In this document: positions 1 through 34,650 of the stretch, piece by piece | How positions within the stretch are numbered: the first letter of the stretch is position 1 | Layout of the letters: each line of letters begins with the position of its first letter | IMG/VR virus record: IMGVR_UViG_2684622652_000002 | Origin: an uncultured virus (IMG/VR IMGVR_UViG_2684622652_000002) | Taxonomy: Duplodnaviria; Heunggongvirae; Uroviricota; Caudoviricetes | Strand: one strand, 5' to 3' | DNA: 34,650 nt | The notes under the pieces: generated by a model | Seen by the model: the letters and a program-made list of their open reading frames with translations, nothing else | Databases searched by the model: none | Told to the model about the DNA's origin: nothing | Program-made: the position numbers and the translations under genes

Positions 1-116
1 TCATCAGCAACAACGCGTTCGGCAACATCGTCCCAGCGACCGTTATCCAACATAAGACCGCCCAGAACTGCCTGTTCCGCCTCAATAGAATGCGGTGGCG
101 ATTTAATTTCACCCAT
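1..116 (-). CDS. ban: DnaB-type replicative helicase (P1 Ban analogue), 5' end only; runs off the window
   Basis: Manual translation from ATG at 116 gives MGEIKSPPHSIEAEQAVLGGLMLDNGRWDDVAERVVAD, the DnaB N-terminal PPHSIEAEQAVLG motif. P1 synteny. Confidence 0.93.
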   Translation of the reverse strand, partial: MGEIKSPPHSIEAEQAVLGGLMLDNGRWDDVAERVVAD

Positions 117-138
117 GACTTCACTCTTTTATTAATAA

Positions 139-155
139 ATAAAAATTAGAGCAAT
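139..155 (-). promoter_or_regulatory. Degenerate C1 repressor operator upstream of ban
   Basis: Minus strand ATTGCTCTAATTTTTAT, 13/17 to the P1 C1 consensus ATTGCTCTAATAAATTT, with the first 11 nt exact. Confidence 0.7.
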
Positions 156-160
156 TATTA

Positions 161-289
161 TCAATTTTTCTTGACATTAGACTTGGGGCGCTTGCTTGCT
201 TTGATTAGCCCTTCTATGCCGGAAAAGACAACCAACAAGAGCACAATGGTAAAGACTGGATGGTCAAATATGAGTTGTAGAATTTGCAT
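161..289 (-). CDS. Small (42 aa) single-pass membrane protein
   Basis: MQILQLIFDHPVFTIVLLLVVFSGIEGLIKASKRPKSNVKKN: hydrophobic stretch then basic tail. GGGA upstream of ATG 289. The longer start at 367 would lie inside the structured RNA. Confidence 0.6.
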   Translation of the reverse strand: MQILQLIFDHPVFTIVLLLVVFSGIEGLIKASKRPKSNVKKN

Positions 290-321
290 GGTAATCCCAG
301 GTGCATCCGAGTGTGGAAAAT

Positions 322-1112
322 GTTGTGGTGCCGGGTGCCTCCCGGTGTCCTTTGGCTGGTTAGCCACCGTGGACGGGGAAAAAATTTTTAAAGGAGAACA
401 AACTACTAACCATTTCCCCGCGTGCGCTTAGCCGCATTCACCACAACGGAAAGAGCACTGTATCGTTTGTATTCCCTCCCTGTTGACAATCACCAATGGG
501 TCCGACGTCAACGTATCAATGCTCTTACCTGTTGTGTGCCGGTTACGTATCCGGCGAGGGCTTCCACCTCCGTATGCTTTTCGGCACTTCGTGCCCTGGC
601 TACATAACGGCAAGGGCATTGCCCCATCGTTCAGACCGACATGTCCCCCTCTCGGCTGCAACAAGTCAACGCCCTTGCAGTTATGTGCCGGTTACGGTTC
701 CGGCCAGGCCTCTTCCTCAACGGGGTATTCTCCATTCGGACTACCGTTTGTTGGTCGTTCCTGCGGTTAAGTTGTAGTGGCCGGTGCTGATATCCGGCCT
801 TGGTGGTATTTGCCGCCATACTTTCAGGCGCGTCCCAAGTCTCCAATTTCCACCCATCCGGCTATTACGGGTGCGCATCAGCCTGCGCATTCACTACAAC
901 GGAAAGAGCATTCCTGCCATGTGCACTCATTCAAGTGGAATGCATAAGGTGGTGTCTGAAATGCTCTTACCTGTTATGTCCTCGTCTCTTCCGAGGTGTC
1001 ACACCTGATCGCCAAGATGGTGAGTCCATGGAACGCCGCTATGCACGGGGCTTGCACATTCCGGCTACCTGGTTTGTTTGCCTGAGCAGAGGGAAAAGAA
1101 ACCCTCTATAAC
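322..1112 (-). ncRNA. Array of about 8 interlocking stem-loop modules (putative processed small RNAs)
   Basis: Repeated GTTRTR...YAYAAC closing stems. Direct repeats at 434-457/887-910 (23/24), 518-537/960-979 (19/20) and 531-547/680-696 (16/17). No credible ORF. Lies downstream of the promoter at 1195-1222. Confidence 0.7.
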
Positions 1113-1179
1113 GTCACCAGACCGCTATCGACGCATGTGCCAGACGCCGTGTTAAAAAATAGTCTCGCTTTACAAAATA

Positions 1180-1223
1180 AAATTTATTAGAGCAATTATA
1201 CTTAAAAAATCAATTAGAACAAT
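1180..1223 (-). promoter_or_regulatory. Leftward sigma70 promoter overlapped by two tandem C1 operators
   Basis: Operators at 1180-1196 (17/17) and 1207-1223 (14/17). -35 TTGTTC (1217-1222), 16-bp spacer, -10 TATAAT (1195-1200). Confidence 0.85.
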
Positions 1224-1228
1224 AGCGA

Positions 1229-1927
1229 TTATGGGATGATTTTGAACTCACGCAGTTTTGCCACAGCCTTGTCAAACTCGGCCATACCATCAACCATCGC
1301 CTCAACAGCTTTCGTTACTTTAGTATGCGCAAGAAGCACTTCGCGACGAACAGGTTCAAGCTGCTTCTGAAACACATCCTTCGCCGTTATGGTTCGTTCT
1401 GTTTCTTCAGCCTGGCGCAGAAGTTCTTCTGCTTTTTTGCGTAGCTCAAGTGGAGAGAGATTTTGTTTCGTTACAATCACTTCTTTATCCTTGTCTTTAA
1501 TATCTGACGATAATTGAACGGGGGCTGTCTTAATCTGCGCTGGCAGGCGCTCGGTACATTCTTTACATCTGAAGGACTTGTTCTTGTGTCCATAGAATTC
1601 GCCCGCGGGCTTTTCTTTCAGACATTCAGCGCATGTATAGAGCGGTTCGGTTGTGTCATCACCGTTTCTTTCTTCAATGTGCTCAGTTAAATAACGTTTA
1701 TGACGTAACCAAATGTTCTCCCGACCGGGCTTACCCGTACGGATGACCACCAGTTGGTTATAATGCTCGATCACCTCAAGCAACTGCTTACGCGACTTCT
1801 TGTTGAGAAACGTATACGCTTCAACCTTCAGCAGATCATTAACATCAACGCCATTCGGATGTTTGCTAACAAACGCTTTTACGCGATCCAGAGCTAAAGC
1901 CAGGTGAGGAGGTGTAGTTCTGGCCAT
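1229..1927 (-). CDS. Hypothetical early protein with a CxxC...CxxC zinc-ribbon-like motif and a C-terminal coiled coil
   Basis: 232 aa with CAEC...CKEC. ATG overlaps the dmt stop (TAATG), implying translational coupling. Confidence 0.8.
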   Translation of the reverse strand: MARTTPPHLALALDRVKAFVSKHPNGVDVNDLLKVEAYTFLNKKSRKQLLEVIEHYNQLVVIRTGKPGRENIWLRHKRYLTEHIEERNGDDTTEPLYTCAECLKEKPAGEFYGHKNKSFRCKECTERLPAQIKTAPVQLSSDIKDKDKEVIVTKQNLSPLELRKKAEELLRQAEETERTITAKDVFQKQLEPVRREVLLAHTKVTKAVEAMVDGMAEFDKAVAKLREFKIIP

Positions 1928-4440
1928 TAAGCTAATACTCCTATGATGTCAGTAACAGTTTCTCGCGTTTCCCCGGTACAGGATATAGAGCGGCGCGCCC
2001 GTAGCGGCCTTACATCAAATCCCATACTGGTATACAACTCACGAATCGCCGGGGCTCCACTATTTGTAATAACCACGCTGGCGCCGCGCTGGTGGGCGGC
2101 TTTCAGTGACTGCGCAAGACGTACCTGATCGTCAAAACGGAAGCTTTGTCCACTGTAATTCGTGAACCCTGATTTGCCCGGCATCGGCTCATACGGCGGA
2201 TCACAGAAAACCACATCCCCCTCCCCCGCCAGCGCCACAGTGTCATTGCAATCGGCAACGGCGAAGGTACAGCGGCTCGCTACGGCGGAAAAAGCTTCCA
2301 GTTCGGCTAATGGGAAGTACGGCTGGCGATACTTTCCAAATCCCACGTTGAACTCGCCCTGGCGGTTGTAACGCATGAGGCCGTTGTAGCAGTGGCGGTT
2401 GAGGTAGATAAAGGCGGCGGCGCGCTCCATCTGCGTCATGTCGCGGCGATTAAAACGTACTTTGATATCATCAAAGTATTCCGGGTTGTTGCCTTCACGG
2501 AACATTACGTTAGCTTTGTCGATTAGCGCCAGCGGCTCACGCTGCATCACCTGGTATGTCAGGATCAGGTCTTGGCAGGCGTCGCTTACGATCGCCTCAT
2601 CAAACCCGGCGTTCAGGAAGATAGAACCGCCACCAGCAAACGGCTCAATCAGACGGTGCCCATGAGGCATGTGCGCCAGCAAGTCATCAATCACGCCGAA
2701 CTTACCACCGGCCCATTTCAGGAATGGCTTTATGCGGCCAGATGGCGTAGTGGTTTTTGACAATCTCTCGATGATGCGTTTGCCAATCCAACGCATCACC
2801 GGCACCGCCATTGAGTTGCCGAGCGCTTTATAGCGTGGGCCGTCGGCGGCCAGGCGGTGCGCCTCTTCTTCAGGCATGTCAGGGAAATGTTCTCGCAGAT
2901 ACGCAAGCTCATCAGCGATTAACGTATTGCGCTTATTTGCGGGGATCAGGGTGTGGAAGTCAGGGAAGCCCTGAAGACGCTCACACTCAAGTGGAGTCAG
3001 GCGACGTACTGACATTCCGTTGATAATCGCTGGATAGCCCTGGTCGGGGTTCCCGCCACCCGCAGAAAACAGGCCGGATACCAGACCATTACTATCCTGA
3101 AGATGTTTCTCTCCACGACTGTTTTCAGTAAAAGCCTGCACAACACATGGTGCAGAATCCCCTCTCCCCGAACCACCTGATTGGGCATTTAATGCATGGC
3201 AAATGTCGCCCATATCACCGCGTCCATTGCGGGCGATCCGTGGCTGAAAGCCATATGTTATCGCAGTAGGATTACGGGACTGTGTCGTCGGCGATACACC
3301 TTCAGCCGACGCATATTGTGTACTGCTCATGTACGCAGGAAAGGCTAATACGGCGAGATGCTCATGGCTTTCCTGTTCACGGGCTCGCAAAGTACCAGGC
3401 CCTTCGCTCCAGAATCCGGCACCAGTGCTACTGAAAACAATTGGCGCTTCATGGTTGCAGGTCAATGTAGGGGCAGAATCATCAGTTTTAATTTCCGCGC
3501 CACCTTGCCCGTGGGCCATGACCGCTACAGGGATAAAATGTCCGGCGGCAGCACCTTCTGGCCGACCACCCGCGCCCCCCGTGAATGAGTGGGCAGCGAG
3601 CGCGCCTACTACTTGAAGATGTCCTGCTTGTCCCTGGTTGTCGTCTGCACCACATGTTCCAACGCCATTTGCAGTAAGGGCGGCAACCGTCTGCCACGTT
3701 TCTTTGCTCGGTGGAGTATTCCGACGCACGCCTTCGAACTCAAAAAGTATCGTTTCGGGATCGAACCCTTCTCCAGCACTTCCGACAACGAAGACGCGGT
3801 GGCGTCGTTGTGGAACGCCGAAGTATTCGGCATCAAGGACTCGCCAGGCCAGTTTGCGCTGTCGTCCAACAACACAACCAGACTGTGGCCACTTTGGATA
3901 ATGCTTGCGGGCTTTTTTGTCCCAGCGCCAGAACGTGCTGTTTTTTCCTCGCTCAGGTCGTGGACCAGGTTCGAACGGTTCATCTTCTCCAGCCAGACCG
4001 GCAAGGAGGCACCCAAAGGCATTGTCTTTACTGGAGAGGACGCCGGGTACGTTTTCCCAGCAGAATATGGCGGGTGGTAGGCCTTGCCTGATACGGCTAT
4101 AGTCGATTGCATTTACTAATTCCACATATGCGAGAGTTAACTGACCGCGCTTATCAGCAAGCCCCCTTCTCAGCCCGGCGATAGAGAATGCCTGGCATGG
4201 AGTTCCGCCCACCAGCAGGTCAGGCGCGGCTACTTCATTAGCGGCGACAGATGCCGCTATTTTGGTCATATCCCCCAGATTAGGTACTTCAGGCCAACGT
4301 TCGGCCAGAACGGCACAGGGGAAAGGCTCAATTTCGGAGAACCACGCCGGGCGCATACCCAGCGGCTCCCAGGCGATGCTGGCCGCCTCTATGCCGGAAC
4401 AAACCGAACCGTAAGTAAGGGTAATGCAGCTCTTTGCCAT
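1927..4440 (-). CDS. dmt: Bifunctional DNA methyltransferase: N-terminal C5-cytosine MTase fused to C-terminal Dam-family N6-adenine MTase
   Basis: C5 motifs CSGIEA, GGTPCQAFS, WENVPG, PQRRHRVF, RRLTPLECERLQGFP and YKALGNSM. Dam motifs KPFLKWAGGK, EPFAGGGS and DPPY. Start placed at ATG 4440, coupled to the upstream stop. Confidence 0.93.
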   Translation of the reverse strand: MAKSCITLTYGSVCSGIEAASIAWEPLGMRPAWFSEIEPFPCAVLAERWPEVPNLGDMTKIAASVAANEVAAPDLLVGGTPCQAFSIAGLRRGLADKRGQLTLAYVELVNAIDYSRIRQGLPPAIFCWENVPGVLSSKDNAFGCLLAGLAGEDEPFEPGPRPERGKNSTFWRWDKKARKHYPKWPQSGCVVGRQRKLAWRVLDAEYFGVPQRRHRVFVVGSAGEGFDPETILFEFEGVRRNTPPSKETWQTVAALTANGVGTCGADDNQGQAGHLQVVGALAAHSFTGGAGGRPEGAAAGHFIPVAVMAHGQGGAEIKTDDSAPTLTCNHEAPIVFSSTGAGFWSEGPGTLRAREQESHEHLAVLAFPAYMSSTQYASAEGVSPTTQSRNPTAITYGFQPRIARNGRGDMGDICHALNAQSGGSGRGDSAPCVVQAFTENSRGEKHLQDSNGLVSGLFSAGGGNPDQGYPAIINGMSVRRLTPLECERLQGFPDFHTLIPANKRNTLIADELAYLREHFPDMPEEEAHRLAADGPRYKALGNSMAVPVMRWIGKRIIERLSKTTTPSGRIKPFLKWAGGKFGVIDDLLAHMPHGHRLIEPFAGGGSIFLNAGFDEAIVSDACQDLILTYQVMQREPLALIDKANVMFREGNNPEYFDDIKVRFNRRDMTQMERAAAFIYLNRHCYNGLMRYNRQGEFNVGFGKYRQPYFPLAELEAFSAVASRCTFAVADCNDTVALAGEGDVVFCDPPYEPMPGKSGFTNYSGQSFRFDDQVRLAQSLKAAHQRGASVVITNSGAPAIRELYTSMGFDVRPLRARRSISCTGETRETVTDIIGVLA
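3609..4112 (-). CDS. Nested alternative-frame ORF, probable beta subunit of the C5 MTase (M.EcoHK31I beta-like); start uncertain
   Basis: 167-aa ORF on the same strand in a different frame inside dmt. Contains SSLSEVLEKGSIPKRYFLSSKACVGILHRAKKRGRRLP, resembling the L.DILE...kYyLS element of C5 MTases. Confidence 0.65.
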   Translation of the reverse strand: MQSTIAVSGKAYHPPYSAGKTYPASSPVKTMPLGASLPVWLEKMNRSNLVHDLSEEKTARSGAGTKKPASIIQSGHSLVVLLDDSANWPGESLMPNTSAFHNDATASSLSEVLEKGSIPKRYFLSSKACVGILHRAKKRGRRLPPLLQMALEHVVQTTTRDKQDIFK

Positions 4441-4607
4441 CACCACCCCCGCCCAGCACGGCGGCGCATCTCTTCTTTGGCTTTTCTGCGCGGCGAAAGG
4501 ATATAGACGTCTATCCACGCCCACCCAACCGAGCACAGGAAAATTACCAGTGCGATAAGAACCGCGATCAGATCGCCTAAGTTAAAAAAGAAATGGATAT
4601 TGCTCAT
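4440..4607 (-). CDS. Small (55 aa) membrane protein missing from the ORF track
   Basis: [59 protein letters not shown] overlap with the hrdC stop and TGATG overlap with the dmt start. Confidence 0.75.
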
Positions 4608-5512
4608 CGCTTAGCCTCACCGCCAAGCCCGGATACCAGTGCATCAACCAGGCAGGACAGTTCGCTGGTTAAAAGCAAGAAATCAGCGTCGAGACGCTGC
4701 GCAACATCCTCACGATCGATGTCGTCATTCTGGCCGATCAGCTCGTCAGCAAATTTCAGGCTGGAAAGGCCAAAATTATCGTCCAGGGTAAATCTGATTC
4801 GGTCCTGCCAGTTCAGGGACAATTTTGTTACAAGCTTTCCTGCGTCCAGATGAGTGAATATCTCATCACTGACTAAATCCTGTTTTTTCAGGCGAGCAGT
4901 ACCGCCATCTTCCAGTAACGCTTTCAGTTCTGCGGAATCTCCCATGACAAAGCCCTGCGGAGCATTGCCACTACGAACCCATTCCGTCATTGTCAGCTCT
5001 ATGGGGTTTTCAGTGGTCAGCGGCACAACCGGTAATGACCCCAGGGATTTACGTATGAGTGCCAGCATATCTTCTGCCTGGCGTGGGCCAGCGTTGATGT
5101 ATATGCGCTTAGTGGAACCGTCGTAAATGGCCTGGGTAGTAGTAAATTTGGAGAATGCTCGCGGCAGCAGTGAGTGCAGAACTTCGTCTTTCAGGGCGTC
5201 TTTTTCGGTTTTTTTCAACTTACGGGCCTGCTCCTGCTCCAGTTTTTCTACCTTGCTAGTAAGTTCTCGCTGGATAACCGGCGCCGGGATAATTTTTGTT
5301 TCACGTTTAGCCTCGACAAGGATGAAGCCATTACCGTGCATTGCGGCGACGTCCGAATGCTCACCAAACGGAGAAACAAAACCAAATTTAGCCATATCCT
5401 GGCTACAGCACGGCGTAAACAGGATCTGCTTCGATTTATCTTCCAGTTCGATAAGGTTTTCGATGTCGCGAGACAGTGAATAAACAGTGAGTTTTTTCCA
5501 TTGCTTAAACAT
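4604..5512 (-). CDS. hrdC: RdgC-family recombination-associated protein (P1 HrdC)
   Basis: [52 protein letters not shown] segment and [13 protein letters not shown] are RdgC signatures. Confidence 0.93.
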
Positions 5513-5789
5513 GCATTAGTCCTTGAATTGAGCTAACCGAGAGATTTTCACGATAGAAAACAGTCAGGCTGGAGCAGCCGCGAGTTCTGGCATAGGAGCT
5601 TGGCCCCAGCTCGTTGTTCCAGATGTAGGGTTTTTTGTCAGTTCGCCGGAGCATGAAAACATCCTCATCCGGGGAGTCGGCCTTGCTGGCGATCAGGCAA
5701 AAGCCTTCTTTGACCATGACGGCCTGAAGGTTGTCGAGTTCGCCGCTTGTAACCCGGCGATCGAACTCTTTTCGACTAATCAGCTTCAT
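5505..5789 (-). CDS. uhr: Hypothetical protein (P1 Uhr position), first gene of the early operon
   Basis: 94-aa ORF overlapping the hrdC start, AAGGA RBS. Symbol assigned by synteny. Confidence 0.7.
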
Positions 5790-5839
5790 TTGCGTCCTTA
5801 CGTCACGTTCTAAAGGTGAGCAGATGGTAGCGCAATTTC

Positions 5840-5869
5840 AGCCTAAAAAACATAATTTATTAGAACAAT
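5840..5869 (-). promoter_or_regulatory. C1 operator and early promoter of the uhr-hrdC-dmt operon
   Basis: Operator at 5853-5869 (15/17). -35 TTGTTC, 17-bp spacer, -10 TAGGCT. Confidence 0.8.
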
Positions 5870-5898
5870 TTTAATTGTTACTCGTTAACACACACCAC

Positions 5899-5917
5899 TA
5901 ATGACAAGGCTTACAAT
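5899..5917 (+). promoter_or_regulatory. Putative Lpa-type late promoter
   Basis: TAATGACAA-N4-TACAAT, the same geometry as the other late promoter candidates in the window. Confidence 0.45.
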
Positions 5918-5946
5918 TTTTAAACCATAACAAAAAGGTGATTTGA

Positions 5947-6231
5947 ATGTCGGCGATAGCTACAAAAAACAGTATTTGTTCAGGCCACGGAGGGTTTCCA
6001 TCTCGACCGCCCGTGGAAAGTGAATCATTGTTGAAAATTAACGGTATAGACGTGCTGGTGGATGCAAATCAGTATGCGCAGCACAGCGATGGAAACAGCA
6101 CGCACGGCGGGCAGGCCATGTCCACCCGCCCGTGGTTCACAGTAAATGGCAAAGCGGTTGTCTGTGTGGGAGATCCAGTCTCATGTGGGTCTACCGTCGC
6201 AGCCGGTGATGCATTAGTACAAATCAGTTAG
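5947..6231 (+). CDS. upfC: PAAR-domain tail spike tip protein (T4 gp5.4-like; P1 UpfC)
   Basis: CSGHGGF...INGIDV...H...H...TVNGKAVVCVGDPVSCGSTV: PAAR pattern with His/Cys metal ligands. Confidence 0.88.
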   Translation: MSAIATKNSICSGHGGFPSRPPVESESLLKINGIDVLVDANQYAQHSDGNSTHGGQAMSTRPWFTVNGKAVVCVGDPVSCGSTVAAGDALVQIS

Positions 6232-6240
6232 GGGGACACT

Positions 6241-7023
6241 ATGCTGGAGAAGGATTACCAGTTAGCGGCATACAAAAATCTTGTGGCCGCCGGCGGCCTG
6301 AAAACACCAGATGCGATCGCGACATCAATCAGCTGCGCAGCGGAAGCGAAAAATCTATCTGACCAGTTGGCGGGGCTTGTGCTGGAAACGGTGACTTATC
6401 CCGACACGATCGCCAGCAACGTTATTACGATCACTGACACAGCCGATATCATGAACTCCACCAGCCAGATGGCAAAAGAGCATTCAGATTTGCTGGCTGC
6501 TAATGCGGATCTTTCGGTGCTGTTACAGCTTAACATTGGTTGGGATGTCTACTGCCGGGCAAATACGCTGGAAGTCACTGAACTACCGATTTCTGTCGCC
6601 ATCGGCGATAACGTAACCCCTAAAACCCTGCTGGACTGCATTAATGCCCTTGATATTGATGCTGTCGTGACTGCCATGACCGAAATAAATCAGGTGCTAA
6701 ATACGGGCGCAGGAGGCGATACAGGCAGCGGAGAGACACAACCAGCCCCTTCCCTGACCAGCGACCAGATCGATGCGCTGGCAGCCGCCTGCGAAAGCCT
6801 GACGGCTTCTGTAAGTAATCTTGCTGCTCCACGCGATGCACTGAAGGCATTGTTCGATAAAGCCGGGCAGAGTGTCAGCACCAGTATGCAGGCGTATAGC
6901 AATGCCATAAATACTGCGCTGGCGGAGGCATCTGCAAATAACACAAGTACAGCAAGTGCGGTCGAAGCCCTGGTGCCGAAGAGTGTGATGGATGAGCTGA
7001 AAAAATACCGGACTGACATATGA
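6241..7023 (+). CDS. upfB: Hypothetical, probably virion-associated protein (P1 UpfB position)
   Basis: 260-aa ORF with GGGGA RBS. Symbol assigned by synteny. Confidence 0.7.
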   Translation: MLEKDYQLAAYKNLVAAGGLKTPDAIATSISCAAEAKNLSDQLAGLVLETVTYPDTIASNVITITDTADIMNSTSQMAKEHSDLLAANADLSVLLQLNIGWDVYCRANTLEVTELPISVAIGDNVTPKTLLDCINALDIDAVVTAMTEINQVLNTGAGGDTGSGETQPAPSLTSDQIDALAAACESLTASVSNLAAPRDALKALFDKAGQSVSTSMQAYSNAINTALAEASANNTSTASAVEALVPKSVMDELKKYRTDI

Positions 7024-7054
7024 CCTGTCAGAAAATGGATCGTCAGGAGGTGTT

Positions 7055-7477
7055 ATGTCGATATTTTCCACGCTGAAAGAGGCGCTGTCGTTGAAAGAAA
7101 AACTGGTGGTCGGTGCTGGTGCTGCGCTGGTTATCGGAATTGTGATTGCTGGCGTGGTATGGGAGCACCGTCAACTGATACAGGCCACTGAGAATTTAGG
7201 TCGTCTGGATCAGGTTATACGCGAACGAGACGCCACTATCCAGATTCAGAATACGGCGATTAACGCGCTAAACGACGCACAGAAGGCTTTTCAGGTTCAG
7301 GAGGCAAAAGACGATGAAGAACAGTCGAAATACGCTGATAAGCAGGAGGAGCGGAAAGAAGTGGTCCGTAAACAACTGCATGCGGCAGGTACTGCTCGCC
7401 AGCGCATTCCTGCTGACACTCAACGGCTGCTCAGGCAATCAATCAGTGAATTTAACGCCGACGCCGGCAGAGGTTAA
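7055..7477 (+). CDS. ppfA: Inner-membrane spanin-like protein (Rz-like; P1 PpfA position)
   Basis: N-terminal TM segment (LVVGAGAALVIGIVIAGVVW) followed by a coiled coil. AGGAGG RBS. Overlapped by a lipoprotein gene. Confidence 0.75.
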   Translation: MSIFSTLKEALSLKEKLVVGAGAALVIGIVIAGVVWEHRQLIQATENLGRLDQVIRERDATIQIQNTAINALNDAQKAFQVQEAKDDEEQSKYADKQEERKEVVRKQLHAAGTARQRIPADTQRLLRQSISEFNADAGRG

Positions 7478-7643
7478 GCGTCCGATGCCGAAGGACGCTT
7501 TTATGTGCCGTATGCCGGAGTTTCGTAGTGAGTATTTTGATGATCTGCCAGCATACATCCTGAATACGGAAACTATGCTGTCATCCATCAACCGTAAAAA
7601 CCGTAATGTGAACAACTACAACCGCGCGATTGGCGGTAATTAA
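7380..7643 (+). CDS. mlp: Lipoprotein, o-spanin-like (Rz1-like; P1 Mlp position)
   Basis: MRQVLLASAFLLTLNG|CSG lipobox and a Pro-rich linker. Starts inside ppfA in another frame. Confidence 0.75.
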   Translation: MRQVLLASAFLLTLNGCSGNQSVNLTPTPAEVKRPMPKDAFMCRMPEFRSEYFDDLPAYILNTETMLSSINRKNRNVNNYNRAIGGN

Positions 7644-7654
7644 ATGGAATTTTT

Positions 7655-8017
7655 ATGACTGATATTGAGATCGAAAAAGAAATTCAGGCCAAAGGTAAGT
7701 CAGCGCCGCGTCTGACGCCGGATCATATTGAATCGGTTATTGTTAGTGAACACTACTTCACCGCAGGTGACGGTTACGCTGGTGCAGCAGCATTGAATGC
7801 TCAGGAAGGAGAGCTAATTGTTCCGCCGGAGCCACTGGATCTGCTTACTATCTGTGTCCTCATTCTTCGAAATGGCTTCACAGTTACTGGCGAAAGCGCG
7901 TGTGTTAGCCCTAAGAACTTTGATGCTGAGATCGGGCGTAAAGCGGCGCGTCAGAAGGCTATCGATAAAATCTGGACGCTCGAAGGTTATTTGCTTAAAG
8001 AAAAGTTGGCGCAGTAA
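7655..8017 (+). CDS. N4 gp49/Sf6 gene 66 family protein; candidate Acb4-like cyclic-nucleotide sponge
   Basis: LTICVLILRNGFTVTGESACVSPKNFDAEIGRKAARQKAIDKIWTLEGYLLK matches the family signature as recalled. Confidence 0.8.
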   Translation: MTDIEIEKEIQAKGKSAPRLTPDHIESVIVSEHYFTAGDGYAGAAALNAQEGELIVPPEPLDLLTICVLILRNGFTVTGESACVSPKNFDAEIGRKAARQKAIDKIWTLEGYLLKEKLAQ

Positions 8018-8036
8018 CTGGTAATCCTGGCGCTCC

Positions 8037-8066
8037 AAAACCGGTCCTCAGTGGCCGGTTTTTATT
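8037..8066. terminator. Intrinsic, probably bidirectional terminator insulating oriR
   Basis: AAAACCGG...CCGGTTTTT hairpin flanked by A and T runs. Confidence 0.8.
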
Positions 8067-8324
8067 TTATTCACATTATCCACAGGATAGATCCTATAAA
8101 CGATCCAAAAGAGATCCATGTAGTACCAAACAGATCCCGGTACGCTACAGGCCGCACCACATAAGGCTTAAAGCCCTTTCAGGATGTGTGCTGGTGGGAA
8201 AAACATGTGTGCTGGATGGTAAAAAATGTGTGCTGAAGGGTTGAATGTGTGTGCTGGTGGGATATAGGATGTGTGCTGACGGGAACGGATCGCATGTTTT
8301 CCACACTTAACTATTTTATCCACA
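8067..8324. other. Plasmid origin oriR/incC: DnaA boxes, GATC 7-mers and five 19-bp RepA iterons
   Basis: DnaA boxes at 8067-8084 (two in tandem), 8297-8305 and 8316-8324. GATC at 8090, 8102, 8113 and 8133. Iterons of the GATGTGTGCTGGNGGG type at about 8183, 8204, 8225, 8247 and 8268 (21-22-bp period). Confidence 0.95.
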
Positions 8325-8343
8325 GCATGACGGTAACTTATTG

Positions 8344-9204
8344 ATGAGCCAGTCATTTATTTCAGATATCCTTTACGCTGACATTGAAAGCAAGGCAAAA
8401 GAGTTAACAGTCAATTCCAACAATACCGTTCAGCCGGTAGCTCTTATGCGCCTGGGGGTTTTTGTCCCTAAGCCGACAAAAAACCAGGCTGACAACAATG
8501 AGATTGACGCCTCTAAAGTGTTCTCACAGTTGGAGATCGCACAGGCTGAAGGCTATGACAATATCAAAATAACTGGCCCCCGGCTTGATATGGATACTGA
8601 TTTTAAGGTGTGGATCGGCGTTATTTACTCATTCAGTAAGTACGGATTGTCATCCAACACCATCCAGCTCTCGTTCCAGGAATTCGCGAAGGCCTGCGGC
8701 TTTCCCTCAAAGCGGCTGGATGGCAAATTGCGAAACGTCATCCATGACTCACTAGGGCGCCTGCGCAATAAAGGGATCTCCTTTAAGCGCGGTAAAAGCG
8801 CGAGAGGAAGTTACAATACCGGTTTGCTTAAAACCGGTTACTTCGATGCCGAGCGTGATATTGTTGAACTGGAAGCTGACTCGAAGTTGTGGGAGATTTT
8901 CCAGCTTGATTACCGTGTGCTGTTGCAGCAGCATGCGCTCCGGGCGCTACCAAAGAAAGAAGCCGCACAGGCTATCTACACGTTTATTGAAAGTTTGCCT
9001 GCCCGCCCGATCCCTATTTCATTTGCGCGCATACGTGAACGACTGGCTTTGATGTCGTCTGTCAGCGAGCAGAACAGAACGATTAAAAAAGCTATTGAGC
9101 AACTAAAATCAATAGGTTATCTGGACTGTACGATAGAAAAACAAGGGCGAGAAAACTTCATCATTGTTCACTCCCGGAACCCTAAATTGAAGTTAACCGA
9201 TTAA
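8344..9204 (+). CDS. repA: Plasmid replication initiator RepA (P1/IncY-type)
   Basis: 286 aa; SFISDILYADIESKAKELTVNSNNTVQPVALMRLGVFVPKP as in P1 RepA. Flanked by iterons. Confidence 0.97.
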   Translation: MSQSFISDILYADIESKAKELTVNSNNTVQPVALMRLGVFVPKPTKNQADNNEIDASKVFSQLEIAQAEGYDNIKITGPRLDMDTDFKVWIGVIYSFSKYGLSSNTIQLSFQEFAKACGFPSKRLDGKLRNVIHDSLGRLRNKGISFKRGKSARGSYNTGLLKTGYFDAERDIVELEADSKLWEIFQLDYRVLLQQHALRALPKKEAAQAIYTFIESLPARPIPISFARIRERLALMSSVSEQNRTIKKAIEQLKSIGYLDCTIEKQGRENFIIVHSRNPKLKLTD

Positions 9205-9458
9205 GTGTGTGCTGGAGGGAAGACTCTTGTCAAAAATGTGTGCTGGTGGGAATCCTGATGCACTGATGATGAAATTGTGTGTGCTGAAGGGATTGTGGGC
9301 TAAAGTTATGGTAGTTCTTCCCTCCAGCACACATCTTTATCGTTATTTATTCCCTCCAGCACACATCTAACCATCCCCCCTCCCCTCCAGCGCACACACA
9401 ATTCAGCATTATCCATCTGGCACACATCCAGTTATCAAACTTCCCTCCAGCACACATT
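9203..9458. repeat. incA copy-control iteron cluster (about 8 copies: 3 forward, 5 reverse)
   Basis: TGTGTGCTGGAGGG-type copies at about 9203, 9235 and 9275. CCCTCCAGCACACA-type copies at about 9318, 9350, 9381, 9410 (degenerate) and 9441. Confidence 0.93.
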
Positions 9459-9515
9459 CTAACAGCCCCTCCCTGTCCTTTTCGCGGCTTTTGGTAAACT
9501 AGCGCCGAAAAGCGT

Positions 9516-9552
9516 TGCATAAAGAAATATGTATATATTATCATTTTATGCA
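9516..9552 (+). promoter_or_regulatory. Probable par operon promoter/operator (parOP)
   Basis: Imperfect inverted repeat TGCATAAA...TTTATGCA in AT-rich DNA upstream of parA. Confidence 0.5.
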
Positions 9553-9598
9553 GCATTTCTATCTAAATTCAAAAATGCAGCATACAAGGAGCTGTGAC

Positions 9599-10795
9599 AT
9601 GATTGACGTAAGCCAACTTCAGAAAGTTGCTCAAAGAGCAAACAGAATGCTTCATTTACTGACAGATCAGGTTCAGCAGCAAAAGGATGAGTATCACACT
9701 AATGAGTTTCATCAGGTGTATGCAAAAGCTGCATTGTCAAAATTACCTAAGTTAACTCGCGCAAACGTTGATTACGCTGTTAGTGAAATGGAAGAGAAGG
9801 GCTACGTGTTCGATAAGCGTCCAGCCGGCAGTTCCATGAAGTATGCGATGTCTATCCAGAATATTATCGATATCTACCAACACCGGGGGGTGCCGAAGTA
9901 TAGAGATCGCTATGACAGCGCTTACGTTATTTTTGTCGCTAACCTTAAAGGCGGGGTGTCAAAAACGGTGTCAACCGTTTCACTGGCACATGCTATGCGG
10001 GCGCACCCTCACCTTCTGTTTGAAGATCTGCGCATTCTGGTCATTGACCTTGATCCGCAATCATCTGCGACAATGTTCCTTAACCATAAGAGCGCGGTCG
10101 GAATTGTAAACACCACGTCTGCACAGGCAATGTTGCAAAACGTCACTCGCGAAGAGTTACTGGAGGAGTTTATTGTTCCTTCAGTTGTGCCTGGTGTTGA
10201 CGTCATGCCCGCTTCTATTGATGACGCATTTATCGCTTCCGACTGGAAGGATCTATGCGCTACTCACCTGCCTGGGCAAAACGTTCATGCGGTGTTACGA
10301 GAAAACGTGATTGATAAGCTGCGTGGAGATTATGACTTCATCCTCGTTGACAGTGGGCCACACCTCGATGCATTCCTGAAAAATGCGCTGGCATCGGCGG
10401 ATATTTTATTTACCCCACTGCCCCCGGCTACAGTCGATTTCCATTCCTCATTGAAGTATGTGGCGCGCCTGCCTGAGCTGGTCAAGCTCATTGCCTCCGA
10501 AGGATGTGAATGCAAGCTGGCAACCAACATCGGGTTCATGTCGAAATTAAGTAATAAGCCCGATCACAAATATTGTCACAGCCTGGCAAAAGAGGTCTTT
10601 GGCGGGGATATGCTGGATGTGGTTCTTCCACGACTTGATGGCTTTGAGCGCTGCGGCGAATCGTTTGATACCGTTATTTCCGCCAATCCGTCAACTTATG
10701 TCGGTAGCGCTGACGCGCTAAAAAACGCGCGCATCGCAGCAGAAGACTTTGCTAAAGCGGTTTTCGACCGCATTGAATTTATCAGATCTAATTAA
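9599..10795 (+). CDS. parA: Type Ia partition ATPase ParA
   Basis: KGGVSKT deviant Walker A motif and DLDPQ. ATG 9599 with AAGGAG RBS gives 398 aa, as in P1. Confidence 0.97.
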   Translation: MIDVSQLQKVAQRANRMLHLLTDQVQQQKDEYHTNEFHQVYAKAALSKLPKLTRANVDYAVSEMEEKGYVFDKRPAGSSMKYAMSIQNIIDIYQHRGVPKYRDRYDSAYVIFVANLKGGVSKTVSTVSLAHAMRAHPHLLFEDLRILVIDLDPQSSATMFLNHKSAVGIVNTTSAQAMLQNVTREELLEEFIVPSVVPGVDVMPASIDDAFIASDWKDLCATHLPGQNVHAVLRENVIDKLRGDYDFILVDSGPHLDAFLKNALASADILFTPLPPATVDFHSSLKYVARLPELVKLIASEGCECKLATNIGFMSKLSNKPDHKYCHSLAKEVFGGDMLDVVLPRLDGFERCGESFDTVISANPSTYVGSADALKNARIAAEDFAKAVFDRIEFIRSN

Positions 10796-10811
10796 GGACT
10801 AAGGGAAAACC

Positions 10812-11810
10812 ATGAGCAATAAAAAATTACGGCCTGTTGTTGGCCGTGTTTTGGGCCAAACGATGTTGTCTGATAGCGGGCCTGCATCCGCTGATAATAC
10901 CCAGCCAACGCAGGTTTTCACCTTGTCCACCGGGCGACAAGCCACGTTTGTCGAGATTACTGTCCCACCTGAGCGCGTAGAGGGTGAAACCTTTGTTGTG
11001 CAGGAAAACAACGGGCGCGATCAGTCGGCATTAACGCCAGAATCGCTAAAAAACATCACCCGGACGATGAGATTCCAGCAGTTCTACCCCACTATTGGGG
11101 TCAGGAGAGAAGGCAAAATTGAAATACTCGATGGCTCCCGCCGCCGCGCATCAGCTATTTTGTGTAAGGTTGGACTTCGCATTCTGGTTACTGAGCAGGA
11201 TATAACTGTTGCTGAGGCGCAAAGGCTGGCCAAAGATTTACAGACATCTCTTGAGCACAATATCCGAGAGATTGGTTTGCGTCTGATGAACCTCAAAAAC
11301 AACGGAATGAACCAGAAAGAAATCGCCGCCAGCGAAGGGATGTCCCAGGCGAAAGTAACGCGTGCTCTTCAGGCCGCCAGCGCGCCGGAGGAATTGATTA
11401 CCCTCTTCCCTGTTCAGTCAGAACTAACCTATTCAGACTATAGGCAACTGTGTGTTGTCGCTGATGAGATGGGTAATAAAAGTCTGCCACTTGATGAGTT
11501 GGTGAGCAATATTTCTAATGAGGTCGATAAGGTCCAGGCCGACGAGGAACTGGCTGAAGATGAGGTTAAAAACCAAATCATGAAGCTGATTACCAAAGAG
11601 GCGCAAATCCTTACGGTTAAAGGACCGAAAGACAAGGCTATTGTGTCTGAATTATGGAAATTCGATGAAAGGCATCGCTATGCGCGCAAGCGGGTTAAAG
11701 ACCGGGTAGTATCCTATGAGTTCAGTCGAATCCCTCGCGAATTACAGGATGAATTGGATCGTATGATTAATCACTTACTCAAAAAAAATCTTTCCAAGCC
11801 TGAAAACTGA
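10812..11810 (+). CDS. parB: Partition protein ParB
   Basis: EILDGSRRRA arginine patch and HTH MNQKEIAASEGMSQAKVTRAL. Confidence 0.97.
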   Translation: MSNKKLRPVVGRVLGQTMLSDSGPASADNTQPTQVFTLSTGRQATFVEITVPPERVEGETFVVQENNGRDQSALTPESLKNITRTMRFQQFYPTIGVRREGKIEILDGSRRRASAILCKVGLRILVTEQDITVAEAQRLAKDLQTSLEHNIREIGLRLMNLKNNGMNQKEIAASEGMSQAKVTRALQAASAPEELITLFPVQSELTYSDYRQLCVVADEMGNKSLPLDELVSNISNEVDKVQADEELAEDEVKNQIMKLITKEAQILTVKGPKDKAIVSELWKFDERHRYARKRVKDRVVSYEFSRIPRELQDELDRMINHLLKKNLSKPEN

Positions 11811-11815
11811 AAAGT

Positions 11816-11898
11816 GTACCACCCAAATTTCACTATTAAATAATTGTTTTTAAAGCGTTTTCATTGAGAATTTCACGGTGAAATCCCCAGGATTTCAC
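11816..11898. promoter_or_regulatory. parS: Centromere parS (P1 family)
   Basis: BoxA ATTTCAC at 11827, 11870, 11878 (inverted) and 11892. BoxB positions read GTACCA (11816) and TCCCCA (11884). AT-rich IHF-type spacer. Confidence 0.93.
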
Positions 11899-11964
11899 CC
11901 TCTTTTCTTCAGTATTTCACCTCTCCCTCCCTAAAATAATTATCTTGTTTCTTCGCTTGTCAAC

Positions 11965-11983
11965 AAGTGACTTACAATAAAAT
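11965..11983 (+). promoter_or_regulatory. Lpa-type late promoter of the capsid/tail operon
   Basis: AAGTGACTT-N4-TAAAAT versus the P1 -22 consensus AAGTTACTT. Confidence 0.8.
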
Positions 11984-12033
11984 CCGTCCTGAAAAGAGTT
12001 CCACTGCGGTGCCCTGTTTGAAAGGACAATATT

Positions 12034-13737
12034 TTGAACAATCTGCATGACTATCAGGCACGTCTGGCCGATATTGCAAAACGCTCCAAAGCTGTTTTGA
12101 GTTGGACGAGTGCCGCACAGTTTAAAGACGGCGCATTCATCGCTGATGATACCGCCCGTGCCGCCAGTATTTTTGAAGCGGCGACAAAAGACCCGATCTT
12201 TGAAGGCGTCAACGAAAGCATTACCGGCCAGATTGCTACAGCATGGGCCAGCGCCCTGGCGGACTATTCTGCGAAGTATAAAACCCTGCCGCGTCCTGAA
12301 GTGCTGGCATCCTGCCACCAGACACTGGAAAACTGTCTGCTGGAATCTGCCCGTAAAGACATGGGCAATACCAACAAGGCCATGCTGGAATCCGTCTCTA
12401 AAGACATGATGAGTGTTTCCGATGGGGTTATGCGCCTTCCGTTGTTCCTGGCAATGATTCTGCCGTCACAGCTCGGTGCAGCTACTTCTGATGCGTGTAC
12501 CTATATCCCGGTAACTCGCGATCAGTCTGATATCTATGAAATCATCAACGTTGCAGGCTCCTCTTTTGGTTCCTACGCGGCTGGTGATCCGCTCGATATG
12601 CAATCCGTTGGTGTTTATAGCCAGTTGCGTCGTCGCTATGTGCTGGTGGCCAGTGCCGATGGTTCTGCTAAGACCTTCACTTTTAAAATGGCTGACCATG
12701 AAGGCCAGGCGGTCCCAATCCGTAAAGGCCGTTCAAACATCTACGTGAACCGTATTAAGTCTGCTGTAGATAATGGTTCTGGCACTCTGTTACATACCTT
12801 CACTAATAAAGCGAAGAAGCAGATTACCGTAACCTGCTCTCTGAACTACAACACCGGACAGATTGAACTGTCATTCTCTGAAGCTCCTGATGCCGGTACT
12901 GAAATCGCTATCGAAGCTGAAATTAATATCGAAGCAGCGCCGGAGCTTATCCCGCTCATTAACCATGAGATGGCGAAATATACCCTGTTCCCAAGTCAGT
13001 ATGTCATTGCCGCAGAACATACCGTTCAGGCTGCATATGAAGCACAGCGTGAATTTGGTATCGATATGGGCTCGCTGCAATTCCGCACGCTGAAAGATTA
13101 TCTGGCTCACGAACAGGATATGCTGCGCCTGCGCATTATGGTATGGCGTACCCTTCATAAAGAGCACTTCGATATCGCTCTACCGCAGACCCAGACTTTC
13201 GATGTATGGGCGACCATCATCAAGGGTAAATTCCAGACGGTATATCGCAACATCATTGAGCGAGTTAAATCGTCCGGCTCTCAGGGTATGTTTGCGGGTG
13301 CCGATGCTGCGTCCTTCTTCAAGCAGTTACCGCCTTCTTACTTCCAGCCTGCGGAAGATTATACCCAGACTCCGTATGTCCATTTTATTGGCACATTGTT
13401 CGGTAACGTGAAGGTGTTTGAAGTTCCGGTTGGCGTCTGTGAAAACCTTTCTACCGAAGGGATGGAGTTCAACTCTATGGACGTTCTGTGCTACGTGCGT
13501 GATGAAAATCCGGGTAAAGCCGGTTTCGTTACGGGCGATGCTGTTCCGGCAGTTCCGTTCCAGCATCCGACCAGCACCTCTCTGGTTAACCGTACCACTC
13601 TGTGGGGTTCTGCTGTTAACGACATGCATCCGCGTAACGGCGAGGAATACTTCACGAAGGTTTCGCTGACTATGGCGAAAGATGGCGGTATTAACTTCCT
13701 GACCGGTGAAACTATCGACGCTGGCAAGTCTGCGTAA
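12034..13737 (+). CDS. 23: Major capsid protein precursor (P1 gp23)
   Basis: TTG start with AAGGA RBS. ADIAKRSKAVL, MMSVSDGVMRLPLFLAMILP and YSQLRRRYVLV as recalled from P1 gp23. MLE|SV processing-type site. Confidence 0.93.
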   Translation: MNNLHDYQARLADIAKRSKAVLSWTSAAQFKDGAFIADDTARAASIFEAATKDPIFEGVNESITGQIATAWASALADYSAKYKTLPRPEVLASCHQTLENCLLESARKDMGNTNKAMLESVSKDMMSVSDGVMRLPLFLAMILPSQLGAATSDACTYIPVTRDQSDIYEIINVAGSSFGSYAAGDPLDMQSVGVYSQLRRRYVLVASADGSAKTFTFKMADHEGQAVPIRKGRSNIYVNRIKSAVDNGSGTLLHTFTNKAKKQITVTCSLNYNTGQIELSFSEAPDAGTEIAIEAEINIEAAPELIPLINHEMAKYTLFPSQYVIAAEHTVQAAYEAQREFGIDMGSLQFRTLKDYLAHEQDMLRLRIMVWRTLHKEHFDIALPQTQTFDVWATIIKGKFQTVYRNIIERVKSSGSQGMFAGADAASFFKQLPPSYFQPAEDYTQTPYVHFIGTLFGNVKVFEVPVGVCENLSTEGMEFNSMDVLCYVRDENPGKAGFVTGDAVPAVPFQHPTSTSLVNRTTLWGSAVNDMHPRNGEEYFTKVSLTMAKDGGINFLTGETIDAGKSA

Positions 13738-13791
13738 TTCACATGGCCGCTTAATTGAGCGCCCTTTCGGGGGCGCAAAACAGGGAAAGTT

Positions 13792-15390
13792 ATGTCTCAA
13801 TATTCTATTCAACAGACGCTGGGGAATGCCTCCGCTGTCGCGGTAAGCCCGATTAACGCTGATGCCACTCTTACTGCCGGAATTACTCTTAACTCCAGCT
13901 TGTGGGCGGGTGTTGGTGTATTTAATCGCGGTAAGCCGTTTACCGTTCTGACCATCAACAAGTCCAATTTGCTCGACGTTCTCGGCGAACCATTAAAACC
14001 GTCTGCTGGCCCGCAATTTGAACCGCTGCGCCACGTTTATGAGGCGGTGGAGCAAACGTCTGGTTATGTTGTGCGCGTGGTCCCGGATGATGCCAAATTT
14101 CCGGTTATCACCTTTGATGACAAAATGACGCCAGCTTATAACGCGTTACCGTTCGGTTCGGAGGTTGAGCTGGATAGTGGCGAGTTATTCGGTATTTATG
14201 TTGACGATGGCGACCCGTGCGCATCACCGACCCGCGAACTTTCTTTCGCACTTACTGAACCGGACGGCGCCGGTAATCAGCGTTTCATTCTGAAGCTCAC
14301 GCAAACCAGCTCTCTTGGCGTTGTTAATACGCTGGAAACACATACCGTTTCGCTTGCTGAAGAAGCGAAGGACGATATGGGCCGCCTTTGCTACCTTCCT
14401 ACCGCGCTGGAGGCGCGCTCGCGTTACCTGCGCGCGGTTGTGAATAATGAACTGGCCGGTTCCGTTACGCTGAAGGAAAAGAAAGACCTCAAGGACTTAC
14501 GTTTTGCGGGTGGGACTAATGGAGATCAGTCCAAAATCTCAACTCAGGCATATTTGCGGGCAGTTAAAGCGCTTGATAACGCCCCTGTGATGTATACCGC
14601 CGTTCTGGGGTTGGGATGTTATGACAACGCCGCAATTACCGCTCTCGGTGATATTTGCTCCGATCGCCTGATCGACGGCTTCTTTGATGTCAAACCGACG
14701 CTTACTTATGCGGAGGCTTTAAAAGCTGTTGAAGATACTGGTCTGCTGGGCGCCGATCACGTCAGTTGCTGTGTCTATCATTTCCCGTTCACCTGCAAAG
14801 ATAAATGGACGCAATCTCGCATCGCCTTCGGCCTGTCTGGAGCTGCTTATGCGGCTAAAGCTCGCGGGGTTAAGAAAAATACGGATGTCGGCGGATGGCA
14901 TTATTCACCGGCAGGTGAAGAGCGCGCCGTAATCTCGCGCGCGTCCGTTCAGCCACTGTATCCGGAAGATGCGCCGGATGAAGAAAAAATGGTTACTGGC
15001 CGTTTGAATAAGGTGGCGGTAAGCACTACTGGCCAGATGATTATTGATGATGCACTGACGTGCTGTACGCAGAATAACTATCTTCGTTTTCAGCATGTAC
15101 CGTCTTTGATGAATGCAATCAGCCGCTTCTTCGTGCAGCTGGCCCGTCAGTTGAAACATAACCCTGATGGCATCACTGAAAAAGGTTTGCAGAAAGGTAT
15201 GACGAAGCTGCTGGATCGCTTTGTCGCTGCCGGCGCGTTAGTAACGCCTCGCGATCCTGATTCTGATGGCACCGAACCGTATGTTTTAAAAGTGACGCAG
15301 GCCGACTTTGATGAGTGGCAAATCGAATGGGCTTGTTGCCCGACTGGCGTGGCTCGCCGTATCCAGGGTGTGCCGGTACTGATTAAGTAA
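13792..15390 (+). CDS. 22: Contractile tail sheath protein (P1 gp22)
   Basis: 532 aa with sheath-like motifs (FAGGTNGD, GGWHYSPAG). Synteny. Confidence 0.88.
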   Translation: MSQYSIQQTLGNASAVAVSPINADATLTAGITLNSSLWAGVGVFNRGKPFTVLTINKSNLLDVLGEPLKPSAGPQFEPLRHVYEAVEQTSGYVVRVVPDDAKFPVITFDDKMTPAYNALPFGSEVELDSGELFGIYVDDGDPCASPTRELSFALTEPDGAGNQRFILKLTQTSSLGVVNTLETHTVSLAEEAKDDMGRLCYLPTALEARSRYLRAVVNNELAGSVTLKEKKDLKDLRFAGGTNGDQSKISTQAYLRAVKALDNAPVMYTAVLGLGCYDNAAITALGDICSDRLIDGFFDVKPTLTYAEALKAVEDTGLLGADHVSCCVYHFPFTCKDKWTQSRIAFGLSGAAYAAKARGVKKNTDVGGWHYSPAGEERAVISRASVQPLYPEDAPDEEKMVTGRLNKVAVSTTGQMIIDDALTCCTQNNYLRFQHVPSLMNAISRFFVQLARQLKHNPDGITEKGLQKGMTKLLDRFVAAGALVTPRDPDSDGTEPYVLKVTQADFDEWQIEWACCPTGVARRIQGVPVLIK

Positions 15391-15401
15391 GGAAAATATT
15401 T

Positions 15402-16220
15402 ATGAGCAAAAATTACTTTGAATCTGGCACATTCCTGGGAAATGGCCTTGCCCGATTCGCAATGAGTCAAGATCCGGTTCAGTTGCTGGAGTCTGCCCGT
15501 ACAAGCGATACGCCAGAATCTAAACCGACACCAGAATCTAAACCAGCTCCTGCGGCTGCTCCTGTTCAGAAACCGGCGCCGACGCCGGAACCTGCTACCC
15601 CTGATCCGCTGCTTGAAAGCCGTGGCGCAAACATGACGATTGAACAGGTTCATCAGTTAATTCTGGAAGCAGCAAATCGTAGCGCTGCGCAGAATGCTTT
15701 GAGCAATGCCGCCGAAGCTGTGTTTGCATGGGCAGATGGCGGCGATCACTCATACGATGCGCTTGACGGCTTTGTTCAGGCCATTGCCGGTATTTCTGAC
15801 GATGATGATGACGTCACTGATGAACAGGAGGATGCCTATAACGATGCTTGGGGCGATGTTGCGAATTTCCTGGCCGCTTGTGGTGTAAGTGATGACCTGA
15901 TTGAGGCCCTGGCTGATGATGAAGATGATGATGCCGCTGACACTGTGGGTTCGGCAGTAGCCTCTCTTGACGATGAAGATCGTGACGAGCTAGAAGCCGC
16001 GTTCGTTGTGGCGGGTTCTGCTGATGACATGCTGACTGAAGCGTTTAAGAAGGTCGTTCGTAACGGTGAGATTAAGCTCATCAAAAAACGTCTTCGTAAG
16101 AAACGTTTAACCGCAGCTCAAAAATCAGCGTTGAAGAAAGCGCGCCGTAAAGCGCATACCGGCGCCGCCAAACTGGCACGTAAAAAGTCCATGAAGTTAC
16201 GCCGTAAGCGTCTTGGCTAA
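15402..16220 (+). CDS. 21: P1 gp21 homologue; acidic body with a very basic tail, T4 gp68-like prohead core candidate
   Basis: Synteny, repeated LLES motifs and a Lys/Arg-rich C-terminus. Confidence 0.8.
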   Translation: MSKNYFESGTFLGNGLARFAMSQDPVQLLESARTSDTPESKPTPESKPAPAAAPVQKPAPTPEPATPDPLLESRGANMTIEQVHQLILEAANRSAAQNALSNAAEAVFAWADGGDHSYDALDGFVQAIAGISDDDDDVTDEQEDAYNDAWGDVANFLAACGVSDDLIEALADDEDDDAADTVGSAVASLDDEDRDELEAAFVVAGSADDMLTEAFKKVVRNGEIKLIKKRLRKKRLTAAQKSALKKARRKAHTGAAKLARKKSMKLRRKRLG

Positions 16221-16256
16221 GAAGGAGGGGCCGGGTTTCCCCGGCCTTATTGACAG

Positions 16257-16838
16257 ATGGTAATGGAGCGTTATGGCGTTTTCTCTCCTCAAGATGGTGT
16301 ATCTGCCTGCTTAAAGGCTACGTTAGCTAACAGTAAGTTTGCTGTAACAGGCTATATAACGCAGGGTGCCGCTATGAATTTTGCACAGACCTGGGATGCA
16401 CCATTCACTGGTATGTCGATGGGGTCAGTTGGTGGGGCGTTAAGTGGGTTTATTCAAGAAGGAACAGAATTAACCTCTGTTGCTCGATGGAACTCGCTTA
16501 TGGTTTGGGAGGGGGGAACTCCACCTACACTTACATTACCACTTACCTTTTTGGCTCAATATGACCCGTTTATTGAGGTGACAGGAGCTATAGCTGCACT
16601 ATCTGCAATGATTAGCCCTGAACTGAAGGCTGCAAATGCTGGAGGGCGCATACCTGAACGAGTGGCCTTAAATATTGGTCGAAGAATTATCATTCCGGAT
16701 GTAATTATTCAGGATTTAAGTTTCGATCTTGATGCGCCCCGTAACAGCGCCGGTCTATTCTTGCGAAATACAGTTAACCTTCAGCTAAGTGGCTCGCTAA
16801 TGTTTAATGGTTCAGAAGTTTTAGGCATATTCCAATAG
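16257..16838 (+). CDS. pmgG: Tail tube-like/tube initiator protein (P1 PmgG); start may be 16263
   Basis: 193-aa beta-rich ORF. Synteny between 21 and bplB. Confidence 0.72.
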   Translation: MVMERYGVFSPQDGVSACLKATLANSKFAVTGYITQGAAMNFAQTWDAPFTGMSMGSVGGALSGFIQEGTELTSVARWNSLMVWEGGTPPTLTLPLTFLAQYDPFIEVTGAIAALSAMISPELKAANAGGRIPERVALNIGRRIIIPDVIIQDLSFDLDAPRNSAGLFLRNTVNLQLSGSLMFNGSEVLGIFQ

Positions 16839-16848
16839 AGGGATCTAA

Positions 16849-17358
16849 ATGGGACACAGCAACACAAAGGGGAACAAAAAATTCCTGAAGGGGCGCTACA
16901 CCGCACACGTAGCGAAAGGGGAACGACTGGTTTCAGCCGAATTCCAGTTAACATTTCGTGGTCATGAGCATTTGAGCGTTCTTGTGCGAACAGCTCAGAT
17001 CCCGGAAATGACTCGCGAGGATGTTGAAGACTACGGCCCAAATGGTATTAAATTTAACCAGCATGGTCCGATTCGTAATTCTGGTGAATTGCAGGTTCAG
17101 TGTGTAGAAACGATTGAAGGGGATATCCTGAAATTCATCAAGGAACGTATAGCTGCGAAGGATTACGTCGATATTGAGATGGCGGCTACACCGGAATCGA
17201 AAGCTACCAGTGTCGATGTTCCTACAAATCCGCTCACGACTATCGAAATGCTGGATTGTAAAATCTACAGTGATGCTATCGATATGAGTACAGAAGACGT
17301 TACCGCTGCGGTTCGTCCGCCTTTACGTATCGTTTATAACTGGATCGATTGGGATTAA
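16849..17358 (+). CDS. bplB: Tail tube protein (P1 BplB)
   Basis: 169 aa with a tube-like pattern (VRTAQIPEMTREDVE...IVYNWIDWD). Synteny. Confidence 0.8.
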   Translation: MGHSNTKGNKKFLKGRYTAHVAKGERLVSAEFQLTFRGHEHLSVLVRTAQIPEMTREDVEDYGPNGIKFNQHGPIRNSGELQVQCVETIEGDILKFIKERIAAKDYVDIEMAATPESKATSVDVPTNPLTTIEMLDCKIYSDAIDMSTEDVTAAVRPPLRIVYNWIDWD

Positions 17359-17418
17359 CCATTGCGTTTGTAACGATAGCCGTTTGCAGCAATTCTTAAA
17401 ACGACAGGCATAGGGAAT

Positions 17419-17459
17419 GCCCTTGCTAGCTGACTATATGCAACTAGCGAGGGCTTTTT
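17419..17459 (+). terminator. Intrinsic terminator of the late operon
   Basis: GCCCTTGCTAG...CTAGCGAGGGC followed by TTTTT. Confidence 0.8.
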
Positions 17460-17485
17460 CTATAACTAACTGGATTTGTTAATGG

Positions 17486-17707
17486 TTAACTGCAATCTGA
17501 CAATGGTAGTTTCATCGATTCTTCCCGCGCCTCGACAACCTGGCGTAAGGCAACAAGAAAGCCGCCTAAACCACCTGGCTCATTAATTTCATCCAGGGCG
17601 TTAGCAAGATAAGCATCTGCATAGTCAGGGTTAGCGCGTAGTTCCTCAATCATAGCGGTGTTATGATCAACTGCTGCCGGATAATCAGATTTTTTCGTCG
17701 TTGTCAT
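17486..17707 (-). pseudogene. Truncated HI1420-type addiction-module antidote lacking its HTH
   Basis: MIEELRANPDYADAYLANALDE...FLVALRQVVEAR matches the family N-terminus, then the similarity breaks. ATGA overlap with the yhaV stop. Confidence 0.6.
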
Positions 17708-18168
17708 TTTTTTGACTCTTTCAAAAGCGTTGCCCAATCACGGGGTGGTTTTCCTTTTTTGAGCATTTTCTCGAAGACTTTGTAAGAATCACTTTTACTG
17801 CCATATGTTCGAAGCGTATTGCTGTCGTTCATCCAGGCGAGGATTATGACTTTTTTATCCGAGCTGTAACGAAAAAACAAACGATATCTTCCGTTACCAA
17901 ACTTAGCTCTTGACCAATCCTTATTTTCGTTTCCAAGTGTTGTTCCTTGCCTGTATGCAGGCGAGGAAGGGTCTACTGCAATCCCTGTTTCAATAACTTT
18001 ATGAACGACGGCTAAAAGCTTTGTTGGCGCCTTCTTCTTATAGCCGTCGGGGTCTTTTTCCTTTAAAGCCTCAACCTCGTCTACCAGGGCTTCGTAGACA
18101 TCTGCAAAACAGGGGTGAACGTAAATTTTCCAGCCATTAATTTCTTCTGGCAATCCGTTATTCATCAT
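17704..18168 (-). CDS. yhaV: YhaV-family (RelE superfamily) ribonuclease toxin
   Basis: INGWKIYVHPCF, YRQGTTLG, RAKFGNGRYRLFFRYSS, IILAWMNDSNTLRTYGSKSD. Confidence 0.95.
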   Translation of the reverse strand: MMNNGLPEEINGWKIYVHPCFADVYEALVDEVEALKEKDPDGYKKKAPTKLLAVVHKVIETGIAVDPSSPAYRQGTTLGNENKDWSRAKFGNGRYRLFFRYSSDKKVIILAWMNDSNTLRTYGSKSDSYKVFEKMLKKGKPPRDWATLLKESKK

Positions 18169-18500
18169 TCCTCGTCGCAGATATCATCATCAATGTTAAC
18201 ATCCATGCCAGCAACTAATTCGCGACCTCGCGACATATCAAATGGCTGTACATTCTGCGGTGAGTTCTTTATGTCGGCAGCTAAAAATTGTAGAAATGCG
18301 TTCATAACATCATCCTCTTGTGTCGCTTCCTGACGGCTAAGCAATACCTTACCGCCGGGCAAGATTTCATATTTAAGATGATCTGTTCCTGGTTTAATTT
18401 TCAATGCTTCACGCACAGGGGCCGGTATTGTCGTCTGGCTACGGCTAGTAACCTTAGAATCGACAGTGAGGGCAGTATTGAGATGACCGTAAGCGTACAT
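18165..18500 (-). CDS. prlF: PrlF/SohA-family AbrB-fold antitoxin
   Basis: SKVTSRSQTTIPAPVREALKIKPG, FLQFLAADI and an acidic tail. 4-nt overlap with yhaV. Confidence 0.95.
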   Translation of the reverse strand: MYAYGHLNTALTVDSKVTSRSQTTIPAPVREALKIKPGTDHLKYEILPGGKVLLSRQEATQEDDVMNAFLQFLAADIKNSPQNVQPFDMSRGRELVAGMDVNIDDDICDEE

Positions 18501-18539
18501 CGTTTCACCTTTTAGTAACTTTGCTTAACTTCTTATAGG

Positions 18540-18576
18540 AATATACGCCACCAGAAGGAGTAATGCAAATGCATTA
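18540..18576 (-). promoter_or_regulatory. prlF-yhaV promoter with a palindromic operator over the -35
   Basis: TTGCAT-17-TATATT. Palindrome TAATGCA-AA-TGCATTA at 18561-18576. Confidence 0.75.
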
Positions 18577-18641
18577 CCGTGGTGTGTTATCACTTTTTAG
18601 ACGTTGTTGAGCCCGGCAAAGCCGCCGGGCGGGGGAGGGGA

Positions 18642-19403
18642 TTAAGTCCGCGCGACAGGTTTCAATATGCCCGCATCAAGCAACTTCCTGGTTAGCCACT
18701 GCTGCCCTTTTCCTGTTATATGAGTTGTTAGTGCTATCCGGTAGTTATCGTCGTTGTCGATGACGACCTCACGAACCGTGAAGAACCCCTGCTCGATAAA
18801 ATTTTGCTTCGGTACATTGCGCCGTGACCCGGAAGCGCACAATATTCCATGATCTCTTAACCAGGTGAAAAGAAAGTTTTGCCCCAGGCCTACAACTTTG
18901 GCGTAATTCCCGATCAGTATACCTCCGGCATTGGCTACACGGTCGGCGAAGTCAACTTTTGGCGCGGCGGTCTGTAGCTGCTCTTCGAGTTGCTGCTTTT
19001 GTTCTGCCAGTTCGGCGGCCAGACGTAACGCTTCGGGTAGCGATTGTGGAATTGCCGGGACAGGGGAGGGGGAATGTTTCTGCTGTAGTGCTTCCAGTTT
19101 ATCTATGAGCGATCGGCGCACAGCCTTTGATTCGCGCGCGGCGACACGTAATGCTTGCTTGTAGCTCATTTTGACTACTGTCATCGTAGTATTGTTCAAC
19201 CTTTGCACTACACTTTTTGTGTAGTGCTCTCCATCAAGCTCATCAAGTACCTTTTCTATAAATTTATTGTTTCGAATGTCCGGTTCGCCACACAATTTAC
19301 GTGTCTCATTAACCATCTTCAGCAATTGCTGACTATCAATACCGTCTTGAGGTATCTCAGATGCTATCGGTGCCGGCGGTAACAATTCTATCTGTGAATG
19401 CAT
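18642..19403 (-). CDS. ant2: Antirepressor Ant2 (in-frame internal start)
   Basis: AAAGGAGG RBS before the in-frame ATG at 19403 (MHSQIELL), as in P1/P7. Confidence 0.8.
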   Translation of the reverse strand: MHSQIELLPPAPIASEIPQDGIDSQQLLKMVNETRKLCGEPDIRNNKFIEKVLDELDGEHYTKSVVQRLNNTTMTVVKMSYKQALRVAARESKAVRRSLIDKLEALQQKHSPSPVPAIPQSLPEALRLAAELAEQKQQLEEQLQTAAPKVDFADRVANAGGILIGNYAKVVGLGQNFLFTWLRDHGILCASGSRRNVPKQNFIEQGFFTVREVVIDNDDNYRIALTTHITGKGQQWLTRKLLDAGILKPVART

Positions 19404-19649
19404 TTTTGCCTCCTTTCGTTTCTCCGCTGCCACCTCCGCATAAGGGATGCGGCCCTGCTGGACCAAATATTCACGCACATCAGTTAAGAGAATGCGCTTT
19501 AAAGCATTTTTGTCTTTACGGGTATAAAGGCGTTTTGTAACCATCAGATAGTTGACGACAACGCTGGGAATTTCTTTCGTTGCTATGCAACTGGTGTGTT
19601 GCTCAATAGCTTCGATCATTTCTTCACGGGTAATCAGGGAGGTTTTCAT
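18642..19649 (-). CDS. ant1: Antirepressor Ant1
   Basis: YKQALRVAARESKAVRRSLIDKLE, IPQSLPEALRLAAELAEQK and TGKGQQWLTRKLLDAG (KilA-C/ANT domain). Coupled to the icd stop. Confidence 0.93.
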   Translation of the reverse strand: MKTSLITREEMIEAIEQHTSCIATKEIPSVVVNYLMVTKRLYTRKDKNALKRILLTDVREYLVQQGRIPYAEVAAEKRKEAKMHSQIELLPPAPIASEIPQDGIDSQQLLKMVNETRKLCGEPDIRNNKFIEKVLDELDGEHYTKSVVQRLNNTTMTVVKMSYKQALRVAARESKAVRRSLIDKLEALQQKHSPSPVPAIPQSLPEALRLAAELAEQKQQLEEQLQTAAPKVDFADRVANAGGILIGNYAKVVGLGQNFLFTWLRDHGILCASGSRRNVPKQNFIEQGFFTVREVVIDNDDNYRIALTTHITGKGQQWLTRKLLDAGILKPVART

Positions 19650-19867
19650 CACTGCCCCCCTTGCCAGCCAATAATCTGGGCATTCCAGCAGTTAAAGTAT
19701 TGATGTGCTTCAGTTGAAAATCGGGCAGAGAAAATACAAGGGGCGTCCGGAAGCTGTGAACGAGCTTCTGCTTCAGTCGAAGCTATGACGAGGTGATAGT
19801 TATGTTTTTGGCAGGAATAGAAGCGCCAGATAAACTCCGGGCGTGAGTAGGGATTGGCATTAACCAT
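19649..19867 (-). CDS. icd: Icd cell-division inhibitor
   Basis: 72 aa; MVNANPYSRPEFIWRFY...ASTEAEARSQLP. Its RBS overlaps the C4 target a2. Confidence 0.92.
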   Translation of the reverse strand: MVNANPYSRPEFIWRFYSCQKHNYHLVIASTEAEARSQLPDAPCIFSARFSTEAHQYFNCWNAQIIGWQGGQ

Positions 19868-19918
19868 AGTTACGGCCTCACTAACAGTTTTAACAACCTG
19901 CTCCCCGCTGTCAAACAG

Positions 19919-19995
19919 GGTGGCAGGACGTGACAGGGTTGACAGACTGGCGTTAGTGAAACCAGCAGGCCGAAGCCTCCCCATCACGCCCCACC
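19919..19995 (-). ncRNA. c4: C4 antisense RNA (77 nt)
   Basis: GGUGG...CCACC-closed 77-nt cloverleaf carrying UCACUAAC and CUGUCAA. Complementary targets occur upstream (20063-20069, 20077-20083) and downstream (19878-19885, 19908-19914). Confidence 0.95.
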
Positions 19996-20114
19996 ATAAT
20001 TTGGACGTAACGTGGTTTACGGACACAAAAATACCGCAATAACGGAGGTATGCGGTTGTCCGCACTAACATTCAGGCTGTCAAACCCGGTCGCAGGATTT
20101 ACTACGACGCGGAG

Positions 20115-20143
20115 AATATAAGCCTGAACAATTTAAAAATCAA
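20115..20143 (-). promoter_or_regulatory. Operator-free c4-icd-ant promoter
   Basis: TTGATT-17-TATATT. Confidence 0.75.
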
Positions 20144-20182
20144 CAGCAGCCAGTAAATGTATCATCCACTTTTAAGAAACAC

Positions 20183-20199
20183 AAATTTATTAGAGCAAT
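20183..20199 (-). promoter_or_regulatory. C1 operator of the immI operon (Op51 equivalent)
   Basis: 17/17 match to ATTGCTCTAATAAATTT. Confidence 0.92.
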
Positions 20200-20240
20200 T
20201 TGTGTTAAGTTATAAAGACTTATGCTTGCTGGCGTGGCGT

Positions 20241-20257
20241 TTTTACATTAGAGCAAT
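20241..20257 (-). promoter_or_regulatory. Degenerate C1 operator upstream of the sim-locus genes
   Basis: 12/17, with the core ATTAGAGCAAT exact. Confidence 0.6.
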
Positions 20258-20334
20258 ATGGATGGATACCCACTATTTTTTTACAGTTCATGGGGTTATT
20301 ATTCATCAGATGAATACCTAAAAGGGCTTACATA

Positions 20335-20874
20335 ATGAAAAAATTAGCACTAGCTTTGTGCTTTGTGGCAGGGACTGCTAATGCAGCATCGAGTCTCAAG
20401 CAAATTTGTACCGACTACACAAAATATCTTGGTCATGTGTATGGCTTCGCTGTGAGCGAAGATGAGTCCATGCGTAAACTTCTTCTGGCCGATATGAAGC
20501 GGTTAAATCTCTCCGAAGCTATGGTCCAAAAGGAAATGTATAAAGCCACAACGGACGATGCTGCGAAGATGTATTACGCCAAATTTCTTAACCCTGATCT
20601 CAATGACACGAATCGCGCAGCATTTAATCAAATGATCACATACTGTGAGGCGGGACCAGATATGATGATCCCTAGCTGGCCCGTTTTAGTTGCAAAAGGT
20701 AAAGTTAGAAAAGAAGATGCCGGGAAGTCGATAAATACCTATATCCAGAGCGATGAGTTTATGAATTCACGCGGGATGAGACACCAAAAAGTTGAAGGGA
20801 CACTAGAATCCCGCGCCCGTGGTAATGGTGTAAGCCCCGATCAGCCAATTGAATATTCTTCACCGACTAACTAA
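20335..20874 (+). CDS. Secreted protein of the sim (superinfection exclusion) locus with a Sit-like C-terminal peptide
   Basis: Signal peptide MKKLALALCFVAGTANA|A. Residues 142-166 match Sit residues 939-963 at 17/25. Syntenic with P1 sim. Confidence 0.85.
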   Translation: MKKLALALCFVAGTANAASSLKQICTDYTKYLGHVYGFAVSEDESMRKLLLADMKRLNLSEAMVQKEMYKATTDDAAKMYYAKFLNPDLNDTNRAAFNQMITYCEAGPDMMIPSWPVLVAKGKVRKEDAGKSINTYIQSDEFMNSRGMRHQKVEGTLESRARGNGVSPDQPIEYSSPTN

Positions 20875-20979
20875 TGATGGGCACTAGTTATATATGCTAC
20901 TCAAAGAATGACCCCGGAATAATAGAAATGATATATGAAACCGAGATAATGCAATATTTGTTACAAGGGAAATAATAAA

Positions 20980-21474
20980 ATGAAAATATCTGGATTTTTA
21001 ATTATAACTGGTTTGTTATTTTCCGCTGGAGTTGAAGCGGCGGGGTGGAGTGTTGGCGAAGAAGGCGGCTGGCGTGAAATTTTTACAACGAATAATGAAG
21101 GATATACCATAAATTTCACATGTGACATGGGAGCTAAAGAGGGTACGGAAGATCATGCTGCTGGAAGGGTGCTTTACGTCAGTGGCGGACGTGAAGGGAA
21201 AAAAATTGACGCCACCACAAAATGGTCTATGGAATCTATGCCAAATGTTATCACGTTAAAAATGGGGGACAACAGTTACAATATCGAAAATCAGGCAACT
21301 GCTCCTGCCCGGCGTGAGTGGTATCGTTTTTGGAATGATACAGTAAAATCTGCTTCTAAAACCGTTGACGTTTATGTTGATGGACGGAATGTTACCTCTT
21401 TCCACCTGTCAGGAATTGCTGATATTTATAAAACCGCGCCTCAAGATGGATGCCTAAAAAAAGACACCAACTGA
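20980..21474 (+). CDS. Second secreted sim-locus protein
   Basis: Signal peptide MKISGFLIITGLLFSAGVEA|A, two Cys residues, AT-rich DNA. Confidence 0.8.
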   Translation: MKISGFLIITGLLFSAGVEAAGWSVGEEGGWREIFTTNNEGYTINFTCDMGAKEGTEDHAAGRVLYVSGGREGKKIDATTKWSMESMPNVITLKMGDNSYNIENQATAPARREWYRFWNDTVKSASKTVDVYVDGRNVTSFHLSGIADIYKTAPQDGCLKKDTN

Positions 21475-21491
21475 TAACCTTCCTGCCCGAC

Positions 21492-21510
21492 ATATGACAA
21501 CTCGTAAAAT
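21492..21510 (+). promoter_or_regulatory. Putative late promoter of the tail/baseplate operon
   Basis: ATATGACAA-N4-TAAAAT. Confidence 0.5.
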
Positions 21511-21540
21511 CGGTTGAAGATCCGATTTTACGAGGTTGGC

Positions 21541-22107
21541 ATGACTCCACGACAATTACTCGAAAGCGTTAAAAAGCGTTTTGTACCGCTATTGGCAGAT
21601 GAGCCTGCGTTGCTGGAAACGTTGTTACGCCAGGCGCTAGGGACATATCAGGACCGCGCCGGGCATATCAAACGCCTGCGCATTACTGATACCCGTATCG
21701 CCAGCATTACTCCTCCAAATGACTTTTTAGCTTTAGTTTCGGTAACAGATCACACTGGTGATCTTGTGTATTCAGACGTCTACGATGGTCTGATTGAGTT
21801 GGAAGGGCTATCGAATGCAGTTTATCCATTAACTATTTCCTATCTGGTAAATCTGCGAGAGATAGATCTGGAAGAAGGGGAGGTGCCAGCAGATATTGTT
21901 GGGCTGGTGCAGGACTATCTCGAAGCGTTGATCGCCATTCCCAATACCGACCGACTGCGCCGTGTATCTATTGCTGGCAAACTCGATATGAACAACCTGG
22001 CCGATGAAAATACTCTTCACCAGCGCAAGCTGGACCTGGAAGCGCAGATGAGCGCAACGAGAGCGATTATTCCCGGCTATGTTCTGTTCTCATCCTGGAT
22101 GAAGTGA
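21541..22107 (+). CDS. pmgC: Morphogenesis protein (P1 PmgC position; probable head-tail adaptor)
   Basis: ATG 21541 with GAGG RBS. Synteny. Confidence 0.72.
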
Positions 22108-22114
22108 GGCCAGT

Positions 22115-22717
22115 ATGCTTGCAAGCGTATCGTCTTACCTGTCTTCAGCAGTAACCACAGCACTATTTGGTTCTGGAATCGGTGATCGGGAAGTTGGAAA
22201 ACTGACCGCCACCATAATGAACAAAATGCTATTCGCACAGGGGTGGCAATTTTCCGTTGAGGTTGACGGGCTGGTGGGCGCCGACTTTTTCGCGAAAGAC
22301 ATCACGTATCACGATTATAGCGTGGAGTATGAGCCCACTAAAATTGGTGGCGGCACAATTCAGCAACCTGTAGGGCGGGAGCCGGGGCAAATAACGATGA
22401 TGGTCCGCGATACCGTTGACGGAATTGTTATGGACTGGTTTAAGGAAGCCAAGAACAGGGTAGTTAACAAAGATGGCACAGGCAATCTGCCAGCGAACTA
22501 TCTACTTAATATCCGGATATACCGGCTGCTCGCTGCGGGCATAACGAAGCTGGATAACGAGATGACTGTTTTCCCGGTGACTGTCGGCGATGTGACGTTA
22601 GCGCGCGATCAGGTAACAGAATTCAAATCGTTTCCCATGACGTTTGCGCTCCATAGCACCTTCAATCAATCATCAGGGTCTTTGGCGTCACTGCTGGGAT
22701 ACAGTTTTTCACTTTAA
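22115..22717 (+). CDS. tub: Tube-like baseplate protein (P1 Tub)
   Basis: Tube-fold-like motifs (WQFSVEVDG, GQITMMVRDT...MDWFKE, FPVTVGDVTL). Synteny. Confidence 0.8.
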   Translation: MLASVSSYLSSAVTTALFGSGIGDREVGKLTATIMNKMLFAQGWQFSVEVDGLVGADFFAKDITYHDYSVEYEPTKIGGGTIQQPVGREPGQITMMVRDTVDGIVMDWFKEAKNRVVNKDGTGNLPANYLLNIRIYRLLAAGITKLDNEMTVFPVTVGDVTLARDQVTEFKSFPMTFALHSTFNQSSGSLASLLGYSFSL

Positions 22718-22729
22718 TAGGTGGCAAGG

Positions 22730-23623
22730 ATGCTTTTACCAGATTTCCCATTACCATCGCGTCCATCAGAGGTTGTCCAGTTCCGACAACCAAATATTGC
22801 GGATGCGATGCGTTTTAACAAAATTTCTCCTTCAGAAGAAGAGCAGCAGACATCTGCATATCTTAGAGCTCTTCTGGTGACGCCAGAAAAGCACGATGTC
22901 AGCAAATGGACAGCACAGGATCGTCGCACCGCGTTGTGGTGGATATATACCGGTTCGCACGATACACCCGTCGAGACATTTGCTTATACATGCCGCCATT
23001 GTGGTCAGCAACACTATTACGATTGCAATATGAACGATCTGGCCGGTGATATTCAGGTTCTCGATGTTCCTCCGTATATCGACAATGTAGAGATCAGCGT
23101 GGAGGGCGTCCCGCATCAGTGGCGCATTGTTCCATTGGATGGCTGGGCTATGGAAATGCTGGAACTGCGCCGCGCTGCATTACCGCCGGAAGATGCCCCC
23201 GAATATGAGGATGAGCTTATCGATCTTCGTTTATGGGAGTTCGCTTATCAGTGCGAGATATACCATGACGTTGCCGGGACGCGGGATGAACAAGCGGAAC
23301 GTCGCTTCGAAATAATTAAGCGTATGGCTATTGATACGGAATTCATGAAGCTGGCCGCTGAAATTCGGATGGCCCAGGAGACGTTAGATCATGGGCTGCC
23401 ATGCCATATAGATAAAGGGCAGGCGCTCTTACACCTGCCTGCGCATAAATGCCCGAACGATGAAAACAAGGAGCCCACAAACGGTTTATCTACCCGTTTG
23501 TGGGTCCAGTTTCGGCCTACATACTTTATCCCACAGGTGGGCCTTGAGCGACTATCAGACATTAGTATCCAGCCTGGTTTTGTATGGGGGTATGCCGGTT
23601 CAGGACGCGGAAAAACTAACTGA
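22730..23623 (+). CDS. pmgB: Baseplate hub/tail assembly protein (P1 PmgB; T4 gp26-like)
   Basis: FPLPSRPSEVVQFRQP, YTCRHCG and HKCPN. Directly upstream of the tape measure gene. GTG 22721 is an alternative start. Confidence 0.75.
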   Translation: MLLPDFPLPSRPSEVVQFRQPNIADAMRFNKISPSEEEQQTSAYLRALLVTPEKHDVSKWTAQDRRTALWWIYTGSHDTPVETFAYTCRHCGQQHYYDCNMNDLAGDIQVLDVPPYIDNVEISVEGVPHQWRIVPLDGWAMEMLELRRAALPPEDAPEYEDELIDLRLWEFAYQCEIYHDVAGTRDEQAERRFEIIKRMAIDTEFMKLAAEIRMAQETLDHGLPCHIDKGQALLHLPAHKCPNDENKEPTNGLSTRLWVQFRPTYFIPQVGLERLSDISIQPGFVWGYAGSGRGKTN

Positions 23624-23681
23624 ACCGTTTGCGTTTTTCCTGATGGAAAAACTGAAAGAAAAACTCAAACCGAAGCGATAA
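23544..23681 (+). CDS. Small ORF overlapping the pmgB 3' end (T4 gp51-like, or a frameshift extension)
   Basis: (M)SDYQTLVSSLVLYGGMPVQDAEKLTEPFAFFLMEKLKEKLKPKR ends 3 nt before the sit ATG. TTG start with AGGTGG upstream. The frame is open from 23460. Confidence 0.55.
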   Translation: MSDYQTLVSSLVLYGGMPVQDAEKLTEPFAFFLMEKLKEKLKPKR

Positions 23682-23684
23682 ATC

Positions 23685-26600
23685 ATGGAAAGAAAAAACG
23701 CCGGGATTGGCGATGTAATTAAAGCGGTAGATGTGGCCAGCGCGAAGGAGCTACAAGAACTGGCCCGCATCCGTAAGTCGGTAGATAGCTTAAAAGGGCA
23801 TGTCGTGGTTCAGGATGAGAAAATCCCCAGAACCGTAGCCGTAAGAGAAAAAAACGCTAAAGAGTCAGTTAGCGAAACCGTCTCTCCTGAAAAAGAAGCT
23901 GCCAATGAGATCGTGGCAGCAATGAAAAAACTTAATCTGGGTGGTGCGCCACGCGATGAATCTCCGGCTGCGGCGAGTAAACCAGATAACTCCGGGATAA
24001 CAACTCCAGTAGGTGAGCGCCGGCAGCAGTCACAAAAAAATAACTTAACACCTGCACAGATGACTGATGCAGCGAACCAGGCCAGGAAGGTTTTTAGCCG
24101 GGCGGCTGGTGGCGGTGAGAACAAATCAAATGCAGTCACTCGCGATGCGCGGGGGCGCTTTAGCGGAAGCAAGGCCGCCAGCGATGAGGTTAAGGCCGAG
24201 CATATCGAGAAAGCGCGGCATTTTAATGAGGAAAAAGAGCAGGAGGAACGTGAGTCCTTTCTGAAAAAGCTCACTAAAGCGGCTGGCGAACTCGAAAACC
24301 CATCTGAAACCCGTGCTGTTGATGCCGTGGGCTACGCCGTGGGCGGCCCATTATGGGCCATTGGCAAAGAGCTGGGCGGTATTACTAAAGAGGTAGGTGG
24401 AACCGTCAACAATGCCAGAAAATCAATGGCAGAAGTTTTTAAAGGTGATGACGACGGAAAGCGCCGGGGTTTTTTTGGCAGACGTAAATCACAAAATAGT
24501 GCCGATGTGGTCCAGCTTAACACCCAGAAGCGAACTGTTCAGGAGTTAGAAGATCAGACCGATGCGATAAAAGAGGGCGATCAGAAAATTATTGATCGCC
24601 TGGATAAAATCGAAGGCAACACAGGTAAGAAGGGCGGGGGGATATTCTCAAAGCTTTTCAATATGTTTGGTAAAGGCGGGAAAGGAGTGGTGACATTACT
24701 TGGCGGCCTGTTGGGTGGGCGCCTGCTGGGTAAAATCATTGGCGGGAAATTAGGTGGTCGTGCGGTAGGTAAGGTCGGCGCTATGGCGCTGGGCGGGCTT
24801 GGGCTGAAGAAAATGGCCCGCTCTTTGTTTGGTGGTGGGGCCGGTTCCGGCGCTGCGCTTGCTGAAGGCGGTGGCGCGCTGGCTGCTAAAGGTGTCGGTC
24901 GTTTAGGATTAAAAGCGCTTGGCAAAGGTATGCTTCGTGCTATTCCTATCGTAGGAACTATTGCTGGTGGCATTTATGATGGTGTCACTGGATGGAACAG
25001 TGCCGATGCTCAGCGAAAAGCATTTGGCCTTTCTGATGGTGAAGATCCGACGACACAGCAAAAAACAGCGTATACGCTGGCAAATATTCTGGATATGGGC
25101 GGATTAATTTCCGGTCTTTCCGGAGCCATCGGCAGCGCTTTAAAATCAATGGGCTTCGACGCTATCGGGGATATGTTGCAGTCCTTTTCAACCGATAGTA
25201 TCGCCCAGGCAATTGATGGCAGTCTGACAAGTGTCGGGAATTATATTTCAAACCTCGGCGACACTATTACATCAACATTTGACAATTATACTGCGAAAGT
25301 AGGAGAAACAGTTTCAGTATGGTTCGGTACTATTAAAACCGAACTTACTAATAAATTAGACTCAGTTGTTAGTTTCTTTACGGTTGAAAACTTAAAAAAA
25401 GTATTTGAAGGTGCAATTAACAGCATCATTGACTTTATCAAACATCCTGTTGATCACATTACTAATGGTGCAAAACAGGCTTATAAAAAAGTCGAAGAAA
25501 AAGTAAGTGGGCTTTGGGATGCTGCCGGAGATGCAGTCGCAGATTTAAAAAACGGAACTATTAAGGCTTTTGAAAGCGCTGGTGAAGCTATTCAAGGGGG
25601 GCGCAAGGCTATAGTTCACGGCACGGAAACCCTACTGACGAAAGCAGTTGATACAGCTAAAGCCGCACCACAAAAGGCCGGGGAAGCAATCAAGTCTGTT
25701 ATTGATTCTGATGTGGTTGAAACGGCTAAATCTGGAGCACAGAAGTTACAATCATCTATTGGGCAAACAGCCGCTTCGTTTACAAATACTGTTCGCTCTG
25801 CCGGAACATCTGATAGTGCATACGATACTGACAAAGCTAGATTCAATGGTGGGCAGGATGCGAAATTACCAAATCTAAATTCCGCTGGGCAGAAATGGTT
25901 AGCAGATAACGCTGATTATTTTTCTAAACTTGAGCAGAAATATAACCTTGAACCTGGTGTACTTTCTGCTGTATCAGCCACAGAGTCAAGTGGTGGACAA
26001 CGGATAGACCATCCGAGAGATAAAAACGGGAATGTTCTTTCTACTGCGTTAGGGCCATTTCAAATTCTTAAAGGCACAAGGAATGATTTAGGGCTTAGCG
26101 ATGCTGACGCTATGGACCCTTCTAAATCAGCCGAAGCAGCTGCGCGTTACCTCAGCATGCTGAAAAAAAGATATAACGGCGATCAAGGAAAAGCTATCGC
26201 CGCTTATCATGCCGGCATGGGGAATATAGATAAAGGTCGATTAGTTGACGGTACAGGAGAATATGTAACACGGGTTCGAGGCTATCAGGAACAAATTAAT
26301 AAAGGTGCTATTTTTGACTCCAAAGTTGATAACTCTAAGCCTGTAGCGTCTCCTTTGCCGGGGCATGGAGTTCCTGCTAATGCAACGATTGATGAGGCCA
26401 CAGGTCTCGCTTTCACACCAGGTGAGAGCCCATTCAAGAAAGGGGGGGTAGTCGATAAGCTTGGTGAAAAAGTTGGAGTTAATGACCTCGTAGAAAAATT
26501 TATGAACGGGCGAGGCATGAGGCAGCAAGTTGTTCAAGGTACGCTGGCAGAACGAGCCTATGGACCTGGGGTTCCTGCGCCTGGCACTGAAGATATGCCA

Positions 26601-26915
26601 ACTTCTGTTTATTCAATGGACATTCAACAACCAACCGCTCGTATTCCTATGGATGGACGCACTATCAGCGATCTTGGTGGTTCAGGTGCTAAACCGACAA
26701 TGCAGTTAGCTGATAATACCGTCACATTGGATAGTGAAACAAAACGGATTTTCGCACAGATGACGACGATTTTGGACAAGATTGAAGGGCATACGAAGGA
26801 TGCGGCCAAGAAAGGGGCAACTATCAAGGTCAGCACTCCGCAACCTGGCGTCACGAAGACTGTTCCTTTGTCAATCGACGATCCGCTGATGAATGAATAC
26901 GCGAGGGTAGATTGA
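23685..26915 (+). CDS. sit: Tape measure / structural lytic transglycosylase Sit
   Basis: 1076 aa, helical and Gly/Ala-rich with hydrophobic segments. SLT motifs ATESSGG, ALGPFQI, AAARYL and AIAAYHAGMGNI. Confidence 0.93.
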   Translation: MERKNAGIGDVIKAVDVASAKELQELARIRKSVDSLKGHVVVQDEKIPRTVAVREKNAKESVSETVSPEKEAANEIVAAMKKLNLGGAPRDESPAAASKPDNSGITTPVGERRQQSQKNNLTPAQMTDAANQARKVFSRAAGGGENKSNAVTRDARGRFSGSKAASDEVKAEHIEKARHFNEEKEQEERESFLKKLTKAAGELENPSETRAVDAVGYAVGGPLWAIGKELGGITKEVGGTVNNARKSMAEVFKGDDDGKRRGFFGRRKSQNSADVVQLNTQKRTVQELEDQTDAIKEGDQKIIDRLDKIEGNTGKKGGGIFSKLFNMFGKGGKGVVTLLGGLLGGRLLGKIIGGKLGGRAVGKVGAMALGGLGLKKMARSLFGGGAGSGAALAEGGGALAAKGVGRLGLKALGKGMLRAIPIVGTIAGGIYDGVTGWNSADAQRKAFGLSDGEDPTTQQKTAYTLANILDMGGLISGLSGAIGSALKSMGFDAIGDMLQSFSTDSIAQAIDGSLTSVGNYISNLGDTITSTFDNYTAKVGETVSVWFGTIKTELTNKLDSVVSFFTVENLKKVFEGAINSIIDFIKHPVDHITNGAKQAYKKVEEKVSGLWDAAGDAVADLKNGTIKAFESAGEAIQGGRKAIVHGTETLLTKAVDTAKAAPQKAGEAIKSVIDSDVVETAKSGAQKLQSSIGQTAASFTNTVRSAGTSDSAYDTDKARFNGGQDAKLPNLNSAGQKWLADNADYFSKLEQKYNLEPGVLSAVSATESSGGQRIDHPRDKNGNVLSTALGPFQILKGTRNDLGLSDADAMDPSKSAEAAARYLSMLKKRYNGDQGKAIAAYHAGMGNIDKGRLVDGTGEYVTRVRGYQEQINKGAIFDSKVDNSKPVASPLPGHGVPANATIDEATGLAFTPGESPFKKGGVVDKLGEKVGVNDLVEKFMNGRGMRQQVVQGTLAERAYGPGVPAPGTEDMPTSVYSMDIQQPTARIPMDGRTISDLGGSGAKPTMQLADNTVTLDSETKRIFAQMTTILDKIEGHTKDAAKKGATIKVSTPQPGVTKTVPLSIDDPLMNEYARVD

Positions 26916-27271
26916 TGGCGAATTTCAACGAAATAGACCCGTTGCTGGCGCTGGAGTTGTCTGGCGTAAAGACTTATTCCTCTCAGGAAGAGGCTTGGGC
27001 AGCGCGACTGTATGAGTGGCTGAATACGCCTGTTGGGGAGGTTTATGGCAATCCCTCATGGGGGAATATTTTGCCTGAATTTAAACACGAACCGACTAAT
27101 CTTCCCTATATCCAGATTGAGATTGAATTACGACTGATGGCTAAACTGGTTATAGATCTGCCAGATGTGCCGGTAAGGGGTTTATCAGTAAAAGAAGGGG
27201 AGGCTATGGACATGCTGAAAATTTCTATTCAGATCCATAGCACGGTAATCACACAGGAAGTGAGAATTTAA
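26915..27271 (+). CDS. pmgA: Baseplate wedge/sheath initiator, gp25-like (P1 PmgA)
   Basis: WLNTPVGEVYGNPSWGNILPEFKHEP is the gp25/GPW-like motif; 118 aa. Confidence 0.85.
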   Translation: MANFNEIDPLLALELSGVKTYSSQEEAWAARLYEWLNTPVGEVYGNPSWGNILPEFKHEPTNLPYIQIEIELRLMAKLVIDLPDVPVRGLSVKEGEAMDMLKISIQIHSTVITQEVRI

Positions 27272-28714
27272 ATGAGTAAATCAACTCCCACTAAGGCCAG
27301 CGTGCAAGCAGAGTTTGAGGCGTTGGTAGAAAACGACTCTTTCTGGTCCCGGTTCGTTGGTTCGCAGTTTGTATCGATGTTGGTGCTTTTTATCACGCAA
27401 CTGGTCTATCGCTGCTACCAGTATGCAGATGCTGCGCTGGCGGAAGGTTTTATTTCAACTGCGACCCGGCGTTCATCAATTTTGGCCGCCGCCGAGACGA
27501 ACGGTTATGTTGGTTCTAAACCGTCCCCTTCCACTGGCCCTGTGGAGATCTCTATAACGGGCACTGGCGCGCCGTTGAGCATTCCACAATACACCCCGTT
27601 TATTTCAGATGATCAATATCCATACCTGACAATGAGCGAGTGTAAATTTGGCGCAAATGGTAAAGCGCAGGTGGACGTAGCCCAGATGGAAATCCAGGAG
27701 GTAACTTACACCGTTACGGCAGCGAAGCCTTTTCTGGAGTTGGTACTGTCAAAAGCGCTGACGGCTGTTTGTTATAAGTTGGAGGTTTTTGTTAACACGG
27801 ACGGCGCTACAACGCAGTGGCAGCAAAGCATAATGTTCCGGCTGGCAAACAGTACCAGTCAGGTCTACGTAGAGTTTTATAAGCCGTCCGAACAACTTGG
27901 CGTTCGTTTTGGGGATGGGCTTATAGGCAAAATCCCCCCGGAGGGATCTACAATCACGCTGCGTGTCTGGTGTACTAATGGTGATGTTACATTGGTTGCC
28001 GGGCAAACATTGACGCCAGTTGATGAGGCGGCTGATCTGGCTGGTTCTATTTCCGTAAAAACTTTGGCGCCGATTACTAATGGCACCAATGCTGAAACCA
28101 CCGAGATCACCCGTAACCGTGCTCAATATTATCTCGCCTATGATAACCAGGTAGTATGGGGTGGGGATTACTCCTATTTCCTGATCCGCAATATTCCCGG
28201 AATGACCTGGGTTACTGCATGGGGGGAAGGGGAGCAAGAGAAACTCGATGGCGCTTATAACGTAAAAAACATCAACAATATTTTCATTTCAGGCTGGCAC
28301 CCTAAAAAGACCCAGGATGAGCTAAAGCAAATGGTCCTGGCCGCTTTCGCTAAGGTTCCAAACGAGCTAAATAAAAAATTCACTTATACGCCGGTTCGCG
28401 AGCTGCCGTTCCGGGTCGATTTAACCGGTACGATATCACCCAGCCAGACAACTGCAACGGTATTGAGTGAATTACGTAAGGAGCTGGAAACACGTTTCGG
28501 AAAGGATTCGGGTTATTTCGATCCGGAAAGTGTTGGTAAATACATTCTTATTAAAAAGAAAGATTTATGGGCGTTTATAGAACATCTTAAATTTTTCCAT
28601 GACTTCAGCCTTGAGTTTGTCGATTGGCATGAGTCAAACGGCTTCTTCGATTTTGTCTATCTCGATGTGGAAAACTCCACTTTTGATATTGATTACGAGG
28701 ACACGGGCGAATAA
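27272..28714 (+). CDS. bplA: Baseplate wedge protein, T4 gp6/J-like (P1 BplA)
   Basis: EGFISTATRRSSILAAAETNGY, VRFGDGLIGKIPP and TNGTNAETTE. Confidence 0.9.
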   Translation: MSKSTPTKASVQAEFEALVENDSFWSRFVGSQFVSMLVLFITQLVYRCYQYADAALAEGFISTATRRSSILAAAETNGYVGSKPSPSTGPVEISITGTGAPLSIPQYTPFISDDQYPYLTMSECKFGANGKAQVDVAQMEIQEVTYTVTAAKPFLELVLSKALTAVCYKLEVFVNTDGATTQWQQSIMFRLANSTSQVYVEFYKPSEQLGVRFGDGLIGKIPPEGSTITLRVWCTNGDVTLVAGQTLTPVDEAADLAGSISVKTLAPITNGTNAETTEITRNRAQYYLAYDNQVVWGGDYSYFLIRNIPGMTWVTAWGEGEQEKLDGAYNVKNINNIFISGWHPKKTQDELKQMVLAAFAKVPNELNKKFTYTPVRELPFRVDLTGTISPSQTTATVLSELRKELETRFGKDSGYFDPESVGKYILIKKKDLWAFIEHLKFFHDFSLEFVDWHESNGFFDFVYLDVENSTFDIDYEDTGE

Positions 28715-29829
28715 TGGAAAAGTCATGGTTCAGTAAGCGGCTAACGTCGGCAAAGCAAAAATCTGTTTTGTATTCGTCGCTGGCCGAAATCGTCCAGGCG
28801 TTAGTCAGTTCGTCCGTAGAACCCTGGCTGCGCCGGATTACAAACCGGAAGTCGATTTTTTCGATGGGTGAGGATGATCTGGCCATACGGACAAATGAGC
28901 TGGGCCAGTTCTTTACTATTCGCACAGAGAACTCGTCATCCATTCCAATGCTGCTACAGCAACGTTTAGACGAGATCCACTTTAAAGGCACTGACCGGCC
29001 AATCAACCAGACGATTTACCGTGAGTTTGACGGTATTCAAGTTACGTGGGAGCCATTATATGCACCTGCTGACCTGGAAAAGTACCCTTACGGGACCGTT
29101 CTGATTACGCAAAACAGCTTGCAAAGCACAGGCGGTATTTACGGTGAGATGTTCCTGACGTCACGGGGCATGATAAGCGTCTCGATTAATGAATTGACAG
29201 AAAAAATGGCCGGGGATGATGTGGTTGAGTCCGGCGGCTTAGATCAGGCCGCGATCACCGAAGCTGTTCTCACTAAATTTAATCAGTTTGTGCGCCCACT
29301 GCTTCCTAAGCACATAGTTTTCGATGGCCTTTCGATATATCTGTCTGTAATTGTCTATGAACGCCCGGAGAACCTGATACTTTTCAGCGTTTCCGATACG
29401 GACAAAGCATTCTTCTGGCATGAAGCTGCTGACGAAATTATCTCTATCGACAACATTACAAAATTGCCTCCAGTTAACGTTACGCCGGGCCAGGTGAGAG
29501 ACGTTACATCCATAACGTTTGATCGTGAGAAAGCCGATGGTGGCATTCTGGACGTCACCGAGAAGGGGTTATTCGACGACCGGATCGATGTATGGGCTAT
29601 GCGGTTGGAGAACAGCGAAGAAATGACGCTGGGAGGTGTTACAAGTGGCGGCCTGATTATTCAAATGACGGAGAATAACGACACCTGGAAATGCTCGCTG
29701 TATGTAGAGCACATGTTTACGCCCGCCGGCGGACAGATTTCCCCTGATTGGGAAGAAAGAACGCTCCTTTTTGACGATACAGGCCTTGATAGAGAGTTGC
29801 TGGATATATCAAATACAAAGGATAGTTGA
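28714..29829 (+). CDS. 16: Baseplate protein (P1 gp16)
   Basis: IHFKGTDRPI motif. Coupled to the bplA stop. Synteny. Confidence 0.8.
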   Translation: MEKSWFSKRLTSAKQKSVLYSSLAEIVQALVSSSVEPWLRRITNRKSIFSMGEDDLAIRTNELGQFFTIRTENSSSIPMLLQQRLDEIHFKGTDRPINQTIYREFDGIQVTWEPLYAPADLEKYPYGTVLITQNSLQSTGGIYGEMFLTSRGMISVSINELTEKMAGDDVVESGGLDQAAITEAVLTKFNQFVRPLLPKHIVFDGLSIYLSVIVYERPENLILFSVSDTDKAFFWHEAADEIISIDNITKLPPVNVTPGQVRDVTSITFDREKADGGILDVTEKGLFDDRIDVWAMRLENSEEMTLGGVTSGGLIIQMTENNDTWKCSLYVEHMFTPAGGQISPDWEERTLLFDDTGLDRELLDISNTKDS

Positions 29830-29830
29830 C

Positions 29831-29849
29831 AACGGACTTTCCATAGAAT
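29831..29849 (+). promoter_or_regulatory. Late promoter of the tail-fibre operon
   Basis: AACGGACTT-N4-TAGAAT. Confidence 0.65.
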
Positions 29850-29888
29850 CAGTCAGAAGACCTGCTGTCTGATTTTATGGAGCCCTAA

Positions 29889-30326
29889 ATGACAACGACT
29901 GTCTCCGATAAGCTCTACAAGAGCCAACTACTTGATTATTACTACCAGCGGCGAGCTGAATCCTCTATCAATATTGGTGAACGCTTTCTCATTAGCAAAG
30001 CTGTATTCGGTACAAGCGCGCTGGTAACAAAAAACGATGGAGGTGATTACGACATTGCTGATTTACCGACTGTGTTCTCAATGTCTGATATGACCAGTCA
30101 ATTCTGTACGATCCCCCTGGAACCGACCTATTCCGATGGTGTGATTACGATTCGCATGGATCTCGACCAGAAGCAGTTAACGGATGGAACCAGCTACCCG
30201 TTCAACACCCTGGCGATTCTGGATAACTTAAATAACCCGATCGCAATCATGTGTGTACAGGAAGATTCGTTATACGTAGGGAAGACGTATACGGCTGTTA
30301 TGGGTATCAATACAACCATTGCATAA
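29889..30326 (+). CDS. R: Tail fibre attachment/assembly protein R
   Basis: 145-aa ORF directly upstream of S. Synteny. Confidence 0.78.
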   Translation: MTTTVSDKLYKSQLLDYYYQRRAESSINIGERFLISKAVFGTSALVTKNDGGDYDIADLPTVFSMSDMTSQFCTIPLEPTYSDGVITIRMDLDQKQLTDGTSYPFNTLAILDNLNNPIAIMCVQEDSLYVGKTYTAVMGINTTIA

Positions 30327-30338
30327 GGATTTGCAACG

Positions 30339-32522
30339 ATGAGCGGAGATTCTGTTGTTATCTCTTCTGTAGCCTATCCCGACCCGCGTAAGCTGGCGCT
30401 GGTAGCGGATATGCAGTACCACGAACCGTACACATCTGCGGCTTTAAACCGTAAGCTGCGCGGCATACTTCGTGAAGGATTTTATACCGGCTTTATACCA
30501 CGCCCTGGTGGAGGGCTGAATTTACTGGTTACATCTGTTGATTCAGAACAAAAAACAGGTTCAGCGTCGATAAATATTGGTGATGATTACCAAATTACAG
30601 TTCGTCAGCAAAAAGACGTTATTTTAAAGCTATCGGCGGGAACAAAATTTGCCATTATCCTGAAGGCTGTATATACGCTTGGTTCAGACACCTATCAGGT
30701 TAACAGTAAGTCATCTATCAAGGCGACGGAAATATACGCAAAGACATTCACTGACAGTTATGAGTTAGGCGACGGTGAGTTGTTAATTTGTACGGTTAAT
30801 ATCCCTGCCGGCGCAAAAGAAATCACTATTGATATGATCGATAGCACAGCGAAAAAAGTTGCAGCTATTGGTATTGAACTCAGTAATGATTTTAATAGCG
30901 ATGAAGAAAAAAAAGCTGCGACGCCGAAAGCCGTAAAAGACGGTATTGCCGATCATGAACAAAAAGCGGACCCACATTCGCAGTATGCGATGAAGGAAAG
31001 CCCTGTTCTGACTGGAATGCCCGAAGCACCTACGGCTCCTGCTGGTTCAAACACCAATCAGATAGCCAATACCACATTTGTACAGGGTGTTATCCTGGGG
31101 TTAATTGGTGGATCGCCAGAAACACTAAGCACACTGAAAAAAATAGCGGACGCAATCAATAACGATCCGAATTTCAGTACAACTATCAGTAATGAGCTGG
31201 CGTTGAAAGCTCCATTAGATAGCCCATCGCTCACAGGTACGCCTTCGGCACCAACCGCGCCGGAAGATACCAACAATACACAAATTGCCACAACTGCCTT
31301 TGTCCGTCGGGCAATTTCCGCGTTAGTAGGATCTGCCCCAGAAACACTGGACACCATCAACGAGATCGCTACAGCGTTAGGCAATGACCCTAACTTTGCC
31401 ACAACGATGTTAAACGCTCTTGGTGGAAAGCAGCCGCTGGACAATACGCTGACGAATTTAAGCGGAAAAGATGTCGCTGGCCTTCTCGCATACCTTGGTT
31501 TAGGCGAAACGATAAATCTGGCCACTGGCGCCATGCAAAAAGACCAGAACTTGAATGATGTGCCAGATAAATCGCTGGCCCGTCAGTCCCTCCAGCTTGG
31601 CAACAGTGCTACACTCAACGTCGGCACCACGCCAGGCACTGTAGCCGCTGGTGACGACATCCGTATTTCCACCGCCAAAAGAGCTATAGACGACACCCAG
31701 ACCGGTCTTGGTGCTCAGCCCGTTATGTGGGTAAGTACCGCCGATGATTTGAGCATTCTGCCGTCTGGTGCTCGCCGGTTTGCCAGCAATAAAGCTCCGG
31801 CAACGATATTGCCGGTAAACGATTATGTTTTTCTGGAAGTGATTGCCAAGCGCGATTGCGTAGACGGCTGCGCCGTTCTGATAACAGACTCAGTTGGCAA
31901 CACCTGGATTGGCGCGCGCTGGGACGCAACCAATGATTCCGGGTTTACCTGGCGTCCCCTGATGTCGTGTCCGCCCGGCGTTCCCCTTCCGTGGCCGTCT
32001 GACACCATCCCTGCTGGTTACGCCCTGATGCAGGGGCAAACATTTGATAAGAACGTTTATCCCTTACTAGCAATAGCTTATCCATCCGGCACTATTCCAG
32101 ACATGCGCGGCTGGACAATCAAAGGCAAGCCCGCGAGCGGGCGCGCTGTGCTCTCTCAGGAGCTGGATGGCAACAAATCGCACAGTCACAGCGCCAGAGC
32201 GCAAGATACTGATCTAGGAACGAAAGGTGCGTCGTCATTTGATTACGGAACGAAGAGCTCTAATACAACAGGCGGTCATAACCATTCAGCGGGCGGCACA
32301 TACGGTGGTGATTCAATCGGTGGAAAAGCTCGCGTTCAGCGTGATGGCAATGACCAGTTAACAAGCTGGAATGGCGATCACGCACATACCACATGGATTG
32401 GCCCGCATGATCATACTGTATACATCGGTCCACATGGACACGTCGTGATTGTAGACGCAGACGGTAATGCAGAAACTACGGTGAAGAACATTGCTTTTAA
32501 TTATATTGTGAGGTTAGCATAA
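30339..32522 (+). CDS. S: Tail fibre protein S (constant Sc plus the currently expressed variable Sv)
   Basis: AATPKAVK; two SPxLTGxPxAPTAP...TQIAxTxFV repeats; crossover site at AYLGLGET; tail-collar domain; HxH-rich tip ending [13 protein letters not shown]. Confidence 0.95.
31483..31522. other. Invertase crossover site (cix/gix-type), left end of the invertible segment
   Basis: TTCTCGCATACCTTGGTTTAGGCGAA. Positions 31495-31522 are a perfect 28-bp inverted repeat of 34623-34650. Confidence 0.92.
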
Positions 32523-33106
32523 TGGATTTTAAGATGAGTGATAAAGCACAGACTATTAAAATTTATAATCTTCGCTCAGACACACATGAATTTATTGGTG
32601 CAGGTGATGCCTATATCCCACCTCACACCGGATTACCTGCAAACTGTACGACGAAACCAGCACCTGAAACAGAAGACGGTTTTGTCGCTATTTTTGATTT
32701 AGAAAATGGCAAGTGGACTGTTTGTGAGGATCATCGAGGCGAGGTCGTGTATGATATTAAAACCGGAAATGAAATTTTTATTACATCATTAGGCGCTTAT
32801 CCGGCAGAAACTACGACAACACCTCCAGCAAATAGTTGGCAAAAATGGGATGGGGAAGCATGGATAGATGATGCTGTAGCGAAGCATTCCGCAACAGTTA
32901 GTGAGGCTGCATATATCAAAAAGAACCAACAAAATAAAGCCAATAGTATTATCGATACTTTACAGGATGCAATTGATTATAAAATGGCAACTGATAACGA
33001 AAAAGAATTACTGGTTGAATGGAAAAAATACCGAGTATTGCTAAATCGCATTAATCCAGAAGATGCCCTAAACATTGACTGGCCAGCAGAACCAGCCAGC
33101 CAGTAA
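32522..33106 (+). CDS. U: Tail fibre assembly chaperone U (lambda Tfa-like)
   Basis: IKIYNLRSDTHEFIGAGDAYIPPHTGLPAN, EDHRGE and WKKYRVLLNRI...IDWP. Confidence 0.92.
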   Translation: MDFKMSDKAQTIKIYNLRSDTHEFIGAGDAYIPPHTGLPANCTTKPAPETEDGFVAIFDLENGKWTVCEDHRGEVVYDIKTGNEIFITSLGAYPAETTTTPPANSWQKWDGEAWIDDAVAKHSATVSEAAYIKKNQQNKANSIIDTLQDAIDYKMATDNEKELLVEWKKYRVLLNRINPEDALNIDWPAEPASQ

Positions 33107-33110
33107 AATA

Positions 33111-33698
33111 TTATTTAGGTGATTCAGGCCACTTTATTTCCTCAAAAGTGGCCTCGCTATTAACTTGTGAAAAATCAATAGCTTTTAACTTGTTAATGTA
33201 GCCCATCCAATTGATTAGAGTGACTTTATTTTTATCACTGATAATCCCCAGTGTTAATTCTGTACGCCAGTCCTTAATGGCATTGTCGGCATCGCTAAGT
33301 AATTTTTGTCGGGTGATTTCGGCCTTGGCCCGATAATCCACCGGAACGGGTAAAACCTTGCCATCTCTGTACAACCATGAGCCATCACCACGGCAGCCGT
33401 CAGGACAGTCAGCAGCGTCTACTTCCGCAACAGACATATTAACCGGCCACAGCATTGATACAGCATATGTGTTTCCACGTTGCGGGACTGGCTTATTAAC
33501 AACACCCCAGATAACCCCCTCATGGTCGTACATGATTTTTGCGGTTTCATCAGAAAATAATGACTGACATTCATACCAGTCCTGCCCGTCTTCTGACTCC
33601 AGAAAATATGCACCTATATTTATTTCGGACTGAGTTTTACCCCTGTTTACGGGCGCGTCAATAAGTCTGAAATTTTTAATGTCCTGATATTTTTTCAT
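33111..33698 (-). CDS. U': Alternative tail fibre assembly chaperone U'
   Basis: FLESEDGQDWYECQ, SMLWP and IKWPESPK. ATG 33698 overlaps the Sv' stop (TAATG). Confidence 0.88.
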   Translation of the reverse strand: MKKYQDIKNFRLIDAPVNRGKTQSEINIGAYFLESEDGQDWYECQSLFSDETAKIMYDHEGVIWGVVNKPVPQRGNTYAVSMLWPVNMSVAEVDAADCPDGCRGDGSWLYRDGKVLPVPVDYRAKAEITRQKLLSDADNAIKDWRTELTLGIISDKNKVTLINWMGYINKLKAIDFSQVNSEATFEEIKWPESPK

Positions 33699-34650
33699 TA
33701 TGCCGTTCCACCTTGTACGGTATACCACTGAATACCTAATCTTTTTTGCAAAGGCGCATAAGCAATGCCATCAATATTTTCGCCTTGATTATCTTTCCAG
33801 ACGGAGGTAACTACATATCCGGGGGTGTTAGGCCAGGAACCTGCATTGTTCCAGGTAGCCACTGATGTGCCAGCCCCTAATTGAATATCTGCGACGAGAT
33901 TATTATTCAGATGTGTACTTAGCCAGCCGTTCCAGACATTACCAAAAATATCCCCGTTACCAGCCATGCGTGACGCGCCATTTCCTGCCTGCACTTCGCC
34001 TGTAGCTACAGCATTCCCGTTTACTTTCAGGGAAACCATGCTTTCCACAAGATTACCGATGATACGTAATACATGTGTGTAGTTCGAGTAAACATCAAGC
34101 ACGCCATCGCCGTTCTGTTTAAAACCAGTGTCATTATCACCAAGAACGATCGAATTGCCGCCCAGCGCATTGTCAGTACCAATGCTTAACGGGCCGTTTA
34201 GCCTTCCTCCATTAACTGACAGCGCTCCGATATTTTCGGGAGTGGGTTTATTAGCTGTGTTGTAGTCAACAATCCACGGGCGGCTGGTATTCGGTACAGT
34301 TCCCCAGTCCTGACGCTTTGCGTTAGCGCCAATATGCGCGTAGTAGTGCTGAAACCAGACTTCCCCGATTTTCTCAACAAACAGATATCCGTAGCTGTAC
34401 AGCTTGCTGCCATCCGGATAGGTGGGAAAATCAGCGACCGTATCAGAATTCGACACCGCCACCCGCCACCATCCAGGTGTATTAGCTGATGCCATCGTGC
34501 CGTTATCGGTAATTTCTCCGACAGCATCGGCGGAAATGGCCCCCACATCCGACGCCCACAGGGTGATATCACCGGTCAGTGGTTTACTGTTAACCCGGCG
34601 TGTCGCCGGGACGGCATTTTTTGCCAGATTTATCGTTTCGCCTAAACCAA
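33698..34650 (-). CDS. Sv': Silent alternative tail fibre variable segment Sv' (no start of its own; fuses to Sc on inversion)
   Basis: Frame is open back to the crossover site: [38 protein letters not shown]... Contains NSIVLGDNDTGFKQNGDG. Confidence 0.92.
   Translation of the reverse strand, partial: GLGETINLAKNAVPATRRVNSKPLTGDITLWASDVGAISADAVGEITDNGTMASANTPGWWRVAVSNSDTVADFPTYPDGSKLYSYGYLFVEKIGEVWFQHYYAHIGANAKRQDWGTVPNTSRPWIVDYNTANKPTPENIGALSVNGGRLNGPLSIGTDNALGGNSIVLGDNDTGFKQNGDGVLDVYSNYTHVLRIIGNLVESMVSLKVNGNAVATGEVQAGNGASRMAGNGDIFGNVWNGWLSTHLNNNLVADIQLGAGTSVATWNNAGSWPNTPGYVVTSVWKDNQGENIDGIAYAPLQKRLGIQWYTVQGGTA
34623..34650. other. Inner half of the right invertase crossover site (cut by the window end)
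   Basis: Reverse complement of 31495-31522. Confidence 0.9.

Follow-up and report, generated by a model that had tools for sequence, protein, structure and literature searches.

Genes and control elements in front of ban

The stretch of DNA analysed here (the window, 34,650 nucleotides) is part of a P1-like plasmid-phage, and the array under study occupies a 0.8-kb gap in front of the ban helicase gene. The start of ban, encoding a DnaB-type helicase, lies at 1..116 on the minus strand as an open-ended reading frame (3..116) that runs off the window, and it was identified from the aligned gene in relatives, which is annotated dnaB or ban. Between the array and ban, at 161..289 on the minus strand, lies a 42-codon ORF for a small membrane peptide that is weakly similar to P1 TciC (36% identity over 25 aa) and to a small ORF of another P1-like plasmid (31% over 42 aa), with no match in Pfam or PHROGs. 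Upstream of the array, and like ban on the minus strand, are an 869-aa ORF for a fused methyltransferase and a 232-aa ORF, whose product matched phrog_2539 in a PHROGs search.

The promoter region sits between the 232-aa ORF and the array and aligns with the annotated Pban and divalent C1 operator of P1. A pattern search together with the P1 alignment placed a Pban-type promoter with two C1 operator sites at 1180..1223, as had been proposed in the preliminary description of this DNA: the 16-nt operator pattern matches exactly at 1181-1196 and in all but three positions at 1208-1223, in both cases on the minus strand, a -10 hexamer TATAAT can be read at 1195-1200 (minus strand), and 28 nt of the annotated Pban/Obanab region of P1 align here with 89% identity. 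In the whole window the operator pattern occurs four times against 0.46 expected, and the operator half-site ATTGCTCTAAT, with at most one mismatch, six times against 0.8 expected. A third C1 operator half-site, an exact ATTGCTCTAAT, was found at 145-155 (minus strand), directly upstream of ban.

With predicted operator sites that overlap the promoter and align with P1 Obanab, the array appears to belong to a C1-controlled operon, and C1 control of its promoter is plausible from the sequence. The array is predicted to be read as one transcript, since the operators overlap the sole upstream promoter and no terminator-like site was found in 1-1400. The separate operator-bearing promoter-like site right before ban means that ban need not depend on read-through.

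Covarying RNA modules between promoter and ban

The hexamer GTTRTR, counted on either strand, occurs nine times in 322-1112 (at 322, 442, 531, 603, 680, 771, 895, 973 and 1107), and these sites lie exactly where the module borders had been drawn before; the 70 matches in the remaining 33,859 nt correspond to about 1.6 expected in 791 nt. Fold z-scores on the minus strand were -3.8 for module A, -4.1 for B, -2.5 for C, -5.8 for D, -0.7 for E, -1.9 for F, -3.7 for G and -1.8 for H, and for the whole array -4.2 on the minus and -4.6 on the plus strand. Since both strands fold better than shuffles, folding energy cannot pick the strand, and it was dropped as a strand test. For the inserts of A, B, D, F, G and H, no complementary stretch of more than 16 nt was found in other parts of the window.

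Modules B (442..536), D (603..685) and G (895..978), all on the minus strand, are long hairpins of one family. B has consensus arms and a unique top, G conserved arms and a unique top, and D variant arms, which read CAUAAC-U-GCAAGGGCG.../...UGCCCUUGC-C-GUUAUG. Their arms were found mechanically as inverted repeats of 19-20 nt (I2 in B, I1 in D and I3 in G), those of I1 being 20 nt long and 90% complementary. The covariance model R1, built from 36 hairpins out of a set seeded with an exact 15-mer, scored B at 65.8, D at 42.0 and G at 54.4 bits, in each case best on the minus strand. The hairpins have in common some 18 conserved pairs in the arms, one bulged A, one U-U mismatch and a top that varies, and their lengths range from 68 to 168 nt. 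In an unfitted alignment of the arms, 98.7% of the cells were paired and 11 of 18 pairs had changed on both sides, a level of covariation reached by none of 500 shuffles. The flanking hexamers covary as well, occurring as CAUAAC/GUUAUG, CAAAAC/GUUUUG and ACUAUC/GAUAGU.

A scan of viral contigs for the 15-mer of the hairpin 5' arm yielded at least 119 loci, and among the loci listed the partner arm lay within 170 nt in at least 93 cases. Searched against the window and 91 loci, R1 matched 122 places, which represent 87 different hairpins, 62 different pairs of arms and 52 families of inserts. The unit of lambdoid contigs follows either Q/PR'/tR', ahead of the holin gene, or early promoters, and a genome scan for the hairpin found it in Serratia, Klebsiella, Pantoea, Kluyvera, Citrobacter, Erwinia, Brenneria and others. 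Many 72-nt matches in low-coverage contigs from unrelated taxa were taken as carry-over of lambda DNA and not as biology. The likeness to lambdoid leaders mentioned in the preliminary description is real. In lambda itself, 44,788-44,940 carries the same scaffold: in the late leader, between tR' and gene S, the hairpin directly follows tR' (44,788-44,863) and is in turn followed by a small module closed by nine pairs, GUUGUGCUG/CAGCACAAC. Lambda, however, has one unit that is Q-dependent, whereas the window has an array with C1 operators.

Modules A (322..447) and F (771..900) are cloverleaf-type units on the minus strand and matched a second covariance model, R2, built from 18 such units, with 36.7 and 92.7 bits, respectively, on the minus strand only. 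In module F, a stem of 9 bp closes the unit, the first hairpin has 5 bp, the middle is variable and a terminal hairpin of 5-6 bp stacks on the closing stem; covariation is seen in the cloverleaf alignment. R2 matched 68 places, always on one strand. In an alignment fitted to R2, which favours the structure, 98.7% of the cells were paired (98.5-99.2% in the three helices) and 13 of 19 pairs had changed on both sides; none of 500 shuffles scored as high, and controls slid along the alignment were 25-48% paired.

An acceptor-like closing stem, a stacked terminal hairpin and a hairpin in the position of the D arm, all covarying, characterise this family as tRNA-like RNA, and a cloverleaf subfamily with D- and T-arm-like sequences joins R2 at 28-32 bits. 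We conclude that these cloverleaves have the shape of a tRNA and probably derive from one. The units are distinct from tRNA genes: neither ARAGORN nor Rfam RF00005 recognised a cloverleaf with an anticodon arm, a 7-nt T loop and an acceptor end, and the A and F modules of the window are without a 7-nt T loop and without a CCA end. ARAGORN found no tRNA gene in the whole window and called no tRNA among members of the D/T-arm-like subfamily, and Rfam gave no tRNA match in 1-4000 at E values up to 1. The tRNA relation of the modules, and the real tRNA genes that occupy the same slots in relatives, had escaped the preliminary description.

Module A is in addition a relative of the small RNAs STnc100 and PasD. 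An Rfam scan of 1-4000, a check suggested earlier, gave STnc100 (RF02076) over module A as its sole match and nothing for the hairpins, C, E or H. The match, on the minus strand at 445-324 with an E value of 3.6e-6, covers model positions 31-147 of 206 and reaches 39 bits, below the gathering score of 47 that defines membership of STnc100; homologues of module A in relatives score between 33.4 and 47.0 bits. Y-RNA, retron, CRISPR-repeat mimic and tmRNA were also considered as identities of the window modules and found no support in Rfam. In module A, as in STnc100 and PasD, GGUGAAU comes after the closing stem, and the last element is a 5-bp hairpin that borders directly on the 3' closing strand; like the array, these RNAs lie in a phage leader beside regulated promoters. 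It differs from them in its sub-threshold score, in its setting under P1-type C1 control and not after Q/PR', and in being one of eight modules. The long A/U-rich arm of module A bears UUCUCCUU, the complement of a ribosome-binding sequence, which is kept in four of the six A-type relatives compared. A search of 5426 complete E. coli genomes found module A in 427 of them, usually on plasmids, and the entry for what lies underneath it is 'none' in 25 of 25 cases among the matches listed.

According to the accessible parts of the respective reports, northern blots show the PasD RNAs as discrete, Hfq-dependent species (PMC8550237), STnc100 and the PasD RNAs of lambdoid prophages have a common structure (bioRxiv 10.64898/2026.05.13.724894), EcOnc27, located 3' of stx2B, is among the prophage small RNAs recovered by Hfq cross-linking (PMC4104026), and a copy of STnc100 lies 75 nt downstream of stx2 (PMC12370729). 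In the same parts of the STnc100 and PasD literature, which treats these small RNAs singly, neither the hairpin partner nor the array was found. P22E, a late-leader RNA, was considered as a further relative and rejected because the sequence printed in the accessible part of the P22 small-RNA paper is unlike the array modules.

The remaining modules are separate families outside the A/F class. Module C (531..608, minus strand) is a small multi-hairpin unit that ends in GCCGG-AUACGUAA-CCGGC, is 89.7% identical over 68 nt to the P1 DNA immediately 5' of trnA, and has an A-C mismatch in its closing stem on the RNA strand. Module E (680..775, minus strand) is conserved, ends in the hairpin GCCGG-AACCGUAA-CCGGC and shares 94.6% identity over 92 aligned positions with P1 DNA inside 'plp', a gene annotated in the antisense direction. 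Module H (973..1157, minus strand, from alignment with relatives), the first module after the promoter, is a conserved multi-helix RNA of about 185 nt whose first hairpin, at about 1085-1105, is variable and whose 3' hairpin has the loop GAAGAGA; it aligns with P1, SJ46, a Stx2c-phage record and viral contigs, and its 3' hairpin covaries (CCUCG/CGAGG against GCCGG/CCGGC). Two classes of modules had been distinguished in the preliminary description, and this holds for B, D and G, which fit R1, and for A and F, which fit R2, but not for C, E and H. Two of the borders also changed: E, described as starting at 680 with a shared closing strand, has no 5' closing strand of its own, and H, thought to end near 1112, extends to 1157, the hexamer at 1107-1112 that was to close it not being conserved in the alignment with relatives.

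That the array encodes small proteins, as annotated in relatives, we consider extremely improbable. ORFs of 71-103 aa, the longest in the region, do lie on both strands, an Arg-rich frame of 34 codons runs inside E on the minus strand, and the P1 record places two protein genes, plp and upl, over homologous module DNA in the opposite orientation. None of the seven tested ORFs overlapping the array, however, has a match in Pfam or PHROGs, in agreement with the earlier statement that the region holds no credible ORF; plp and upl are wholly antisense to covarying RNA modules, and the frames are lost where modules are reordered.

Several observations point to the minus strand as the RNA strand, read from the Pban promoter toward ban. 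G-U pairs stand against A-C mismatches at 41 to 6 in the cloverleaves and at 88 to 12 in the hairpin arms, all 20 R2 matches in the window and eight P1-like loci are on the strand of ban, and the real tRNA genes of relatives are co-oriented with the cloverleaf units. With promoter and operators on the minus strand, transcription would proceed leftward in the numbering used here, and the motifs first written down have to be reverse-complemented to give the RNA.

The unit that repeats consists of a hairpin and, directly 3' of it, a cloverleaf, the two having six bases in common. A hairpin sharing the hexamer abuts upstream in 60 of the 68 cloverleaf matches and downstream in none of the 68, and in the window the R1 and R2 coordinates give six-base overlaps between A and B and between F and G. 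Where the hexamer departs from the consensus, the 3' strand of the cloverleaf compensates (GUUGUA/UACAAC, AUUGUG/CACAAU, GUUGCG/CGCAAC), and against the partner strand in the upstream hairpin all the hexamer variants are transitions that keep a wobble pair. Both alternative pairings therefore seem to be maintained, which bears out the suggestion that the shared hexamers make neighbouring closing stems compete, and the shared hexamer may act as a folding or processing switch.

Exchange of modules among relatives

A megablast search found pieces of the array in 158 phage records and 607 plasmids, and full cover in two plasmids only. One Salmonella plasmid aligns over all 1161 bases with 91% identity, its array being near-identical outside the tops of B and G and the first hairpin of H, with only scattered point changes elsewhere. 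Among 168 loci, the tops of window B and G recur in none and the top of D in the sister plasmid only, and the top of the sister-plasmid B is found in seven loci, lambdoid contigs included. The bodies of modules A, C, E, F and H are each found in 5 to 23 of the 168 loci (H in 23, C and E in 11 each, A in 9). These observations, together with the 52 insert families among 87 hairpins, uphold the idea of constant scaffolds with variable cargo.

The trnA/trnT/trnI cluster of P1, with its 'dicF-like region', plp and upl, belongs to the same ban operon with the same promoter and operators, and the P1 ban leader contains homologues of A, C, E, the arms of G, and H. Their order differs: in P1, module H follows trnI just before ban and is thus last, whereas in the window it is first; C lies immediately 5' of trnA, the homologue of E inside plp, and A between upl and tciA. 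Each P1-like locus contains between 3 and 6 hairpins together with one to three cloverleaf units, and in each of the three loci scanned with ARAGORN, 3 or 4 true tRNA genes lie within the array. The window, unlike P1, has no tRNA gene, and its array is a tRNA-less variant of the P1-like array, composed of shuffled units that are shared with tRNA clusters. The region as a whole contains conserved, covarying, one-stranded structures in a repressor-controlled leader, which confirms the original observation. Of the checks proposed with it, covariation proved strong in hairpins and cloverleaves alike, and the comparison of phage-plasmids showed modules that are rearranged in P1 and interleaved with tRNA genes; the interpretation given at the time is partly supported.

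Could the array be a decaying remnant of a tRNA gene cluster, now without function? The window lacks an intact tRNA, whereas 3 or 4 are present in the corresponding array of its P1 relatives, and some hairpin tops contain tRNA-arm fragments, as such decay would leave behind. Yet compensating changes keep the stems across many phage lineages, the scaffold is conserved from P1-like plasmids through lambda to prophages of several Enterobacterales genera, and the module bodies are 85-97% conserved between distant elements, so we give this explanation little credence.

The shuffling of module order between P1 and the window element could also reflect exchange at the level of DNA, with the hairpins serving as attC-like single-strand recombination sites and the shared hexamer as crossover point. 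Integron attC sites have the core sites RYYYAAC and GTTRRRY. The window hairpins resemble attC in size, bulges and variable top and in their ...AAC/GTT... borders; hexamers of the form YAYAAC...GTTRTR, the range of 68-168 nt with bulges, which recalls that of attC, and a near-identical plasmid that differs mainly in the hairpin tops would all be in keeping with this proposal. The hexamers nevertheless misfit RYYYAAC/GTTRRRY: they read CACAAC/GUUGUG with variants, U stands at the third purine position, and the first positions disagree as well. About 20 nt of the arms are conserved and not 7 nt alone, the top varies inside constant arms, unlike the differences between integron cassettes, and the partners are asymmetric tRNA-like RNAs and real tRNA genes, all on one strand. 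We regard recombination sites of this kind as very improbable.

Processing model and alternative functions

The reading we favour, with moderate confidence, is that the array is the C1-repressed leader of the ban operon, built of eight self-folding modules and processed into discrete RNAs. The leader would be untranslated and read on the minus strand, with a core unit formed by a variable-top hairpin 5' of a tRNA-shaped cloverleaf, in which the 9-bp stem would correspond to the acceptor, the first hairpin would take the position of the D arm and the last hairpin would stack like a T arm. Because hairpin and cloverleaf share six bases, the extended hairpin and the closed cloverleaf are mutually exclusive. 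Upon derepression, the whole array would be made as a single precursor, the hairpins would be cut by an RNase III-type double-strand cleavage and the tRNA-like junctions by tRNA-processing enzymes, and discrete stable RNAs would be set free. At least module A may then act, like STnc100 and PasD, as an Hfq-dependent base-pairing small RNA. The conserved scaffolds may double as short stretches of homology that let phages exchange modules and change their order.

RNase III hairpins of about two helical turns with internal mismatches punctuate the early-gene transcript of T7 and flank rRNAs. The window hairpins are similarly imperfect and about two turns long, and the modelled helix, with 18 arm pairs and pairing that continues into the insert, would have the geometry of an RNase III site; they are unlike the T7 hairpins in that their tops are long, hypervariable and sometimes tRNA-arm-like, and in sharing bases with the next module. 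The RNase III step is suggested by this helix geometry, by the place of the hairpin just after tR' in lambda and by the title of Daniels et al. 1988, which reports RNase III sites in lambda late RNA. As for the tRNA-processing enzymes, the C4 antisense RNA of P1 and P7 (RF01695) is matured by RNase P and offers a precedent, in the same phage group, for a non-tRNA RNA cut by a tRNA-processing enzyme. No sequence or model match to C4 was obtained in the array; C4 was found only in a Stx2c-phage locus. Searches of the literature on P1 ban, plp and upl and on ymfH and RNase III gave nothing relevant.

A leader that acts purely in cis, shielding its own long untranslated RNA and the ban message from Rho and 5'-end-dependent decay or timing ban expression while the modules remain unreleased, would account for the fact that such arrays always follow a strong regulated promoter and precede the first protein genes (in lambda, lambdoid contigs and others), for the absence of a terminator inside the array, and for module H being the first element after a promoter in three contexts. 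It fits less well with the relatives of module A that, in the accessible text of PMC8550237, accumulate as discrete Hfq-dependent RNAs, or with true tRNAs in the same slots, which must be released. The hypervariable hairpin tops are hard to square with a pure stabiliser, and the separate operator and promoter-like site directly before ban speaks against a leader needed by that gene. A purely cis-acting role is therefore unlikely in our view.

If the processing model is correct, many seemingly empty leaders of temperate enterobacterial phages, including those of lambda and P1, would share a modular RNA grammar of which only fragments have been seen so far, in the form of individual small RNAs like STnc100 and PasD. 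The model would show by what route phages make and trade small RNAs and tRNAs, questionable protein genes, P1 plp and upl among them, would drop from annotations, and the hypervariable RNA cargos would become a defined, testable set.

A more speculative proposal, which we hold to be rather doubtful, treats the unit as a phage-wide display scaffold for mimics of the translation apparatus and pairing seeds, and the array as an RNA counter-measure. The mimics observed are CAU-type anticodon stem-loops, T arms and, in relatives, a tmRNA-like ten-codon tag frame. The array, made first on derepression, would supply decoys or sponges against host nucleases and other factors by which tRNAs are attacked or used, and it would evolve by cassette exchange, as an RNA equivalent of protein anti-defence islands. 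No report of such arrays was found in the literature on decoys and tRNA mimics, and the hairpin tops of the window itself contain neither a T-arm-like hairpin nor a CAU-type loop. Across the family, a T-arm-like hairpin occurs in the tops of 6 of the 52 insert families (shuffle mean 0.095), and a 3-bp stem with a YYCAUAW loop, resembling a CAU anticodon, in 7 of the 87 hairpins (shuffle mean 0.01).

Conserved hairpin arm and the region directly upstream of ban

Within the minus-strand array that forms the leader of the DnaB-type helicase gene ban, the 3' arms of hairpins B and G both start with the conserved sequence UGCUCUUU (read in the minus-strand RNA; plus-strand positions 449-456 and 902-909 of the window). 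The same sequence opens the 3' arm in most relatives, and it is identical to bases 1-8 of boxA, the antitermination signal of rrn operons. The identity might be relevant to an untranslated leader of this length, which has to avoid termination by Rho.

In the interval separating ban from the array, the minus strand carries a 42-codon ORF (window 161-289) for a small hydrophobic peptide, which weakly resembles the phage P1 protein TciC (36% over 25 amino acids) and the product of a small ORF on another P1-like plasmid. Directly upstream of ban, a third C1 operator half-site (145-155, minus strand) was found, surrounded by a possible -35/-10 pair within window 128-175. In the window element, ban may therefore be driven by its own repressible promoter in addition to read-through.

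A tag-frame module in relatives of the array

A conserved module found in related loci and not present in the window contains a ten-codon frame that begins with AND and ends with two alanines and a stop codon (phage P1, L001; loci L006-L010, L059, and L086; and others). In P1, the module spans about 2610-2790 and the frame 2668-2700. The frame was detected in 21 loci and in six variants, with peptides such as ANDDLMMVAA, ANDDVVLMAA, ANDDLMLMAA, and ANDEQFLAVA, and in length and ends it resembles the tag frame of tmRNA. ARAGORN called no tmRNA for this module, and Rfam yielded only sub-threshold matches, namely tmRNA_permuted in L086 (33.7 bits, gathering score 47) and tmRNA in L032 (20.2 bits).

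L086 is a viral contig of a large phage with a cluster of six tRNA genes, just 3' of which lie array-type hairpins and the tag-frame module, indicating that the module grammar extends beyond the temperate lambdoid and P1-like phages.

Annotated genes and database matches at related loci

Over their whole length, the P1 ORFs plp and upl (L001 3196-3765) run antisense to ban-leader modules, both hairpin and cloverleaf, that show covariation; the two ORFs are probably not real genes. Several P1-like elements harbor a class-II tRNA-Ser(UGA) gene within their arrays (L006 3192-3278, L007 3453-3539, and L014 979-1065), which in L006 and L007 scores just short of the Rfam threshold for tRNA-Sec.

The scan of genome contigs also yielded identical 72-nt matches to the lambda-type hairpin (L131-L168) in unrelated taxa, including Oceanobacillus, Kitasatospora, and Bradyrhizobium, where the contigs concerned are short or have low coverage. 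These matches look like lambda DNA contamination of the respective assemblies.

What the first reader, a model, noticed from the sequence alone, without database searches (positions are those of the whole stretch)
20335..20874. Secreted sim-locus protein carries a mimic of the phage's own tape-measure (Sit) peptide: candidate decoy-type superinfection exclusion
Seen: residues 142-166 (nt 20758-20832, FMNSRGMRHQKVEGTLESRARGNGV) align without gaps to Sit residues 939-963 (nt 26499-26573, FMNGRGMRQQVVQGTLAERAYGPGV), 17/25 identical. Of the 15 identical non-Met residues, 11 use different synonymous codons. The match is therefore old and maintained at protein level rather than a recent DNA duplication. 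I saw no other similarity between the two proteins. The protein has a cleavable signal peptide, and the Sit segment lies just after the transglycosylase domain. Known: the P1 sim locus blocks superinfection at the DNA-entry stage, and tape measure proteins are ejected into the envelope. Inference: both proteins dock this peptide on the same partner (a host envelope factor, or a Sit self-assembly site), and the periplasmic copy occupies that site to block incoming sibling phage.
Basis: partly seen in the sequence, partly recalled or inferred. Interest (0 to 1): 0.92.

Follow-up and report, generated by a model that had tools for sequence, protein, structure and literature searches.

The report
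Exported prophage protein copies tape-measure motif
A P1-like plasmid prophage exports a small protein whose flexible tail carries an old, selectively kept copy of a short peptide from the phage's own DNA-injection (tape-measure) protein, which suggests but does not prove that it blocks incoming related phages by mimicry.

Summary
Residues 142-166 of ORF 20335-20874 match Sit residues 939-963 at 17/25 positions without gaps (BLASTP E 9e-8; profile-profile E 1.4e-9). Eleven of the 15 identical non-Met residues use different codons.

The ORF is not the characterised exclusion protein SimC. It is the full-length form of the gene whose 52-residue stump is annotated simA in P1. simB and simC are absent here.

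The motif is the best-conserved part of the Sit C-terminal linker; all 54 Sit genes examined have it. Its core N-x-x-G-M-R-x-Q is kept in full-length SimA relatives. In E. coli alleles it shows 11 synonymous against 2 amino-acid variants. In AlphaFold models it lies in low-confidence, probably flexible segments of both proteins.

Among 1.84 billion representative proteins it was found essentially only in these two families. In a lineage only 38-39% identical, both proteins changed GTL to GSM together.

Function is untested, and the complex predictor was unavailable. A mimicry or decoy block of DNA entry is the best reading, at about 0.4. This scan has already reported the same motif sharing on other genomes.

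The parts
20335..20874 (+). Full-length SimA-family gene (179 aa): exported protein with a Sit-like tail motif
   Evidence: ORF. phrog_3933, E 1.1e-90. N-terminus matches P1 SimA, 30/42 identical, E 2e-21. 29 homologues, some named 'simA domain protein' by their sources.
20335..20385 (+). Predicted Sec signal peptide (residues 1-17, ...ANA|ASS)
   Evidence: Judged by inspection. The pattern is conserved across homologues. pLDDT is below 50 for residues 1-15. No dedicated predictor was run.
20392..20730 (+). Conserved all-helical domain (about residues 20-132) with two invariant Cys (C25, C104)
   Evidence: AF2 pLDDT is 90-97 over residues 21-130. Invariant columns. No fold match: Foldseek PDB 0 hits with E<=1e-3, VIA best Z 4.6, BFVD 0 hits with E<=1e-3.
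20758..20832 (+). Sit-like motif in the flexible C-terminal tail (residues 142-166)
   Evidence: pLDDT 56-67 for residues 141-179. Core N144, R149 invariant and G147, M148, Q151 at least 90% conserved in 18 homologues.
23685..26915 (+). sit: tape-measure / injection transglycosylase gene (1076 aa)
   Evidence: Same gene order as P1 pmgC-tub-pmgB-sit-pmgA-bplA. Pfam SLT at 745-850, E 6.5e-17. Called TMP in passages of PMC12810830 and PMC10695390.
25917..26234 (+). SLT lytic transglycosylase domain of Sit (residues 745-850)
   Evidence: Pfam PF01464. It lies within the only moderately confident stretch of the AF2 model of the last 380 residues.
26499..26573 (+). Original motif in Sit (residues 939-963)
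   Evidence: Most conserved stretch of the linker: K242, F243, G248, M249, R250, V253-L258, R261, A262, G266 invariant in 14 Sit C-termini. Present in 54 of 54 Sit genes found. pLDDT 33-46.
20183..20199 (.). C1-operator-like 17-mer between c4 and the SimA-family gene
   Evidence: One mismatch to the annotated P1 Oc4 operator, at the same relative place.
20980..21474 (+). Second gene of the slot: 164-aa protein with an N-terminal hydrophobic leader, function unknown
   Evidence: phrog_3429. No similarity to SimB, SimC or Sit.

Best explanation
The ORF encodes the intact form of the protein whose 5' stump is called SimA in P1. It is probably exported by the Sec pathway and cleaved after ANA. The mature protein would then be a periplasmic protein of about 160 residues. 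It has a conserved helical domain with two invariant cysteines, and a flexible C-terminal tail.

The tail carries a short linear motif, F-M-N-x-R-G-M-R-x-Q-x-V-x-G-T-L-x-x-R-A-x-G-x-G. The motif is homologous to the most conserved stretch of the linker that follows the transglycosylase domain in the phage's own tape-measure/injection protein Sit. Sit is essential and always has the motif. The exported protein is accessory and is replaced by simB-simC in P1. The exported copy is therefore the derived one, a mimic.

Inferred mechanism: when a related phage ejects Sit into the periplasm, the Sit motif must dock on some partner, which could be a host envelope factor, another Sit chain or another ejected tail protein. 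The resident exported protein presents the same peptide, occupies or mis-engages that site, and hinders genome entry.

Shown: homology of the motif, its protein-level maintenance, its location in probably flexible segments, its restriction to these two families, and one clear joint substitution.
Inferred: export, periplasmic location, competition for a partner, and exclusion.
For: - The motif match is significant by three methods.
- It is kept at protein level in every lineage. In 27 distinct within-genome pairs, 4-13 of the 8-16 identical non-Met residues use different codons. The same holds for the window and for lineage G204.
- There is purifying selection on the exported copy. In 38 E. coli-type loci there are 16 DNA versions but only 3 peptides, with 11 synonymous against 2 amino-acid variants. 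One further locus, L046 (His to Tyr), fell below that script's score threshold.
- The core N-x-x-G-M-R-x-Q is a conserved island after a variable, indel-rich stretch in 18 homologues.
- 54 of 54 Sit genes carry the motif, and it is the most invariant part of the linker.
- Both copies lie in low-confidence, probably disordered segments.
- The motif is specific. Only 10 of 1.84 billion representatives match at E<=1e-3: 3 Sit-like, 3 SimA-like, 3 fragments and 1 unrelated repeat protein. Only 1 of 201 same-family genomes matches, and that is the one already known to carry a P1-like element. No other match with E<0.7 was found in two whole E. coli genomes.
- In record G204, SimA is 39% and Sit 38% identical to the window's and the two genes lie 19 kb apart. 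The two motifs are still 17/25 identical, and both read G-S-M where other lineages read G-T-L (one SimA reads G-A-L).
- The gene sits in the slot that holds the sim exclusion genes in P1. Passages of PMC9603915 list this slot as one of eight hypervariable regions of P1-like phage-plasmids.
Against: - No experiment and no binding prediction exists.
- The protein is unrelated to SimC, so P1's exclusion phenotype gives no homology support.
- The helical domain has no recognisable fold or family, so its role is unknown.
- Co-variation is weak overall. The permutation fraction is 0.029 with non-independent lineages. The window's SimA motif is as close to four foreign Sits (17/25) as to its own, and one E. 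coli SimA motif (L012) is closer to the window's and the Salmonella-type Sits (17) than to its own (16).
- One subclass of SimA (L008, L010, L048, JK004) keeps only the 8-10 residue core and then continues with an unrelated Cys-containing tail. If the whole 25-mer is needed for mimicry, these would not work.
- A C1-operator-like site lies just upstream, so expression in the lysogen is uncertain.
- RNA-library contigs of relatives cover parts of the slot but cannot prove transcription.
Confidence: 0.4

Rival explanations
1. Direct anti-Sit inhibitor, working like T4 Spackle. The helical domain binds and blocks the incoming Sit, for example its transglycosylase domain. The tail motif is a tether or pseudo-linker that docks where Sit's own linker docks in cis. 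The partner would then be Sit itself and not a host factor.
For: It is a small, all-helical protein with a signal peptide and two invariant Cys. By its abstract (PMC7677548, seen in the search listing), Spackle is a periplasmic protein that inhibits the tail lysozyme. The motif lies 89 residues downstream of the SLT domain. The joint GTL-to-GSM change is what a homotypic or Sit-contacting interface would predict.
Against: No fold likeness to any solved inhibitor: Foldseek found none at E<=1e-3, and VIA gave a best Z of 4.6, with T6SS immunity proteins Tai4/Rap2 at only Z 3.4-3.8, within noise. The AF2 monomer of the Sit C-terminus does not dock the motif on the SLT domain (pLDDT 33-46). Binding could not be predicted.
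Confidence: 0.2
2. Shared handling signal without exclusion. Both proteins carry a recognition peptide for the same periplasmic host chaperone, protease or envelope component. The exported protein would serve the resident phage in some other way, such as envelope protection, lysis timing or sensing of superinfection.
For: The motif is a conserved island in a probably flexible region in both proteins, as expected for any short docking peptide. A C1-operator-like site upstream would fit expression during lytic growth and not in the lysogen. From memory, not from a call: phage HK97 needs the periplasmic chaperone FkpA together with its tape measure for DNA entry.
Against: The motif is absent from host chromosomes and from other prophage tape measures in the 201 same-family genomes searched and in 1.84 billion representatives. 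A general host-handling signal would be expected to be more widespread. The gene occupies the slot used by exclusion genes in P1.
Confidence: 0.15
3. Evolutionary relic. A piece of sit was once recombined into the 3' end of the neighbouring gene and has no function there.
For: The genes lie 3-6 kb apart in most P1-like genomes. The sim slot is a recombination hot spot (passages of PMC9603915). The tail after the core is replaced in several sublineages.
Against: 11 synonymous against 2 amino-acid variants within the motif. The core is conserved across lineages whose helical domain is only 39% identical. Most synonymous sites differ between the two copies, so it is old and yet still 64-68% identical at protein level. 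The joint GTL-to-GSM change occurs in a genome where the genes are 19 kb apart.
Confidence: 0.05

Closest known systems
P1 simA (P1_gp043, 52 aa, 'putative superimmunity accessory function') and the simA-simB-simC slot
   Same: Same position between the C1 operator/c4 and pmgC. The N-terminal 42 residues are 71% identical. Same PHROG/'simA domain protein' family.
   Different: P1's gene is a stump. DNA homology between P1 and a full-length E. coli relative breaks at about codon 55 and resumes before pmgC, with simB-simC in between. So P1 SimA lacks most of the helical domain and the motif. The window has no simB or simC.
P1 Sim (SimC), the characterised superinfection-exclusion protein
   Same: Same locus. 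Both have an N-terminal signal-like leader. Sim is said to prevent DNA injection by superinfecting phage (passage of PMC8546580 citing Devlin 1982 and Kliem & Dreiseikelmann 1989). simC is named as the exclusion gene (passage of PMC2409434 citing Maillou & Dreiseikelmann 1990).
   Different: No sequence similarity (E 12) and a different PHROG. SimC has no Sit-like segment (best E 1.1).
T4 Spackle (gp61.3)
   Same: A periplasmic phage protein that acts on a tail-borne cell-wall enzyme of the incoming phage (abstract of PMC7677548 in the listing).
   Different: Spackle binds the gp5 lysozyme domain as a folded inhibitor. No mimicry of a tail-protein peptide is described there. No fold match to the SimA model was found. 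T4 is virulent and Spackle is an early gene.
Ltp of Streptococcus phage TP-J34
   Same: A prophage-encoded, surface-exposed exclusion protein whose target is the tape measure protein of the superinfecting phage (passages of PMC3952083 citing Bebeacua 2013).
   Different: Ltp is a lipoprotein whose repeat domains bind the TMP C-terminus by charge. Here there is no lipobox, and the link to the TMP is a shared peptide, not a binding domain.
HK97 gp15 (recalled, not from a call)
   Same: A prophage protein that blocks DNA entry, with specificity determined by the tape measure protein.
   Different: As I recall it, gp15 is an inner-membrane protein, and no mimicry of the TMP is described.

Membership tests
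SimA family (phrog_3933, 'simA domain protein') | Sequence homology to P1 SimA and to the family profile | tested here: met
   30/42 identical to P1 SimA, E 2e-21. phrog_3933 E 1.1e-90 over residues 1-169. 29 homologues.
SimA family (phrog_3933, 'simA domain protein') | Position in the sim slot between the immI operator/c4 and pmgC | tested here: met
   Gene order compared with the P1 annotation. Operator-like site at 20183-20199. Exceptions exist: in G204 and in JK004 the gene sits elsewhere.
P1 Sim (SimC) exclusion protein | Sequence homology to SimC | tested here: not met
   BLASTP best E 12. Different PHROGs: 3933 against 14355.
P1 Sim (SimC) exclusion protein | Blocks entry of P1 DNA while adsorption is normal | not testable with these tools
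   Needs plating and DNA-entry assays.
Spackle-type periplasmic inhibitors of tail cell-wall enzymes | Exported to the periplasm | tested here: inconclusive
   A signal-peptide-like N-terminus seen by eye and conserved, plus two invariant Cys. No predictor or experiment.
Spackle-type periplasmic inhibitors of tail cell-wall enzymes | Fold likeness to Spackle | tested here: inconclusive
   Not among the listed Foldseek or VIA matches. Best Z is 4.6 to unrelated helical proteins.
Spackle-type periplasmic inhibitors of tail cell-wall enzymes | Binds and inhibits the tail-borne muralytic domain | not testable with these tools
Ltp-type exclusion lipoproteins | Lipobox with Cys at +1 of the mature protein | tested here: not met
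   The leader ends ...GTANA|ASS. The one Cys of the leader (residue 9) is not in a lipobox and is absent from many homologues.
Short linear motif shared by mimic and model | Motif lies in a flexible or disordered segment in both proteins | tested here: met
   pLDDT 56-67 in SimA and 33-46 in Sit. Low pLDDT is a proxy for disorder, not a measurement.
Short linear motif shared by mimic and model | Conserved island under purifying selection | tested here: met
Short linear motif shared by mimic and model | Both copies bind the same partner | not testable with these tools
   The partner is unknown and no complex prediction was available.

The most novel reading that the evidence does not exclude
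A temperate phage protects its host cell with a periplasmic decoy that displays a copy of the docking peptide of its own tape-measure/injection protein. The decoy competitively blocks a so far unknown step of genome delivery. If so, the 25-residue peptide marks the site through which Sit engages its envelope or self-assembly partner, and so gives a handle on how P1-type myophages pass DNA across the periplasm and inner membrane.
Probability: 0.35. Interest if true: 0.85.

Novelty: new variant of a known kind. Interest (0 to 1): 0.6.

Why it matters
Exclusion proteins that act on the incoming tail are known. Spackle acts on the gp5 lysozyme and Ltp on a tape measure. An exclusion factor that works by displaying a copy of the injected protein's own peptide is not described in the papers I could search. 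Four full-text searches found none that link SimA and Sit.

How P1 moves its DNA across the envelope is open. Sit could not be resolved in the 2026 cryo-EM study of P1 (passages of PMC12810830). A short, specific and co-varying peptide shared by Sit and an exported accessory protein gives a concrete, cheap experimental entry point through peptide pull-downs, motif deletions and escape mutants.

It also reinterprets P1 simA as the remnant of a larger gene that is intact in many relatives. Matches at E<=1e-20 occur in 126 plasmid records, 124 of which cover at least 80% of the protein.

Tried and rejected
- Fold searches of the SimA model: PDB Foldseek 0 hits at E<=1e-3, VIA-align wide best Z 4.6, BFVD 0 hits at E<=1e-3. 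No usable fold assignment came out. The weak Tai4/Rap2 rows (Z 3.4-3.8) are within noise.
- Family scans: Pfam, NCBIfam and PADLOC gave nothing for the ORF. The precomputed PF14566 tag on some homologues was not reproduced for this protein.
- PDB sequence searches with Sit and with the SimA alignment: 0 hits.
- ESM Atlas: only its own or near clusters, no named family.
- Own assembly: not held, so the host chromosome of this window could not be searched. Two E. coli genomes and 201 same-family genomes were used instead.
- Mimicry of a host protein: no host match to the motif in those genomes. Rejected for those searched.
- SimC, or the second ORF of the slot, as further Sit mimics: no similarity.
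- Pro/Arg at motif position 5 in SimA against Sit copy 2. Of 32 Pro-type SimA, 29 sit with a Pro-type copy 2. Of 19 loci without full SimA, 13 do. Fisher p = 0.06 with non-independent loci. Too weak to use.
- Cognate Sit of the SimA variants with G-S-L-M (P0011, P0014): a search with P0011 did not find its genome in the plasmid or viral collections; P0014 was not searched.
- RNA evidence: contigs from RNA libraries of 2 studies, 90-98% alike, cover parts of 20368-20717, 20656-20992 and 21033-21542. Contigs cannot show transcription, strand or level. Uncovered parts say nothing.
The P1 genome paper (PMC523184) is not held.
- The sigma-70 scan found no convincing + strand promoter directly upstream of the ORF (4 sites found against 4.3 expected).

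Full report
**What is in the window.** The region is part of a P1-like phage-plasmid.
- On the minus strand lie an antirepressor with a KilAC/ANT domain (18642-19652; Pfam E 6e-29) and the icd/c4 immunity region. That region is the only part of 19600-21600 with DNA similarity to P1 (window 19712-20208, 85%).
- On the plus strand follow the ORF in question (20335-20874, 179 aa) and a second ORF with an N-terminal hydrophobic leader (20980-21474).
- Then come homologues of pmgC, tub, pmgB, sit (23685-26915, 1076 aa, SLT domain 745-850), pmgA and bplA.
- This is the order of P1, where simA-simB-simC occupy the place of the two leader-bearing ORFs.
- A 17-mer with one mismatch to the annotated P1 operator Oc4 lies at 20183-20199.
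- The nearest public relatives of both proteins are labelled Salmonella enterica by their sources.

**The observation.**
BLASTP finds residues 140-166 against Sit 937-963, 17/27 identical, ungapped, E 9e-8, and nothing else below E 0.28.
- Of the 25 residues quoted, 17 are identical. Of the 15 identical non-Met residues, 11 use different codons, and 48/75 bases are identical.
- Profile against profile, the two families match only here (35 columns, probability 96.4%, E 1.4e-9).
- The ORF has a secondary hit to the Sit PHROG at the corresponding profile positions (E 2.9e-6).

**Identity of the ORF.**
- It is not SimC (best E 12; different PHROGs).
- Its first 42 residues are 71% identical to residues 10-51 of P1 SimA, which is only 52 residues long.
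- tblastn of the ORF against phage records matches P1 only over residues 1-48. Three records carry at least 80% of it: two entries for one E. coli phage, and Cronobacter phage JK004.
- DNA comparison of P1 with a full-length E. coli relative (L022) shows that homology breaks inside simA at about codon 55 and resumes just before pmgC. The simB-simC cassette lies in between in P1.
- P1 simA is therefore the stump of this gene.
- The full-length gene is common. There are 29 clusters in the protein search. There are 126 plasmid records at E<=1e-20: 113 Escherichia, 10 Salmonella and 3 Klebsiella, with 124 covering at least 80%. Of the 69 viral-contig loci, 45 match the query out to residue 151 or beyond and 24 match only the stump, residues 1-48.
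- simC is the gene named as the P1 exclusion gene (passage of PMC2409434). Sim is said to prevent DNA injection by superinfecting phage (passage of PMC8546580). I saw the primary papers (Devlin 1982; Kliem & Dreiseikelmann 1989; Maillou & Dreiseikelmann 1990) only as citations. Neither simB nor simC is present here.

**Anatomy of the protein.**
- The N-terminus (MKKLALALCFVAGTANA|ASS) looks like a Sec signal peptide with an Ala-X-Ala site and no lipobox. This is by inspection only.
- With an 18-sequence alignment, AlphaFold2 gives a confident all-helical domain (pLDDT 90-97 for residues 21-130). The tail is of low confidence (56-67 for residues 141-179).
- Two cysteines (C25, C104) are invariant, which would fit a periplasmic disulfide. 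That is inference.
- No solved or predicted viral structure resembles the domain, and no Pfam, NCBIfam or PADLOC family matches.

**The motif in Sit.**
- In 54 of 54 Sit genes recovered from the fetched loci, the motif is present.
- In an alignment of 14 diverse C-termini it is the most invariant part of the linker between the SLT domain and the conserved C-terminal block: K-F-x-x-x-x-G-M-R-x-x-V-V-Q-G-T-L-x-x-R-A-x-G.
- This holds although two different SLT domain types are exchanged among these genes.
- P1-type Sits have an insertion with a second, shorter copy, K-L-[IR]-N-[AS]-[RP]-G-M-R.
- The AF2 model of the last 380 residues is confident only for the SLT core. The motif has pLDDT 33-46.
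- The 2026 cryo-EM work on P1 could not resolve Sit (passages of PMC12810830).

**The motif in the SimA family.**
- The core N-x-x-G-M-R-x-Q is invariant or nearly so in 18 full-length homologues (N144 and R149 invariant; G147, M148, Q151 at least 90%). It follows a variable stretch with indels.
- What follows the core defines two classes.
- Class one continues x-V-x-G-T-L-x-x-R-A-x-G-x-G as in Sit. It includes the window, the common E. coli 163- and 220-residue forms, L011 and G204.
- Class two (L008, L010, L048, Cronobacter phage JK004, Klebsiella forms) continues P-S-... into an unrelated Cys-containing tail.
- In the E. coli form the similarity to Sit extends to 23/47 residues (E 8e-9).

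**Age and selection.**
- In 27 distinct within-genome pairs, the two copies share 9-17 of 25 residues. Of the 8-16 identical non-Met residues, 4-13 use different codons. Recent gene conversion therefore does not explain the likeness.
- Among 38 E. coli-type loci the SimA motif has 16 DNA versions but only 3 peptide versions. That is 11 extra synonymous codon variants against 2 amino-acid variants, both at positions that also vary between lineages.
- One locus with a His-to-Tyr change (L046) fell below that script's threshold and is not in the count.

**Specificity.**
- A 35-position profile of the motif (10 rows: 4 from SimA-family proteins, 6 from Sit) was run over 1.84 billion representative proteins. 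It found 10 proteins at E<=1e-3: three Sit-like, three SimA-like, three short fragments of one or the other, and one unrelated repeat protein matching only the 'LEERxRGxG' part.
- In six-frame searches it hit only Sit (both copies) and SimA in two E. coli genomes and one viral record. The next best match had E 0.77.
- It hit 1 of 201 genomes sampled from the same family, namely the one already known to carry a P1-like element.
- So it is not a common host or tape-measure motif in what was searched.

**Co-variation.**
- The representative search revealed a deep lineage, the 94-kb viral record G204. There SimA is 39% and Sit 38% identical to the window's, and the two genes lie 19 kb apart, not 3-6 kb.
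- Their motifs are again 17/25 identical, with 11 of 15 identical residues encoded differently.
- Both read N-A-P-G-M-R-H-Q and G-S-M-A where other lineages read G-T-L (G-A-L in one SimA).
- This joint double change is the best single sign that the two copies are constrained together.
- Over eight lineages the sum of within-genome identities (102) exceeds the mean of all re-pairings (95.0). A fraction of 0.029 of permutations reach the observed sum.
- The lineages are related and several rows tie. For example, the window's SimA scores 17 with its own Sit and with four others. The overall signal is modest.
- The Pro/Arg state at motif position 5 is not convincingly matched between SimA and Sit copy 2 (p = 0.06).

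**Expression.**
- RNA-library contigs from two studies, belonging to relatives 90-98% alike, cover parts of the SimA ORF and the second ORF. Such contigs cannot prove transcription.
- The operator-like site upstream leaves open whether the gene is on in the lysogen or only after C1 is lifted.

**Interpretation.**
- Sit is essential (CRISPRi table rows and passages in PMC10695390) and always carries the motif.
- SimA is dispensable, is replaced in P1, and lies in a hypervariable slot (passages of PMC9603915).
- Closely related D6-like Salmonella prophages differ both near the sim genes and in sit (passage of PMC6799933).
- Hence the exported copy is the derived one. A probably flexible, conserved, family-specific peptide shared between an ejected tail protein and an exported accessory protein is most simply explained by both engaging the same site.
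- Competition at that site would hinder genome entry of related phages. I put this at about 0.4.
- A direct anti-Sit inhibitor (0.2), a shared host-handling signal with another purpose (0.15) and a functionless relic (0.05) remain. The rest is unassigned.
- No binding or exclusion has been tested, and the complex predictor was unavailable.

**Relation to earlier notes of this scan.** After my own analysis, look-ups showed that the same motif sharing had been reported on other genomes, with the same unproven mimicry reading. As far as those short notes show, new here are the deep G204 lineage with the joint GTL-to-GSM change, the library-wide specificity test, and the synonymous/non-synonymous count.

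**Literature limits.**
- For every paper I saw only passages returned by term searches, or search listings. No supplement was opened.
- The P1 genome paper is not held.
- Four full-text searches returned no paper linking SimA and Sit. This covers only the held library.

Noticed in passing
L001:9556-9714 (P1 simA) against window 20335-20874: P1's annotated simA (52 aa) is the 5' stump of a 163-246-aa gene that is intact in many P1-like phage-plasmids. The simB-simC cassette replaces the rest and the next gene.
   Followed up: yes
window 20980-21474 (+): Second ORF of the sim slot: 164 aa, N-terminal hydrophobic leader, phrog_3429, unknown function, unrelated to SimB, SimC or Sit. RNA-library contigs of relatives from one study cover it.
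   Followed up: partly
window 1180-1196, 5853-5869, 20183-20199: 17-mers with 1, 3 and 1 mismatches to the annotated P1 C1 operator Oc4. They are candidate C1 operators of this phage. A weaker site (4 mismatches) lies at 1207-1223.
   Followed up: no
window 25773-26912 and alignment A3: sit is mosaic. The window's SLT domain groups with that of some E. coli P1-like Sits (L011, L013; 71% identity over the last 380 aa). Its linker and C-terminus resemble the Salmonella type (L008, L010). P1-type Sits carry an insertion of about 50 residues with a second short copy of the motif.
   Followed up: partly
L083:10001-11452 (record G204): In the divergent lineage the SimA-like gene is followed by a 123-aa ORF with a signal-like leader and a 161-aa ORF with several hydrophobic segments. 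It lies 19 kb from sit and not next to the tail genes.
   Followed up: partly
L086:7501-8070 (Cronobacter phage JK004): Here the SimA-like gene directly follows a 169-aa gene at the place of P1 bplB. The c4/icd/ant region is not at this place (all genes there are annotated 'hypothetical protein', the bplB reading is by position only).
   Followed up: no
alignment A1, rows P0027, P0028, P0032-P0034: Several database SimA homologues look frameshifted within or just before the motif. They are either sequencing errors or decaying copies.
   Followed up: no
protein P0160 (376 aa): An unrelated tandem-repeat protein matched the second half of the motif profile six times ('MLEERTRGHGV' repeats). I judge it a chance or low-complexity match.
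   Followed up: no
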